A stretch of DNA of 64,000 nucleotides. Origin: an uncultured Actinomycetota bacterium (GTDB lineage: Bacteria > Actinomycetota > Actinomycetes > JAHEKZ01). Each line of letters opens with the position of its first letter. Positions within the stretch are counted from its first letter, which is position 1. Made by a program: the position numbers and the translations under genes. The notes below the pieces were generated by a model. The model saw nothing but the letters and a program-made list of their open reading frames with translations, ran no database searches and was not told where the DNA came from. The DNA is taken from the NCBI GenBank assembly GCA_963829525.1, contig CAWHIJ010000003.1, positions 2,176,001 to 2,240,000 on the forward strand, written 5' to 3'. Positions 1 to 64,000 of this stretch are shown piece after piece.

Positions 1-379
1 CGGCGTCGTCGTAGGCCACCGCCAGCCGGAACCAGGCCCCCCAGTCGTCCGGAGCGGCCTCGACCTCCGCCTGACGCTGCGCGAAACGCGCATCTGCGGC
101 TTCGCGCACCACGCGCCCCCCGGGGGTGCGCGGCAAGTCGTCCTCCGGAAGCCCACCGGAGGCGGCCAGCTCGCGGCCGAGCTCGGCGGTCTTGGCCCCG
201 AACTGCAGCTCGCGGACCACCACCCAGACCCCGATGACAGGAAGTGCGATCAGCGCGACCCCGAGGACGACCGGAATCAGGTCCCCACTGGAGAGCAGCA
301 CCCACGAGCGCTGAGCGATGAACAGGAGATAGAAGCCGCACAGCGCGGCCAGCACCCAAGCGACGGAGCGAGCGTTCAC
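1..379 (-). CDS. Conserved actinobacterial membrane protein (TPR-like C-terminus), truncated by window edge
   Basis: Manual translation from GTG at 379: VNARSVAWVLAALCGFYLLFIAQ...PRTPGGR...APDDWGAWFRLAVAYDDA. It has two hydrophobic segments and sits in the usual position downstream of dapB. Confidence 0.7.
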   Translation of the reverse strand, partial: MNARSVAWVLAALCGFYLLFIAQRSWVLLSSGDLIPVVLGVALIALPVIGVWVVVRELQFGAKTAELGRELAASGGLPEDDLPRTPGGRVVREAADARFAQRQAEVEAAPDDWGAWFRLAVAYDDA

Positions 380-390
380 GAACCCACCGG

Positions 391-1152
391 CTAGGGGGCG
401 CTGGGCAGGCCGAGCAGGGGTTCGAGTCCGACCGTCAGACCGGGCCGGCGCACCACCTCTCGCACTGCCAGCAGGACACCGGGCATGAACCCCGCGCGGT
501 CCAACGAGTCATGACGGAGCGTGAGAATCTCGCCCGCGTTGCCGAAGACGACCTCTTCGTGAGCAACCGCCCCCCGTAAGCGCACCGAGTGCACGGGGAT
601 GCCGTCGACGATGGCGCCACGGGCGCCCGGCAACGCACTGGAAGTGGCGTCGGGAGCTGTAGGCGTTGCCGCGGCCGAGCGGGCGGCCGCGATCAGCTGC
701 GCGGTGTGCACGGCCGTGCCGCTCGGCGCATCGATCTTGTCGGCATGGTGAGTCTCGACGATCTCAACTGAGTCGAAGTGTCTTGCCGCCTCGCGTGCGA
801 AACGCATCAGAAGCACAGCGCCCAGCGCGAAGTTGGGGGCAACGACAACACCGAGGCCGGGCGACCGTTCGACCACCACTCGTACCTGCTCGAGCCGCTC
901 CTCGTCGAATCCACTCGTGCCCACGACAGCGTGCATCCCAAGGGCGAGCGCACGCTCGACGTTTCCCATCACGACATCAGGGCGGGTGAAGTCGACGACA
1001 ACTTGGGCGCCGGCAACGGCGGCATCGTCGACCGAGCCGTCGCGGTCGACCTCGGCGACGAGCTCAAGGTCGTCAGCGTCGGAAATCGCCGAACAGGTCT
1101 GCTGACCCATTCGGCCAGCAGCACCGATCACGGCAACCTTGACGGCAGTCAT
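391..1152 (-). CDS. dapB: 4-hydroxy-tetrahydrodipicolinate reductase
   Basis: GAAGRMG Rossmann motif, VVDFT, GTSG and ETHHADKIDAPSGTA signature. Confidence 0.97.
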   Translation of the reverse strand: MTAVKVAVIGAAGRMGQQTCSAISDADDLELVAEVDRDGSVDDAAVAGAQVVVDFTRPDVVMGNVERALALGMHAVVGTSGFDEERLEQVRVVVERSPGLGVVVAPNFALGAVLLMRFAREAARHFDSVEIVETHHADKIDAPSGTAVHTAQLIAAARSAAATPTAPDATSSALPGARGAIVDGIPVHSVRLRGAVAHEEVVFGNAGEILTLRHDSLDRAGFMPGVLLAVREVVRRPGLTVGLEPLLGLPSAP

Positions 1153-2468
1153 GAGGTGACGGCTCCGGAGAAGTCCCGGTCAGCATCGAACGGTCCGATG
1201 ACCGCCAGGGTCGGGGTGACGTCAAGGACATCGGACGCCACCTCAAGAACATCGTCGAGTGTGACTGCTTCGATGCGGCTCAATACCTCGTCGATCGACA
1301 GCATCTCGCCATATACGAGTTCGCTCTTGCCGATCCGGTTCATCCGTGATCCGGTGTCCTCCATGCCGAGCACCAGCGACCCGCGCAGCTGGCCTTTGCC
1401 ACGCTCGAGCTCCTCAGTTGTGACGCCTCGGTGACGGACCCGGGCAAGCTCGGCTCGACAGAGGTCGAGCACGTCATCGACCTTCTTCGGCAGGCAGCCG
1501 GCGTAGACGCCGAAGAGACCAGCATCGGAGTACTGGGCGTGGTAGGAGTAGACCGAGTAGGCGAGCCCGCGCTTCTCGCGCACTTCTTGGAAGAGTCGGC
1601 TCGACATCCCTCCGCCGAGTGCGCTGTTGAGCACACCCAGGGCGAAGCGTCGCGGATCATTGCGGTCGACTCCAGGTACACCAAGCACGAGGTTGACCTG
1701 CTCGGTTGTCCGCGGGATGACGGACACGCCGCCGCCAGGATTTGGCCGCGGGTGGACGCGACGTGCTGCAGTCGTGGCTGAGGCCTCGCCGTTGAGCTGG
1801 ACTCCTCCGGCAGCGAAAGCCTTCTTGACCAAGCGCACCACCGCTGCGTGATTGAGGTTCCCTGCCGCGGCAACAACGATGTGCTCAGGCCGGTACCAGC
1901 GCCTGTAGTACCGGCGGACCGTGTCGCGACTTACAGTCTCGATGGATCCAACCGAACCGAGGATCGGTCGCCCCAGTGGTGTGTCACCAAAGACCGACTG
2001 CGCGAACAGGTCATGCACAACGTCGCCTGGGTCGTCATCGTGCATGGCGATCTCTTCTAGGATCACGCCGCGCTCTGACTCGAAGTCAGGTCCAGTGATC
2101 GTCGACGAGAGCACCATGTCGGTCACGACGTCGACAGCGACGGGAAGGTCCGCGTCCAGCACCCGAGCGTAGAAGCAGGTGAACTCTTTTGCGGTGAAGG
2201 CGTTCATCTCGCCTCCGAGCCGGTCGATCGCCGACGAGATCTCCAAAGCACTGCGCTGACGCGTGCCCTTGAACAGCAGGTGCTCGAGGTAGTGACTGGC
2301 ACCGGCCTGCTTGCCCGACTCGTCGCGCGATCCCACCCCGACCCAGACGCCGAAGGAGACCGACCGCATGGTCGGCACGGCCTCGGTGACCACACGCAGC
2401 CCACCGGGCAGGACGGTGCGCTTGACAACGCTTCCGTCCTGGCCCCGGTGCAGCGTGCGGGTGCTCAC
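1149..2468 (-). CDS. M16 family (pitrilysin-like) zinc peptidase
   Basis: HYLEH inverted zincin motif, NAFT and GGGMSSRLFQEVREKRGLAYSV; conserved pnp-M16-dapB order. Confidence 0.95.
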   Translation of the reverse strand: MSTRTLHRGQDGSVVKRTVLPGGLRVVTEAVPTMRSVSFGVWVGVGSRDESGKQAGASHYLEHLLFKGTRQRSALEISSAIDRLGGEMNAFTAKEFTCFYARVLDADLPVAVDVVTDMVLSSTITGPDFESERGVILEEIAMHDDDPGDVVHDLFAQSVFGDTPLGRPILGSVGSIETVSRDTVRRYYRRWYRPEHIVVAAAGNLNHAAVVRLVKKAFAAGGVQLNGEASATTAARRVHPRPNPGGGVSVIPRTTEQVNLVLGVPGVDRNDPRRFALGVLNSALGGGMSSRLFQEVREKRGLAYSVYSYHAQYSDAGLFGVYAGCLPKKVDDVLDLCRAELARVRHRGVTTEELERGKGQLRGSLVLGMEDTGSRMNRIGKSELVYGEMLSIDEVLSRIEAVTLDDVLEVASDVLDVTPTLAVIGPFDADRDFSGAVTS

Positions 2469-2484
2469 GTCAGTCGGTCGTGGC

Positions 2485-4710
2485 TCAGGCGTCTGCCGGG
2501 ACGTCTGCTACGGCCTCGTCCTCATCCTTGGCGGCGGTCAGCGACAGCTTGCCGCGGTCGTCGACCTCCTTGATCTCCACGCGCACCTTCTGGCCGACCG
2601 ACAGCACATCGTCGACCGAGTCGATGCGGGGCTTTCCCACCATCTTCTTGATCTCAGAGATGTGCAGCAGGCCATCCTTGCCGGGGAGCAGCGAGATGAA
2701 CGCACCGAACGTCGTGGTCTTGACCACGGTGCCCAGGTAGCGCTCGCCGACCTCGGGCATCGTCGGATTGGCGATCGAGTTGACCATCGAACGAGCCGCC
2801 TCGGCCGATGGGCCGTCGACAGCGCCGATGTAGATGGTGCCGTCGTCGTCGATCGAGATGTCGGCGCCTGTCTCGTCCTGGATCGAGTTGATCATCTTGC
2901 CCTTCGGGCCGATGACCTCGCCGATCTTGTCGACCGGGATCTTGACGGTGATGACGCGAGGCGCATTCGGCGCCATCTCGTCAGGACCGTCGATCGCCTC
3001 GGACATGACCTCGAGCAGCGTCAGACGTGCAGCGCGCGCCTGGTTCAGTGCGGCGGCGAGCACCGAGGCGGGAATGCCATCGAGCTTGGTGTCCAGCTGC
3101 AGGGCCGTGACGAACTGCTCAGTGCCGGCGATCTTGAAGTCCATGTCGCCGAAGGCGTCCTCGGCTCCAAGGATATCGGTGAGCGCGACGTACTGAGTCT
3201 TGCCATCGACCTCACCGCTGACCAGACCCATGGCGATGCCCGAGACCGGGGCCTTCAACGGGACGCCAGCGTGCAGCAACGACATCGTCGATGCGCAGAC
3301 CGAGCCCATCGAGGTCGACCCGTTGGACCCGAGTGCCTCAGAGACCTGGCGAATCGCATACGGGAACTCCGCGCGCGTCGGCAGGACGGGAACGATCGCA
3401 CGCTCAGCGAGCGCGCCGTGTCCGATCTCGCGACGCTTCGGGGAACCGACCCGGCCGGTCTCACCGGTCGAGTAGGGCGGGAAGTTGTAGTTGTGCATGT
3501 ACCGCTTACGGTTTACCGGGTTGAGGGTGTCGAGCTGCTGCTCCATTCGGAGCATGTTCAGCGTCGTCACACCCATGATCTGAGTCTCGCCGCGCTCGAA
3601 CAGCGACGAGCCGTGGGTCAGCGGAACCACACCGACCTCAGCCGACAGTCGGCGGATGTCGGACGGGCCACGTCCATCGATGCGGACCTGGTCGCGCAGG
3701 ATCCGCTCCCGAACGAGCTTCTTGGTCAGCGCGCGGAACGCCGCGTTGACCTCCTTCTCGCGACCCTCGAACTGCCCGGCGACCTTGTCGGTGACCAGGT
3801 CGGAGATGCGTGACGTCTCGGTCTCGCGCTCCTGCTTGCCGGCAATGGTGAGGGCAGCAGCGAGCTCAGCCGATGCTGTCTGTTCCACGGCGCTGAAGAC
3901 ATCCTCCTGGTAGTCGAGGAAGAGCGGGAACTCGCGGGTCGGCTTGGCAGCGACCGCGGCGAGCTCGGCCTGTGCCTCACAGAGCACCCGGATGAACGGC
4001 TTGGCAGCCTCAAGGCCCTGCGCCACGACCTCTTCGGTCGGTGCCGTGGCCCCGCCAGCGATCAGGTTGATCGTCTCCTCGGTTGCCTCGGCCTCGACCA
4101 TCATGATCGCGACGTCTGGCTTGCCCTCGTGCTCGACGACGCGGCCGGCTACGACCATGTCGAAGACAGCACGCTCAAGCTCGGAGTGCGTCGGGAAACC
4201 GATCCACTGGCCGTCGATCAGAGCGACGCGAACGCCGCCGATCGGGCCGCTGAACGGAATTCCGGACAACTGGGTCGACATCGATGCCGCATTGATCGCG
4301 ACGACGTCGTACAGGTGCTCAGGGTCGAGCGACATGATCGTCTCGACGATCTGGATCTCGTTGCGCAGTCCCTTGGTGAACGACGGGCGCAGCGGCCGGT
4401 CGATCAACCGGCAGGTGAGAATGGCGTCCTCGGTGGGCCGCCCCTCACGACGGAAGAAGGATCCGGGGATCCGGCCGACGGAGTACATCCGCTCTTCGAC
4501 GTCGACGGTCAGGGGGAAGAAGTCCAAGTTGTCCTTGGGACGCTTGGACGCTGTGGTAGCCGACAACACCATCGTGGTGTCGTCAAGGTAGGCGACAGCC
4601 GAACCGGCTGCCTGTCGGGCAAGGCGCCCGGTTTCGAACTTGATGATGCGGTGGCCAAACGATCCATTGTCGATAATGGCCTCGCTCGAGCGAACTTCCA
4701 GACCCTCCAC
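2485..4710 (-). CDS. pnp: Polyribonucleotide nucleotidyltransferase
   Basis: [23 protein letters not shown] and GDMDFK motifs plus KH and S1 domains. Start trimmed to the GTG at 4710, which follows a GGAGGA SD. Confidence 0.98.
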
Positions 4711-4770
4711 GGGTCCTCCTCTTCGTTGAGCCTGAGGCGTCATCCCGGCAGTTGCCGGCGAGGAGTGGAG

Positions 4771-4837
4771 CCGGTCATCGATCGAGGCTCCCGGGGATGT
4801 GCGGTGCACATGCCCGGGGTGCCACTACCGAGGACCG
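4771..4837 (-). ncRNA. Actino-pnp-type leader RNA hairpin (cis-regulatory)
   Basis: Minus strand CGGTCCTCGGTAGTGGCACCCCGG...CCGGGAGCCTCGATCGATGACCGG forms a long imperfect stem in the pnp 5' UTR. It matches the actinobacterial pnp leader motif as recalled, not searched. Confidence 0.75.
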
Positions 4838-4935
4838 ACAATGAACGCCGTCACAAGAGTGGGCACGGCGCCCCAGGCGGTGATCTTCAGTTGATCTTCG
4901 GGTGAATACAGACGGGGAACTGCCCCGCCCGCGCG

Positions 4936-5205
4936 CTATCGGCGCAGGCCGAGCCGTTCGATGAGCTGGCGGTACCGGTTGATGTCGGTGTCAGCCAGGT
5001 AGTTGAGCAGGCGACGACGCTGACCCACGAGCAACAGCAGTCCGCGGCGGCTGTGGTGGTCGTGCTTGTGCTCTTTGAGGTGCTCCGTCAGATCTGAGAT
5101 CCGACGGGAGAGCATTGCCACCTGCACCTCGGGGGAACCGGTGTCACCGGCGGTGGTGGCGTACTCGTCCATGATTTGCTTCTTGACAGCGGAATCAAGC
5201 GACAC
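4936..5205 (-). CDS. rpsO: 30S ribosomal protein S15
   Basis: [32 protein letters not shown] and LGLRR motifs; GAGGAG SD. Confidence 0.99.
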
Positions 5206-5289
5206 TGCAGTGGTCTCCTCGAGGTTGTTGCGCGGCGCGCCGGGGCAAGTCCACCCGGGCTCTTACAGGTCCGCGGCCGATCGAACGGC
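5206..5289 (-). promoter_or_regulatory. Putative actinobacterial S15 (rpsO) autoregulatory leader
   Basis: Minus strand GCCGTTCGATCGGC-CGCGG...AAGAGCCCGGG...CCCGGCGCGCCGCG forms nested hairpins ending just before the SD. It resembles the rpsO leader of Actinobacteria. Confidence 0.6.
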
Positions 5290-5398
5290 CTGGTCAGGCT
5301 ATCAGCGGGCGGTCCAATCCCCCGAATCGGCGGCCTGAGGAGCACACGCGGGCGGAAAGACCCTGGTGAAACGCCTCTTGCAGTCACGATCATTGATC

Positions 5399-7616
5399 AT
5401 GACGATCCCCTGCCCGAGCTGCGGGGCACCGCTGGGCCAGCCACCCGCTGGGACTGAGGCGGGAACGACGTGCCTGGCCTGCGGCCACCGTATGTCGACG
5501 ACCTACCTCGTCGAGACCTTCGAACTCGGCGCCTGGCACGCCTGGGCCGGTCAACGGCTCACCTGGCTCCACGACAGGTTGGTCGCCGGAGACCTCCCCG
5601 TCGAAGGGCAGCCGCCAGCCCGCTGCCACCGATCTCGGCGCAGCACCCGGCCGCGGCCACGCCGGCTACCTTCCCGACCTCCCCACGCCTCCTTCGCTGC
5701 CACCTCCGGCGCATCCTGCCCGACCACCGGCCTCTGCCGGTTCGCTGCTGCTGGCGGTTGGTGCCTTCCTCTTGGTCGTGGCCGGCATCGCCTTTCTCGC
5801 CTTCACCTGGGACCTTCTGGGCCCGTTCGGACAGATCACCGTCCTGCTGCTGCTGGGCGCGGCCGCTCTGGGGGCGACCGACCGGCTGCTGATCCGGCTC
5901 CACGGCACTGCGATGGCGCTCGGCGTCGTCGGCACGCTTCTGGTCACGATCGCAGCTATCGGCGCCCGCACCCTGGGGCCGGACGTGATCGGGGCAGGTG
6001 CCTCACTCCTGGTCGCCATTGCCATCATGACGACGCTGTGTGCCACTGCCATCTGGCTTCGGCCGCGCACCGCGTCGATCGGCGAGCTCGCCGGAGTGGC
6101 TGGCTCGGTCGGCGTTCTGGTGCTGCTAGCCACCGCACCCGTGGACGAAGCGCTGCCACTTCCAGAGCCGTGGAGCTGGTGGGTCGCCCTCTCGTGCGGC
6201 GGCGGGTCTGTCGCGCTCTTGGTGCTGGCCGACCGCGTCCGACTGTCGTCGTGGCCTTGGGTCGGTGCGGTGTTCCTGGTTATCTCGGCGATCTCACTCG
6301 CCGTCTTCGTGCAGGCGACGACAGAGGATTTCGCCGCGAGCGAGGCCGAACCTGCCGTCGCTGCGCTCACGCTTCTGATCGCGGCGGTCGGCGTGGCCGT
6401 GCTACTTCGCCGGTTGCAACACGTATGGCCCGTCACCTTGGCGGCTCTGGCGATGTGGAGTCTGGCGCTCTTCCTCAGCTGGACCTCCGGGGTGTCAACG
6501 CCCGAGGCGCGTCCTTGGGCCGCTCTCGTTCTCGCCATGGCGGGGGCAGTGGCGCTCGCGCCTGCGCTTCTCGTCGTCGGCCACTCCTGGTTGAGGTCGA
6601 CGATCCCCCTCGTTGGTTCACTAGCTGTTGGCGCAGCCGTCGGGCTTGCCGTCGCACCGTGGCTGGACCCTCTCTTGAAATACCTCAACGCCGAGTCCTG
6701 GGCCGGGCAAGCCTGGCCGCCTTGGCGCGGATTGCTGGCCGGGCTGGTGTTCGTCGCACTCCTTATCGCATCCGCGGCGTTCGCACCGAGAGTGTTTTCG
6801 GCAACTACGGATGCTGACGGCGGAACCACGGAGACCGTGTCTCCGCTTCTGGGGTTCGCTGAGCTGCTGCCCCCGGCGGCCGGACTCGTTACCTGGTTGA
6901 TCGCGTCATTGAACGATCTCGGTGAGGCAACAGCGGGCCGAGGCACCTACCTCGACACCTACCGGCCTCAACCGACACCAGACGCGTTCCAGCACCAGCT
7001 AGCTATAGCCATGACCGTGCTGGCTCTCGGTCTTCTCGCGATGGTTCTGCTCCGCCGGCTTCCTGCCCTGTCGGTTTGGGCGGTTCCTGTTCTGGCCATC
7101 CCAGCAGCGTTGTTCGAGCTGTCGACCCGCAGTCTTGACTCGACCACCGAGCCCGAGGTGTACGGACTGGCCCTGGGCATCCCCACCCTCGTGGCGTCGA
7201 TCGGCTGGTGGTGGTTGAGACGGCCCGAGCGCACGCCCACCTGGCAGACCATCGCACCGCCGTTCGTTCTCGTTGTGGCCCCGTCAACCCTGGCCTTACT
7301 CGACGAGACAACCAACCGCTGGTTCCTCGGTGACAACTCCAGCACTGCTTACCAGGTACGAATGGTCACCCTTCTCACGATCGGTGTCGTTGCGGCGATT
7401 GTGGGTGCCTGGCAACGGTGGGGCGGGCTCTTCTTCCCCGGTCTCGGGCTGACGCTGATCGTGGTGGGGATCGAGCTCATCGACCTCGGTCGGTTCTTGC
7501 CGCAGTGGCTCTCTTTCGCCGTCGCCGGTGCAGTGCTCATCGCTGCTGGCGCGAGGTGGGAGTGGGTACGACAGCGCGGAAAGGCCGGCGCCACCTGGGT
7601 GCGGTCGCTGACCTAG
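5399..7616 (+). CDS. Large multi-pass membrane protein with N-terminal zinc ribbon (SCO7613/DUF2157-like), split by one frameshift near 5610-5620
   Basis: ATG 5399 gives CPSC...CLAC. The +1 frame continues through a Pro-rich linker into SLLLAVGAFLLVVAGIAFLAFTW and about 16-18 TM helices, ending LPQW...GARWE. Confidence 0.7.
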
Positions 7617-7694
7617 GGCGTTGGAGCGAAGGCGAAGTTCGACCGGGCAGGACCTTCCAATATTGAGCACCGGCGAAGTTCTCCTCTCACACAC

Positions 7695-8675
7695 TCAGCG
7701 CGTGAGGATTTCGCGCGCCTTCCTCACGTCGTCTGCCATCTGCACGAGCAACGGGTCGATCCCGTCGAACTTCAAGGTGGGCCGGAGCCGCTCGACGAAG
7801 TCGAATGCCACGCGCTCGCCATAGAGGTCGAGGTCTGCGCGATCCAGCACATATGCCTCGACCCGGCGCTCCTCGCCATCGAAGGTGGGGTTGGTCCCTA
7901 TCGAGATCGCTGCTGGCAGCGCCTCGGTGATACGTCCGGCACTTCGCACTAGCCAGCCGGCGTAGACACCGTCAGCCGGGACGGCCGTGTGCTCGACAGG
8001 ATCGAGGTTCGCTGTGGGATAGCCGAGGTCGCGTCCGCGATGGTCACCGTGCACGACGATGCCTTCAACGCGATGTGGTCGGTTGAGCGCTCGTGCCGCC
8101 TCGGCGACGTCGCCCTCCAGCACACATTGGCGGATGTACGTCGATGACCAAACAACTTCACCGGTGTCACCGTGCTCGACCACCGCCCCGACTTCCAGCG
8201 CAATCGGTGCCACAACAAAGTCATCGGCAGCGCCCAGTTTCTCCAGCAGAGCCACATCACCGGCCGCACGGTGACCGAAGCGGAAGCCCTCGCCGACGAC
8301 GACGCCAGAAGCGTGCAGGCCCCGCACCAGGACTCGGTCAACGAACTCACCTGGCGTCCAAGAAGCCAGCTCAGGCGAGAAGGCGAGTACCAAGACAGCA
8401 TCAACCCCAGCTTCACCGAGCAGTGCGACCCGGTGATCGAGCGTCGACAGCATTCGCGGCTGGGTGTCAGGACGAACCACCGCACTCGGGTGCGGATCAA
8501 AGGTCACTGCGACCACGCGTCCCTCAACTTCTTCAGCCAAGCGGCGCGTAGCGTCGATGATCACGCGGTGCCCCAGATGCACCCCGTCGAAGACGCCGAT
8601 GCAGACCACCGACCGACCCCAGTCGCCAGGGATGGCCGCTAGACCATCGAAGCGCTCGCCAATCTGCATGGTCAT
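7695..8675 (-). CDS. ribF: Bifunctional riboflavin kinase/FAD synthetase
   Basis: GVFDGVHLGH, TFDPHP, SSTYIR, GYPTAN and GTNPTF motifs. Confidence 0.97.
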   Translation of the reverse strand: MTMQIGERFDGLAAIPGDWGRSVVCIGVFDGVHLGHRVIIDATRRLAEEVEGRVVAVTFDPHPSAVVRPDTQPRMLSTLDHRVALLGEAGVDAVLVLAFSPELASWTPGEFVDRVLVRGLHASGVVVGEGFRFGHRAAGDVALLEKLGAADDFVVAPIALEVGAVVEHGDTGEVVWSSTYIRQCVLEGDVAEAARALNRPHRVEGIVVHGDHRGRDLGYPTANLDPVEHTAVPADGVYAGWLVRSAGRITEALPAAISIGTNPTFDGEERRVEAYVLDRADLDLYGERVAFDFVERLRPTLKFDGIDPLLVQMADDVRKAREILTR

Positions 8676-8690
8676 ACCCTGCCAGAGAGG

Positions 8691-9587
8691 TCAGCCGCTG
8701 CTGAACCCAACGAGGACGCGCAGCGAGCCGGCCCGGGGCTCCATCAGCGCAAGCACCTCTCCCTCTGCGTCGAAGATGCCCGTTGGCCCCCTCTCGCCGT
8801 TCATGGCCAGAGGACGCCCGTGCCTGACGCCGACAGCATCGTCGCCGGTCACCGTACGAGTTGGGAAGGAGGAGCGCACAGCGTCAGCCAGCGGAAGCAC
8901 CGTGAGGGTGGCCTCCAGCTCGTCAAGGGTGTGCGCCTCCGACACGGCGATGTCGCCGATCCGAGTCCGACGCAGTGCGGTGAGGTGACCGCCGACCTCG
9001 AGCGTGTCGCCCAAGTCACGAGCCAGAGCACGAATGTAGGTGCCGCTGGAACAGGTCACAGACACATCAACGTCGAGGAGAGCGGGCGTAGGGCGTCGTA
9101 GATCCTGTACCTCGAAAAGGGAGACTGTCACCCGCCGAGCCGGGAGCTCAACGTCTTCTCCTGCTCGTACCCGGGTGTACGAGCGAACACCACCAACTTT
9201 TACAGCGCTCACCGATGATGGGACCTGCTCGATCGCTCCGACGAACGACAGAACGGCAGCACGCACGTCCGACTCGGCAATTCCGTCTGCGCTCGCTCCG
9301 CCCGTCACGTCACCTTCTGCGTCGTCGGTGACCGTGCGTTGACCGAGTCGAATGGTTGCGTTGTAGTCCTTGTCGTGCGCTGCGAGGTAGCCCAGCAGAC
9401 GGGTGGCGCGACCGATCCCGAGGACCAGGACGCCTGTGGCCATTGGGTCGAGCGTTCCTGCGTGTCCGACCTTGCGGGTGCCCGCGAGGCGCCGCATCTT
9501 GCCGACGACGTCATGCGACGTCCAGCCGCTGGGCTTGTCGACAATGACAAGCCCGTCGATAGCCGGACGCGCCGAAGCGTCAGCCAT
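8691..9587 (-). CDS. truB: tRNA pseudouridine(55) synthase
   Basis: VDKPSGWTSHDVV, GHAGTLDPMATG and CSSGTYIR motifs. Confidence 0.97.
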   Translation of the reverse strand: MADASARPAIDGLVIVDKPSGWTSHDVVGKMRRLAGTRKVGHAGTLDPMATGVLVLGIGRATRLLGYLAAHDKDYNATIRLGQRTVTDDAEGDVTGGASADGIAESDVRAAVLSFVGAIEQVPSSVSAVKVGGVRSYTRVRAGEDVELPARRVTVSLFEVQDLRRPTPALLDVDVSVTCSSGTYIRALARDLGDTLEVGGHLTALRRTRIGDIAVSEAHTLDELEATLTVLPLADAVRSSFPTRTVTGDDAVGVRHGRPLAMNGERGPTGIFDAEGEVLALMEPRAGSLRVLVGFSSG

Positions 9588-10605
9588 CGACGCCAGGGTC
9601 GACGATGGCAGCGTCGAGCGAGCGGCGCACCGTGTCGACGACCTCAGTCAGGTCACGAGAGGTGGCGGTGAAACCAGCGGCATAGCGGTGACCACCGCCC
9701 CCGAGTCCGATCGCCACGGCGCTCACGTCAGCCACACCCTTCGAGCGCAGCGAGACGCGCAAGTCACCTAAGTCGTCCTCTTTCACCACCATGGCAACCT
9801 CGGCCTCGGACGCCTTACGTACGACGTCAATGATGGGTTCGACCAGGTCAAAGGGCAGCCGGTCGATGGCGCGGTCGGCCGCGAGGACCGCCGTCCATAC
9901 CAACCCGTGGCCTCCGGCGGCAGCCTGCTCCAGCTGGCATCGCCCCAGCGCAGTTCCGAGAACCCCGAGATAGCCAAACGGAACGGCGTCGAACACCTCA
10001 CGGGCAATCGTGTCGAAGGCAATGCCGGTCTCGAGCAGCTCACCGGCCAACGCGTGGGTCTGCGGAGTCGTCCCGGCGTAACGGAACGATCCAGTGTCGG
10101 TGATCAATCCGGTGTAAAGGCACGCTGCGATGGCAGGATCTAGTGCGATGCCGAGGCGGGCTATTAGCTCGTGGGCGACGACGGCGGTGGCTGGCGCTTC
10201 AACGTCCACCAGGGCAACGTGACCAAAACCGTCGTAGCTGCGGTGATGGTCAACAGCTACCAGCAATGGCGCCTTCTCGGCAATCTCCCGAAGCAAGCCG
10301 AGCCGGTCGATACTGCTGGCGTCGAAAGTCAGCACGACATCAGGGTCGGATGACACCTCAACGGCAGGCGTCAGCAGGTTCTCCCCTGGCATCCAAGCAA
10401 GGTTGGCGGGTACAACAAACGGATCGTCCCCGAAGGAGACCTCGATCCGTCGGTCACCGGGCATCGACGCCAACGCCAAGCCAGCTCCCAGCGCTGAACC
10501 CAAGGCATCGCCGTCGGGGCTCACATGGCCGAGGAGCAACAGCGACCGGGCCGAGCCGATCGCTTCGACGACCCGGTCCCAATCCGAGGTGGCGATCGGG
10601 CTCAC
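9580..10605 (-). CDS. nrnA: Bifunctional oligoribonuclease/pAp phosphatase (DHH/DHHA1)
   Basis: HVSPDGDALGS, VDHH, TDTGSF, SLRS and GGGGH motifs. Confidence 0.9.
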   Translation of the reverse strand: MSPIATSDWDRVVEAIGSARSLLLLGHVSPDGDALGSALGAGLALASMPGDRRIEVSFGDDPFVVPANLAWMPGENLLTPAVEVSSDPDVVLTFDASSIDRLGLLREIAEKAPLLVAVDHHRSYDGFGHVALVDVEAPATAVVAHELIARLGIALDPAIAACLYTGLITDTGSFRYAGTTPQTHALAGELLETGIAFDTIAREVFDAVPFGYLGVLGTALGRCQLEQAAAGGHGLVWTAVLAADRAIDRLPFDLVEPIIDVVRKASEAEVAMVVKEDDLGDLRVSLRSKGVADVSAVAIGLGGGGHRYAAGFTATSRDLTEVVDTVRRSLDAAIVDPGVDG

Positions 10606-11084
10606 GCGGTTGCGCCGCCGGCTTCATCGAGCTCGGCATCGGTCTGTTCGGACCCATCGAGCTCTCCCACGTGCCGGTAGGGGTCTGGCTCACCCGCGTA
10701 CTTGGCGGCCGCGGCTTGCTCATGTACGCGTTCGTCGTCGGCCTGGGCCGCACGCAAGAGGTCATCGAGGTGTCGGGCCGTTTCCGGAATGGCATCGGCG
10801 ATGAAGGCGAGTGAAGGAGTGTGCCGAATCCCGGTCTGCCGCCCCACCTCGGTGCGGAGCATCCCCTTGGCGCTCTCAAGCGCCTCGGCGGTATCGGCCT
10901 GCTCGGTCAGATCCCCCAGCACGGTGTAGAAGACCGTTGCCTCACGCAGGTCGCCGGTCACCCGCACGTCAGTGATCGTGATGAAACCCATACGCGGATC
11001 CTTGATCCGACGCTCGATCGTCTCGGCAACGATCACCTGGATGCGCTCAGAGAGCCGGCGGGCTCGGGCGTCAGTTTCGGTCAT
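10602..11084 (-). CDS. rbfA: Ribosome-binding factor A
   Basis: IKDPRMGFITITDVRVTGDL and RHTPSLAF motifs. ATG at 11084 follows a GAGGAG SD. Confidence 0.96.
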   Translation of the reverse strand: MTETDARARRLSERIQVIVAETIERRIKDPRMGFITITDVRVTGDLREATVFYTVLGDLTEQADTAEALESAKGMLRTEVGRQTGIRHTPSLAFIADAIPETARHLDDLLRAAQADDERVHEQAAAAKYAGEPDPYRHVGELDGSEQTDAELDEAGGATA

Positions 11085-11163
11085 GGTCACTCCTCGGATG
11101 TGCAGTCGGGGTGGGACGATCCCCCTTGGAGTACGCCCCACTCCGACTGCGCAGGTCAGTGCG

Positions 11164-13869
11164 TCAAGTACGCGGGATCTCACGCATCTCGTATGTCTCG
11201 ATGACGTCCTCGACCTTGACGTCATTGAAGTTGCCGAGGTTGATACCGCACTCAAACCCTTCACGGACCTCGGTCACGTCGTCCTTGAAGCGACGAAGGC
11301 CGGTGATCTCAACACTCTCGGCAACGACCGCACCGTCACGGATAACGCGTGCCTTGGTGCCACGCTTGATCTCGCCAGAGCGGATCAGCGAACCAGCGAT
11401 GGTGCCAAACTTGCTCGAGCGGAAGACCTCGCGCACCTCTGCGGTGCCGAGCTCGACCTCTTCGAACTCCGGCTTGAGCATGCCCTTGAGCGCATTTTCG
11501 ATGTCGTCGATCGCCTGGTAGATGATCGAGTAGTACCGAATGTCGACACCCTCGCGCTCGCTCAGCTCGCGGGCGCGTCCTTCCGGACGCACGTTGAAGC
11601 CGATGATGATCGCCTCGGACGCCGACGCAAGGGTGACGTCATGCTCGGTGATCGAGCCGACGCCTCGGTGGATGATGCGCAGGTCGACATCTTCGCCGAC
11701 ATCGACTTTGAGCAAAGCATCTTCCAGGGCTTCCACCGAACCGGAGACATCTCCCTTGAGGATGAGGTTCAGCGTCTCGATCGCGCCCTGCTCGAGGATC
11801 TTCTGCAGGTCCTCAAGGCTCACCTTCTTGCGGGTCTTGGCCAGCTGAGCGTTCCGCTCGGCAGCGGCCCGCTTCTCCGCGATCTGGCGGGCAGTGCGGT
11901 CATCAGCGGCGACCAGGAACTTGTCACCTGCTCTCGGCACCGACGTGAGCCCGAGTACCTGGACCGGACGGGACGGCCCGGCAACCTCGATGTTGTCTCC
12001 GTGCTCGTCAACCATCGCGCGCACGCGGCCGAATGCCTCACCGGCCACAATCGCGTCACCGACGTTGAGCGTTCCGCGCTGCACCAGCACCGTTGCCACC
12101 GGGCCACGGCCACGGTCGAGGTGCGCCTCGATCGAGATACCGCGAGCTTCGGTGTCGGGGTTGGCGCGCAGGTCGAGCGCAGCGTCAGCAGTGAGCAGTA
12201 CCGCCTCAAGGAGCTTGTCGATGTGCAGACGGCTCTTGGCCGAGACGTCGACGAACATGGTCTCGCCGCCGTACTCCTCAGCAACGAGGCCGAACTCGGT
12301 GAGCTGCTGACGTACCTTCGCCGGGTTCGCGTCCTCCTTGTCGACCTTGTTGACCGCCACCACGATTGGCACCGACGCCGCGACTGCGTGGTTGAGCGCC
12401 TCGATGGTTTGCGGCATCACACCGTCATCGGCTGCCACGACCAGCACTGCAATGTCGGTGACTCTCGCACCACGGGCACGCATGGCGGTGAACGCCTCGT
12501 GACCGGGGGTGTCGATGAAGGTGATCGCCCGGTCCTCGCCGTCATGCGGCACGTGGACCTGGTAGGCGCCGATGTGCTGCGTGATGCCACCGGCCTCGTC
12601 AGCGACGACGTCGGTGGACCGAACGGCGTCGAGCAGCTTGGTCTTTCCGTGATCGACGTGGCCCATGACGGTGACGACAGGCGGACGAGGCCGGAGCGTG
12701 TCCTCGTCCTGATCGGCAACCTCAGCGTCAAGGTCGATGTCAAAGGACTCGAGGAGCTCTCGGTCCTCGTCCTCGGGGCTGACGATCTGCACGTCGTAGC
12801 CGAGCTCTGCTGCGAGCAACGCAAACGTGTCCTCGTCGAGCGACTGCGTCGCAGTGGCCATTTCACCAAGTGTGAACAAGACCGAGACCAACGACGCAGG
12901 ATTAGCGTTGATCCGCTCGGCGAAGTCAGTCAGCGACGCGCCGCGCGGCAGCCGGACCGTCTCGCCCTGACCGCGGGGAACCTGCACCCCACCGATCGTG
13001 GGAGCCTGCAGGTTGTCAAGCTCCTGACGGCGCTGCTTGCGTGACTTGCGTCCGCGCTGCTTGCCACCACCGCGACCGAAAGCGCCGGCTGTCTGGCCAC
13101 GGCCAGCGGGGCGGCCTCCGCCCCCTGGGCGACCGGCGAACCCGCCGCCGGAGGGGGCGCCACCCGGGCGCCCGGCATACCCGCCACCGCCGCCAGCGCC
13201 GCCTGGCCGCGCGGCACCGGGAGCGCCGGGACGAGTAGCGCCCGGAGCCCCGGGGCGACCGGCGGCAGGAGCGCCGCGGCCCGGCGCGCCCGCACGACCT
13301 GCTGGGGCTGGACGCCCCGGCATCATGCCGGGGTTCGGACGTGCGCCGCCTGGGCGCGGAGCAACCGGACGCGGAATGCCGGCGTCCTTGCTCGTGAAGG
13401 GATTGTTGCCGGGACGCGGGGCCGCCGGACGAGCAGCACCGGTGTCCCTGCTCATGAACGGGTTGTTGCCGGGACGCGGACCAGCCGGTCGGGCAGGTGC
13501 CTCTGCGGCGGCAGGCAGTTCAGCAGCAGCCGCGTCGGGCTCAGGAGCGACGACCGTACGTTCCTGCAGCGAGGGCGCCTCGGGCGCCGCAGGGGCGGCG
13601 GGAGCAGCGACAGCCGCTTCGACCGCGAGGGGCTCTGGCTCAGTGGGGGAAGTCTTCTTGGCTGCGGCCTTCTTGGTGGTCTTCTTCGCGGGAGCCACAT
13701 CACCTGCGGGCTGCGCGGGGAAGACCTCCTTGAGCTTACGAACAACAGGTGGTTCCACGGTCGACGATGCCGACCTGACGAACTCACCCATATCTTGGAG
13801 CTTGGCCAGAACGACCTTGCTCTCTACTCCGAGCTCCTTGGCGAGCTCGTACACCCGGACCTTAGCCAC
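11164..13869 (-). CDS. infB: Translation initiation factor IF-2
   Basis: [14 protein letters not shown]-domain, Pro/Gly-rich linker, [16 protein letters not shown] and NKVD motifs. Confidence 0.99.
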
Positions 13870-13886
13870 TGCTCTCCTGTTCCCAT

Positions 13887-13963
13887 GGTCCAGGCCTGGT
13901 GGCGTGGACCGTTAGTACGTCGACATGCTCATTGGTGCGCGCTCATCGCGTGCTCGTCGCCAT
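13887..13963 (-). promoter_or_regulatory. infB leader: three ATGA-overlapping mini-ORFs followed by a hairpin
   Basis: 13963-13943 MATSTR*, 13946-13929 MSAHQ*, 13932-13912 MSMSTY*, then the stem GGTCCA-C-GCC-ACCA-GGC-C-TGGACC (13910-13887) before the infB SD. Confidence 0.6.
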
Positions 13964-14004
13964 CTCGTCCTGCTTTCGGTCGGTCTTCGCTGGTGAAGAC
14001 ACAC

Positions 14005-14313
14005 TCACGGAAACTGCTGCATCTGTCCGCGCAACTCACTGACGTCGAGCCCTCCGCTGAGCCGTAAGGCCCGAGGAAGAGCCCGTCGCCGTTCGGCGAG
14101 GTCCAGACATTTCAGGGAGGGGTGCAGGTACGCACCACGCCCTGGGAACCGGCGGCCTGGATCGAGCCACGCGACCCACTCCTCAGAGCGCTCCGCCTGG
14201 TTCGGCCGGGCGACCACCCGTACCACGTCTGTCTGAGACGCCCGAGAGCGACATCCCACGCACATTCGTACCGGGGTGCGAACAGGATTCGGCGCCGACG
14301 GGCGGTCAGCCAC
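14005..14313 (-). CDS. ylxR: YlxR/RnpM family nucleic-acid-binding protein (DUF448)
   Basis: PVRMCVGCR, PGRGAYLH and RALR motifs; lies between nusA and infB. Confidence 0.9.
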   Translation of the reverse strand: MADRPSAPNPVRTPVRMCVGCRSRASQTDVVRVVARPNQAERSEEWVAWLDPGRRFPGRGAYLHPSLKCLDLAERRRALPRALRLSGGLDVSELRGQMQQFP

Positions 14314-14329
14314 AGGTCACTCTACCCGG

Positions 14330-15376
14330 TCAGCCGTTCGGCTCAACGCTCGGCGGCACTGCCGGGGGGTCCGAAGGCTCGGCGGAGCCGTTTCGGAGTG
14401 CATCCCCGGGGGGTGCGGTGTCGGACACGATGTCGATCCGCCAGCCGGTGAGGCGAGCCGCCAGCCTGGCATTCTGCCCCTCCCGGCCGATGGCGAGCGA
14501 GAGCTGATAGTCCGGGACGACCGCCCGCGCAGCTCGCGTCTCGGCGTCGACAACGGTGACGGAGGAGACCCTCGCCGGAGAGAGCGCATGCCCCACGAAC
14601 TCAGCCGGATCGGCCGACCAGTCGACGATGTCGATCTTCTCACCGTGCAGCTCGGCCATCACAGCGCGCACCCGCGCACCCATCGGTCCGATGCAGGCTC
14701 CCTTGGCTCCGAGCCCGGCCTTGTGCGAGTGAACAGCAATCTTGGTGCGGTGACCCGCCTCACGAGCGATCGCTGCAATCTCGACCGAACCATCTGCGAT
14801 CTCAGGCACCTCGAGCGCGAACAGGAGCTTGACCAGACCGGGATGCGTGCGCGACACCGTCACGATGGGCCCCCGACCACCCTTGCGGACGCCAACGACG
14901 TAGCAGCGAAGTCGCTCTCCGTGCACGTACTGTTCTCCCGGCACCTGCTCGGCCGCCGGTAGTTGTGCCTCGAGCGGCCCGAGGTCGATCAGCACCGTGT
15001 GCGGGTCGAGTCCCTGCTGGATGACACCCGAGACCAGGTCACCGTCACGACCTGACCAGGCACCAAAGGACGCCTCGTCTTCGGCGTCGCGGAGCCGCTG
15101 CAGGATGACCTGACGAGCCGTCGTGGCGGCAACACGACCAAACCCTTCTGGCGTGTCGTCCCACTCCCGAAGCACGATGCCGTCCTCGTCGGTCTCAGCG
15201 GCAAACACCGCGACGTGACCGGTCGAACGGTCCAACTCGACGCGCGCCTTCGGCTGTGCACCTGGCGTGTGCTGATAAGCGGTCTCCAATGCCCGCTCGA
15301 TCGCCTCGACCACGACATCGAAGGGGATCTCGCGCTCGTTGACCAGAGAGCGGAGCGCATTCATGTCGACGTCCAT
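14330..15376 (-). CDS. nusA: Transcription termination/antitermination factor NusA
   Basis: [26 protein letters not shown] and [25 protein letters not shown] motifs. Confidence 0.98.
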
Positions 15377-15906
15377 CAGCGCTCTCCTTCCGATGCAGAT
15401 GGGTCCTCACCCGGTGCAGCAGGCCGGCGAAACTCCACCTGGACATGGGCTTCGCTGATCTGAGCGAAGGCAAAGGTCTTGGTCTCGGTGAGCCCCTGTG
15501 GCTGGTCACCGGGGCGCCCACCCGCAGGCTCAAGGGTGACCGTTTCGTCGTCGCTGGCCATGATGCGCCCGACGATCTCGTCGCCGTCAGTGGTTTTCAG
15601 GCGAACCAGACGAGTGGAGTTGCGGCGCCAGTGACGCGGCAGAGAGAGCGACCGGCCCACTCCAGGTGATGAGACTTCCAGCACATAGGGCTGCTCGCCC
15701 ATGGCGTCTGTCGCGTCGAGCTCGACGGACAGGATCGACGTCAGAGCGGCGATGTGATCGAGGGTGACTCCTCCCTCCCGATCGACGAGCACCCGGATGA
15801 GCCGGCGGCGCCCCGCAGGCTGCACCTCGACGGCCTCCAGGTCGAATCCCTCGGCGGCAACCACTGGAGTGAGCGCCCTCGCAACGCGGTCGGCAACTGC
15901 AGCCAT
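15376..15906 (-). CDS. rimP: Ribosome maturation factor RimP
   Basis: [12 protein letters not shown] and HWRRN motifs. ATG at 15906 follows a GGAGG SD. Confidence 0.93.
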
Positions 15907-16027
15907 GGTGACCTCCGCCCATTCTGTTGTGTGGTGCCTGTTGTGTGGTGCCCCTTGCGTGGTGCATGTCACCCTACCGGCCCGCCGTGGAATGCTGGCC
16001 CGCGTGCTCTCCCTTGGACCCGCGCCG

Positions 16028-16501
16028 GTGACGCGTCGTGTGCTGCTCATTGGCGCAGTCGGTATCCCGATGTCGCTGTCGGTCACCGCATGCACCGGGG
16101 ATGCACCGGTCGATCTACCTGCCGATCCTGACCGTGAGGCGCTCGAAGCAGCGCAAGAGGTGGAGGTCGCGACCTTAGCGGCGCTGGAGGGCTGGCCGAT
16201 GGACGCAAACGACGGCACGGTCACCCGAGCCGAGGTGAGCTCTGCGATCAGTGCCCACATCGCAGCGCTTGTCGCCGCTCTCACCTCGACTCCGCCGGCC
16301 ATCCCATCGCCATCGGGTTCGGGGTCCTACGCGCTCATTCCCACGCTTTCCACCGCGCAGGTCGTGGCCATGCTCGACTCTGCCGCAAGCGAGCACACCC
16401 GCGCCCTGCGCACCGCCTCCCCCGAGATCAGCCCACTGCTCGCTTCGATCGCAGCATCAGACGCGGCAGTGGCCGCAGCCATCCGGCAGAGCAGCACATG
16501 A
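16028..16501 (+). CDS. Putative (Tat) lipoprotein
   Basis: TRRVLL...VTAC signal/lipobox and C-terminal LLASIAAS. It is divergent from rimP, as is typical in actinobacteria. Start uncertain. Confidence 0.65.
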   Translation: MTRRVLLIGAVGIPMSLSVTACTGDAPVDLPADPDREALEAAQEVEVATLAALEGWPMDANDGTVTRAEVSSAISAHIAALVAALTSTPPAIPSPSGSGSYALIPTLSTAQVVAMLDSAASEHTRALRTASPEISPLLASIAASDAAVAAAIRQSST

Positions 16502-16899
16502 TCGACGACCTCGCCCTATGGCAGCAAACGCTTGCCACCGAGCACGCCACGATCTGGGCGTACGGCCTGGTCGGCGCGACGCCGTCCCTGGCGGTTCCGG
16601 CTGATGCCGCCCTGCGGGTCCACCGTGACCGGCGCGCCCGCTGCGTCGATCAGGTGGTGGCACTAGGCGGTGAGCCCGTTGCGTCGGCCCCGGCGTACGA
16701 CGTGGTGGCGCCGCCCAGCTCAGCTGCCGCACGAAAGCTCGCGGCATCCCTGGAGGACAGCTGCACGGTGGCGTACGCCGCACTGACCGGAGCCAACGAC
16801 CGCGCCGCCCGCCTGCTGGCCGCTCAGTGGCTGCGCGAGAGCGCGATCGCCCTCTGGGGTTGGGACGGAGAGCTGCCGGCCCTTCCAGGTCTGGAGTAG
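16498..16899 (+). CDS. Ferritin-like DUF4439 protein
   Basis: EHATIWAYG, HRDRR and C-terminal ALPGL; coupled to the upstream gene by an ATGA overlap. Confidence 0.8.
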   Translation: MIDDLALWQQTLATEHATIWAYGLVGATPSLAVPADAALRVHRDRRARCVDQVVALGGEPVASAPAYDVVAPPSSAAARKLAASLEDSCTVAYAALTGANDRAARLLAAQWLRESAIALWGWDGELPALPGLE

Positions 16900-16908
16900 C
16901 CGGCCGGG

Positions 16909-18675
16909 TCAGAGGCGGCCGCACTCTTGCACCAGCGCCGCCAACGCCTCACCTGCAGGGACGTCGCGCCGCTCGCCCGACCTCCTGTCACGCACCTCGA
17001 TCACGCCCTCTGCAAGGTTCTTGCCAATGACCGCGATCGTAGGCATGCCGAGGAGCTCGGCATCCTTGAACTTCACGCCTGGCGACACACCCTTACGGTC
17101 GTCGTAGAGCACCCTGATGCCGGCGCCCTCGAGGTCGAGCGCGAGCTGCTCGGCGAACTCGAAGACGGCCGCATCCTTGCCGGCCGCCATCAGATGGAGA
17201 TCGGCGGGAGCCACTTCGCGCGGCCAGACGATGCCGATGTCGTCGTGCGAGTTCTCGACGATGGCCGCGACAGCTCGAGACACCCCGATGCCGTACGAGC
17301 CCATGGTCACGGTGACGAGCTTGCCGTTCTCGTCGAGCACCTTGCAGTCGAGCGCTTCTGCGAACCGCTTGCCCAGCTGGAAGATGTGACCCATCTCGAT
17401 GCCCCGTGCGGTCTCCAGCGCTCCGCCGTCGCGTGGGCAGAGGTCGCCGGCACGCACCTCGGCCGCCTCGATGACGCCGTCGGCTGTGAAGTCGCGCCCA
17501 GCCACGAGATCGAGCACGTGTCGCCCGTCCTGGTCTGCACCCGTGACCCACGCGGTGCCGTCGACCACTCGAGGGTCGACGAGGAAGCGGATACCGGAGG
17601 CGTTCTCCGATCCAAGCACCCCCGGACCGATGTACCCCTTCTTGAGCGCGGGATTCGCAGCGAAGTCCGCCTCGGTGAAGGCGGCCAGCTCGGCCGGTTC
17701 GACCTGGGCCTGAAGCCGCTTCTCGTCCACCTCGCGGTCACCGGGGATGCCGACGGCGAGTGGCTCGCGACGACCATCGGGGTGGGCGAGCATGACGACG
17801 ACGTTCTTGAGCGTGTCCGCGGCGTGCCACGGACGGTCGGTGCGCGGGAACACCGTGTTGAGGTGCTCGACGAGCGTGTCGATCGTTGGGGTGTCGGGTG
17901 TGTCCTCGACGTGCGCGGCGGGCAGGCCGTCGAACGGCATCGGGTCGGTCGGACGGACCTGGACGGCCTCGACATTCGCTGCGTAGTCGCACGTCTTGCA
18001 TCGAACATAGGTGTCCTCGCCATGTTCAGCGGTCGCGAGGAACTCCTCGCTCGCCGACCCGCCCATCGCGCCGCTCATGGCATCGACGATGACGTAGTCA
18101 AAGCCGAACCGGTCGAAGATCCGGATGTAGGCGTCGCGGTGGGCCTGGTACGAACGGTCGAAGGACTCGTCGGTCACGTCGAAGGAGTAGGAGTCCTTCA
18201 TGACGAACTCGCGCCCTCGCAGGATGCCCGCCCGAGGGCGTGGCTCGTCGCGGTACTTGGTCTGGATCTGGTACAGCCAGACCGGCAGGTCCTTGTAGGA
18301 GGAGTACACGTCCTTCACCAGGAGGGTGAACATCTCCTCGTGCGTCGGACCGAGCAGGTAGTCGGCCTCCTTGCGGTCCTTCAGCCGGAAGATGTTGTCG
18401 CCGTACTCCGTCCAGCGGTTGCTCGCCTCGTACGGCTCACGCGGCAGGAGCGCCGGGAAGTGCACCTCTTGGGCGCCGATGGCATTCATTTCCTCGCGCA
18501 CAATGCGCTCGATGTTGCGCAGGACTAGGAAGCCAAGGGGCAGCCAGCTGTAGATGCCTGGTGCTGCACGTCGCACGTATCCGGCCCGCACCAGCAACCG
18601 GTGGCTCGGGACTTCCGCGTCGGCTGGATCCTCGCGCAGCGTGCGAAGGAACAGCGTCGACATCCTTAGCAGCAC
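16909..18675 (-). CDS. proS: Proline--tRNA ligase (with editing domain)
   Basis: [35 protein letters not shown] and MGSYGIG motifs. Confidence 0.98.
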
Positions 18676-18723
18676 AGGTACTCCTCGTCAGGTCACGGAC
18701 AGCGAGCCCCTACTCTCCCATCC

Positions 18724-19227
18724 ATGGCCGATGAACAGACACCCGATATCGACGAACGCCCCGATCCACGCCCCGCACACGGCCGACCGTTCGTACCTGT
18801 CGGCTTCGTCGCTCCGCCGCCGCCACGGACGGAGAGCCTCTGGCTCGAGCCGTTGGGGCCGCAGCACAACGACGCCGACTATGCCGCCTGGACCTCGTCG
18901 GTGGAGCATATCCACGCGACCCCAGGGTTCGAGAGCAAGCGGTGGCCGCACCCGATGACTCCGGCCGAGAACGAGGGTGACCTGTTGATGCACGCCGACC
19001 ACTTCGATCGGCAGCTGGGATTCACCTACACCGTTCGAGGCACCGCTGACGACGACGTCATCGGGTGCGTCTACATCTACCCCAGCGACGATGCCTCGAT
19101 CGACGCATCTGTGCGTTCGTGGGTCCGGGTCTCACACGCGCACCTCGATGCAGAACTATGGCGACTCATCCGCGACTGGTTGCAGCACGACTGGCCATTC
19201 AGCGCGATCGACTACGCCGCTCGCTAA
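18724..19227 (+). CDS. GNAT-like N-acetyltransferase family protein
   Basis: LEPLGPQHNDADYAAW, FTYTV...VIGCVYIYP and SWVR pattern. Confidence 0.7.
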   Translation: MADEQTPDIDERPDPRPAHGRPFVPVGFVAPPPPRTESLWLEPLGPQHNDADYAAWTSSVEHIHATPGFESKRWPHPMTPAENEGDLLMHADHFDRQLGFTYTVRGTADDDVIGCVYIYPSDDASIDASVRSWVRVSHAHLDAELWRLIRDWLQHDWPFSAIDYAAR

Positions 19228-19250
19228 GCAACCCGATTGATTCATCCCTG

Positions 19251-20123
19251 TCAGAACAGAACGGTCGCGAAGGTGCTGTACCGGCCGAACCCCACTCGTT
19301 CGTAGGCTCGGCGCGCTGGCTCGTTGTACGCATTCACGTAGAGGCTGACGATGGGGGCGAACCGGTCGCGCGCGTATCGAACAATGGTCGCCATCCCGGG
19401 AGCTGCCAGACCCTGACCGCGAAGGTCCGGATGCACCCAGACACCTTGAACCTGACAAGCCTGAGACGAGACGGACCCGATCTCGGCCTTGAACACCACT
19501 CGACCATTGTCGATCCGTGCCAGCGCACGACCGGCGAGCACAAGCTCGCGGACCCTTGCCCGATAGAGAGACCCGTCTCCGGACGCGATGGGCGAGACAC
19601 CAACTTCTTCGGTGAACATGTCGATGCAGGCCGGCAGCAAGATATCGAGCTCGTCCTCGCGAACCGGTCGCACTTCGATGTCGCCGTCGCAGGAAGGGTC
19701 GACCGACATCGCCATCACCGGCTGGTCATCACGTACCTCGCGAGCCGCACCCCACGAGCCTTCCAGCATCGACCAGAGCGACAGCACCTGGTCACGCGAA
19801 CCGACAATCGACGAACAGCGCCGGCCTCGTCGCCTTGCCCGTTCCGCAAACGCACCCAAGGCCGCGGGATCGGCAGTATCCGGAACGAGGTTGGCCCCCG
19901 AGTAGCAAAGCCCGCTCCATCGGCGGCCCTGCCCGAAACCCCAGAGCTCGCCACCGAGCCGCCACGAGTGACCGAGGGCCGCCTCAATCCGCGCCGCGAC
20001 AAAGACATTGCCCACCGGGTCAGATGCCAGATGATCGACCGCAGCTTGCAGGTCGGCGACACCGAGAACACGAAGGGCCGAGACGGTGTCCTGCGTCTGC
20101 GGGGGATCGACGTGAGTGGTCAT
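19251..20123 (-). CDS. DUF4081-type GNAT N-acetyltransferase
   Basis: QVQGVWVHPDLRGQGLA acetyl-CoA motif and SLYVN...ARRAYERVGF; usual position downstream of ispG. Confidence 0.85.
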   Translation of the reverse strand: MTTHVDPPQTQDTVSALRVLGVADLQAAVDHLASDPVGNVFVAARIEAALGHSWRLGGELWGFGQGRRWSGLCYSGANLVPDTADPAALGAFAERARRRGRRCSSIVGSRDQVLSLWSMLEGSWGAAREVRDDQPVMAMSVDPSCDGDIEVRPVREDELDILLPACIDMFTEEVGVSPIASGDGSLYRARVRELVLAGRALARIDNGRVVFKAEIGSVSSQACQVQGVWVHPDLRGQGLAAPGMATIVRYARDRFAPIVSLYVNAYNEPARRAYERVGFGRYSTFATVLF

Positions 20124-20124
20124 G

Positions 20125-21291
20125 TCAGCCGACAACGACCTCTGCGACTTGACCGCTCTCCGGATCGACACCCATCTCTTCAGCCAGACGCAGGGCCTCC
20201 TCGATGAGCGTCTCGACGATCTCGGCTTCGGGAACGGTCTTGATGATCTCGCCGCGAACGAATATCTGTCCCTTGCCGTTTCCAGACGCCACACCCAGAT
20301 CGGCCTCACGGGCTTCCCCGGGCCCGTTGACGACGCAGCCCATCACGGCGACGCGGAGTGGCACGTTCAGACCTTCCAGACCTGCAGTCACCTGTTCGGC
20401 CAGCGTGTAGACATCGACCTGGGCCCGACCGCAGCTGGGACACGAGACGATCTCCAGGCCGCGCTCGCGCAGCCCGAGCGACTCAAGGATCGCGATACCG
20501 ACCTTGACCTCCTCCACGGGCGGAGCAGACAGCGAGACCCGGATCGTGTCCCCAATCCCCTCGGCAAGAAGAGCACCGAAGGCCACGGCCGACTTCACCG
20601 TTCCCTGAAACGTCGGACCCGCCTCTGTGACACCGAGATGGAGCGGATAGTCGCACTGCTCGGAGAGCTGGCGGTAGGCCGCGACCATCACAACGGGATC
20701 GTGGTGCTTGACAGAGATCTTGATTTCACCGAAGCCGTGCTCCTCAAAGAGCGAGCACTCCCAGAGCGCTGACTCGACCAAGGCTTCAGGTGTCGCTTTG
20801 CCGTACTTGGCCAGCAGCCGCGGATCGAGCGACCCGGCGTTGACTCCAATGCGAATGGGCACCTGAGCGTCACCCGCAGCCTTGGCGATCTCACCGACCT
20901 TGTCGTCGAACTGCTTGATGTTGCCCGGATTGACGCGCACCCCTGCGCAGCCAGCGTCGATGGCAGCGAAGACGTAGCGGGGTTGGAAGTGGATATCGGC
21001 GATCACCGGGATCTGTGACTTCTTGGCGATGGTGGCGAGCGCGTCGGCGTCGTCCTGGCTCGGGCAAGCCACCCGAACGACCTGACAGCCGGATGCAGTG
21101 AGTTCAGCGATCTGCTGCAAGGTGGCGTTGATGTCTGCGGTCACCGTCGTCGTCATCGACTGCACCGAGACGGGGGCATCGCCACCAACTGGAACCGGGT
21201 GCGTGGGGTGGCGAAGCACGATCTGTCGGGTCGGCCGCCGCGCTGCGAGCGGTTTTGGCGGCGGGGTCGGGACGCCGAGGGCGATGGTCAT
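20125..21291 (-). CDS. ispG: (E)-4-hydroxy-3-methylbut-2-enyl-diphosphate synthase
   Basis: VQSMTTT, ADIHF, RVNPGN, CPSCGR and [10 protein letters not shown] motifs. Confidence 0.98.
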
Positions 21292-21328
21292 GCCCCCAGT
21301 ATCCTCCCGATCCGTCGAAACGACCTGT

Positions 21329-21377
21329 GCAGGTGCGTTCAGCGCAGGTGCGTTCAGCCCAGGTTCAGTGGGTTCAG
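21329..21377. repeat. Short tandem repeat (GCAGGTGCGTTCAGC x2, GTTCAG core x4)
   Basis: 15-bp unit at 21329-21343 and 21344-21358, with further GTTCAG copies at 21363 and 21372. Confidence 0.6.
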
Positions 21378-22666
21378 CTGAGCGAGATCGGATTGACGAT
21401 GTCGGCGTAGATCAGCAGCACCGACATTCCGATGAGCAGAAATGCGACGGTGTAGGCGACCGGCAGCATCTTGGCGACGTCGACGGGACCGGGGTCGGGG
21501 CGACCCCGGATCGTGGCGATCTTGCGCCTGGCTCCTTCGTACAGGGCCCCGGCCACATGCCCGCCGTCCAGGGGTAGCAACGGGATGAGGTTGAAGAAGA
21601 AGAGCGCCATGTTGAGGGCCGCCAGCAGCGTCAGCCAGTTGGCCACCTTCCAACTGAGTGTGGCCTGGTCCTCGGCAACGGCGACGCTGAAGCGCCCGAC
21701 CCCGACGACGCTGACGGGCCCGGTGGGGTCACGCTCCTCATCACTGAAGGCCGCTTGCCAGACCCCGACCATCTTGCTGGGAATCGAGACGATGGCCTGA
21801 CCGGACCGGTACACGAACTCCCACATCCGCTCCGGAACGGCTGCGATCGACGTCTGCTGCTGCTCGATCGACGGGCTCAGCCCGATGAAGCCGGCGGTGA
21901 TCTCCTGGGTGGGGTCGTCCGGATCGGGAACTTGCGTGCTGCCAACGGTGACCGGGAGGTCGAGGGTCGAGCCGTTGCGCTCGACGGTGAGGAGGATCTC
22001 TTTCCCCGGCTGGGCACGTACGACGTCAACGATGGTAAGCCAGTCGTCATAGGTGACGCCGTCGACAGCGACGACCACGTCACCTGCCTCGACCCCAGCA
22101 GCTGCTGCTGGGCTCTGTGGGTCGTTGTCGGTGCACGTCGCCTCGACATTGCTGGGGACGCAAGGGGCAACCGTGTTGACCGTGGTCGTCAGTGTGGGAA
22201 CGCCGAGCAGAACGAGAGCCACGGTGTAGAGCACCGCCGCCAGGAACAGGTTCATGGTGGGCCCGCCCAGCATGACGACAATCTTTCGGTGCACAGGCAA
22301 CTGGAAGAAGGCGCGGTGTTCCTCGCCGGCCCTGATCTCCTCGGTCGACGAGCGCCTGGCGTCCTCGATCATCGACTGGAAGGGACCGGTGCTGGAGGCG
22401 GCCAGGACGAGATCGCCCTTCGGATTGCGGTGCGGCGGGAACATGCCGACCATTCGGATGTAGCCACCGAACGGAATGGCCTTGACTCCGTACTCGGTCT
22501 CACCCCGGACGCGCGACCACATGGTGGGGCCGAAGCCGACCATGTACTGGGTGACACGGACCCCGAAGCGTTTGGCCGGAACGAGGTGTCCGACCTCGTG
22601 CAGTGCAATGGAGCCAAGGACCCCGACGGCGAAGACGGCTAGGCCGATCAGCCCCGCACCGCTCAC
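21374..22666 (-). CDS. rseP: M50 site-2 zinc metalloprotease with PDZ domain (RseP/Rip1)
   Basis: HEVGH, GFGP, PFGGY, PDZ domain and [11 protein letters not shown]; lies between dxr and ispG. Confidence 0.92.
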
Positions 22667-22692
22667 CGTGTTCCCCTTCGCTCTCGCACTCG

Positions 22693-23901
22693 TCAGTCAC
22701 CGCTCTGGGCACCCAGGACGGCGTCGGCCGTCTGCCGGGCCCACCGATCGGCGTCCAGTACGTCATCAACGGTAAGCGACGAGGCGGTCTGGCTCGACCC
22801 CGATCCGGTTTCGCTGCGGCCAGATAGGCCTCCGAGGTGCTCGTCGAGCACGGCCTCGATAGTGGCGACGATGGCCAGGAATGACGTTCGACCGGCCAGG
22901 AAGCCGGCCACTGCCACCTCATTGGCTGCGTTGAAGACAGCGGGAGCAGTTCCCCCCGCACCGCCGGCGCGTCGGGCCAAGTCGACGGCCGGGAACGCAT
23001 CTGCATCGAGCGGTTCGAACTCCCAGGTGGCCGAACGCGTCCAGTCCAGGGCGGGAGCCGCGTCAGCCACTCGATCGGGCCAGGCGAGCCCAAGGGATAT
23101 CGGGAGCCGCATGTCCGGAGGGCTCGCCTGAACGATGGTCGAGCCATCGACGAACTCAACCATCGAGTGGACGATCGACTGCGGGTGGACGACCACCTCG
23201 ATGCGGTCGAAAGGTATGTCGAAGAGCAAGTGCGCCTCGATCACTTCCAGCCCCTTGTTCACCAACGTTGCGGAGTTCGTGGTGACCAGCGGCCCCATGT
23301 CCCAGGTGGGGTGAGCCAGCGCCTCCGCTGGCGTGACCGCGCCGAGCTCGCTCCGTGCGCGGGTCCGGAACGGCCCGCCACTGGCGGTGAGCACCAGGCG
23401 CCGCACCTCTTCGCGGCGACCGCCACGAAGGCACTGGGCAAGCGCGGAGTGCTCGGAGTCGACCGGGACGATCTGCCCACGCGCCGCCGCAGCCGTGACC
23501 AGCGGCCCCCCGATGATCAGCGACTCCTTGTTCGCAAGCGCCAAACGGCGCCCGGCATCGAGGGCAGCGAGCGTCGGCCGCAGTCCGGCTGCGCCGTCCA
23601 TGCCGTTGAGCACCGTGTCGCACGGCCAGGCAGCGACCTGGCTCGCGGCATCGGGGCCAACCAGAAGCTCGGCGCTGACGCCGTTCGCGTCCAACCTGGC
23701 GCGGACGGCGTCAGCAGCAGTCGGGTCCGCGACTCCGACGACGTCAACTCCGAGGCGGGCAGCCTGGTCGGCGAGCAGCTGCGGGCGCCCTCCCCCGGCT
23801 GCGATCGCGACGACGCGAAAGGCGTCCGGGTTGCGCGAGATGACGTCGATCGCCTGAGTGCCGATCGAGCCGGTCGAGCCGAGGATGGAGACAAGTCGCA
23901 C
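22693..23901 (-). CDS. dxr: 1-deoxy-D-xylulose-5-phosphate reductoisomerase
   Basis: [27 protein letters not shown] and NKGLE motifs. Confidence 0.98.
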
Positions 23902-23940
23902 ACCTGCAGTCTGGCAGTGCCGGAGCAGGCTCTGCTCGGG

Positions 23941-25295
23941 CTACCCATGCGGTGGTGGGTCGGGGTTGGTGTATTGCCAGGGTTGGGTGAGGTAGGTGCG
24001 TCCGGTGGGGGTGGTCCAGGTCATGGTGCCGGTGGGGTGGAGTTCGGCGTTCCATCCGGGGGTGTGTTTGAGGCGGTGGTGCCGCCGGCACAAGACAGCG
24101 AGGTTGGTCGCTGCGGTGGGGCCTTGCGGCCAGGGCACGGTGTGGTCGAGGTCGGTGCCGGAGCTGTCGGCGGAGCGGCGGCAGCCGGGGAACCGGCAGG
24201 TCACATCCCGGGCGCGGACGGCCCGGTCCAGCCCTGCCGACGGCCGGTAGCGGTTCTCGGCTAGGTCGGTCAGGATCCCGGTGGTCGGGTCGGTCAGCAA
24301 CCGCCGGAAGGTCACATGGGATCCCACTCCGACGCCGGCACCGCCAGTGCCAGCTCGTCACCAGCCGTTTCACGGTCACCGGTTCCTGCACCGGTTGCGA
24401 TGAGCTCGTTGATTTCGGTGGCGGTGACCGGTCCCAGTCCGGGAACCCAGCCGGGTTGGTCGCTGTCTCCGGTGATCGTGTCGGCGGGCACGATCACCTG
24501 CAGGTTCACCGCCGGTGGCTGGGTGCGTCCGAGGAGCAGGTCGACCATCGTGTCGGCGCGGCGTTGGTCCATGGTCCGGGCATCACCGCTGCGCCCAGCT
24601 GCTGGGCGCAGCTGGTCAGGGCTTGTCTGGATCTGTCGGGCCTGCACCGCGGGGAGCAGCGCCCACAGCTCGCTCATGCCGTCCTCGCCGGGGGTGATGA
24701 CCACCCGCCGGTCGGCTACAGCGCGTTGCCGGCGTTCCTCGGCCGCTTCAGGGTCGGCGGCGATCACCTTCCGGCGCAGCCACTCCCGCAGCTGCGGCGC
24801 GGTCCGGGACCTGCCGGGCTCGGTGGCGTAACCGACGGCATCGGCGGCGACCTGCTGCGGCGGTGACCGGGTCCAGAGGCAGGGGCGACCTGCTCGACGA
24901 TCACCGCGACCTTGCGGGCATCGACCCGGCCGGCCCGCCACGCCGCAGCGACCACCGGCAGGCCGGCGACCCGGCACGCAGTGTCATACCGGGCCACCGC
25001 GGCCATCTTCGTCCACCCCAGCAGCACCCCGATCTCATCGGGAACATACGTTTCGCGGCACTGCTGCGACCACATCGGCTCACCACCGGCGACCACTTCA
25101 GCCTGGTCAGCGGCCCGCGCCCGGACCCCCATCTGCACCATCGCGTCAGCCTGAATCGCCTGCAGCATCGCCACGGCGCGTTCGCACTCGACCACCCGAT
25201 CCCGGAGCGCATCATCACCGAGCCGCGCGACCGGCATCGCAGCATCGAGCAGGCCGATCAACCTGCTCGACGATGCTGACCGTGGACGAGTTCAT
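23941..25295 (-). pseudogene. DUF222 + HNH endonuclease (Rv1128c/13E12-repeat-like) gene with multiple frameshifts
   Basis: The protein can only be followed by switching frames: MNSSTVSIVEQ/LIGLLDAA..., DPEAAEERRQRAVADRRV, DARTMDQRRAD, RARDVTCRFPGC, DLDHTVPW, NLAVLCRRHHRLKH, WTTPTGRTY. Confidence 0.8.
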
Positions 25296-25441
25296 GCACC
25301 ACACTCTGCCAGCCACCACCGACAAGACACCGACGAGTTTCCCCAGGCCACGCCTGGGAAAACGAGCGCCATGGACCTGCGCACTCGAAAGCAGCGATGC
25401 CATGTGGGAAACAGACTGTGGCCCACATGGCGCCCCTACCT

Positions 25442-27694
25442 CTAAACCAGTGCCGGCTCGCGGTCCCGCTGGTTCCCGTCGTCATCGGGCCGCTCGTCAC
25501 CAGCAGCGCCGGACCGCTCGTCACCAGCAGCGCCGGGCAGCTCCACACGTGCAGGAGCCGGAAGCTCGGAGACCTCACGGATTCCGAACCGCTCCCAGAA
25601 ACGGAGCATCGGGGCAGGCGCCCACCAGTTCCAGCGACCGAGTAGACGCATCGTCGCCGGCACCAGGAAGGCGCGCACGATCGTGGCGTCGATGATGACT
25701 GCCACTGCAAGTCCGACACCAATCATCTGGATGAAGGTGATGCCGCTTGTGGCAAAAGATCCTGCGACGACCACGAACAAGAGTGCCGCGCTCGTGATGA
25801 TCCGTCCGGTGCGCTGCAGCCCACGGGCGACAGCTGCCGTGTTGTCACCGGTGCGGTCCCACTCCTCACGGATGCGACTGAGGAGGAATACCTCGTAGTC
25901 CATCGAGAGTCCAAAGACCATCGCGAACATCAGCACAGGCTGCGTGGCCTCCAAGGTTCCCGTCGAGGTGAAGCCGAGCAACCCCTCGAGCTTGCCCTGC
26001 TGGAAGCCCCAAACCAGGATGCCGAACGTCGCCGAGAGCGAGAGCACGTTCATCACGATCGCCTTGAGCGGCAAGATGACTGACCCGAATGCAAGGAAGA
26101 GGAGAACGAAGGTCACCACCACGATGTAGCCGAGCGCCCATGGGAGGCGGTCGCCAATCCCAGCCAGCAGGTCGACCAACCGAGCGGTCTCTCCGGTCAC
26201 CGTCATCTCTGCGCCAGCCGGAAGCTCGGCATCGAATGCGCGAACGTCGCTCACGATCTGCTGGACGGAGTCCTCAGATGACTCTCCTCGGTACGCCAGC
26301 GACACGATCGCAGCGTCGCCCTCGGTCGCGGTCACGGTGGCCGAAGTGACACCTGGAACGTCGGCCAGTGCTTGCGTCGCAGCGTTCACGCCAGCCTCGT
26401 CCACGCCTTGCAGAACGACGTCGATCGGAGCAGCCGATGCGCTCGGGAACTGCTCGGCGAGCAGGTCCGACGCCACCCGGCTCTCAGCATCCGCGGGGAG
26501 AACACGAGCATCTACTCCGCCGAAGGCCACCTGGAAGAAGGGTGCTCCGAGAACGGCAAGCAGAGTCACCGTCACGCCGGTCACGATGATCGGTCGCCGC
26601 ATGACCCAATGAGCCAACCGCGCCCAGCGTCCATCGTCAGAGGTACTGGCTGTCGCCTGACCACGACGCCACGGCAGCCTCAGCGAGTCGACCCGGTGCC
26701 CCATGACGGCGAGCAACGCCGGCAGCGTGGTGAGTGCAGCAGCAACCGCCATGACGACAGCTGCGATGCCGCCGAGCCCCATCGACTGCAAGAAGTTCAT
26801 CGGGAAGAGCAGGAGGGCACCCAAGGACACGGCGACCGTCAAGCCAGAAACAGCCACGGTACGGCCAGCTGTTGCCATCGTACGTGCGACCGCGTCCTCA
26901 ACCTCGAATCCCGCGGCCAACTCCTCACGGAAGCGACTGACCACGAACAGCGCGTAGTCAATGGCAAGGCCGAGGCCGAGCAGCGTGACGATGTTGACGG
27001 CGAAGACGCTGACGTCGCCGAACTGAGTAGCGACGTTGAGCAACGTGAACGCGCCGAGGATCGAGATCCCGCCAACCGCCAGCGGCAGGCTGGCCGCGGC
27101 AAGGCTGCCGAAGACGATCACGAGGAGCAGCAACAGAATCGGGAATGAGAATGACTCGGCCCGCGCCAGGTCATTCTCGATCTGTGAGTTGATGTCGACG
27201 AACGTGGGCACCTGGCCGCCACGGTAGGAATCCACGCCGGGAACGACCAACGAGTCGGCCACGGCCAGGTAGGACTCCTCGCGCTCGGCATCGGTGCTTC
27301 CCGCCAACGCAAGGGTCGCGAAGGTGGCGCCGCCGTCGTCGGAGACGAACCCTGGGGCACCTCCGGTGCTCCAGTAGGACGTCACCGAAGTCACCTCTGA
27401 CAACGGAAGCGCGTTGAGCGCCGACTCGACTGCACCACCGAAGGCTGGGTCATCGATCGTCGCTCCCGCATCCTGATACACGACAACGACGTCTCCGGTC
27501 ACGTGCCCAAAGGTCGTGTCGACCAACGCAGCCGTAACCGTCGACTCTGCCTTGGGGTCTTCGAACCCACCGTCCGACAGCGACCCGAAGACTCCGGTCC
27601 CCCAGCCGATGGCGACGGCGACGAAGAGGCCGGTCAGAGCGAGCACCGCCCGGCGGCGGCGGTACGTGAAGTGTCCAAGTCGTTCGAAGAGCAT
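25442..27694 (-). CDS. MMPL family RND transporter
   Basis: Two MMPL repeats with GLAIDYALF, FGLSMDYEVFLLSRIRE and DATIVR...VPA...LLGRWNWWAP. ATG at 27694. Confidence 0.95.
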   Translation of the reverse strand: MLFERLGHFTYRRRRAVLALTGLFVAVAIGWGTGVFGSLSDGGFEDPKAESTVTAALVDTTFGHVTGDVVVVYQDAGATIDDPAFGGAVESALNALPLSEVTSVTSYWSTGGAPGFVSDDGGATFATLALAGSTDAEREESYLAVADSLVVPGVDSYRGGQVPTFVDINSQIENDLARAESFSFPILLLLLVIVFGSLAAASLPLAVGGISILGAFTLLNVATQFGDVSVFAVNIVTLLGLGLAIDYALFVVSRFREELAAGFEVEDAVARTMATAGRTVAVSGLTVAVSLGALLLFPMNFLQSMGLGGIAAVVMAVAAALTTLPALLAVMGHRVDSLRLPWRRGQATASTSDDGRWARLAHWVMRRPIIVTGVTVTLLAVLGAPFFQVAFGGVDARVLPADAESRVASDLLAEQFPSASAAPIDVVLQGVDEAGVNAATQALADVPGVTSATVTATEGDAAIVSLAYRGESSEDSVQQIVSDVRAFDAELPAGAEMTVTGETARLVDLLAGIGDRLPWALGYIVVVTFVLLFLAFGSVILPLKAIVMNVLSLSATFGILVWGFQQGKLEGLLGFTSTGTLEATQPVLMFAMVFGLSMDYEVFLLSRIREEWDRTGDNTAAVARGLQRTGRIITSAALLFVVVAGSFATSGITFIQMIGVGLAVAVIIDATIVRAFLVPATMRLLGRWNWWAPAPMLRFWERFGIREVSELPAPARVELPGAAGDERSGAAGDERPDDDGNQRDREPALV
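25490..25536. repeat. 24-bp-period tandem duplication in the MMPL C-terminal tail
   Basis: CCGCTCGTCACCAGCAGCGCCGG at 25490-25512 and 25514-25536, encoding GAAGDER twice. Confidence 0.85.
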
Positions 27695-27749
27695 GTCGAG
27701 CCCCTTTCGGGCGGCCGAGGCGGTACCGTGGTGATACATCATCACGAGA

Positions 27750-27798
27750 GTGAACGTTGTTTACCGTTGTCTGTCACTACTATGCAAACGGTGTACAC
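27750..27798. promoter_or_regulatory. Candidate TetR operators in the MMPL/TetR divergent promoter
   Basis: Imperfect palindromes GTGAAC-GTT-GTTTAC (27750-27764) and GCAAAC-GGT-GTACAC (27784-27798) in an AT-richer spacer. Confidence 0.55.
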
Positions 27799-27861
27799 TT
27801 TTGTCAAGACCATTCACCAAAGTCGGAAGCAAACACCGTGTCAGCGAGCGAGGAGGCCGAG

Positions 27862-28641
27862 ATGAGCGCCATCGAGGCAGCACCACCGACGGCAGCACCA
27901 CCGCCCGCTGGCCCTACCCGTCGCGAGCGGCTCCGCGAGCAGACGCGCGCCGAGATCAAGGCCGCAGCGAGGGCCCAGTTGGTCGCAGGCGGGCCTGCCG
28001 GGATCCAACTTCGAGCCGTCGCCAGGGATGTCGGGCTCACCGCCCCCGCGCTCTACCGCTACTTCCCGAGCCTGGAAGACCTGATCGAATCGGTCACGGT
28101 CGACCTGTTCGACGAGCTCTGTGATGCCATGGAGGCTTCGGCCGCCGCTGTCACCGACCCCTTCGACCGCATGCTGGCGCTGAGCCGAGGCTTTCGCGGG
28201 TGGGCGATGGCGCACCCGCACGAGTTTGGTCTGCTCTTCGCCATTGCACCGACGGCGCTCGGTCAGCAGCCGTCTAACGCATGCCAGAAAGCAAGCGACA
28301 GGTTCGGCAACCTCTTCGCCAGCGCTTTCATCGAAATGTGGGACGCGAATCCCTTTCCCGTACCGGCTGATGACGTTGTCGCCAAAGATCTGCGCGCGGG
28401 CCTCGATCCCTACTGGACTTGGCTGACGGCAAACGTCGCACCCGACATGCCCGTCGGCGCAGTTGTGACGTTCCTCGAGGGATGGGTCCGCATCTTTGGC
28501 TGCGTTGCCATGGAGGCGTTCGGCCACCTGTCGTGGGCGCTGCCTGACGGCGAGCCGATGTTCGAACAGGTCATGCGCAGTCTCGCTGAACTCGTGCACC
28601 GGCCGGACGCCTACCGGCCACCCACGCGTCCTAGAGCGTGA
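27862..28641 (+). CDS. TetR/AcrR family transcriptional regulator
   Basis: RRERLREQTRAEIKAAA...LRAVARDVGLTAPALYRYF helix-turn-helix; divergent from MMPL. Confidence 0.93.
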   Translation: MSAIEAAPPTAAPPPAGPTRRERLREQTRAEIKAAARAQLVAGGPAGIQLRAVARDVGLTAPALYRYFPSLEDLIESVTVDLFDELCDAMEASAAAVTDPFDRMLALSRGFRGWAMAHPHEFGLLFAIAPTALGQQPSNACQKASDRFGNLFASAFIEMWDANPFPVPADDVVAKDLRAGLDPYWTWLTANVAPDMPVGAVVTFLEGWVRIFGCVAMEAFGHLSWALPDGEPMFEQVMRSLAELVHRPDAYRPPTRPRA

Positions 28642-30085
28642 TCCCGGTCAACACCATGACCCGCTCTTCGGTGAAGTCGGTCATGGCGTAGGCGACGCCC
28701 TCGCGTCCGACACCGGACTCCTTCACCCCGCCGTAGGGCATCTGGTCGGCGCGGTAGCTCGGCACATCACCGATGATCACACCGCCGACGTGCAGCTCGG
28801 CGAAGAAGCGGAAGGCAGTCTGGGTGTCCTTGGTGAACACTCCGGTCTGCAGTCCGAACCGCGAGTCGTTGACCGCAGCGATGGCACCGTCGACGCCGTC
28901 GACGGGCGCGAGAACAACGACCGGGCCGAAAACTTCCTCGCTCCACACCTTGGCATCCTCGGGGACGTCGACGAGTACCGCCGGCGAGACCGATGCTCCG
29001 TGGCGCACTCCACCGGTGAGCAGCTTGGCGCCACCATCGACTGCCTCGTCGATCCAGGAGACAACGCGCACCGCGGCGTTCTCGTCAACAAGCGGTCCGA
29101 CTTCGGTTGCTGCGTCAACAGAGTCGCCGGTGACCAGCTTGTCGACTTCGCTCACCACTCGTGCAACAACGTCTTCGTAGATTGGGCGGTCCACCAGCAC
29201 TCGCTGTACCGAGATGCAGGACTGTCCGGCCTGGTAGTTGGCGAACATTGCGATGCGTTCCGCCGCCCATGCGATGTCCTTCTCGGCGCCGAAGTCCTCG
29301 AGCACCACGGCAGCGGCGTTGCCGCCGAGCTCGAGAACGACGTGCTTGTGCGGCACCGCCTCACGGATTGAGTATCCGATGGGCGCCGATCCGGTGAACG
29401 AGATGATCGGCAGCCGGGGGTCGGCAACGAGCGACGGCATTCGGTCGTTCGGTACTGGAAGCACCGACCACATCCCGGGCGGCAGGTCGGTCTCGGCAAT
29501 CAGCTCACCGAGCGCCAAGGCAGACAGCGGCGTCGCCGGCGCCGGCTTGATGAGAATGGGAGCGCCAACCGCGAGCGCCGGTGCCACCTTGTGAGCAACG
29601 AGGTTGAGCGGAAAGTTGAAGGGAGCGATCCCGAGCACCGGGCCTTTCGGCACTCGCTTGACCAGTGCCAACCGACCATCGGCAGCAACTTCGGTGTCGA
29701 GGCGTTGCACATCCCCGCTCCAGCGCCTGGTCTCCTCAGACGCCCACCGGAAGACGCTGGCTGCCCTCGTCACCTCGATGCGTGCCCACTTGATCGGCTT
29801 GCCGTTCTCAGCAGTGATCAGTCCAGCGATCTCCTCTCGGCGTTCGAGCAGGCGAGCGGCCACATGCGCGAGCGCGTCGGCGCGCTGTCCCAAGGTGAGC
29901 CGCTGGGCCTCGGCCTGGGCATGGTCAAGCGCGGAGACGGCCTCCTCGACCTGCGCGTCCGAGGGCACACTGACACTGGCCACCAGCTGACCGTCGGGGC
30001 CTCGGACGTCGATCTGCTCCTCACCAAGAGCTGGACGCCCGGCGAGCCAAAATGGCACCGGACCTGAGGGCGAATCAGTCGACAT
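28631..30085 (-). CDS. Aldehyde dehydrogenase family protein
   Basis: PFNFP, FTGS, LELGG, AGQSC, EEVFGP and PYGGVKESG motifs; AAGGAG SD before ATG 30085. Confidence 0.93.
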   Translation of the reverse strand: MSTDSPSGPVPFWLAGRPALGEEQIDVRGPDGQLVASVSVPSDAQVEEAVSALDHAQAEAQRLTLGQRADALAHVAARLLERREEIAGLITAENGKPIKWARIEVTRAASVFRWASEETRRWSGDVQRLDTEVAADGRLALVKRVPKGPVLGIAPFNFPLNLVAHKVAPALAVGAPILIKPAPATPLSALALGELIAETDLPPGMWSVLPVPNDRMPSLVADPRLPIISFTGSAPIGYSIREAVPHKHVVLELGGNAAAVVLEDFGAEKDIAWAAERIAMFANYQAGQSCISVQRVLVDRPIYEDVVARVVSEVDKLVTGDSVDAATEVGPLVDENAAVRVVSWIDEAVDGGAKLLTGGVRHGASVSPAVLVDVPEDAKVWSEEVFGPVVVLAPVDGVDGAIAAVNDSRFGLQTGVFTKDTQTAFRFFAELHVGGVIIGDVPSYRADQMPYGGVKESGVGREGVAYAMTDFTEERVMVLTGITL

Positions 30086-30153
30086 GGGACTCCTTAGACA
30101 GGTGGACACCCTTCACGCTAGGCGGCGACCAGGGCTGTCTCATTGTGCAGATT

Positions 30154-30179
30154 GGCCAATTGAACGCAGTCAATTGGCC
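30154..30179. promoter_or_regulatory. Perfect 10-bp inverted repeat between pucR and the aldehyde dehydrogenase gene (operator or hairpin)
   Basis: GGCCAATTGA-ACGCAG-TCAATTGGCC. Confidence 0.5.
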
Positions 30180-30236
30180 TCGTTGGACATTTCCCAACCT
30201 GCGGCTGATCACACCACCACGATCACCGCACCACGA

Positions 30237-31751
30237 TCATTCAGTGGCGTCGGCTGCGTCCCGGTCGCGCACCGCCAGCGCCACCCAGAGCTCTGCGCGC
30301 AGATCCGGATCGTTCAGCGAGCGCTCCAACAGATCCTCTACCCGTTTCATCCGGTAGCGGAGCGTGTGGCGGTGCACGCCGAGCGTCGTGGCGGCGGCGT
30401 CCCACTGACCGTGGTGGGCCAGCCAGGCCCGTACGGAGGCAACCAGGTCGCCCCGCTCCCGGCTCTCCAGCGGCCCAAGCAGCGCGTCGGCGAAGCCGCG
30501 AGCTGCCTCCTCGTCGACCAGACCGACGAGGCCGTCCCTGGCCAGGTCACCGAAGAAGCGGGTGCCGCTTGCCCCTGCAGCCGCAAGAGCGCGGCGACCC
30601 TGTCGGAGGCCGTCACCGAGAGCGGCGACGGGCACAACATCACTGATGCCCCAGGCAATCGTTCCCGTTGTCGTACCCGGGGCGGGGATCGGTGGTGTAG
30701 GTGGCCCGGCAGCGGGCTGCAGCACCACCACGCGACCCTCGTACAGGGCCGCCCCGCGCCACCCATCGGCCGCGTCGAACTCTTCGACCTGCTCCACGAG
30801 CGCCAGCAGGTCGGCCGCGAGTCCATCAGCGACAAGGACGCGGACGGGCCCGGCCAGCAGCTCATCCCAGCCCACCCCGGCGACAGGAAGTCGCTCGACG
30901 GGGATGCCGTCGGCGAGCAGCGCCAGCAGCGCCGAACGCAACTCTCGCCGGGCCGTGTCGGTGCCGATTGACCGCTCCATCGCGAGCGAGACCAGGGCAA
31001 CACCCACGTTGACCAGGGCGAGATCTGCTGTCGCGAACGGCTCAGGCCTAGCCACAGCCAGGAAGCCGCGTATTCGACCCGCTGGTGCGAGCGGCTGCAG
31101 GACTAGGTGGTGCCGGTCCACCTCGATCGCAGCTGAGCTGCGCGGACCTCGCTCACGCATCCTCTCGACCTCAGTCCCGAGCGCCTCCACCCAGCTGGCC
31201 GCCTCGCGCGGCGCAGCGTGGAGCAGACGTCCGGCAGGGTCTAGGAGCACCAGGTCGGCGTTGAGCACGACGGAGAGCCTGGCCACGACAGCGGCCGCAC
31301 CCTCTGGTGCGAGAGCGGCCCTGGTCAGGTCACGTTGCGCCTCCACCGTTCGCGTCACGGCCTCGTACTCAGCGGCCGCCAGGAGGTCGGAGATGGCGCG
31401 GCTGACCGCCATGAACGGCGTTGGTTCGGGCACTTCCAGCAGCGGGAGTCCGGCCGCGTCGGCCGCCGCCACCAGGTCGGCCGGGACACGGTCGTGGGTC
31501 AGACCGACACCGATGCCGACCGCACTCACACCCGCCCGACTGAGCCGGTCGACGAAGCCCGACCAGTCGTCGTCGCCGAGCCGTAGCCCCGTCGTCAGAA
31601 GCAGTTCACCCCCGTCGAGGTAAGGCGTCGGGTCCTCGAGCTCGCTGACCGCCACCCATCGCACCGGGGCATCGATCGCCTGCCGGCCGGCCCGCAGCAC
31701 GAGGGCGAGCGAGGGGATGTCGAGGATCGTTCGTACTGTTGGGCGAGCCAC
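30237..31751 (-). CDS. PucR family transcriptional regulator
   Basis: VRWVAVSELEDPTPYLDGGELLLTTG N-domain and LGVHRHTLRYR HTH. GTG 31751 follows GGAGG; divergent from gabT. Confidence 0.93.
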   Translation of the reverse strand: MARPTVRTILDIPSLALVLRAGRQAIDAPVRWVAVSELEDPTPYLDGGELLLTTGLRLGDDDWSGFVDRLSRAGVSAVGIGVGLTHDRVPADLVAAADAAGLPLLEVPEPTPFMAVSRAISDLLAAAEYEAVTRTVEAQRDLTRAALAPEGAAAVVARLSVVLNADLVLLDPAGRLLHAAPREAASWVEALGTEVERMRERGPRSSAAIEVDRHHLVLQPLAPAGRIRGFLAVARPEPFATADLALVNVGVALVSLAMERSIGTDTARRELRSALLALLADGIPVERLPVAGVGWDELLAGPVRVLVADGLAADLLALVEQVEEFDAADGWRGAALYEGRVVVLQPAAGPPTPPIPAPGTTTGTIAWGISDVVPVAALGDGLRQGRRALAAAGASGTRFFGDLARDGLVGLVDEEAARGFADALLGPLESRERGDLVASVRAWLAHHGQWDAAATTLGVHRHTLRYRMKRVEDLLERSLNDPDLRAELWVALAVRDRDAADATE

Positions 31752-31966
31752 CGGACCTCCGATGCTGGTCGGTTCTGAGCACGACTCATCTGGTCCCTCT
31801 GAGCGCCCACGGGCCTCGTGGACGGCTTGGCCCATAGTAGCTACTAAGTTGTCCATTTCGGCGCGGAGGCACAGGTTGCCATATCGCCTTACAGTGGCGG
31901 TACGAGCCAGAGGTACCGGGACGACGTCCGGTCACCGGCCCACTTCACCTGAAAGCGAGTCCGACC

Positions 31967-33340
31967 ATGTCAGCACCTACGAGCGCGACCACCCAGGTCA
32001 CCGGGGGGCCAGGCCTGCCGCAAGAGCGCCGACTGGTCACCGCCATCCCCGGTCCGAGGTCGGTTGAGCTGCTGGCCCGCAAGAAGGCTGCCGTCTCCGA
32101 TGGAGTTGGCACCGTCCTTCCGATCTTCATCAAGGCAGCCGGCGGCGGCGTCCTCGTCGACGTTGACGACAACAGCCTGATCGACCTCGGAGCGGGTATC
32201 GCAGTTGTCAACGTCGGCAACGCTGCTCCAACGGTGGTCGCGAACATCCAGGAGCAGGCGGCCGCCTTCACCCACACCTGCTTCATGGTGACGCCCTACG
32301 AGGGGTACGTCGCCGTCGCCGAACAGCTCAACCGGCTCACACCAGGCGCCCACGCCAAGAAGACAGCGCTCTTCAACTCCGGCGCCGAGGCCGTCGAGAA
32401 CGCGGTGAAGATCGCCAGGTACGCGACCGGCCGTCCGGCCGTCGTCGTCTTCGAGCACGCCTACCACGGGCGTACCAACCTCACCATGGCGCTTACGGCG
32501 AAGTCGATGCCGTACAAGTACAACTTCGGCCCGTTCGCCGGCGAGATCTACCGCGTCCCGCTCTCCTACCCCTTCCGTTGGCCAACTGGCCCCGAGAATG
32601 CTGGAAGCGAGGCTTTGGAGCAGGCCATCAGCAAGATTGAGAAAGAGATCGGTGCCGACCAGGTCGCCGCAATCTTGATCGAGCCGATCGCCGGCGAAGG
32701 CGGATTCATCGTTCCCGGGGAAGGATTCCTGCCAGGTTTGGCCGACTACGCCAAGGCGAACGGCATCGTCTTCATTGCCGACGAGGTCCAGACGGGGTTC
32801 GCCCGCACCGGCGAGATGTTTGCCTGTAACCACGAGAACGTCGTACCGGACATCATCACCACGGCCAAGGGGATCGCCGGCGGGATGCCGCTGGCCGGTG
32901 TGACCGGCCGTGCCGACCTCATGGACGCAGTTCATGTCGGAGGCCTTGGCGGAACCTACGGCGGCAACCCGGTCGCCTGTGCGGCGGCTCTGGGCGCCAT
33001 CGCGGCGATCGAGGACCAAGATCTTGTCGGTAAGGCCCGCCGAATAGGCGAGATCATGCTGCCCCGCCTCGCTGAGATGCAGGCCAAATACCCGATCATC
33101 GGCGACATTCGCGGACGCGGGGCGATGATCGCTGTTGAGCTGGTCAAGCCCGGGACTCTCGAGCCCGCCACCGAGCAGCTCGCGGCCATCGTCAAGCACT
33201 GCCACGCTGACGGTGTGCTCGTGCTCACAGCCGGCACCTACGGAAACGTGCTGCGTTTCCTCCCTCCGCTGACGATGCCCGAGCCACTGCTCGACGAGGC
33301 AATGGCAATCCTCGAGAAGGCCTTCGCGTCGGTCTCCTGA
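31967..33340 (+). CDS. gabT: 4-aminobutyrate (or 5-aminovalerate) aminotransferase
   Basis: FTHTCF, NSGAEAVENAVK, YHGRT, ADEVQTGFARTG, TAKGIAGG and GGTYGGNP motifs. Confidence 0.92.
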   Translation: MSAPTSATTQVTGGPGLPQERRLVTAIPGPRSVELLARKKAAVSDGVGTVLPIFIKAAGGGVLVDVDDNSLIDLGAGIAVVNVGNAAPTVVANIQEQAAAFTHTCFMVTPYEGYVAVAEQLNRLTPGAHAKKTALFNSGAEAVENAVKIARYATGRPAVVVFEHAYHGRTNLTMALTAKSMPYKYNFGPFAGEIYRVPLSYPFRWPTGPENAGSEALEQAISKIEKEIGADQVAAILIEPIAGEGGFIVPGEGFLPGLADYAKANGIVFIADEVQTGFARTGEMFACNHENVVPDIITTAKGIAGGMPLAGVTGRADLMDAVHVGGLGGTYGGNPVACAAALGAIAAIEDQDLVGKARRIGEIMLPRLAEMQAKYPIIGDIRGRGAMIAVELVKPGTLEPATEQLAAIVKHCHADGVLVLTAGTYGNVLRFLPPLTMPEPLLDEAMAILEKAFASVS

Positions 33341-33379
33341 GCTCCACCGCCTAACCGAGTCTGGCTCAGCCGTGCTCAC

Positions 33380-33395
33380 TCACCCGGACGGCGTA
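33380..33395 (+). promoter_or_regulatory. TCACCC-N3-YGGC motif (BldM/WhiI-like site) upstream of the EAL-GAF gene
   Basis: TCACCCGGACGGCGTA, with related copies at 39339-39354 and 41068-41083. Confidence 0.4.
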
Positions 33396-33529
33396 GCGTT
33401 GGGTATGGCGACGCTGCGTTAGGCCCTGACCTCTAGTCCCACCTTGTGCGTGCGGCTTTACCTGTTGGGGCGAACTGCCGACACTTGTACGGGGTTGTGC
33501 CAACGCTTGGGATGAGGTGAACGGAGCCG

Positions 33530-34843
33530 ATGACGACGACCGGAGAGCTCACCGGTATGTCGCCAATGGCCGACGGGCTGCCTGACGCAGAGGAGTGCCG
33601 TGCCCTCGTTACCAGCGCCCTGCACCATGGCGCACCTTCGATCGTCGCCCAGCCCATCCTCGGGCTTTCTTCGGGGCGCGTCACCGCCTACGAAGCGCTT
33701 TCCAGATTCAGCCAAGAACTCCCGTCGTACTCCCCCGACGTCTGGTTCGCCATGGCACACCGGTGCGGCCTTGGCCCCATGTTCGAGGCGCGTGCAGTTG
33801 ACCTGGCTCTTCGCGCTGGTATCGAGCGCCCTAACGGAACCCTGCTGTCGGTCAATGTCAGCCCCTCCGTCTTGAGCACCCGAGAGCTGCACGACGTCTT
33901 GCCCTTCGACCTCTCAGGACTGCAGTTTGAGATCACCGAGAAGGAGGTTGTCGCAGACGGCGACCAGTTCCAGCTGATCCTGAAAGCCTTGCGAGACCGG
34001 GGCGCGCACGTCGCCGTCGACGACGTCGGTGAGGGGTACGCGGGCCTGCAGCGAGTACTCGCGCTCTCCCCTGACGTCATCAAGCTCGACCGATCGCTGG
34101 TGACAGGTGTTGAGTCCGAACCTGTCAAGGCGGCGCTCGTCGAGGCGATCGTCCGTTACGCCGGCAGGGTCGGGGCCGAGGTATGCGCTGAGGGCGTTGA
34201 GAATCTCGACGACCTCTACGTGCTGGCCGACCTCGATGTCGCCGAGGCCCAAGGATGGGTCATCGGCATGCCGTCACCGACCTTTGATCCGGCCAGCGAG
34301 GCGGCCTCGCTCACTTGTCAGAGTTCCTACCAACGCACTCTGGCCCTCGGTTCCCGTGCTCCTGGGCAGGACACCACCGCCCTGGAACGCCTGCTGGCCG
34401 ACCTCGTCGACTGCTCAAACCTTGACCGTCTCGCCCAGATGACCGGGCCGATCGGGGAGCACCTGAAGTGCGACCTCGCTGAGATTTCGTTCATCGACTC
34501 CACGCGGCAGTACGTCCAGGCGGTGGCACCGCGCGCCTGGATGCCCGACGGTGCGCAATACCCCTTGTCAGACTTCCCACAGACCTCGCGCTGCTTGGAC
34601 ACTCTCGAGATCATGACCGTCGACCTTGACGACCCAGATGTTGATCCGGCTGAGGCCGCCTGGATGCGCAGCGAGGGTGTGACGACCATGATCGGTATCC
34701 CGGTCCTGGCAGCGGGAACCGTAGTGGGTCTGTTGGAGTGTTCCCGGAAGGTCCCCGTTCCGTGGTCGCGACTGCAGCTGCGTCACGCCAGAATCATCGC
34801 CACTGTGCTCGGCCCCGTGATGACGACACTGCAGGATCGGTAA
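33530..34843 (+). CDS. EAL-domain c-di-GMP phosphodiesterase with C-terminal GAF domain
   Basis: AQPI, YEALSRF, VNVSP, FEITE, DDVGEGY, IKLDR, AEGVE and AQGW motifs; C-terminal GAF-like region (YPLSDFP...IPV...VVGLLE). Confidence 0.88.
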   Translation: MTTTGELTGMSPMADGLPDAEECRALVTSALHHGAPSIVAQPILGLSSGRVTAYEALSRFSQELPSYSPDVWFAMAHRCGLGPMFEARAVDLALRAGIERPNGTLLSVNVSPSVLSTRELHDVLPFDLSGLQFEITEKEVVADGDQFQLILKALRDRGAHVAVDDVGEGYAGLQRVLALSPDVIKLDRSLVTGVESEPVKAALVEAIVRYAGRVGAEVCAEGVENLDDLYVLADLDVAEAQGWVIGMPSPTFDPASEAASLTCQSSYQRTLALGSRAPGQDTTALERLLADLVDCSNLDRLAQMTGPIGEHLKCDLAEISFIDSTRQYVQAVAPRAWMPDGAQYPLSDFPQTSRCLDTLEIMTVDLDDPDVDPAEAAWMRSEGVTTMIGIPVLAAGTVVGLLECSRKVPVPWSRLQLRHARIIATVLGPVMTTLQDR

Positions 34844-34887
34844 GCGAACTGACCGCTCGTCGCGCGCGCTCGGCGATGCCGGAGGCG

Positions 34888-36103
34888 TTATCCGGGTGTC
34901 TCCTCGCGAAGTCCCCACGGTGACCCGTACTCGACCAGCTTGTCGAGGAACGGCTTGGGCGCGAAGGCCTCAGCTCCAAGAACTCCGGCGCCTGACCAGG
35001 TGCCGTCAGCGACGCAGCTCGAGGGCGATGACCGGGTTGATAGCCGTCTGCCAAACAACTGCCTGCGATCCGTACTCCCTCATCGTCCACTCGTTGTCAA
35101 CGACGTGGTAGAGGTACACCTGGCGAGGCTGGCCGTCCTTTCCACTACCTGTGACCCAAGTGCCGGCACACGTCTTGCCGGTCATGCGGTCCCCGAGCGT
35201 GGCGGGGTCCGGCAGCAGCGCAGCGATGACATCTCGTGGGCTGACCTCGACGCCACCAACGGCGATCTTTTGGGTGCGGTCCATACCGAGTTTGTGGATC
35301 ACTTTCAGCACATCGATGAACTCCTCACCGAGGCCATACTTGAAGGTGGCGCGATTGCAGTCGACCCAACGCGGGATGAGAAGAACTTCCTCGTGCTCGA
35401 CGTTGACGCACTCGACCGGACCGATGCCCTCAGGGAACTCGAAGACCTCTGGTTCAGAGAACGGGGGCGTTGTGAACCAGCCCTTCTCCTTCTCCCATAT
35501 CACCGGTGGGTTGAGGCACTCCTCGATGGTCGTCCAAATCGAAAAGGACGGCGCGAAGGTGAACCCGTCGACCTCGAGGTTGGATCCGTCACGGACCCCC
35601 GCCTCATCGATCTGGCTGAAGAGCTCATCTGCCGCGTACCTGGCGAAGATGTCCGACAGCCCCGGTTCCACACCCACACCCACCAGCGCGAGCCGACCCG
35701 CGGACTCCCACGCACCAGCGACGGCAAACTGCTCGTCGCCGAGCTTGACGCCCGTCTGGCGATAGGGCTCGGTCGGGTGCGGATGCGAAAGGGACATCGC
35801 CATATCGAGGTAGTCGGCGCCAGCCGCGAAGGACCCATTGAAAATCGGCAGAACGAACCGAGGATCTACCGCATTCAAGACGTGGGTGGCGTTGTGACGC
35901 CGGGCGAGGTCCGCGACCGACTCTGCGTTCGAAGCATCGACCTGGTCCGCCACGAATCGGGGATCATCGACCTGCGCGACAGCCCGCTCAGCACGCGACC
36001 GGTCGTAATCGGCCACGACCATGGTCTCGAAGAAGCTGCGACGGGCGGCGATGGGGACAACCGCCGAGCCAACACCACCTGCTCCGACCAGCAGAATGCG
36101 CAT
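34888..36103 (-). CDS. Saccharopine dehydrogenase-like oxidoreductase (carboxyspermidine/homospermidine synthase-like family), frameshift near 35014
   Basis: GAGGVG, YLDMA, GVEPG and EHEE motifs. The family-typical C-terminus ADGTWSGAGVLGAEAFAPKPFLDKL...PWG continues in the next frame after one extra base and stops at 34888. Confidence 0.8.
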
Positions 36104-36270
36104 GAGGGAGTCCTTCCGTCTCGGGCGACGTCGCCCGCCAGCACGGACTGATCGGGGGCTGCTCCCCCGTTGACTGGCTACGACCGTAGCTTGATACTAA
36201 CCTGCATCCTGACGTTTACTGGTTAGAGGTATTCGCTGGAGCGTGTCGCCGCGCTGCATGACGGGGCCCG

Positions 36271-36909
36271 TTACGCGGCTCGGGACCAGCCTTGGCATCC
36301 GGTGCGGCATCTGACTGTCGACGCACCATCGTCGTGCAAGCCGTCGTCGTGCACGCCGTCAGCTGGCAACGTCCACGGGCGCTTGACGAGGCGGGAGCCG
36401 GCTATCTTCTGCGCGCCGTAAAAGACACCGATGACGATCAACGCGTCCCCAAAGCTGAAGACGTTGGCGAAGGGCAGGGGGTCTGGCCAGACAAAGATAT
36501 CGCCGAAGAGCGGCAGCACCGGATCCTTGAGCACCCCCGAGTTGACGAACTCACCCTTGGCAAGGTCGATGCCAGCCATCTGCAGCGCCGACTTAGAGGC
36601 TGGCAGCTGACCACCGTTGAGTGCGATGGTGATGCCGTTCATCGCCCCGCCAGCAGCAATGATGATCAGCCCGGGGATCCTCCAGTTGATCGCCACGAAG
36701 ACACCGGCCGCCACATACGTCGCCATGTGAACCGCTTCCAGAAGGGTGCGGTCTGCCTCAGGGAAGATCTCGATGATGAGGATCTGCGCAAGAAGCGCTA
36801 CCACCAAGATCCACCACGCCTTGAAGCGCACATACGCAAGACGAGAGAGCTTCCCCCCGAAGAGGAGAGGGCTGACGAGCGCAAGAATGCAGAGGACGAG
36901 AACCAGCAT
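36271..36909 (-). CDS. DUF5317-type multi-pass membrane protein, candidate intramembrane aspartyl peptidase
   Basis: GGKLSRL, N75, GGAMN...ALNGGQLP, LFGDIF and NVFSFGDALI motifs. The start overlaps the upstream stop (TGATG at 36909). Confidence 0.8.
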   Translation of the reverse strand: MLVLVLCILALVSPLLFGGKLSRLAYVRFKAWWILVVALLAQILIIEIFPEADRTLLEAVHMATYVAAGVFVAINWRIPGLIIIAAGGAMNGITIALNGGQLPASKSALQMAGIDLAKGEFVNSGVLKDPVLPLFGDIFVWPDPLPFANVFSFGDALIVIGVFYGAQKIAGSRLVKRPWTLPADGVHDDGLHDDGASTVRCRTGCQGWSRAA

Positions 36910-39038
36910 CAGCTGCTCCCTACCAGACGAAGGGAAGAAGGAGCTGCGCTCGTGCGGTTCACCCGACGTTGCTCGACCACCTCGACGACTGAGTCGGGGG
37001 CCATCGGCCGCCCAATGTGATAACCCTGAGCGACGTCACAACCGAGCCCTTCAAGCCACGCCAGTGTGTCGCCGTCCTCGACCCCCTCGGCCACGATCCG
37101 GAGTCCGAGGTTGTGCCCGAGCTCAACAGTCGACGCCACGATGATGGCGTCACTGGACTGGGTATCGAGATCCATGATGAATGAGCGGTCGATCTTCAGC
37201 TCGTCGATGTCGAACTGCTTAAGGTAGTTGAGCGAGGCGTGACCTGTTCCGTAGTCATCGATAGAGACCTCGACGCCGATCCGCCGAAGCTGCTGGAGAA
37301 CGACGGAGGCTCGTTTGGGGTCGGTCATGATGCTGCTCTCGGTCACTTCGATGACCAGCTTGGAGGGAGCAACCCCCCACCGTTCCAGGGCCACGGCGAT
37401 GCGGTCGGGCAGACTCATGTCCGTAAGGTGCCGGACCGAGAGGTTGACGGCAACTGACAAATCGATCCCGGCCTCGTGCCAGGTGCGTACCTGACGGAGC
37501 GCCCGCTCGACAACGAAGAAGGTGATGGGGGCGATCAGTCCGGTGTTCTCCGCGAGCGGGATGAAGGTGTCGGGGTACTGAATGCCGCGAGTGGGGTGGT
37601 TCCATCGGACAAGCGCCTCAACGCCACGCACCTCGCCGCTGGCAACATCGATCTTGGGTTGGTACACAAGGAAGAGTTGATCGTCTTCGACAGCGGACCG
37701 AAGGTCGGTGAGGGTCGTCAACCGTTGCGGGGTGTGAGTGTCTTCATCTTCGTTGGAGTACGCACAGAATCGAGCCCTTTCCCGCTTGGCTTCGTAGAGA
37801 GCGATGTCGGAGCGACGCATGAGGGTGTGGACGTCGTCGCCGTGGTCGGGGGCCAGTGCAATGCCGAGGCTGGCCTGAACCACCAGCCGAACACCGCCGA
37901 CCGAGAAGGACTTACCAAGCACCGAGAGAAGGTAAGTGGCGACGTCCTCGGCCACTGACAGGTCAGGGATGTCTGGCAGCAGCACGGCGAACTCATCGCC
38001 GCCCAGGCGCGCAACGGTGGCCCCTTCCGGCCGTGCCTCCTCCAGGCGGTTTGCCACCTCACAGATCAGTTCGTCACCGACCTGGTGGCCAAGAGTGTCA
38101 TTGATCTCCTTGAAGTGGTCAAGGTCGATCATCATGATCGCCAGGGCCTGGCCCGACCGTTGCGAGTCCTCCAGAGCTCGTACCGAGCGATCGCGGAACA
38201 GCTCACGGTTGGCCAGGCCGGTGAGGGCATCATGACTGGCCTGACGCCCCATGGCGACCGCAAGCTTGGCGCTGTTGTAAACAGCAGCGATCGGCGCCAA
38301 CAGCATCGGCAGCATGAGGGGCTGCGTCTGCACGACGAGGGCAGCGACCGGAGCGAGGATGGCCAGCACTCCGGCGGTCATCGCCTGGAAGCGGAGGTCG
38401 GCGAGGAAGATCGGGCTCACACGTTGACCGGAGTCGATGGCGACGACTGTCGAGACCAAGATCTGGTTGACCACCAAGAACGCGGCCGCGGCGACCAGGG
38501 CCGCAAAGAGCTCGAGCGGTACCGGGTCGAAGGTGTTGTACGGGCCGAATACCGGTTCCCCGGCAACCAGGGAGTAAACGCTGTGGGCCGCCATGACGGT
38601 CAGAACGTACTGTGAAGCGTTGAAGGCGATCTTCAGCGGCGAACGCCGCGAAATCGCGTCGTCGATGATCACCGCGACAGCCTGTGCCACCACTGCAAGA
38701 CTGACTGGGCCAACAATCGCCAAGGTCAGCGTGAAGGTCGTCGAAATGGTGATCATGTCTGCGGTGTCCCCACCGCGGGGGACCGGTACCGGCCGCAGCT
38801 CGCCGACAACTACGGCGATGACCAGGATCGTCACAACCAGGCCCTGGGAGGGATAGTCTCCCCAAGCACCTACCCCCACAGCCTCTTGGATCGGAGCAAG
38901 GACCAGCGAGGCCCCCAGCGCCAAGGACGCCGTCCCGATGACCCCCCATATGTACACACCGAGCGCCCACTTGGGGCGACGCGGAAAGGGAGCCACCGAT
39001 CCATCGGTGGCTCCCCCCTCGTGCGCTAGTTGGCCCAC
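36909..39038 (-). CDS. Membrane-anchored diguanylate cyclase/phosphodiesterase (about 7-8 TM sensor + GGDEF + EAL)
   Basis: About 260-aa hydrophobic N-terminus; DALTGLANR, DLDHFKEINDTLGH, RLGGDEF; YQPK, EALVRW, DDYGTG, EGVE, QGY. Exact start uncertain. Confidence 0.93.
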   Translation of the reverse strand: MGQLAHEGGATDGSVAPFPRRPKWALGVYIWGVIGTASLALGASLVLAPIQEAVGVGAWGDYPSQGLVVTILVIAVVVGELRPVPVPRGGDTADMITISTTFTLTLAIVGPVSLAVVAQAVAVIIDDAISRRSPLKIAFNASQYVLTVMAAHSVYSLVAGEPVFGPYNTFDPVPLELFAALVAAAAFLVVNQILVSTVVAIDSGQRVSPIFLADLRFQAMTAGVLAILAPVAALVVQTQPLMLPMLLAPIAAVYNSAKLAVAMGRQASHDALTGLANRELFRDRSVRALEDSQRSGQALAIMMIDLDHFKEINDTLGHQVGDELICEVANRLEEARPEGATVARLGGDEFAVLLPDIPDLSVAEDVATYLLSVLGKSFSVGGVRLVVQASLGIALAPDHGDDVHTLMRRSDIALYEAKRERARFCAYSNEDEDTHTPQRLTTLTDLRSAVEDDQLFLVYQPKIDVASGEVRGVEALVRWNHPTRGIQYPDTFIPLAENTGLIAPITFFVVERALRQVRTWHEAGIDLSVAVNLSVRHLTDMSLPDRIAVALERWGVAPSKLVIEVTESSIMTDPKRASVVLQQLRRIGVEVSIDDYGTGHASLNYLKQFDIDELKIDRSFIMDLDTQSSDAIIVASTVELGHNLGLRIVAEGVEDGDTLAWLEGLGCDVAQGYHIGRPMAPDSVVEVVEQRRVNRTSAAPSSLRLVGSS
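38988..39015 (-). terminator. Strong hairpin after the peptide genes, overlapping the 5' end of the GGDEF-EAL gene (terminator/attenuator)
   Basis: Minus strand GGGAGCCACCGAT-GG-ATCGGTGGCTCCC followed by TTTCC. Confidence 0.6.
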
Positions 39039-39130
39039 TTCTTTCCGGCTCCAACTACCGATGCCAAGGTCAGCACCGTTGCGGCGCTGCCCAGCACGGA
39101 AACGATCACACGGGCTTTGATCTGGTCCAT
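39026..39130 (-). CDS. Small peptide precursor 2 (34 aa): MDQIKARVIVSVLGSAATVLTLASVVGAGKKWAN
   Basis: Manual translation. SD AGGAGG overlaps the previous stop codon; paralog of 39142-39246; below the ORF-track cutoff. Confidence 0.85.
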   Translation of the reverse strand: MDQIKARVIVSVLGSAATVLTLASVVGAGKKWAN

Positions 39131-39141
39131 ATCCTCGCCTC

Positions 39142-39246
39142 CTAGTTCATCCACTTGGTACCGGCACCGACCACCGAAACCAGGACCATAAGTCCGGCCG
39201 CAGCGGCGCTACCGCGCACCACCAATTCCTTGGTTACCTTGTTCAT
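39142..39246 (-). CDS. Small peptide precursor 1 (34 aa): MNKVTKELVVRGSAAAAGLMVLVSVVGAGTKWMN
   Basis: Manual translation. Purine-rich SD GGGAAGGGGAG; basic N-region, hydrophobic core and C-terminal SVVGAGxKWxN shared with the neighbour. Confidence 0.85.
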   Translation of the reverse strand: MNKVTKELVVRGSAAAAGLMVLVSVVGAGTKWMN

Positions 39247-39423
39247 CGCTCCCCTTCCCAAATCAGTCGCGACGATTGGGGAGCCGAAGACTCAACCCCC
39301 CTGCGTAATGATGTCGTTCCGCAGGGTGACTTCGTTAGACGGCCAAATGGGTGAACACAGAGTGTCATCTTGGCTACTCAGAGCGATACTTGCAGGTCAG
39401 CGTCGCGCCCTGACTGGGTAGAA

Positions 39424-40464
39424 CTAGCCCATGTGGGGTGGCTGCTGCGTGCCTCGACCTTCCAGGAGAGGCGTCGCCCGGTCCCACACGACCTCCCCGC
39501 CATCCTTGCGCCGCCGGGCGATCCCCGACAGCGCCTCCAGCACGACGCGGTTCCCGAGGAAGGCGGTGATCTCGGCATGGTCGTAGGGCGGTGAGACCTC
39601 GACAACGTCGATGCCCACCACAGGCACTTCGTAGCAGATCCGCGATACCGCATCGAGCAGCTGTCGTGCCGAGAGACCACCGGGCTCAGGCGTGCCCGTA
39701 CCGGGTGCGTGGCCGGGGTCACACACATCGATATCAACGGACAGAAAGACGCCGTCACAGTCGTCGGTGGCGATGACAAACGCCTCGTCGAGCACCTGGT
39801 CGAGCCCCTTGGCGACGATCTCGCTCATGTGGAACGAGCGCATCTTCTGGTCGGCCATCCAGTCGAGGGTCTCCGGGCCCGGCCAGTAGCCGCGCAGCCC
39901 CAACTGCAAGAAGCGGTCCCCACGCGCGGCCCCCGACTCGATCAACCGCCGCATCGGCTGGCCATGTCCGTAGAGCGACCCGAACTCGATGTCGCCGGTG
40001 TCGGCATGCGCATCAAAGTGGATGATCGAGACCCTGCCGAACCCAGCAGACCGGGCAACGCCCGTGACGTCGGGCCAGGTGACCGTGTGGTCGCCACCGA
40101 GAACGAGTGGAATCTTGCCTGCTTCAGCGACACGCGCCACCGCATCCTCGATGATCTGGCAGCTTCTGACGACATCTCCGGAGTACACCTCGAGGTCGCC
40201 GGCATCAACTACCCGAAGGTCCTCGGTGAGCGCCTCCACACGCATCGCCATGTGCGGTCGCAACCCGTCCTGCGGCAGGTAGTCGGTCGAGCGCATCGCC
40301 ATCGGCCCAAATCGCGTCCCGGGGCGGTGGCTGGTGCCGCCGTCGAAGGGGGCGCCGATGATGACCACATCGGCATCGGCGAAGGTCGACGGGTCGTCGA
40401 GGTCGCAGGCGGGTACGCCAAGGAAGGTGATGTCGGGGCCGAACATGGGCCCGTAGCGCGTCAT
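39424..40464 (-). CDS. speB: Agmatinase/guanidinobutyrase (ureohydrolase family)
   Basis: RPGTRFGP, GGDH, HFDAHAD, SVDIDVCDP...PGTGTPEPGG and VVEVSP motifs. Confidence 0.85.
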   Translation of the reverse strand: MTRYGPMFGPDITFLGVPACDLDDPSTFADADVVIIGAPFDGGTSHRPGTRFGPMAMRSTDYLPQDGLRPHMAMRVEALTEDLRVVDAGDLEVYSGDVVRSCQIIEDAVARVAEAGKIPLVLGGDHTVTWPDVTGVARSAGFGRVSIIHFDAHADTGDIEFGSLYGHGQPMRRLIESGAARGDRFLQLGLRGYWPGPETLDWMADQKMRSFHMSEIVAKGLDQVLDEAFVIATDDCDGVFLSVDIDVCDPGHAPGTGTPEPGGLSARQLLDAVSRICYEVPVVGIDVVEVSPPYDHAEITAFLGNRVVLEALSGIARRRKDGGEVVWDRATPLLEGRGTQQPPHMG

Positions 40465-40494
40465 GGCGGCACCCTACCGGGGAGCCACTCGCGT

Positions 40495-41031
40495 TCAGCC
40501 TGCCGCAGCCCAACTGGGTCGGAAGAACCGAGCGAGCGTTGCACCGCAGGCCACCGCAAGGTCCTCGTCAACGTCGTCGAACGGGCGCCCGTCCTCCCGG
40601 GCCACCCAGAACTCCCCCAAGGCTCGGCCCTCGAGGCGTATGGGGGCGCCCAGGCAGTCGGTACGCCGCTGCGCTGTGAGCAGCTCGCGATACTCCTGGG
40701 GGCAGTCCGGATCGCGCAACGTCGAGCGGTACGCGCCACCGCGAGCCAGGTGTTGAGTGGTGAACGGGAAGTCGGAGAAAGGGTAGAACTCCGACTGAGG
40801 AGTGGGCACCTCCCCCGGCGTGAGCTGACCGACGTTGGAAAGCGTTTGGTATCGCAAGTGCCCGTAGTCCATCAGGTTGACGGCCGCGGCCGAACCCTCG
40901 AAGAGCTGCCGCAGGTACTCAGCCGCGACGTCGGGGCACCGCTGGGGCGTGACCTCGTTCAAGGCGTGGCGAAAGCTCACGATGACGTCGATGACGTCGC
41001 GACTGCCCCTGGGTACCGATGCACCAATCAC
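40495..41031 (-). CDS. Stand-alone GAF domain protein
   Basis: NVGQL...FYPFSDFP...CLGAPIRLEGRALGEFW...RPFDDVD GAF-like pattern; start uncertain. Confidence 0.7.
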   Translation of the reverse strand: MIGASVPRGSRDVIDVIVSFRHALNEVTPQRCPDVAAEYLRQLFEGSAAAVNLMDYGHLRYQTLSNVGQLTPGEVPTPQSEFYPFSDFPFTTQHLARGGAYRSTLRDPDCPQEYRELLTAQRRTDCLGAPIRLEGRALGEFWVAREDGRPFDDVDEDLAVACGATLARFFRPSWAAAG

Positions 41032-41110
41032 AACAGACGATGATCAGCCCTAGTGCGAGCGTCATCTACCGCCACATGGGTGACGCATGAAAAAAACTGG
41101 TCCAGACCGA

Positions 41111-42604
41111 TCAGGCGTTCTGCGGGAACCCCAGGTTGATACCACCGTGGCTGGGGTCTAGCCACCTGCTGGTGACAACCTTTCCTCGGGTGTAGAAGTG
41201 CACACCCTCCATGCCATGGGCGTGGGTGTCACCGAAGAGCGAGTTCTTCCACCCACCGAACGAGTAGTAGGCCATCGGTACTGGGATCGGCACGTTGATG
41301 CCAACCATGCCGACCTCCACCTCGTTCTGAAAGCGGCGAGCCGCGCCACCATCGTTGGTGAAGATCGCAGTTCCGTTGCCGTACGGGTGGTCGTTGATCA
41401 GTTTCAAACCTTCGTCGTAGGAGTGGACACGAAGAACCGAGAGGACGGGGCCAAAAATCTCATCGCGGTAGATGCTCATGTCGGGCGTGACGTTGTCGAA
41501 GAGAGTCGGGCCGAGCCAGAAGCCGTTCGGGTCACCGTCGGGCTCCACGTCGCGCCCGTCCACAACAAGCGTTGCCCCTTCATCGACGCCGGCGGCAACA
41601 TAACCGACAACCTTGTCGCGGTGCTGCCCGGTGACCAAGGGCCCCATGTCGGAACCGCGACGGCCGTCGCCGGTTCGAAGGGTTACCATCCGCTGCTTGA
41701 TCTTGGTGACGAGCTCATCGGCGACACTCTCGACGGCGATGAGAGCCGAGATCGCCATGCATCGCTCACCAGCAGAACCGAACCCGGCGTTGATCGCCTG
41801 GTCAGCGGCGAGGTCGAGGTCGGCGTCCGGCAGAACCAGCATATGGTTCTTAGCGCCGCCAAGGGCCTGGACGCGCTTGCCGTTCTTGGTGCCGTTCTCG
41901 TAGACGTAGTGAGCGATCGGCGTGGACCCGACAAATGAGAGTGCCTTGACGTCTGGGTGGTCGAGCAGCCGGTCGACGGCGACCTTGTCTCCGTGCACGA
42001 CGTTGAAGACACCGGCGGGAAGCCCCGCCTCAGCCCACAGCTCAGCGATGTAGTTGGCCGCAGACGGGTCCTTCTCGCTCGGCTTGACGATGACGGCGTT
42101 CCCGGCGGCTATGGCGATGGGGAAGAACCACATCGGAACCATGGCAGGGAAGTTGAACGGCGAGATGATGCCGACGACTCCCAGCGGCTGCCGGATCGAG
42201 TAGACGTCGACGCGCGTTGAGACGCTCTCGGAGAACCCACCCTTGAGCAGGTGCGGGATCCCGCAGGCGAACTCCACGACCTCCTGACCGCGGGTCACCT
42301 CGCCGAGGGCGTCAGAGAGCACCTTGCCGTGCTCGGCGGTGATCAGCTCGGCAATCTCGCCCTTACGCGCGTCAAGCAACTCGCGGAACTTGAACAGCAC
42401 CTGACTGCGCTTGGTCAGCGACGCGTGGCGCCACTCACTGAAGGCCGCCGAGGCAGCGGCCACCGCCTCATCGACCAGGGCGATATCGGCAAAGTCGACC
42501 TTCCCGGAAACCTGTCCAGTCGCCGGGTCGAAGATGTCGCCTTGCCGGTCGGCGACCCCGCCGAATGCTTTGCCGTCGATCCAGTGGGTCACGTGCTTGC
42601 TCAT
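41111..42604 (-). CDS. mmsA: CoA-acylating (methyl)malonate-semialdehyde dehydrogenase
   Basis: PFNFPAMVPMW, KPSEKDP, GGAKNH, AGERCMA and VGINVPIPVP motifs. Confidence 0.93.
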   Translation of the reverse strand: MSKHVTHWIDGKAFGGVADRQGDIFDPATGQVSGKVDFADIALVDEAVAAASAAFSEWRHASLTKRSQVLFKFRELLDARKGEIAELITAEHGKVLSDALGEVTRGQEVVEFACGIPHLLKGGFSESVSTRVDVYSIRQPLGVVGIISPFNFPAMVPMWFFPIAIAAGNAVIVKPSEKDPSAANYIAELWAEAGLPAGVFNVVHGDKVAVDRLLDHPDVKALSFVGSTPIAHYVYENGTKNGKRVQALGGAKNHMLVLPDADLDLAADQAINAGFGSAGERCMAISALIAVESVADELVTKIKQRMVTLRTGDGRRGSDMGPLVTGQHRDKVVGYVAAGVDEGATLVVDGRDVEPDGDPNGFWLGPTLFDNVTPDMSIYRDEIFGPVLSVLRVHSYDEGLKLINDHPYGNGTAIFTNDGGAARRFQNEVEVGMVGINVPIPVPMAYYSFGGWKNSLFGDTHAHGMEGVHFYTRGKVVTSRWLDPSHGGINLGFPQNA

Positions 42605-42696
42605 GAAGGGAGCCTCTCGCGAGAGCGGGATGAAAGGTGAAAGCCTGCGCCAGAGTGTCGGGCTACTGATGCGGTCACTTACATACTGTAATCACT

Positions 42697-44127
42697 CTAG
42701 GAGTCGAAGCCGAGCCCGAGGCGGTCCAGGCTCCGGAGCCAGAGATTACGCCTCCCCTGCTGCTCATCGGCACGGCTGATCGACCATCTCGTGAGCTGGA
42801 TCCCGGCCGACTTCACCGGCTCGGGAGGGAAGGGAATCGGCTTCTTCCGGACCATGGCCAACTCGGTCCGCTCGGTCCGCCGGCCGTGAAGGTGGTCGAG
42901 CATCACTTGAGCTCCGAACCGGGTAGCCCCCACGCCTAAGCCGGTGTAGCCAAGGACGTACGACACCTTTGCGCCGTACGCCTGGCCCCATAGCGCGCAG
43001 AATCGCGTCGATGTGTCGATGGCACCGCCCCAGGTATGAGTGAAGCGGAGACCCTCCAACTGAGGGAAGGTCGTGAAGAAATGCTCGGCCAGCGTCACGA
43101 ACGACTCCGGACGCTGCGCGAGATCTTCACTCATTCCGTTGCCGTAGTGGTAGATCGCGTCGTAGCCGCCCCACAAGATCCGGTTGTCGGCGCTGAGCCG
43201 GTAGTAGTGGAACTGGTTGCCGGCATCGCCGATCCCCTGACGGCGATCCCATCCGATCGAAGCTAGCTGGTCGGAGCTGAGCGGTTCGGTCATGAGCACG
43301 TAGTCCCAGACCGGGATCACGTAGGAACGGGCCCGTTTGACCAAGTTGGGGAAGATGTTGGTCGCCAGCGCCACCTTCGGCGCCTGCACCTGCCCGTAGC
43401 CGGTCTTGGCGACCATCTGGCCGCCTTCTTCGTCGAGACTGACGACTTTGCTGCGTTCGAAGATGCGCACGCCAAGATTTTCAGCCGCTGCAGCCAAGCC
43501 CCATGAGAGCCGGCCAGGATTGACCAGGGCAGTGCCGTCGGGTTCGTGGAGTCCACCGAGGTAGGTGGGCGAGTGAACCTCCGCCCTCATCCGGTCGCCG
43601 TCCCAGAGCTCGATGTCGACGCCGTACTCCTTGCCCTGTTCGACATAATGACCCAGTTCGTCGACCTGCCACTGCTCGTAGGCTGCCGTCAACTCACCAT
43701 TACGTTCCCACTGCGCATCGATTCCGTAGCGAGCGATCGTCTCCTCGATCGCATCCAGGTTCTGATCCCCCAACCGCAACAGCGTGGGTAGCTCGTCAGC
43801 GAACCGATCGGCGCCGTTGGGCAGACCGTGGGTAAGGCTGGACGACACGAACCCACCGTTGCGCCCGGTCGCGGCCCAGCCGATCCGCTCGCCCTCGAGA
43901 AGGACGACATCAAGGGAAGGGTCCTCCTCTTTGGCTAACAGCGCCGCCCACAGACCGCTGAACCCGCCTCCAACCACCAGAAGGTCGCAGCGCAGATGCT
44001 CGATCAGCTGGGCACGCGGCTCGGGGGCACTGGGGTCGTCAAGCCAGAACGACTTTGGCTCGGCATCACGCAGTGACATCCGAATGCTGGTGGGACTTAC
44101 CGGGACCTCGGAACCGATTCCAGACAC
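42697..44127 (-). CDS. FAD-dependent oxidoreductase (DAO/PuuB-like amine oxidase)
   Basis: VVGGGFSGLW, ATGRNGG and GYTGLGVG motifs; directly downstream of the polyamine ABC transporter. Confidence 0.88.
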   Translation of the reverse strand: MSGIGSEVPVSPTSIRMSLRDAEPKSFWLDDPSAPEPRAQLIEHLRCDLLVVGGGFSGLWAALLAKEEDPSLDVVLLEGERIGWAATGRNGGFVSSSLTHGLPNGADRFADELPTLLRLGDQNLDAIEETIARYGIDAQWERNGELTAAYEQWQVDELGHYVEQGKEYGVDIELWDGDRMRAEVHSPTYLGGLHEPDGTALVNPGRLSWGLAAAAENLGVRIFERSKVVSLDEEGGQMVAKTGYGQVQAPKVALATNIFPNLVKRARSYVIPVWDYVLMTEPLSSDQLASIGWDRRQGIGDAGNQFHYYRLSADNRILWGGYDAIYHYGNGMSEDLAQRPESFVTLAEHFFTTFPQLEGLRFTHTWGGAIDTSTRFCALWGQAYGAKVSYVLGYTGLGVGATRFGAQVMLDHLHGRRTERTELAMVRKKPIPFPPEPVKSAGIQLTRWSISRADEQQGRRNLWLRSLDRLGLGFDS

Positions 44128-44198
44128 TTTCTCACCTCGGCACCGAGTATGGAGGACAGGGACCTGGAGCGCATCGTCGACCTGGCGGGACAGACGTC

Positions 44199-45080
44199 TC
44201 AAGATCGGTTCTTGCGGACTCCCCTGATCACCTCGGGCACCAGGACCACCACCAGAGCGATCGCGAACATGATCGCGCCGACGACGTTCGCCTCAGGTGG
44301 GATCCCACGGCCGGCCGCTCCCCAGATGTACATCGGGAACGTTACCGTCTGGCCGCTGGTGAAGTTCGTGATCACGAAGTCGTCGAACGAGAGGGAGAAG
44401 GCCAGCATGGCTCCGGCGACGATGCCGGGCAGCACAAGCGGGAAGGTCACTTTTCGGAACGTGGTCTTCTCGTCCGCGTAGAGGTCCATGGCTGCCTGTT
44501 CCAGACGCGAGTCGAGCCCGGCAATGCGCGCTTTGACTGTCACGACGACGAAGCTGATGCAGAACATGATGTGGGCGATGATGATGGTGATTCGACCGAG
44601 ACTTCCCTCTTGCTGCGCCGCGACGAAGAGGGTCAAAAGCGACGACCCCATGACGACTTCGGGTGTAGCCATCGGCATGAAGATCAGCAGGTTGGTCCCG
44701 CCGCGACCCCGGAAGTTGTGGCGCCCGATCGCAAACGCGATCAACGTGCCCAGCAGAGTCGCAACGATAGTACTGACGAGCGCGATCTCAATGCTGATGG
44801 TCAGGGCGGCGGTGATCTCAGCGTCACTCCAGACATTTAGCCAAGCAGACGTTGAGAACTCGTTCCACACGTAGTTGTACTTGCCGGCCGGGTTGTTGAA
44901 AGAGAAGAGAACTACGACAAACACCGGGATGAACATGAAGAGCAGGGCAAAGGCAGCGAAGAACTGCACGAGGTGCAGCCGCACCCAGCGGAAGCCACGA
45001 GTAGCCAGGCCCGGCTCGCGGTAGGGCGGAAGCTCGGCGAGCGCCTTTTCGCGCCGCTCCTCAATGGTTACTGTCGACAT
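44199..45080 (-). CDS. potC: Polyamine ABC transporter permease (PotC-like)
   Basis: LEQAAMDLYA EAA loop and FSLSFDDF. Confidence 0.85.
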   Translation of the reverse strand: MSTVTIEERREKALAELPPYREPGLATRGFRWVRLHLVQFFAAFALLFMFIPVFVVVLFSFNNPAGKYNYVWNEFSTSAWLNVWSDAEITAALTISIEIALVSTIVATLLGTLIAFAIGRHNFRGRGGTNLLIFMPMATPEVVMGSSLLTLFVAAQQEGSLGRITIIIAHIMFCISFVVVTVKARIAGLDSRLEQAAMDLYADEKTTFRKVTFPLVLPGIVAGAMLAFSLSFDDFVITNFTSGQTVTFPMYIWGAAGRGIPPEANVVGAIMFAIALVVVLVPEVIRGVRKNRS

Positions 45081-46075
45081 CAGACGAGCTCCTCAGTTCC
45101 AGCGCGACGGACGTAGACCGCGACCATCGCCACGATGACGAACATGAGCAGCGTCGAGAGCGCTGCCGCCAAGGGGTAGTTGCCCGTTGTCTTGAACTGG
45201 GCATCGATGGCGTTGCCCATCATCGCATCGCCAGCCGAGCCGAGGAGAGCAGCGTTCACTGGGTCACCGGCGGCCGGAATGAACGTCAGCAGAGTTCCGG
45301 CGACCACTCCGGGGAGTGAGAGCGGGAAGGTGACCTTCCGGAAGGCGGTCCACGCAGATGAGTAGAGATCGGTGGCTGCCTCGATCAGGCGGACATCGAT
45401 CCGCTCCAGACTCGCATAGAGCGGCAGCGTCATGAAGGGCAAGAAGTTGTAGGCCAGGCCAACAATGACGGCGAACGGCGTCGCCAAAACTCGATTCGGG
45501 TCGGTGATTCCGTCCGGAAAGATCTGCGTCCAACTCGGCCATGAGTCGGGAATGTTCGTCACCGTATGCAGGAAGTTGAGCAGACCGATGTTCTCCATGA
45601 AGGTCACGACCACGCCGTCATCAACCAAGATCGTTTGCCACGCGTTCGTCCTCAACAGGAAGCTGGTGAAGAAGGGAGCAATCACCAGGACCAGTAGGAA
45701 GTTCTTCCATCGGCCCGACTTGAAGGCGATGGTGTAGGCGAGGGGATAGGCGATCAAGAGCGTGAGAACTGTCGCGATGAAGGCGTAGATCAGCGACTTC
45801 TGGAACACCGGCTTGTCAACCACATACTGGGTCCACGCGTCACTGTAGTTCGAGAACTGCCAGTCGAAGGTGAAAGAACCGTCGCCGCTGAACGCCGTGC
45901 CCGATGACAGCGACATCTTGAGGAGCACGAGAGTGGGCACGATGAAGAAAACCGCCAGCCACAGCATTCCCGGCGTAAGCAGCGCGTAGGGGGTCCAGCT
46001 GTGACCCCCCACTGGCCGAGCAGTGTCATCGGCTGGGGCCTTGGTGCCGGCGCCAGGTACAGGTGCCGCGCTCAC
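45080..46075 (-). CDS. potB: Polyamine ABC transporter permease (PotB-like)
   Basis: YNFLPFMTLPLYASLERID, LIEAATDL and FPLSLPG. Confidence 0.85.
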   Translation of the reverse strand: MSAAPVPGAGTKAPADDTARPVGGHSWTPYALLTPGMLWLAVFFIVPTLVLLKMSLSSGTAFSGDGSFTFDWQFSNYSDAWTQYVVDKPVFQKSLIYAFIATVLTLLIAYPLAYTIAFKSGRWKNFLLVLVIAPFFTSFLLRTNAWQTILVDDGVVVTFMENIGLLNFLHTVTNIPDSWPSWTQIFPDGITDPNRVLATPFAVIVGLAYNFLPFMTLPLYASLERIDVRLIEAATDLYSSAWTAFRKVTFPLSLPGVVAGTLLTFIPAAGDPVNAALLGSAGDAMMGNAIDAQFKTTGNYPLAAALSTLLMFVIVAMVAVYVRRAGTEELV

Positions 46076-47238
46076 TCGTCCCCCTCAACCTTTTCGGCGC
46101 CGGCGTCGGCGTCCTGGGTCGCGTCAAGCGCGAAGGTGTGCGCCGGGTTCCAGTGCAGCACCACATCGTCACCGGTCGAAAGAGGGCCCTCAGTAGACAT
46201 GTTCTGCGAGAAGACTCCCACTTCCTGCCCCCAGGACAGCTTGACGAGGTACTGAGTCGACACGCCGATGTAGCTGGCGTCAGTGACCACCCCGGTGACA
46301 GCATTCTCGCCTTCGGTCGGAGTGCCGCTACGGCTGATCTGCATCTTCTCCGGCCGCACCCCCACCCACACTTCGTCACGATCGGAGTGCACCCGTGCGG
46401 TCGGCATAGCCATGCGTTGGCCCTGGACCTCAAGGAGAGCGTCGCCGCCGCTCTTGCCGGTGAGCTGGCCTCTAATGAGGTTCGACTGACCGAGGAAGTT
46501 GGCGACGAAAGTTGTGACCGGGTTCTCGTAGAGCTCCATGGGCGCGCCCATCTGCTCGATCCGTCCGGCGTTCATGACCGCAATGGTGTCGGCCATCGTC
46601 ATGGCCTCTTCCTGGTCGTGGGTGACGTGGACGAAGGTGATACCGACGTCAGTCTGGATGCGCTTGAGCTCAATCTGCATCTGACGGCGAAGCTTGAGGT
46701 CAAGGGCCCCAAGTGGCTCGTCAAGCAGGAGAACCTCCGGCTTGTTGATCAGAGCCCTCGCAACGGCAACTCGCTGCTGTTGACCACCGGATAGCTGAGT
46801 GGGTTTGCGCCTGGCATAGCTGGAGAGCTCGACGAGCTCGAGCATCGCCTCGACCTCGTTGCGCACGTCTTTCTTCTTGGACCTCCGCAGCCCGAACGCG
46901 ACGTTCTCAAAGATGTCCAGGTGCGGGAAGAGCGCGTACGACTGAAAGACTGTGTTCACCGGCCGCTGGTACGGCTTGCGGTGGGTGACGTCCTCAGCAC
47001 CTATGACGATCCGACCCTCGCTCGGCTCTTCAAGCCCGGCGACCATCCGCAGCGTGGTTGTCTTCCCACACCCCGATGGCCCCAGAAGGGCGAAGAACGA
47101 CCCCGAAGGGATCGTGAGCGTCAGGTCGTCGACAGCCTTGAAGCTGCCGAAGCGCTTCGTGACATCGACGATATGAAGGTCGGCACCGCCCCCGGTCGAG
47201 GTGGATTCGGCAGCTGGGGAGGGGGTCTGTTCGCTCAT
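46072..47238 (-). CDS. potA: Polyamine ABC transporter ATP-binding protein (PotA-like)
   Basis: GPSGCGKTT, RPVNTVFQSYALFPH, LSGGQQQR, LLLDEP and C-terminal TOBE region. Confidence 0.9.
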   Translation of the reverse strand: MSEQTPSPAAESTSTGGGADLHIVDVTKRFGSFKAVDDLTLTIPSGSFFALLGPSGCGKTTTLRMVAGLEEPSEGRIVIGAEDVTHRKPYQRPVNTVFQSYALFPHLDIFENVAFGLRRSKKKDVRNEVEAMLELVELSSYARRKPTQLSGGQQQRVAVARALINKPEVLLLDEPLGALDLKLRRQMQIELKRIQTDVGITFVHVTHDQEEAMTMADTIAVMNAGRIEQMGAPMELYENPVTTFVANFLGQSNLIRGQLTGKSGGDALLEVQGQRMAMPTARVHSDRDEVWVGVRPEKMQISRSGTPTEGENAVTGVVTDASYIGVSTQYLVKLSWGQEVGVFSQNMSTEGPLSTGDDVVLHWNPAHTFALDATQDADAGAEKVEGDE

Positions 47239-47290
47239 CGGTCCTGACTCGTGGGCTGGTATGGGTCGCGGGCGGGTGGCGGTGATTATC

Positions 47291-47346
47291 TCGGGTGCGC
47301 CCTTGCCACAGAGCACAAGGGCTCAGTGTGGCAAGGGCGCACCCGA
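47291..47346. terminator. Long perfect stem-loop between potD and potA (mRNA stabiliser/attenuator)
   Basis: 20-bp arms TCGGGTGCGCCCTTGCCACA / TGTGGCAAGGGCGCACCCGA. Confidence 0.75.
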
Positions 47347-47362
47347 AAAGATAGTCCTTCGA

Positions 47363-48559
47363 TCAGACCGCGATGGCCTGGAACTCCTGGGCGTACTGCG
47401 TCTCTTCTTCGTCGTTGAGGGCCTTGAAGATCGCCAACATGCCGAGCTCTTTGTCGGACGGGAAGATCAACGGGTTCGCAGCGAGCTTCGGGTCCGTCTT
47501 GGCCAGCTCCTCCTGGGCGCCCACAACCGGGCAGATGTAGTTCACCCACGCAGCCAGCTCAGCGGCCACCTTGGGGTTGTAGTAGTAGTTCATCCATGCC
47601 TCGGCGTTCGCCTTGTGTTGGGCATTGATCGGGATGAGCATGTTGTCTGACCAGAGCATCCCACCTGCCTCGGGGATGACGAACTTGATGTTTGGGTTAT
47701 CGAACTGCAGCTGGATGACGTCGCCGGACCAAGCCATGCAGGCGGCAATCGTTCCCTGGGCCAGAAGCTGGGCGTAGTTGTTGCCGGTGAACTGCCGGAT
47801 CTGGCCGGAGTCCTTCGCGGCACTCAGTGCGTCGAGCGCCGATGCCCACTCGTCCTCGGTGAAGTCGGCCGGGTCAGCACCCTGGTCGAGCAGGATCAGC
47901 CCCATCGTGTCCCGCATTTCCTTCAGCACGGTGATGGCCCCGTTGAGGTCGGGGTTGGTGAGCAGGTCAGTGATCGAGCCGACCTCGCCGGTGACGCTGG
48001 CGTCGTAGGCGATCCCAGTGACGCCAGACTGCCACGGCAACGAGTAGTCCCGGTTCGGGTCGAAGGTCGGCTCCTTCAGCGCTGGGCTGAGGTTGTCGAT
48101 GTTCGGGATGTTCGCCTTGTCGATCTGCTCCAGCCAGGTCAAGTTGATCAACTTGGAGGCCATCCAGTCGGTGAGGACGAACGAGTCGACGCCAACATCC
48201 TTGTCAGCTGCCAGGATCGGCCTGATCTTGGCGAAGTACTCCTCGTTGTCGTTGACCGGCTCGCTGTAGTTGACCTTGATACCGGTCTGATCCTGGAAGC
48301 CCTCGAGCGTTGGGTAGACCTTCTCGCCATTGACCCGCTTGGTGTCGATGTAGAGCGGCCAGTTGGCGAAGTTGAGGATCTTCTCGTCGCTGGCACCGGT
48401 GTCCGAGGTGCCGCCGCTGTCGCTGCCGCAAGCTGCGAGAAGGCTAGCACCGGCTGCGGCAGCACCCGTGGCTCCCACCCCGCGCAGGAAGCCGCGACGG
48501 GACAGACCCGTGTTACGAACGCCCGATACCGGGCTGGAGATTGGGTTCAGGTCAGTCAT
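47363..48559 (-). CDS. potD: Polyamine ABC transporter substrate-binding Tat lipoprotein (PotD-like)
   Basis: SRRGFL Tat motif, LAAC lipobox, NWPLYID, AWSGD and WSDNM; GGAGG SD. Confidence 0.88.
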   Translation of the reverse strand: MTDLNPISSPVSGVRNTGLSRRGFLRGVGATGAAAAGASLLAACGSDSGGTSDTGASDEKILNFANWPLYIDTKRVNGEKVYPTLEGFQDQTGIKVNYSEPVNDNEEYFAKIRPILAADKDVGVDSFVLTDWMASKLINLTWLEQIDKANIPNIDNLSPALKEPTFDPNRDYSLPWQSGVTGIAYDASVTGEVGSITDLLTNPDLNGAITVLKEMRDTMGLILLDQGADPADFTEDEWASALDALSAAKDSGQIRQFTGNNYAQLLAQGTIAACMAWSGDVIQLQFDNPNIKFVIPEAGGMLWSDNMLIPINAQHKANAEAWMNYYYNPKVAAELAAWVNYICPVVGAQEELAKTDPKLAANPLIFPSDKELGMLAIFKALNDEEETQYAQEFQAIAV

Positions 48560-48615
48560 GCTGGCATTTCCTCCGCGATGGTTGTGAATGAGTGCGAATC
48601 CCCTCGATTCGCCGG

Positions 48616-50103
48616 TCACCGGGATCTGAAGATGGTCCGGTGCCAGTCTTTGCGTACGACCGCGGTGCGGTCGTACATGACGTGCTTGACGTTCGTGTAC
48701 TCATCAAATGAGTACTGGCTCATGTCCTTGCCGAAGCCAGACTGCTTGTAACCGCCGTGTGGCATCTCGCTGATGATCGGGATGTGATCGTTGACCCAGA
48801 CGCATCCCGAGCGAATCTCGGCCGTCGCCCGCAACGACCGGAAGACGTCCCGCGTCCAGACCGAGGCGGCGAGCCCGAACGGAGTGTCGTTGGCCAGGCG
48901 GAGCCCTTCGTCATCATCGTCGAAGGGCAAGACGACGAGAACGGGACCGAAGAGCTCCTCCTGCACGATCTCGGAGTCCTGCGCGGCATCGATGACGAGC
49001 GTCGGTTCGTAGTACGAGCCCTTGGCAAGTTCACCACCTGGGATTTGACCACCGGTGACGATCTTGGCTCCATAGCCGCGCGCCCGCTCCACGTAGCCGG
49101 CCACGCTCTCCTGCTGTTTCCACGAGATCAGCGGCCCCTGGTCGGTGGCCGGGTCAGCGGTCGGGCCTAGTCGCACCTGCGACATCACATCAGCGACCCC
49201 TTGCACGAAAGCGTCGTAGAGCGGCCGCTGTACGTACGCCCGAGTCGCCGCCGTGCAGTCCTGCCCGGAGTTGATCAAGGACCCGGCAACAGCTCCGTGG
49301 ATCGCAGCGTCGAGGTCAGCGTCATCAAACACCACGAATGGCGCCTTGCCACCCAGCTCGAGATGGACGCGCTTGACGGTCTCTGAGGCGGTCTTCATCA
49401 CCTGCTGCCCTACTGGAGTGGAGCCGGTGAACGACACCATCGACACATCAGGGTGCGCCATGAGGTGATGACCGGCGACCGACCCGCGTCCGGTGATGAC
49501 GTTGATGACCCCTGCGGGAATCCCGGCCTCGTGCGCGGCCTCTGCGAACATCACTGAGGTCAGCGGGGTCATTTCAGCCGGTTTGAGAACGATTGTGTTG
49601 CCAGCAGCGATCGCCGGCAGGATCTTCCATCCCGCCATCTGAAGCGGGTAGTTCCACGGGGCTATAGAGCCGACCACGCCGATCGGCTCACGTCGGATGA
49701 TGGAGGTGTGGTCGCCGCTGTACTCCCCTGCCGCACGCCCTTCAAGGTTTCGGGCGGCCCCGGCGAAGAAGGCGACGTTGTCGACGGTTCCCGGGACGTC
49801 GAACTCGGTGGCCAGACGGATCGGCTTACCGGCTTGCCGGCTCTCCACCTCGGCGAACTCTGCGGCACGGGAGTTCAAGATCTGGGCGAATGCCACGAGT
49901 GCGTCAGAGCGGGCGCCCGGGGTGGCGCCGGACCAATCAGGAAATGCAGCAGCGGCCGCGGCGACGGCCGTGTCCACGTCCTCGGGTGTCGCCAGGGTGA
50001 CCTGCTGGATGACCTCTCCGTTGCTGGGGTCGACCACGTCGTCGGTCGCGCCCGCCGAGCTCTCGACGGCCTTGCCGCCGATGAAGTGGCTGGCGATCGT
50101 CAT
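48616..50103 (-). CDS. Gamma-aminobutyraldehyde dehydrogenase (copy 1)
   Basis: [33 protein letters not shown] and [11 protein letters not shown] motifs. Confidence 0.9.
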
Positions 50104-50455
50104 CGCGTCCTCCTCGCCTCCGCCGGTTGTCGGAAAGGCCCCAATCAACCGGTGACACTTCGGTCTGACGAGGCCCTCAGCCACGCCATCGCACGCCTCG
50201 CGAGCAACGGTACTTGCTCTTCGGCCTGTCACGACATCTGGCACGGAGTCGATACGCGCTCACCTAGAGCACGAAGGACTGACGACCGATAGCCGCTGAT
50301 CCTGACAGACAACCCCGGCCCGCACCAGCGAATCCGTCGGTCTGCCTCACATTCGCGACGAAATCGTGACTTTTGAGCCATCTCGAATGTCGAATCAGGA
50401 GGTTAGACGGGCCGTAGCGGCACTTCCTGCCGCCTGCTCACCCGTTTTGAGCACG

Positions 50456-50488
50456 ACGAAGGCGGGCCCCAAAGGAACCCGCCTTCGT
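50456..50488 (-). terminator. Intrinsic terminator-like hairpin after dehydrogenase copy 2
   Basis: ACGAAGGCGGG ... CCCGCCTTCGT 11-bp arms just downstream of the stop at 50503. Confidence 0.65.
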
Positions 50489-50502
50489 TGAACTCGGGGC
50501 GA

Positions 50503-51945
50503 TCAGCTCTCGATGTTGGCCATGACGTGCTTGATCCGGGTGTAGTCGTCGAAGCCGTACATGGACAGGTCCTTGCCGTAGCCAGAGTGCTTGAAGCCTC
50601 CGTGCGGCATCTCGGCGACGAGCGGGATGTGCGTGTTGATCCAGACACAGCCGAAGTCAAGGTTCTTGGCCATCCGCATCGCGCGGCCAAAGTCCTTGGT
50701 CCAGACGCTCGAGGCGAGACCGTAGTCGACCCCGTTGCCGTACCGAAGCGCCTCGGCCTCGTCGGAGAACTTCTGGACGGTGATGACCGGGCCGAAGATC
50801 TCGCTCTGAATGACCTCGTCGTTCTGCGTCACGTCGGCGATGACGCTGGGCTTGACGAAGTAGCCGCGGTCACCGATCTTCTCACCACCTGCCGTCACCC
50901 GTGCGTGGTCTGGGAGCCGGTCGAAGAAGCCGAGCACCCGGTCGAACTGGGCAACGTTGTTGACAGGAGGAACCATGGCGTCCTCGTCGCCAGGTCCGTT
51001 CTCGTAGGTGGTCGCGGTGTTCAGCGCCTGCTCGGTGAGGGCGGCCACGAAGTCGTCGTAGACGCCAGGAGCCGCGAGCACGCGCGTCGCGGCTGTGCAG
51101 TCCTGGCCGGCATTGAAGTAACCGGCAACTGCGATCGCCTCAGCGGCCGCAGCGATATCAGCGTCGTCGAATACGATGACTGGCGCCTTGCCGCCGAGCT
51201 CGAGGTGCAGGCGCTTCAGGTCCTTGCTCGCCGACTCTGCGATCTGCATACCGGCCCGGGTCGAACCGGTGATCGAGATCAACCGTGGTGTCTTGTGGTC
51301 GACGAGTGCGCGGCCGGTGTCGCGGTCACCGGTGACCACGTTGAACACACCAGGCGGCAAGAACTCGGCGGCGATCTCAGCCATCCGCACCGTCGTGACT
51401 GGCGTGGTGTCCGATGGCTTGAGCACCGTGGTGCACCCAGCGGCAATCGCCGGGGCGAATTTCCAGACCGCCATCATCATCGGGTAGTTCCACGGCGAGA
51501 CCTGGCCGACGACACCGACCGGCTCACGACGAATCATCGACGTGTGCCCGGCCATGTACTCGCCAGCCGAACGACCCTCGAGGTTACGAGCTGCCCCGGC
51601 GAAGAACCTGAGCTGGTCGACCATCGGAGGAATTTCTTCGCTGGCGGTCAGCGCGAGCGGCTTTCCGGTGTTCTCACTCTCGAGGGCGATGAGCTCATCA
51701 GCATTGGCCTCGATGGCGTCGGCGAGCTTGAGCAAGGCCAACGAGCGCTCGGACGGGGTGCTGTCCCTCCATGTCTCGAAGGCGGTCGATGCGGCGGAGA
51801 AGGCACGATCGACGTCCTCGGCCGAGCTCTTTGCCGCCTGGGCGAAGACCTCCCCGGTGGTGGGATTGATGAGGTCCATCATCTGACCGTCGGCCGAGTC
51901 GACCGACTCGCCGTTGATGAAGTTGCGAATGACCCGGTCGCTCAC
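50503..51945 (-). CDS. Gamma-aminobutyraldehyde dehydrogenase (copy 2)
   Basis: [29 protein letters not shown] and EMPHGGFKHSGYGKDLS motifs. Confidence 0.9.
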   Translation of the reverse strand: MSDRVIRNFINGESVDSADGQMMDLINPTTGEVFAQAAKSSAEDVDRAFSAASTAFETWRDSTPSERSLALLKLADAIEANADELIALESENTGKPLALTASEEIPPMVDQLRFFAGAARNLEGRSAGEYMAGHTSMIRREPVGVVGQVSPWNYPMMMAVWKFAPAIAAGCTTVLKPSDTTPVTTVRMAEIAAEFLPPGVFNVVTGDRDTGRALVDHKTPRLISITGSTRAGMQIAESASKDLKRLHLELGGKAPVIVFDDADIAAAAEAIAVAGYFNAGQDCTAATRVLAAPGVYDDFVAALTEQALNTATTYENGPGDEDAMVPPVNNVAQFDRVLGFFDRLPDHARVTAGGEKIGDRGYFVKPSVIADVTQNDEVIQSEIFGPVITVQKFSDEAEALRYGNGVDYGLASSVWTKDFGRAMRMAKNLDFGCVWINTHIPLVAEMPHGGFKHSGYGKDLSMYGFDDYTRIKHVMANIES

Positions 51946-52108
51946 GTGCTCTCCTCGTTCGGGGGTGGGACAACGGTTTTCCTTACCCTAGCCCTGGACC
52001 GCCGGAAACGACAGAGTTGACCGAGATCAGATACTGATTTCGTCGCCGCTACATCATTTCTCGACGGAATCACTTGCCTTGAACGGCAAAAGGCGACAGG
52101 ATGCGCCA

Positions 52109-52594
52109 ATGGTCAGCCGCGACCGCGTCTCTGAACGCAGCAATGGTGCCGTCCTCGACGATGTGTCGAAGGCGATCATCGAGCAGCTGCAGGAGGACGG
52201 ACGCCGACCCTACTCGGCGATCGGCAAGGCCGTCGGGCTCTCGGAGGCAGCGGTTCGCCAGCGCGTACAGCGACTCCAGGAGACCGGCGTCATGCAGATC
52301 GTGGCTGTCACCGATCCGCTCTCTGTGGGATTTCCGAGAGCGGCCATGATCGGGGTGAGGGTGGAAGGCGACATGGAACACGTCGCCGACGCGCTCGCGG
52401 CCATGTCCGAAGTCGACTACGTCGTCATCACCGCAGGTTCCTACGACATTCTCGTCGAGGTAGTTTGCGAGGACGATGACCACTTGCTCGACGTGATCAA
52501 CCGTCAGATCCGGGCGATCCCCGGCGTCAGGCACACCGAGAGCTTCGTCTACCTCAAGCTCCGTAAACAGATCTACTCCTGGGGAACCCGATGA
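52109..52594 (+). CDS. Lrp/AsnC family transcriptional regulator
   Basis: LDDVSKAIIEQLQEDGRRPY...GLSEAAVRQRVQRL HTH and GSYD. Confidence 0.93.
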   Translation: MVSRDRVSERSNGAVLDDVSKAIIEQLQEDGRRPYSAIGKAVGLSEAAVRQRVQRLQETGVMQIVAVTDPLSVGFPRAAMIGVRVEGDMEHVADALAAMSEVDYVVITAGSYDILVEVVCEDDDHLLDVINRQIRAIPGVRHTESFVYLKLRKQIYSWGTR

Positions 52595-53988
52595 GCACAT
52601 CACCGCAATACGTCAATGAGCCAGGCGACGACCGCCTCGCCGAAAGCGCCCGCGATCACCTGTGGATGCACTTCACTCGTCACTCCACATTCGACGAAGG
52701 TGGCCACGTCCCTGTCATCACCCGTGGCGACGGCGCCTACGTCTGGGACGACCAGGGCAACAAGTACCTGGACGGCCTCGCGGGCCTATTCGTCGTTCAG
52801 GTCGGCCACGGTCGCACCGAGCTGGCCGAGGTCATGGCCAAGCAGGCGTCTGAACTCGCATTCTTTCCGCTGTGGTCCTATGCCCATCCGCCGGCGATCG
52901 AACTCGCGGACCGGCTCGCAGAGCTTGCACCTGGCGACCTCAACCGCGTCTTCTTCACCTCAGGTGGTGGTGAGGCCGTCGAGAGCGCGTGGAAGTTGGC
53001 CAAGCAGTACTTCAAGATGACCGGCAAGCCAATGAAGCACAAGGTGATCAGCCGGTCGATCGCCTACCACGGTACGCCCCACGGGGCGCTCTCCATCACC
53101 GGAATCCCGGATGCCAAGAAGTATTTCGAGCCCCTCGTTCCGACCGGGATCAAGGTGCCAAACACCAACTTCTATAGGGCGCCTGAGCACGGTGACGACA
53201 TCAACGCATTCGGGCAGTGGGCCGCCAACCGGATCGCCGAGGCGATCGAGTTCGAAGGTCCAGAGACCGTCGCTGCTGTCTTCCTCGAGCCGGTGCAGAA
53301 CTCCGGTGGGTGTTTCCCGCCGCCACCTGGATATCTCGAGCGCGTCCGCGAAATCTGCGACGAGTACGACGTGCTCTTCGTCTCCGACGAAACCATTTGC
53401 GCGTACGGTCGCATCGGCGACTACTTCGCGACCAAGCGATACGGCGTGACCCCCGATATCATCACATCGGCCAAGGGACTCACCTCCGGCTACGCACCCC
53501 TGGGCGCGATGATCGTCAGCGACCGGCTCTTCGAGCCCTTCCGTCATGGCCAGGAGTACTTCGCCCATGGCTACACGTGGGGCGGTCACCCGGTCGCGGC
53601 CGCTGTTGCCCTCGCCAACCTCGACATCTTCGAGCGTGAAGGCATCAACGAGCACGTACGGGCCAACGAGGGAGCCTTCCGTTCGACACTGGAGAAGCTC
53701 ACCGACCTGCCGATCGTCGGCGACGTACGCGGTGACGGTTACTTCTACGGCATCGAGCTGGTCAAGGACAAGAAGACGAAGGAGACCTTCGACGACGACG
53801 AAGCTGAGAGACTGCTCCGCGGCTTCTTGTCGAAGGCGCTCTTCGACGCCGGGCTCTACTGCCGTGCTGACGACCGTGGCGATCCCGTCATCCAGCTGGC
53901 GCCGCCGTTGATCGTCGGCCAGAAGGAGTTCGACCAGATCGAGTCGACGCTCCGCTCGGTCCTGACCGAAGCCTGGGCGATGCTGTAG
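52591..53988 (+). CDS. Class III aminotransferase (putative putrescine/polyamine:pyruvate transaminase)
   Basis: YHGT, FLEPVQ, SDETIC, AKGLTSGY and HGYTWGGHP motifs. Confidence 0.9.
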   Translation: MSTSPQYVNEPGDDRLAESARDHLWMHFTRHSTFDEGGHVPVITRGDGAYVWDDQGNKYLDGLAGLFVVQVGHGRTELAEVMAKQASELAFFPLWSYAHPPAIELADRLAELAPGDLNRVFFTSGGGEAVESAWKLAKQYFKMTGKPMKHKVISRSIAYHGTPHGALSITGIPDAKKYFEPLVPTGIKVPNTNFYRAPEHGDDINAFGQWAANRIAEAIEFEGPETVAAVFLEPVQNSGGCFPPPPGYLERVREICDEYDVLFVSDETICAYGRIGDYFATKRYGVTPDIITSAKGLTSGYAPLGAMIVSDRLFEPFRHGQEYFAHGYTWGGHPVAAAVALANLDIFEREGINEHVRANEGAFRSTLEKLTDLPIVGDVRGDGYFYGIELVKDKKTKETFDDDEAERLLRGFLSKALFDAGLYCRADDRGDPVIQLAPPLIVGQKEFDQIESTLRSVLTEAWAML

Positions 53989-54003
53989 GACGCACTGCCC
54001 GAT

Positions 54004-54043
54004 GAGAAGGGGTCCGCGGCCTGCTGGCGGCGGACCCCTTCTC
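54004..54043 (+). terminator. Terminator-like hairpin after the aminotransferase gene
   Basis: GAGAAGGGGTCCGC ... GCGGACCCCTTCTC 14-bp arms. Confidence 0.7.
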
Positions 54044-54099
54044 CTACCCCCACCGCGTCACACCCCCACCGGCCAGTTCTGACTCACATCGAGGACATC

Positions 54100-54771
54100 A
54101 TGACCGAAACCGCCCTTCCGGCCCCTGGCTCCACCGATCGCACCACTGTTCGGCGCATCCCCGAGAAGACCGTCAACGACCGGGCCACCGGCTACGCGAT
54201 CTTGGACGCCGGCTTCGTCGCTCACGTCTCCGTCGTCGATGACGGCGGACAGCCCTACGTCTTGCCTGTTGGATACGCGCGCGACACAGACCGTGTGCTC
54301 TTCCACGGCTCCACGGGGAGCCGTCTCTTCCGGGGTCTTGCCGAAGGCCAACCCATGTGTCTGACCGTCACCCTGCTCGATGGAATGGTCCTGGCACGAT
54401 CGACCTTCGAGTCGTCGATGAACTACCGCGGCGTGATGGTTCTTGGCGCTGCCACCGTGCTCGAAGGCGACGACAAGGACCACGCACTCGAGGTCATCAC
54501 CGAGCACCTGCTTCCGGGACGCTGGAGTGAGGCGCGCCACCCCAACAAGAAGGAGCTCGCCGCAACGCTCGTCTTGGCTCTCGATCTCACGGAGATGTCG
54601 GTCAAGGTCTCCGAAGGTCCGCCCGAAGACGAGGAGGACGACATCACACGCCCCATCTGGGCGGGGGTGGTTCCGATCGTTGAGGCGTTCGGCGAGCCCG
54701 AGTCAGCGCCTGATCTCGTTGAGCCGTACCGCGTCCCCGACTACGTCCAGTCCTGGAGTCGGGCACGATGA
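54100..54771 (+). CDS. Pyridoxamine 5'-phosphate oxidase-like FMN-binding protein (NimA-like)
   Basis: PYVLP, FHGSTGSR, VTLLDG...ARS...SMNYR and WAGVVP. Confidence 0.85.
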   Translation: MTETALPAPGSTDRTTVRRIPEKTVNDRATGYAILDAGFVAHVSVVDDGGQPYVLPVGYARDTDRVLFHGSTGSRLFRGLAEGQPMCLTVTLLDGMVLARSTFESSMNYRGVMVLGAATVLEGDDKDHALEVITEHLLPGRWSEARHPNKKELAATLVLALDLTEMSVKVSEGPPEDEEDDITRPIWAGVVPIVEAFGEPESAPDLVEPYRVPDYVQSWSRAR

Positions 54772-54889
54772 AGGGAGGCGGCCACCCCTGGCTCTCGCCG
54801 GTTGCACCAGTCGACGCCGAATCCGGCTGGACAGATCCTGGTGCGACGCTCGCGTGGGCCGTCCCCCTCGGTCAGCCCGCGTCGACCAG

Positions 54890-55867
54890 CTAGCTGCCTG
54901 CTTGCCAGAGGTCGGCAGCCACCAGCTCGGCCACCGTCAGCTCGGCCAGGAGCCGGACGTCCTCGTCGTCGTCGTGCCGGTAGCGCACGACGTGGTCAGC
55001 GCCGTCGACCGGAGCTCCAGCCGCTACGACGGTCGACCCCCGCTCGCGGGTCCATCTCAGCAGCTCGTCCTCGTACCGGCTGCCCGGAAGCAGCAGCATC
55101 CGATAGTCCTGCGTCTTGGTCAGGTAGACGTCGACATGGCTCCACTCCCCTGTCTCCGAAGACAGTGCCGGGCGTCGCGGCCCCTCGCGGAGCATGAGCG
55201 CCGACTGTTGGGCGTTTCCGAGCCTGCGGAACGGCGCGACGACAGCGGTCACGTCGGGGCCGGCCAATCGCTCGACGGTTTCCGGCAACCAGCCGACCCG
55301 ACGGTCGAGGAGATCCTGCGTTGCTTCAACAGTCCGGCCGAGAATCGCCAGCAGATCGCGCTCGACACCGGTGAACTTGGCCTCCAACGCCAGGAGCAGC
55401 ACCTGAGTGTTGGTGTAGGAGCGGCACGACACTCCACCGCGCTCCGGACCTGCGTGCATGAGGACTGTGCTGTCTGCGACTTCGGTGAGCGGAGACCCCT
55501 CTTCATTGGTGATGACGAATACCGGCGACTGCCCGGCATATTGGCTCACCGCGTCCAGTGTTTCGCGCGACCGCCCCGAAGCAGAAATGGCAATCACGAG
55601 CTGTTCGGTGTCCGGTGGCGGCAGGAGCTCAGAAGATGCGAGCTCGGCCACCGCGTCGACCCCGTGGGCTCTGAGCCTGGCTGCGGCAACCCCGGCGGCA
55701 AACGTCGACGATCCCATGCCCAGCAGAAGGACCTGCCCGATGTCGTCTGGGACCTCCGACCACGGGTCGTCGGTGACCAGGACGCGTTGCAGGTCGCGTA
55801 ATACCGCGGGTCGTGTCTCAACATCGGCGGCAAAGAGTTGCGGATCCACGGTTCTCCTGAGCGTCAC
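54890..55867 (-). CDS. SIS-domain sugar-phosphate isomerase/deaminase (GlmS C-terminal-like)
   Basis: GMGSS, ISASGRSRET, ITN and LMLREG; two SIS halves. Confidence 0.8.
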   Translation of the reverse strand: MTLRRTVDPQLFAADVETRPAVLRDLQRVLVTDDPWSEVPDDIGQVLLLGMGSSTFAAGVAAARLRAHGVDAVAELASSELLPPPDTEQLVIAISASGRSRETLDAVSQYAGQSPVFVITNEEGSPLTEVADSTVLMHAGPERGGVSCRSYTNTQVLLLALEAKFTGVERDLLAILGRTVEATQDLLDRRVGWLPETVERLAGPDVTAVVAPFRRLGNAQQSALMLREGPRRPALSSETGEWSHVDVYLTKTQDYRMLLLPGSRYEDELLRWTRERGSTVVAAGAPVDGADHVVRYRHDDDEDVRLLAELTVAELVAADLWQAGS

Positions 55868-57208
55868 GCTTGGGGAAACAGCGCCTGCAGCGCCTGGTCA
55901 GGCACGTAGCGCCACCGCGGCAGGTGCCGCACAGCGTAGAGGAACTCCCTGCACTCCTGCTCGACCTGGAAGGGGCGCAAGAGCCTCTCGTCCAGTAGCT
56001 GGGGACGACCCCTCTCGGAGAGACGCTTTCGGTAGGCGCCGAGGAACCGAGCCTGCGCCTCGGAAATCCAGACGCTCACCAGGCGGGCGTCTGCCCCTTT
56101 CACCCGGTGCAGGACGACGCGTCCCACGTGGTCGATCGACTGCAGCATGCCCGCCACATCGCGGGCCGCCGGCTGCGGAAGAAGCCGCAGTGCCACGGGG
56201 AGCACCGGGTTGCCGTCGAAGTCGCCAACCGCATAGCCGCCGTCCCACCGCAGGACTTGGCCGATGTGCAGGTCGCCGTGCACAGGGATGGTCATCGTGT
56301 CGGTGACCTCGCCGAACGCGTCGAAGACGTCCTCCATCTGCCCTTTGAGCTCCACCAGACGCGCGCCCTCGTCACCGTCGACAGACCCCACCGCCTCATC
56401 GAGCAGGGAGCGGGCCAGCTGGCGCCACTCGTCGACATCGGTGACCCCTGCCGGCTGCATCGGGTTGGGCATCACCTCCGTCGGTGTCGCCATTGCTGCG
56501 TGCATGTCCGCGACAACGGTGCCGACGACTTCGAGCGCAACGATCGAGTCATCGAGATCGCCGCCCCTCGCTGCAAAGTCACCGGCGTCGAGCACTGCCC
56601 AGGTCCAGCCGTCACTCGCCCCGGGAAGGAATTGCCCGACCGAAGCGATGAGCACGTCCCGCCGGCCGTCGGCCCACGTCACAAACCCCCAAGGCCGCGG
56701 CATCTCAGTGAAGCCAGCCATCGTCAGGTGAGCGATCAACGCCGGCGCCGGCGTCGGCTCAGCGTGCACGGCCCACTTGACCACTGCCGCTTCTCCGACG
56801 ACGACCGACTCATGAGTCTGGTCGACATCCATCGCTCGCTCGTCGGTCCCGGGTCGCACCGCTTCACCCACACCGCGGAACGAGTGAGGTGATCGAGAAC
56901 CCGACATCTCCCAGCCGTCCGCCAACGGCCAGCAGATGCGCCAGCGTCGCCGCAGCTCCGTCGCCGGGAGTCGCCCGAACCAAGGACCCGTCGGCTACTC
57001 GGAAGGGGGCCGCCAGCAGTTGGTCGGCACCGTGGCTGAAGGCGCCGACCCAATGATCCTCGGACAGTCGAGTGGCCCCAACCAGCAAGAGGGCATCCGG
57101 CATCGGCAGGCCTTCAGCGCGACGAAGCTCTGGCAGCAGCTGGCTCGGGTCGGTCGCGGCAGCGAGGGCGGCGAGCTTCTCAAAGCTCGACAGGTCAGGT
57201 TCGGTCAC
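55864..57208 (-). CDS. Maltokinase-like sugar kinase (actinobacterial glucosamine kinase-like), frameshift near 56884
   Basis: DQTHESVVVG...VVKW, DGW, HGDLHIGQ, DFDG and RDVAGML. The N-terminal part (PGDGAA) is in ORF 56864-57208, in another frame. Confidence 0.75.
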
Positions 57209-58511
57209 GATGCTGCTGCGCCACCTGCTCGATCACGTCGGCCGCGCGCTCCTTGCCTCGACGCCCTCGGATCGCAGCACCCATGGCGTCCATGCGGGAT
57301 CGCAGCCCGGTGTCGGCAAGGAGCTCGTCGACGGCTCCAGCCAGTTCGTCCTCGGTGAAGGCGTAGGTACGGAGTCGGCGTCCGAAGCCCAGCTCGTCCA
57401 TCCGCTGCGCGTTGTCGTACTGGTCCCAGAACAACGGAAGAAGGACCATGGGCTTGCCGAAGTGCAGTGCCTCCGTCGTCGTGTTGTTCCCCCCATGGGT
57501 GATGACCAGGTCGACCAGGGGCATCAGCGAAGTCTGCGGCAAGAACTCCGCACCCCACATGTTGTCGGCCAGCTCGTACTCGGTGTGCTGAGGTCCCTTA
57601 CTCACGATGAACCGGTGTCGGGTCGTCCCGAGAACATCGATCAGACGCTTCATCAGGTCGACGTCAGCGCTGCCCAGAGATCCGAGGGAGAGGTAGATGA
57701 GCCCTGACCCGCTCGGTCGGTCGGCCAGCTGCTCCGGCACCTCGAACGGCTCGTCGGTCGAGCGAACACTGGAGTCAAGCCGATGCCACGTCGCGTCGAG
57801 CGGACGTCGATCGACATAGTCGGCCTCTTCGGGGAACACGTAGAGGTTGGCGTGCTCGGAGACAGGCATGAAGTCGAGGTCGGGCAGCGGATCTGCACCG
57901 CACGAGACGACGAAGGCGTTGAAGTCAGTCCACATGTCTCGGTGGGTGCGCTCATACTCCGCACGAAAGGCAGGCCAGTCGCTGTCGTCCTTGGCCGGAA
58001 GGCCGGAGAAGGTCGGTGCGATGCCAGGGCCCTTCACCTCCAGTGGGTTGCAGCTGACGATGCGCACGAAGGGAGCATCGGCCGTTGTCAGTGCCGGGAA
58101 GATCACAACATTGTCTTCGACGATGACGTCGGGCTGCTGCCTGGCGACGATCTCACGCAGGTGTGGTTCGCAGTACTTCGCTCCGTCGATCAGCGCCTGG
58201 TAGGTAGGCGCGATGAACGTCTCCAGCTGGTCGACGGTCGGCTTGCGGAACTCCGGCGAAGTCTCCCGGATGAACTCCTTCCAGAACGCGCCAGGGTCAG
58301 CGTCGTCGCCTCCTTCAGGAGCAGGGGCAAGGTCGACGAGGTCTTCGACAAAGCCCAGCGGTTCGAGCTTTCCCTTCCAGCTCGCTTCGGCTGCGAACAC
58401 CACTCGATGTCCGCGCTCGAGCAGCACGTTGCCGATGCCGATGCAGTTTCCCGTCGGTCCGTAGGCGGACTCGGGCAGGAAGAGGACGGTCAGTTGGCGG
58501 TCGGTCATCAC
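57195..58511 (-). CDS. Family 1 (MGT/UGT-like) glycosyltransferase
   Basis: YLSLGS and FLPQ...ITHGGNNTTTEALHFGKPMVLLPLFWDQYDNA UGT signature. Confidence 0.9.
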   Translation of the reverse strand: MMTDRQLTVLFLPESAYGPTGNCIGIGNVLLERGHRVVFAAEASWKGKLEPLGFVEDLVDLAPAPEGGDDADPGAFWKEFIRETSPEFRKPTVDQLETFIAPTYQALIDGAKYCEPHLREIVARQQPDVIVEDNVVIFPALTTADAPFVRIVSCNPLEVKGPGIAPTFSGLPAKDDSDWPAFRAEYERTHRDMWTDFNAFVVSCGADPLPDLDFMPVSEHANLYVFPEEADYVDRRPLDATWHRLDSSVRSTDEPFEVPEQLADRPSGSGLIYLSLGSLGSADVDLMKRLIDVLGTTRHRFIVSKGPQHTEYELADNMWGAEFLPQTSLMPLVDLVITHGGNNTTTEALHFGKPMVLLPLFWDQYDNAQRMDELGFGRRLRTYAFTEDELAGAVDELLADTGLRSRMDAMGAAIRGRRGKERAADVIEQVAQQHRDRT

Positions 58512-58676
58512 AGCTCCTCAGTGCGACGTGCGGGGTTCTGCGTGGGGCGGTCCTACACGAGTGCCCCGCGGCATCATGGCACCGGTGGCTTGTTACGACG
58601 CCCAGGACGCGCCAGCCCCAAGGGCCATGATGGAGTAGGTCTCTCACCTGCCACCTCCCCCAGAGAGGAACTACCC

Positions 58677-59030
58677 GTGCCCACACCGCTCCTGGTTGCC
58701 AACGCCTACGCCGAGCTTTCCGCCGACCTCGAGGACTGGGGCCTACGTGACGGAGCCGATGTGGGTGAGCCGCAGATGAGTGGCCGCATCTTCTACGAGG
58801 GAAATGGCGTCCAGATCGGGGTCTGGGAGTGCACCCCCGGCGGCTGGGCGATCCAGAGTCGTCCCGACCACGAGACCGTCCAGATCCTTTCCGGCCGGGC
58901 TCGGCTCAGCGATGCCGACGGCGCATCGGTCGAACTTACGGCCGGCGATGTCGTCACGCTGCCCAAGGGCTGGTCTGGCCGCTGGGACATCCTGGAGACT
59001 GTGCGCAAGCTCTATTTCATCACCGGGTAG
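58677..59030 (+). CDS. Cupin (DUF861/EutQ-like) protein
   Basis: GVWECTPG, E..QILSG and AGD...PKGWSGRW; GTG after GAGG. Confidence 0.85.
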   Translation: MPTPLLVANAYAELSADLEDWGLRDGADVGEPQMSGRIFYEGNGVQIGVWECTPGGWAIQSRPDHETVQILSGRARLSDADGASVELTAGDVVTLPKGWSGRWDILETVRKLYFITG

Positions 59031-59058
59031 TTCGCGCGCCTTGGTCCTCCGGTGGTAT

Positions 59059-59070
59059 ATTGGATCCAAT
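59059..59070. promoter_or_regulatory. Candidate GntR operator upstream of the acyl-CoA dehydrogenase
   Basis: Perfect palindrome ATTGGATCCAAT, with a near-identical copy at 62133-62144. Confidence 0.6.
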
Positions 59071-59096
59071 CTTCCCGTCCACTGCTGGGAGCCCCC

Positions 59097-60263
59097 ATGC
59101 CGGTCCGTCCGCTCGACCTGATCGCCACCGACACCCTCCTCGATGACGAAGAGCGGGCCATCCGCGACACCGTTCGCCAGTTTGGTGACGACCGGCTCCG
59201 TCCGCACGTCTCAGGGTGGTTCGAGGCCGGCACGATCCCCGCCCGCGAGATTGCCCGCGAGCTCGGGGGGCTCGGCGTCCTGGGCATGCACCTGGAGGGG
59301 TACGGCTGCGCCGGCACCAGCGCCGTTGCCTACGGCCTGGCCTGCATGGAGCTAGAGGCGGTGGACTCCGGAATCCGCTCGCTCGTGAGCGTCCAGGGGT
59401 CGCTGGCGATGTTCGCGATCTGGAAGTGGGGAACGGAGGAGCAGAAGCAGCAGTGGCTGCCGGGCATGGCGGCCGGAGAGAAGATCGGCTGCTTCGGTCT
59501 CACCGAGCCCGACTTCGGGTCGAACCCCTCCGGCATGCGCACCTCGGCCAAGCGGGACGGCACCGACTGGGTGCTCAACGGCACCAAGATGTGGATCACC
59601 AACGGAGCGGTCGCTGACGTCGCCGTCGTCTGGGCACAGACCGAAGACGGCATCCGCGGCTTCGTCGTCCCGACCGATTCTCCAGGGTTCAGTGCACCCG
59701 TGATCAAGAGCAAGCTCAGCCTGCGCGCGTCCATCACCAGCGAGCTCGTCCTCGAGAACGTTCGACTTCCCGAGTCGGCGGTCTTCCCTGACGTCACCGG
59801 GCTCAAAGGTCCACTCTCGTGCCTTTCGGAGGCTCGTTTCGGGATCGTCTTCGGCGTCGTGGGGGCAGCCCGTGACTGCCTGGAGACGGCGATCGACTAC
59901 GCGGTCAACCGTGAGCAGTTCGACAAGCCGATCGCCGGGTTCCAGCTCACCCAGAAGAAGCTCGCCGACATGACTGTCGAGCTCGACAAGGCATTCCTGC
60001 TTGCGCTGCACCTTGGCCGACTCAAAGACTCCGGGGTGATCCGGCCCGAGATGGTCTCGGTGGGCAAGCTCAACAACGTGCGCGAGGCGATGGCCATCGC
60101 CCGTGAGTCACGCACCATCCTGGGCGCGAACGGCATCACCTTGGAGTACCCCGTGCTGCGCCACGCCAACAATCTCGAGTCGGTGCTCACATATGAGGGG
60201 ACCGAAGAGATCCACACACTGGTCATTGGCCAGGCCGTCACCGGCATCGCCGCCTACCGATAG
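59097..60263 (+). CDS. Acyl-CoA dehydrogenase, glutaryl-CoA dehydrogenase-like
   Basis: DSGIRS...SVQGSL, GCFGLTEPDFGSNP, KMWITN, SLRASIT and LESVLTYEGT. Confidence 0.88.
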   Translation: MPVRPLDLIATDTLLDDEERAIRDTVRQFGDDRLRPHVSGWFEAGTIPAREIARELGGLGVLGMHLEGYGCAGTSAVAYGLACMELEAVDSGIRSLVSVQGSLAMFAIWKWGTEEQKQQWLPGMAAGEKIGCFGLTEPDFGSNPSGMRTSAKRDGTDWVLNGTKMWITNGAVADVAVVWAQTEDGIRGFVVPTDSPGFSAPVIKSKLSLRASITSELVLENVRLPESAVFPDVTGLKGPLSCLSEARFGIVFGVVGAARDCLETAIDYAVNREQFDKPIAGFQLTQKKLADMTVELDKAFLLALHLGRLKDSGVIRPEMVSVGKLNNVREAMAIARESRTILGANGITLEYPVLRHANNLESVLTYEGTEEIHTLVIGQAVTGIAAYR

Positions 60264-60303
60264 GCAACCACACCGCGCGACGACGCTCCGGGACTGGACC
60301 CGC

Positions 60304-60966
60304 CTAACGTGAGGGGAGCACCTGCTCCAAAGCCGAAACGGCCCGCTCACGGTGGGCACGCAGCAGTGTCTCTGCTCGATCTGCGTCGCGCATCTGGACG
60401 GCCTCAAGCACAGCACGGTGCTCGTCGTGGACCACGTCACGGTGGCTGTCCTCGGCGTAGTAGAGCGACCGGTAGACGTCAGTGGCATCCCACAGCACCC
60501 GCACCAGGCGCGACAACCGCGGCATGTGGGCAGCCTCGATAAGCCCGAAGTGAAACCGGCGGTTCGCCTCCGTCATCGTTACGACATCAGCGGAGGCGGA
60601 GGCCGCTTCGACGTCCTCGAGCGCCGCAGCGAGGCCAGCGATCTCGTCATCGCTGATCTGGGCTAGCGCCACACGCACGGCCTCAGACTCCAGGAGATCC
60701 CGGATTCGGTACACCTCGCGCAGGTCGTCGATGTCAAGCTCGGCAACGAAGTAACCGCGGTGCGGCTGGTAGATCACCTGCCCTTCGCCCTCCAGGATCT
60801 TCAACGCCTCACGAAGGGGCACCCGGGACACCCCGAACCGCTCAGCCAGGGCGTCTTGCAGCACCTGCTCCCCCGGTCGCAGATCACCGGTAACGATTGC
60901 GCGGCGTAGTTCCGCGAGCACCGCCTCCTGGGCGGTTGGTGGTCGGCGGAACTGGTGACCGGTCAT
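60304..60966 (-). CDS. GntR family (FCD) transcriptional regulator
   Basis: LRPGE...LAERFGVSRVPLREAL winged HTH, NRRFH and EH. Confidence 0.93.
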   Translation of the reverse strand: MTGHQFRRPPTAQEAVLAELRRAIVTGDLRPGEQVLQDALAERFGVSRVPLREALKILEGEGQVIYQPHRGYFVAELDIDDLREVYRIRDLLESEAVRVALAQISDDEIAGLAAALEDVEAASASADVVTMTEANRRFHFGLIEAAHMPRLSRLVRVLWDATDVYRSLYYAEDSHRDVVHDEHRAVLEAVQMRDADRAETLLRAHRERAVSALEQVLPSR

Positions 60967-62108
60967 GTCGATCTCCCCCTTCCATCGCCGCGACCAGCCT
61001 GATCAGCTGCGGTGTTCCCCAGAGAGGGTGGGGCGGTGCGATAGGTGACCGGCGTCCGCCCAAGCCTGATGGGGTTGGCGACCGTCGGCTCGCCATCAAC
61101 GCTCGCCACCGGATCGAGTCCCAGCCGAGCGGCCAGTGCGAATGCTCCTTCGATATCGTTGATCGGACCAGCCGGAACGCCGGCGGCCGAGAGCCTCGCG
61201 AACCACTCATCCGCCCCACGGGACGCAAGGCTTGAACACATCGCGGCATAGAGCTCGTCGCGATGCTGGACCCGCGAGGGATTCGTGGCAAACCTCACGT
61301 CGTCGGCCCACTCCGGCGCCCCGAGCACCTCCGCGCAGGCCCTGAACTGGCGATCGTTGCCTACCGCGATCACCATTTGGTGATCTGCTGTGGGGTACGA
61401 CTCATAGGGCGCAATGCTGGGGTGCCGATTGCCCATGATTTGCGGCACGAACCCGCCCCCGACGTAACCCGCTGACTGGTTCACCATTCCGGACAGCAAG
61501 GACGACAGGAGGTTGACCTCAACACGCTGACCGCGACCACTGGTCACCCGCTCCTGCAGTGCCGCGAGGATTCCCACCGCGGCATGAAGTCCGGTGATCA
61601 CGTCAACAAGCGCCACGCCCACCTTCACGGGCTTGTCGGTGCTCGAACCGGTGATGCTCATCAACCCACCGACTGCCTGAACGAGTAAGTCATACCCAGG
61701 CAGTTCGGCCCCACCCGCAGTGCCGAAGCCGGTGATCGAGCAGTAGACCAAGCCAGGGTGGGTCGCGCGGAGCTCTTCGTAGCCGAGCCCCATCCGGTCG
61801 AAGGCTCCGGGTTTGAAGTTCTCGACCAAGACGTCGGCCCGAGAGACGAGCTCTTTGGCTTCAGCTCGACCCGCGGGTGTCGCGAGGTCGACGACCACTG
61901 ACTCCTTGTTCCGGTTCACCGACGCGAAGTATGTGGACTGGTCCGCCCGCCACGGCGGCCCCCACGCTCGCGTGTCGTCGCCGGCAACTGGACGCTCGAC
62001 CTTGACCACCTCGGCCCCGAGGTCGGCCAGCAGCATCGTTGCGTAAGGACCAGCCAGCACCCGACTGAAGTCGGCGATCACGACGCCATCCAGCGCACCT
62101 GCAGTCAC
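60963..62108 (-). CDS. CaiB/BaiF class III CoA-transferase
   Basis: RVLAGP, LADLGAEVVKVERP, NRNK, ENFKPG and PGYD; GTG 62108 after GGAGG. Confidence 0.92.
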   Translation of the reverse strand: MTAGALDGVVIADFSRVLAGPYATMLLADLGAEVVKVERPVAGDDTRAWGPPWRADQSTYFASVNRNKESVVVDLATPAGRAEAKELVSRADVLVENFKPGAFDRMGLGYEELRATHPGLVYCSITGFGTAGGAELPGYDLLVQAVGGLMSITGSSTDKPVKVGVALVDVITGLHAAVGILAALQERVTSGRGQRVEVNLLSSLLSGMVNQSAGYVGGGFVPQIMGNRHPSIAPYESYPTADHQMVIAVGNDRQFRACAEVLGAPEWADDVRFATNPSRVQHRDELYAAMCSSLASRGADEWFARLSAAGVPAGPINDIEGAFALAARLGLDPVASVDGEPTVANPIRLGRTPVTYRTAPPSLGNTAADQAGRGDGRGRST

Positions 62109-62132
62109 ACAGCCTCCACTCGTCAGGTGGAG

Positions 62133-62144
62133 ATTGTATCCAAT
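62133..62144. promoter_or_regulatory. Candidate GntR operator upstream of the CoA-transferase-gntR unit
   Basis: ATTGTATCCAAT, one mismatch to the palindrome at 59059. Confidence 0.6.
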
Positions 62145-62187
62145 TCGTCTGTTGGGCGAGGCACGCCGTGGGTCTGGCCAGAAATCC

Positions 62188-62739
62188 TCAAGCCTGCTCG
62201 CGGCGCCGTTCCTCCGCCACCATCCGTGCCATGCCGAGCAGTACTCGAATGCCAGCACCCAGAAGAGCAACGCCCAACACCATCTGCACCATCGTCACCG
62301 ATCGAGTGACGCTCGACGTGGGGGTGATGTCGCCGTAGCCGACCGTTGCCAACGTGGTGACGGTGAAGTAGAGCGCATCGATGCGATCCAGCGCTTGGCT
62401 ATAGCTACTTGGAGTTGCTTCGGCCAGGCCGTAGTGGATGCTGGCCATCACCACGATGAACAGCGTCGCGACCAAGGCGATGGCCTCAACCGCCCGAAGT
62501 ACTGGGTAGCGCGCCTTGCGGATCTGCCGCATCTGTCGGACGAAGATCGCCCCGAAGATGGCCAGGCCGGCTATCACCGCGATGGCTCTGACCCCGATGT
62601 TGTCGCGGTTGTCCACAGGCAACATGAAGTAGACGGCGAGCAGGGCGGTCACAGCGATCGCTATGCGACCAAGCATCGCGCCAACCTGTCGAGGTCCAGC
62701 CGCTCCGGGGACGAGCGGTTGTCGAGAATCTTCAGTCAA
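62188..62739 (-). CDS. Potassium channel family protein (ion transport 2)
   Basis: [20 protein letters not shown] selectivity filter; start uncertain. Confidence 0.88.
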
Positions 62740-63860
62740 CGCTGCTCCCGGCCCGAATCATTCGCTGCAGCCAACTGACCGCATGCGCCGTCAATCTCCC
62801 GCCCCCGCGTATCTCGCACAGTCACCGCGACACCATGGTCCTCCAACTTGCGGACAAACGCCCGCTCTGCCTCTGGCGACGATGCCGTCCACACCGACCC
62901 GGGCGTCGGGTTGAGCGGGATGACATTCACATGGACCAGGCGCCTTTTGAGCATCGACCCCAGCAGGTGGGCCCGCCACGGTTGGTCGTTGATGTCGCGG
63001 ATCAGGGCATACTCAATCGAAACGCGCCGACCGGTGGTGTCGGCGTACGCCCACGCGGCAGCCAGGACCTCGTCGACCGGGTACCGCGTGTTCAGCGGCA
63101 CCAGAGTGTTGCGCAGCTCGTCGTCGGGTGCGTGCAGCGAGACTGCCAGCGTGACGGGAAGTCCCTCCCCCGTGAGTCGCTCCATGGCGGGAACGAGCCC
63201 TACCGTCGACACGGTCACCGATCGCGCCGAGATGCCGAGCCCGGACGGTGACGGCTCGGTGATCCGACGCACGGCGTCAACCACCGAGCGGTAGTTGGCC
63301 AGCGGTTCGCCCATACCCATGAAGACCACGTTCGACACCCGCCCTGCGCCTCCAGCGACTTGGCCTGACGCCAACATCCGAGCGCCAGCAACCACCTGCT
63401 CGACGATCTCAGCCGTTGACATGTTACGAGTGAGACCAGCCTGCCCAGTAGCACAGAACGGGCAGTTCATCCCGCACCCAGCTTGTGACGAGACGCACAT
63501 CGTCGTGCGGCCCGGGTAACGCATGAGTACGCTCTCGACCATCGCGCCATCGAAGAGCCGCACGACATTCTTCACCGTCGCCCCGTCGTCGCAGGTAAGA
63601 CTCTGTACTGGCGAGAGCACTGCCGGCATGACCTGTTCGACAAGTTCCTTCCGGCCGGCCGCCGGCAGGTCGGTCATCTCGACCGGATCATGCTCCAGAC
63701 GCTCGAAGTAGTGCCGAGAGAGCTGGTCGGCGCGAAAGGCCGAATGACCCAGTTCGACGAGCCACTCCCGTCGGCCCGCTAGGTCGAGATCGGCGAGATG
63801 GCGCGGAGGCTTGGCACGCCTGGGCGCCACCATCACGAGCTCGCCGGGTTTAGGGGACAT
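62736..63860 (-). CDS. rlmN: 23S rRNA (adenine(2503)-C2)-methyltransferase
   Basis: [15 protein letters not shown] radical SAM motif, MGMGEP, SLHA and IDGACGQL. Confidence 0.97.
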
Positions 63861-64000
63861 CAGGACCGTCGGTGACTCTGGACGCGCCCCAGCAAGTCGC
63901 TAGCAGCGATGCCAAGTTCGTGCGCCGTCCCGGTCAACCACTCCGTTGCCAGGTCGTCGGGGGTGAGGCCGGCCCCACCGAGCACCGCTTGAACAGCCAG
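63860..64000 (-). CDS. C-terminal end of an unidentified protein (5' part outside window)
   Basis: Open frame [24 protein letters not shown]...HRRS*, whose TGA overlaps the rlmN ATG (TGATG). Confidence 0.5.

What the first reader, a model, noticed from the sequence alone, without database searches (positions are those of the whole stretch)
36271..36909. The DUF5317 protein carries signal peptidase II (LspA)-like motifs
Seen: GGAMN (G87-N91) in a TM helix, then LFGD137IF and NVFSFGD155ALI, with the two Asp 18 residues apart and the second at the start of the last TM helix. Established: LspA has the ordered motifs GGALGN..., VVDF and PVFNxAD, with a catalytic Asp dyad at similar spacing (D124/D143 in Pseudomonas aeruginosa LspA). 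Inference: this domain of unknown function is a divergent LspA-fold intramembrane aspartyl peptidase acting on the Cys-less precursors encoded upstream.
Basis: partly seen in the sequence, partly recalled or inferred. Interest (0 to 1): 0.78.

Follow-up and report, generated by a model that had tools for sequence, protein, structure and literature searches.

The report
DUF5317: LspA-like motifs, different fold
A small five-helix membrane protein of unknown function carries two invariant outward-facing aspartates arranged locally as in lipoprotein signal peptidase, does not share that enzyme's fold, and is almost always encoded beside a membrane signalling sensor and tiny signal-peptide-like genes, which makes it a testable but unproven candidate peptide-processing enzyme.

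Summary
The gene (36271-36909, minus strand, 212 aa) is a DUF5317 protein with GGAMN at 87-91, D137 and D155. G87, N91 and D137 are invariant in 159 of 159 relatives and D155 in 158 of 159.

Profile-profile comparison with LspA scores 27.6 (P 9e-4) and aligns both aspartates with the LspA dyad. Five decoy membrane families score 11.7-14.9 and shuffled LspA profiles average 13.8. However, a confident AlphaFold model (pLDDT 90) finds no LspA structure by Foldseek. The genome's genuine LspA, modelled the same way, finds 6RYP, 5DIR and 6RYO at E 1e-9 to 5e-8. The protein is therefore not an LspA-fold member.

The "Cys-less precursors" are real. They are about 30-residue signal-peptide-like micropeptides ending [LV]-G-A-G-x-K-W, detected in 103 of 120 DUF5317 loci. 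A MASE9 membrane-sensor protein lies next to DUF5317 in 112 of 120 loci, with GGDEF-EAL, HD-GYP or histidine-kinase outputs.

Best reading (about 0.4): DUF5317 is an aspartyl peptidase with an LspA-like active site that clips these micropeptides and so tunes MASE9 signalling. A non-catalytic peptide-binding co-sensor is nearly as likely. No paper in the searched library mentions DUF5317. This scan has noted the same module before on other genomes.

The parts
36271..36909 (-). DUF5317 gene, 212 aa plus stop. It has five predicted TM helices (2-17, 33-48, 54-74, 81-97, 153-170), a conserved 55-residue outer loop (98-152), and a poorly conserved, low-confidence cytoplasmic tail (171-212).
   Evidence: ORF; Pfam PF17248 at 83.3 bits; AlphaFold2 pLDDT 90.1; loop K+R counts give N-out/C-in topology.
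36637..36651 (-). Codons for G87-G-A-M-N91 in TM helix 4. G87 and N91 are invariant. N91 lies 6 residues before the outer end of the helix, the same register as N94 in this genome's LspA helix 78-100.
   Evidence: (159 of 159)
36499..36501 (-). Codon of D137 (motif L-G-D-[VI]-F), invariant, two residues before the short strand 139-141 in the outer loop.
   Evidence: (159 of 159)
36445..36447 (-). Codon of D155 (motif N-V-F-S-x-G-D), third residue of the last TM helix. It aligns with the second catalytic Asp of LspA (F-N-x-A-D).
   Evidence: (158 of 159)
36909..39038 (-). MASE9-like membrane domain (about residues 19-260) followed by GGDEF and EAL domains, 709 aa as listed. The exact start codon is uncertain. 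Its TGA stop overlaps the DUF5317 ATG by one base (TGATG).
   Evidence: Pfam EAL 1.8e-74, GGDEF 1.5e-45, MASE9 E 0.0029 (18 bits, below the 24.3 cut-off); local MASE9-type HMM 2.2e-64; junction sequence.
39026..39130 (-). Micropeptide gene 2: 34 codons plus stop, with GGAGG 9-13 nt before the ATG. The product has a basic N-end, one TM helix, a C-end V-V-G-A-G-K-K-W-A-N, and no Cys.
39142..39246 (-). Micropeptide gene 1: 34 codons plus stop, a paralogue of gene 2 with C-end V-V-G-A-G-T-K-W-M-N and no Cys.

Best explanation
DUF5317 is the peptide-handling component of a conserved three-part membrane module. The parts are one to three cargo-less, signal-peptide-like micropeptides (K/R-rich N-end, one TM helix, C-end [LV]-G-A-G-x-K-W plus 0-3 residues), a MASE9 membrane-sensor protein with a variable output (GGDEF-EAL here; HD-GYP or histidine kinase elsewhere), and DUF5317.

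The most likely mechanism is inferred, not shown. DUF5317 would be an intramembrane aspartyl peptidase whose active site (D137 and D155 at the outer-leaflet boundary, with N91 and N98 nearby) is built locally like that of LspA on a different five-helix scaffold. It would clip the micropeptide at or next to the small-residue G-A-G motif, which sits at the same membrane depth. That cleavage would change what the MASE9 domain senses in the membrane, and so change c-di-GMP turnover.

Shown: the motifs, their invariance, the outward topology, the gene linkage, and the specific but weak profile similarity to LspA. Inferred: juxtaposition of the Asp pair, catalysis, the substrate, and the link to signalling.
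For: (1) Invariant polar residues: D137, N75, G87, N91, N98 and P103 in 159 of 159 rows and D155 in 158 of 159.

(2) Profile-profile similarity to LspA: score 27.6, P 9e-4, both Asp aligned to the LspA dyad. The tool's own hhalign gives E 0.0023 over the second-Asp motif. Decoy profiles score A24 12.4, rhomboid 13.7, CPBP 11.7, PAP2 14.9 and MASE9 14.5. Shuffled LspA profiles average 13.8 (sd 2.9, max 21.1) and 0 of 60 reach 25.8. Two of 111 relatives give weak Pfam Peptidase_A8 hits, best E 0.029.

(3) The order of local secondary structure is the same in both AlphaFold models: a helix carrying G-x-x-x-N six residues before its outer end, then a loop, then a strand at Asp1, then a bridge at the Phe four residues before Asp2, then a last helix with Asp2 as its third residue.

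(4) Topology: mean K+R is 3.3, 1.4 and 2.5 in loops 18-32, 75-80 and the C-tail, against 0.14 in loop 49-53. This puts loop 98-152 and both Asp outside.

(5) Candidate substrates: micropeptides were detected in 28 of 40 and 75 of 80 DUF5317 loci, using an HMM thresholded 3 bits above the best false hit in the 2.96-Mb genome. In 108 distinct peptides aligned on the K/R-W pair, the frequencies are G 102, A 106, G 81, K 100 and W 98. The motif resembles a lipobox without Cys.

(6) DUF5317 fused N-terminally to MFS exporters in 7 of 10 long forms tested. This recalls peptidase-exporter fusions; the analogy is from memory.

(7) In the own genome only 1 of 4 MASE9-type proteins has DUF5317 and peptides beside it. 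The peptides therefore track DUF5317 rather than MASE9 in general.
Against: The overall fold is not LspA. Foldseek against the PDB gave 9 matches, all with E of 4.2 or more and none LspA, while the positive control with the true LspA worked. DUF5317 has five helices, no beta-cradle, and no counterpart of LspA D11, K15 or N42-x-G44-x-x-F47.

The hhalign probability is only 13-23%. With A1 the first Asp and GGAMN were not aligned to their proposed LspA partners.

In HMM-versus-sequence tests LspA ranked only 49th of 12,041 ORFs, and DUF5317 ranked 186th in the reciprocal search. As a single sequence, LspA scored 20.0 in a different register, below three of 199 membrane-protein decoys at 22.7-22.8. 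Profile search of PDB sequences gave 0 hits.

The fragment released after G-A-G would be only 3-6 residues (114 of 116 peptides). The near-invariant K-W could equally be a binding epitope for the two Asp. G-A-G also fits the -3/-1 rule of ordinary signal peptidase I (recalled), so another enzyme could do any cleavage. The Asp-Asp distance was not measured.
Confidence: 0.4

Rival explanations
1. DUF5317 is a non-catalytic co-sensor or adaptor. It would bind the micropeptide's outer G-A-G-x-K-W end, with the invariant Asp pairing with the conserved Lys/Arg, and form a three-part sensing complex with the MASE9 domain in the membrane. This would resemble small membrane proteins that regulate sensor kinases. 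No cleavage would occur.
For: The linkage is to the input (MASE9) domain while outputs vary. Among 48 MASE9 ORFs in set A: HD-GYP 20, GGDEF+EAL 12, HK 7, GGDEF alone 1, none detected 8. Among 74 in set B: GGDEF+EAL 69, GGDEF 2, HK 1, none detected 2. DUF5317 and MASE9 are immediate neighbours in 38 of 40 and 74 of 80 loci, with a median gap of 390 bp. The MASE9 stop and DUF5317 start overlap by one base, suggesting coupled translation. The peptide tail K-W is as conserved as G-A-G. The fold is not that of any known protease. The authors of MASE9 proposed ligand binding inside the membrane (passages read).
Against: About ten polar residues (3 Asn, 2 Asp, Gln, His, Tyr, Ser) are invariant or nearly so at 35-40% overall identity. 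That pattern is more typical of an active site or ion site than of a docking surface. The specific similarity to the catalytic motifs of LspA would be left unexplained, as would the fusions to MFS exporters.
Confidence: 0.35
2. DUF5317 is a different kind of membrane enzyme, or an ion- or small-molecule-binding or transport protein. Examples would be an enzyme acting on a lipid or on the peptide's terminus, or a cation site built from Asn and Asp. Its product or flux would be what MASE9 senses, and the LspA resemblance would be convergent or coincidental.
For: The Asn/Asp-rich invariant set within and next to the membrane. The fusion to MFS transporters. No structural relative in the PDB or BFVD. 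The overall fold is unlike LspA.
Against: No similarity to any transporter or lipid-enzyme family was found in Pfam at E up to 10 beyond scattered single hits. PAP2 scores only 14.9 in hhalign. A single 5-TM protein with one large outer loop is an unusual transporter. The tight linkage to the micropeptide genes is not explained.
Confidence: 0.15
3. DUF5317 is a true, extremely diverged homologue and member of the LspA (A8) family with the LspA fold.
For: Motif order, both Asp aligned, and weak Peptidase_A8 hits in 2 of 111 relatives.
Against: Foldseek finds no LspA for DUF5317 but finds it readily for the genome's real LspA. DUF5317 has five rather than four helices, no beta-cradle, and none of the LspA N-terminal invariants. 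The genome already has a canonical LspA. The candidate substrates have no lipobox Cys.
Confidence: 0.05

Closest known systems
LspA, lipoprotein signal peptidase II (MEROPS A8, Pfam PF01252; structures 5DIR, 6RYO, 6RYP)
   Same: Two acidic residues at the outer-leaflet boundary, the second in the first turn of the last TM helix within F-[NS]-x-[AG]-D. A G-x-x-x-N in the preceding helix. The same in-to-out and out-to-in topology of the last two helices. A profile similarity well above decoys. Candidate substrates that look like signal peptides with a small-residue box.
   Different: Five TM helices instead of four. No beta-cradle and no LspA N-terminal invariants. A loop 28 residues longer before Asp1. 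No Foldseek match (against control). No Pfam A8 match for this protein. The candidate substrates carry no Cys and essentially no mature domain.
MASE9-containing signalling proteins (Pfam PF20972; defined by Galperin and Chou, bioRxiv 10.1101/2021.11.05.467447; examples TM1467 and HdgA, from passages read)
   Same: The neighbouring gene has this N-terminal membrane domain coupled to GGDEF-EAL. Neighbours in other loci carry MASE9 with HD-GYP or histidine kinase.
   Different: DUF5317 is a separate protein, not a MASE9 domain (hhalign 14.5). The passages read do not mention DUF5317 or micropeptides, but the rest of the paper and its supplementary figures were not read. The window's own domain scores below Pfam's MASE9 cut-off (18 against 24.3 bits).
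Small single-pass membrane proteins that modulate sensors, such as MgrB with PhoQ (recalled, no call)
   Same: Micropeptides of about 30 residues with one TM helix, encoded with a membrane sensor.
   Different: Here a third conserved protein with enzyme-like invariant residues always accompanies them. The peptides resemble signal peptides with a conserved C-terminal box.
Peptidase-exporter fusions such as C39-peptidase ABC transporters, and enterococcal pheromones cut out of lipoprotein signal peptides (both recalled, no call)
   Same: A processing domain fused to an exporter is matched by the DUF5317-MFS fusions (7 of 10). A signal-peptide-like sequence would serve as the source of a signal.
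   Different: The transporter class differs (MFS, not ABC) and the putative catalytic type differs. No evidence here that anything is secreted.
GxGD intramembrane aspartyl proteases (prepilin peptidase A24, presenilin/SPP A22)
   Same: Both DUF5317 Asp follow a Gly (L-G-D and x-G-D).
   Different: hhalign against a 25-sequence actinobacterial A24 profile scores 12.4, P 0.45. The only Foldseek row of this class (SPPL2a) has E 7.8. The helix number differs, and the active site lies on the opposite membrane side (recalled).

Membership tests
DUF5317 (Pfam PF17248) | Match to the family HMM above the gathering score | tested here: met
   83.3 bits against a cut-off of 25, E 2.3e-23. All 120 listed homologues carry PF17248.
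LspA / Peptidase A8 (PF01252) | Match to the Peptidase_A8 HMM | tested here: not met
   No A8 hit for this protein at E up to 10. Two of 111 relatives give weak hits, best E 0.029. The genome's real LspA scores 122.9 bits.
LspA / Peptidase A8 (PF01252) | Four-helix fold with periplasmic beta-cradle, superposable on 5DIR, 6RYO or 6RYP | tested here: not met
   Foldseek against the PDB returned 9 matches, best E 4.2, none LspA. The control with the own LspA model found 6RYP, 5DIR and 6RYO at E 1e-9 to 5e-8, TM 0.75-0.81. The DUF5317 model has five helices and no cradle.
LspA / Peptidase A8 (PF01252) | Two conserved catalytic Asp at the outer membrane boundary, the second at the start of the last helix | tested here: inconclusive
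   Conservation and topology are met: D137 159 of 159 and D155 158 of 159, both on the outer side. They align to the LspA dyad. The spatial juxtaposition could not be measured.
LspA / Peptidase A8 (PF01252) | N-terminal invariants (Asp and Lys in TM1; N-x-G-x-x-F of the cradle; Arg after G-G-A-x-G-N) | tested here: not met
   LspA invariants are D11, K15, N42, G44, F47 and R98. DUF5317 invariants are Q42, H61, Y65, N75, N98 and P103, with no equivalents of the LspA set.
LspA / Peptidase A8 (PF01252) | Substrates are diacylglyceryl-Cys prolipoproteins (lipobox ending in Cys) | tested here: not met
   The linked micropeptides end [LV]-G-A-G-x-K-W, and the two in the window carry no Cys.
LspA / Peptidase A8 (PF01252) | Proteolytic activity inhibited by globomycin or myxovirescin | not testable with these tools
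   This is a bench assay.
Micropeptide - MASE9 sensor - DUF5317 gene module (undescribed in print; seen before in this scan) | A MASE9-type membrane-sensor gene immediately next to DUF5317 | tested here: met
   In the window the stop and start overlap. Across loci: 38 of 40 and 74 of 80, all within 1.5 kb. The own genome has only 4 such proteins among 12,041 ORFs.
Micropeptide - MASE9 sensor - DUF5317 gene module (undescribed in print; seen before in this scan) | One or more micropeptide genes of about 30 codons ending G-A-G-x-K-W upstream of the sensor | tested here: met
   Two in the window. Across loci: 28 of 40 and 75 of 80. Only 4 in the whole own genome.
GxGD aspartyl proteases (A24 / A22) | Profile or fold similarity to prepilin peptidase or presenilin-type proteases | tested here: not met
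   hhalign against A24 scores 12.4, P 0.45. SPPL2a in Foldseek has E 7.8.

The most novel reading that the evidence does not exclude
DUF5317 founds a new family of intramembrane aspartyl peptidases. It would have an LspA-type active site rebuilt on an unrelated five-helix fold, and its only substrates would be cargo-less signal-peptide-like micropeptides cut at [LV]-G-A-G / x-K-W. The cut (or uncut) transmembrane peptide would be the in-membrane ligand of the MASE9 domain. Together the three genes would form a self-contained peptide-to-second-messenger (c-di-GMP or His-kinase) signalling circuit, widespread in Actinomycetota and, according to earlier notes of this scan, in other phyla.
Probability: 0.3. 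Interest if true: 0.85.

Novelty: new variant of a known kind. Interest (0 to 1): 0.66.

Why it matters
DUF5317 is a large family: 1,965 representatives at 50% clustering reach E of 1e-3 or better, and it occurs in 121 of 301 sampled genomes of the phylum. No paper in the searched library mentions it.

MASE9 is a named sensor domain whose signal is unknown. Its constant companions, a micropeptide and an enzyme-like membrane protein, give the first concrete and cheaply testable idea of what it senses. If the peptidase reading holds, it would add a new structural class of intramembrane aspartyl protease. It would also add a new way of feeding a peptide signal into c-di-GMP metabolism.

If the reading fails, the three-gene module still defines a new accessory system for membrane sensors.

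Tried and rejected
1. Sequence searches against the PDB. The single sequence gave only chance hits to dihydrodipicolinate synthase (E 0.43-1). The profile gave 0 hits.

2. Foldseek against viral structures (BFVD) gave nothing below E 5.5.

3. ESM Atlas. There was no usable hit outside DUF5317. A relative (P0118) returned only DUF5317 clusters. No structure search was possible in either call.

4. Complex prediction with the MASE9 domain (A3) and DUF5317 residues 1-180 (A1) returned 'no answer', score 0.00 in both runs, and the controls were not run. This counts neither for nor against binding.

5. The search for related loci with alignment A1 failed for lack of a conserved stretch. A narrower alignment, A4, worked but returned only Actinomycetota, so the cross-phylum range was not tested here.

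6. HMM-versus-sequence ranking in the own genome (LspA 49th and DUF5317 186th of 12,041) and hhalign against single sequences gave no significant signal. Only profile-profile comparison separates LspA from decoys.

7. The leader of the operon shows no Rfam family at E up to 1 in 36000-40000. The 184-nt leader does not fold better than shuffles (z -0.28). The promoter and terminator scans are at chance level.

8. NCBIfam has no model for DUF5317 or for the micropeptides.

9. The GxGD protease idea was rejected.

Full report
WHAT IS THERE. The finding's coordinates hold one ORF on the minus strand, 36271..36909, 212 aa. Pfam places it in DUF5317 (PF17248: 83.3 bits, cut-off 25, E 2.3e-23). NCBIfam has no model for it.

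STRUCTURE AND TOPOLOGY. An AlphaFold2 model built on a 111-sequence alignment (A1) is confident, with pLDDT 90.1 and pTM 0.82. It shows five helices (2-17, 33-48, 54-74, 81-97, 153-170). Between helices 4 and 5 lies a 55-residue loop that contains short strands at 102-104, 139-141 and 149-151. The tail from 171 to 212 has low confidence. Mean K+R counts over 159 sequences are 3.3 in loop 18-32, 1.4 in loop 75-80 and 2.5 in the C-tail, against 0.14 in loop 49-53. The protein is therefore N-out and C-in, and the big loop and both Asp face outwards.

CONSERVATION. An exhaustive HMMER search of 1.84 billion cluster representatives found 1,965 relatives at E of 1e-3 or better. Among the best 149, G87, N91 and D137 are present in 149 of 149 and D155 in 147 of 149. 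I widened the alignment with family members taken from the phylum-wide loci, giving 159 rows. Up to two of those rows come from genomes flagged unpublished (G120, G148), and no conclusion depends on them. In that alignment N75, G87, N91, N98, P103 and D137 are 159 of 159, D155 is 158 of 159 and S152 is 157 of 159. This is an enzyme-like or ion-site-like pattern and not a chance occurrence.

SEQUENCE TEST OF THE LspA IDEA. The genome has a canonical LspA (PF01252, 122.9 bits), and LspA occurs in 59 of 61 sampled genomes of the phylum (that tally includes three unpublished genomes). I built a 30-sequence actinobacterial LspA alignment (A2). Its invariant residues are D11, K15, N42, G44, F47, G89, G90, G93, N94, R98, D112, F122, N123 and D126.

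- hhalign of DUF5317 against LspA gave probability 14%, P 0.002 and score 25.8 with A1.
- The tool's own hhalign gave probability 12.6% and E 0.0023 over 33 columns covering the second-Asp motif and the last helix.
- With the 159-row alignment it gave probability 22.9%, P 9e-4 and score 27.6. D137 then aligned to the first and D155 to the second catalytic Asp.

SEQUENCE CONTROLS.
- Sixty LspA profiles shuffled within 12-column blocks scored 13.8 +/- 2.9 (max 21.1), and none reached the real value. Reversed profiles scored 19.7 and 18.9.
- Five real membrane-family profiles from the same phylum scored 12.4 (A24 prepilin peptidase), 13.7 (rhomboid), 11.7 (CPBP, only 3 sequences), 14.9 (PAP2) and 14.5 (MASE9).
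- Weaker methods see nothing. The DUF5317 HMM ranks LspA 49th of 12,041 ORFs of the genome, and the reciprocal rank is 186th.
- LspA as a single sequence scores 20.0 in another register, below three of 199 membrane-protein decoys.
- Two of 111 relatives touch Pfam Peptidase_A8, with best E 0.029.

Overall there is a specific but sub-threshold resemblance, concentrated in the catalytic half.

FOLD TEST OF THE LspA IDEA. Foldseek of the DUF5317 model against 350,542 PDB chains gave nine matches, all with E of 4.2 or more and none of them LspA. As a positive control I modelled the genome's own LspA from A2 (pLDDT 89.6) and searched in the same way. It found 6RYP, 5DIR and 6RYO at E 1e-9 to 5e-8 with TM 0.75-0.81. 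DUF5317 is therefore not an LspA-fold protein. It has five helices rather than four, no beta-cradle, and none of the LspA N-terminal invariants.

What the two models do share is the order of local elements:
- a helix with G-x-x-x-N whose Asn lies six residues before the outer end of the helix (N91 in helix 81-97; N94 in helix 78-100);
- an outer loop;
- a strand at the first Asp;
- a bridge at the Phe four residues before the second Asp;
- a last helix with the second Asp as its third residue.

I could not obtain coordinates, so the Asp-Asp distance is unknown.

SURROUNDINGS IN THE WINDOW. Directly upstream on the same strand lies a 709-aa protein with GGDEF (1.5e-45) and EAL (1.8e-74) domains and an N-terminal polytopic membrane domain. 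That domain hits Pfam MASE9 only weakly (E 0.0029, 18 bits, cut-off 24.3). Its stop overlaps the DUF5317 start by one base (TGATG). Upstream of it are two paralogous 34-codon genes (39142-39246 and 39026-39130, minus strand), the second with a GGAGG Shine-Dalgarno sequence. Each encodes a basic N-end, one hydrophobic helix and a C-end V-V-G-A-G-[TK]-K-W-x-N, with no Cys.

HOW GENERAL IS THE MODULE: MASE9. I examined two sets of DUF5317 loci with about 6 kb of flank on each side.
- Set A has 40 loci taken by genome handle: 9 from the window's own family, 3 from the same class and 28 spread over the phylum.
- Set B has 80 loci from named public genomes, selected only by DUF5317 motifs. All are Actinomycetota, mostly Solirubrobacterales and Acidimicrobiales.

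An HMM of the sensor's membrane domain, iterated on set A, finds such a domain in 38 of 40 set-A loci. Applied unchanged to set B, it finds one in 74 of 80, always within 1.5 kb of DUF5317 (median 390 bp). Five of the six misses have DUF5317 within 3 kb of a contig end. The same HMM hits only 4 of 12,041 ORFs in the own genome, so chance adjacency would be about 1-2%.

Pfam on eight set-A neighbours gave MASE9 in six, five of them above the cut-off. Their outputs were HD-GYP (3 proteins) or HisKA-HATPase with or without GAF (5 proteins). By local searches, the outputs of the MASE9 ORFs are:
- set A (48 ORFs): HD-GYP 20, GGDEF+EAL 12, HK 7, GGDEF 1, none detected 8;
- set B (74 ORFs): GGDEF+EAL 69, GGDEF 2, HK 1, none detected 2.

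The linkage is therefore to the sensing domain and not to the output. MASE9 was defined by Galperin and Chou (bioRxiv 10.1101/2021.11.05.467447). I read the passages around the term. They describe eight TM segments and suggest that ligand binding occurs within the membrane. Those passages do not mention DUF5317 or small peptides. I did not read the rest of the paper, and its supplementary figures could not be seen.

HOW GENERAL IS THE MODULE: MICROPEPTIDES. A peptide HMM was iterated and thresholded 3 bits above the best false hit in all six frames of the 2.96-Mb own genome. It detects a micropeptide gene in 28 of 40 set-A loci and 75 of 80 set-B loci. Fifteen loci that an earlier, weaker model had missed all showed such a gene by eye between the sensor and DUF5317 (15 of 15).

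In 108 distinct peptides aligned on the K/R-W pair, the box reads [LV] (88), G (102), A (106), G (81; P in 12), x, K (100; R in 8), W (98; F in 10). After the G-A-G box, 114 of 116 peptides have only 3-6 residues.

The own genome has exactly four such genes: the two here and an orphan pair at G000:C3:1800698-1800980, which lies next to a DUF2157 membrane protein and an M20 peptidase. Only one of the four MASE9-type proteins in the genome has peptides and DUF5317 beside it. The peptides therefore track DUF5317.

FUSIONS. Sixteen of the 150 listed representatives are 450 aa or longer. Of ten scanned, seven carry a C-terminal MFS transporter (six also match MFS_3), and three have an extension with no Pfam match.

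MECHANISM. The geometry is coherent. The peptide's basic N-end should stay inside the cell, so its G-A-G-x-K-W box would sit at the outer leaflet boundary. That is where DUF5317 places D137, D155 and its conserved loop. The box resembles a lipobox without the Cys. I therefore rank first (0.4) an aspartyl peptidase with an LspA-like site on a new scaffold that clips the micropeptide and thereby changes what MASE9 senses.

Nearly as likely (0.35) is a non-catalytic co-sensor in which the Asp pair binds the conserved Lys. The different fold, the tiny size of the would-be product and the conservation of K-W speak for that reading. A different enzyme or an ion site is possible (0.15). True LspA membership is unlikely (0.05).

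PRIOR KNOWLEDGE. Full-text searches for 'DUF5317' and 'PF17248' returned 0 papers. 'MASE9' returned 2, one of them relevant. After I had reached this reading, a look-up of this scan's earlier notes showed that the same module and the same 'LspA-like motif, different fold' verdict had been reported on other genomes. Those notes add claims of a cross-phylum range and, in some lineages, a structured RNA leader or a c-di-GMP riboswitch. Here I found no Rfam match and no unusual fold in the leader.

UNPUBLISHED GENOMES. The tallies include genomes flagged unpublished. The conclusions do not rest on them.

VERDICT. The motif, the topology and the candidate substrates hold up. The LspA fold and family membership do not, and catalysis is untested. 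In print the family is uncharacterised, and it offers a simple decisive experiment.

Noticed in passing
L302:3198-3480 (= G000:C3:1800698-1800980, outside the window): A second, orphan pair of micropeptide genes with the same G-A-G-x-K-W ending. No MASE9 or DUF5317 gene lies beside it. It sits between a DUF2157 membrane protein (with a TetR regulator further upstream) and an M20 peptidase.
   Followed up: partly
window 33530-34843 (+): A cytoplasmic EAL-GAF protein (EAL 2.1e-41, GAF 1.5e-07) lies about 1.4 kb beyond the DUF5317 gene. An EAL-only hit at a similar distance recurs in 6 of the 9 same-family loci (L083, L085, L087-L090). A second c-di-GMP gene may therefore belong to the neighbourhood in this genus.
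   Followed up: partly
window 36907-36911: The TGA stop of the MASE9-GGDEF-EAL gene and the ATG of DUF5317 overlap by one base (TGATG), which suggests translational coupling. The start of the sensor gene itself is uncertain: the listed GTG at 39038 lies inside the coding region of micropeptide gene 2.
   Followed up: partly
G301:C1:765067-765475 (same genus): In one congeneric genome the DUF5317 match is in two pieces, one of them with an in-frame TGA. This could be a disrupted copy or an assembly error. In L090 (G303) the sensor gene is likewise split into two overlapping ORFs.
   Followed up: no
proteins P0127, P0135, P0136 (508-561 aa): These long DUF5317 forms have a C-terminal extension of about 330 residues that matches no Pfam family, unlike the MFS fusions.
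   Followed up: no
window 35006-36103 (-): A saccharopine-dehydrogenase-like gene (Sacchrp_dh_NADP 3.7e-19, Sacchrp_dh_C 1.3e-19) lies directly downstream of DUF5317 on the same strand. It is probably unrelated to the module.
   Followed up: no
set A/B loci, e.g. L062, L063, L065, L081, L092, L095, L096, L100: Many loci outside the window's family carry two tandem MASE9 proteins of about 420-450 aa next to one DUF5317. Where tested, these are MASE9-HD-GYP or HD-GYP (L062, L065 and L100).
   Followed up: partly
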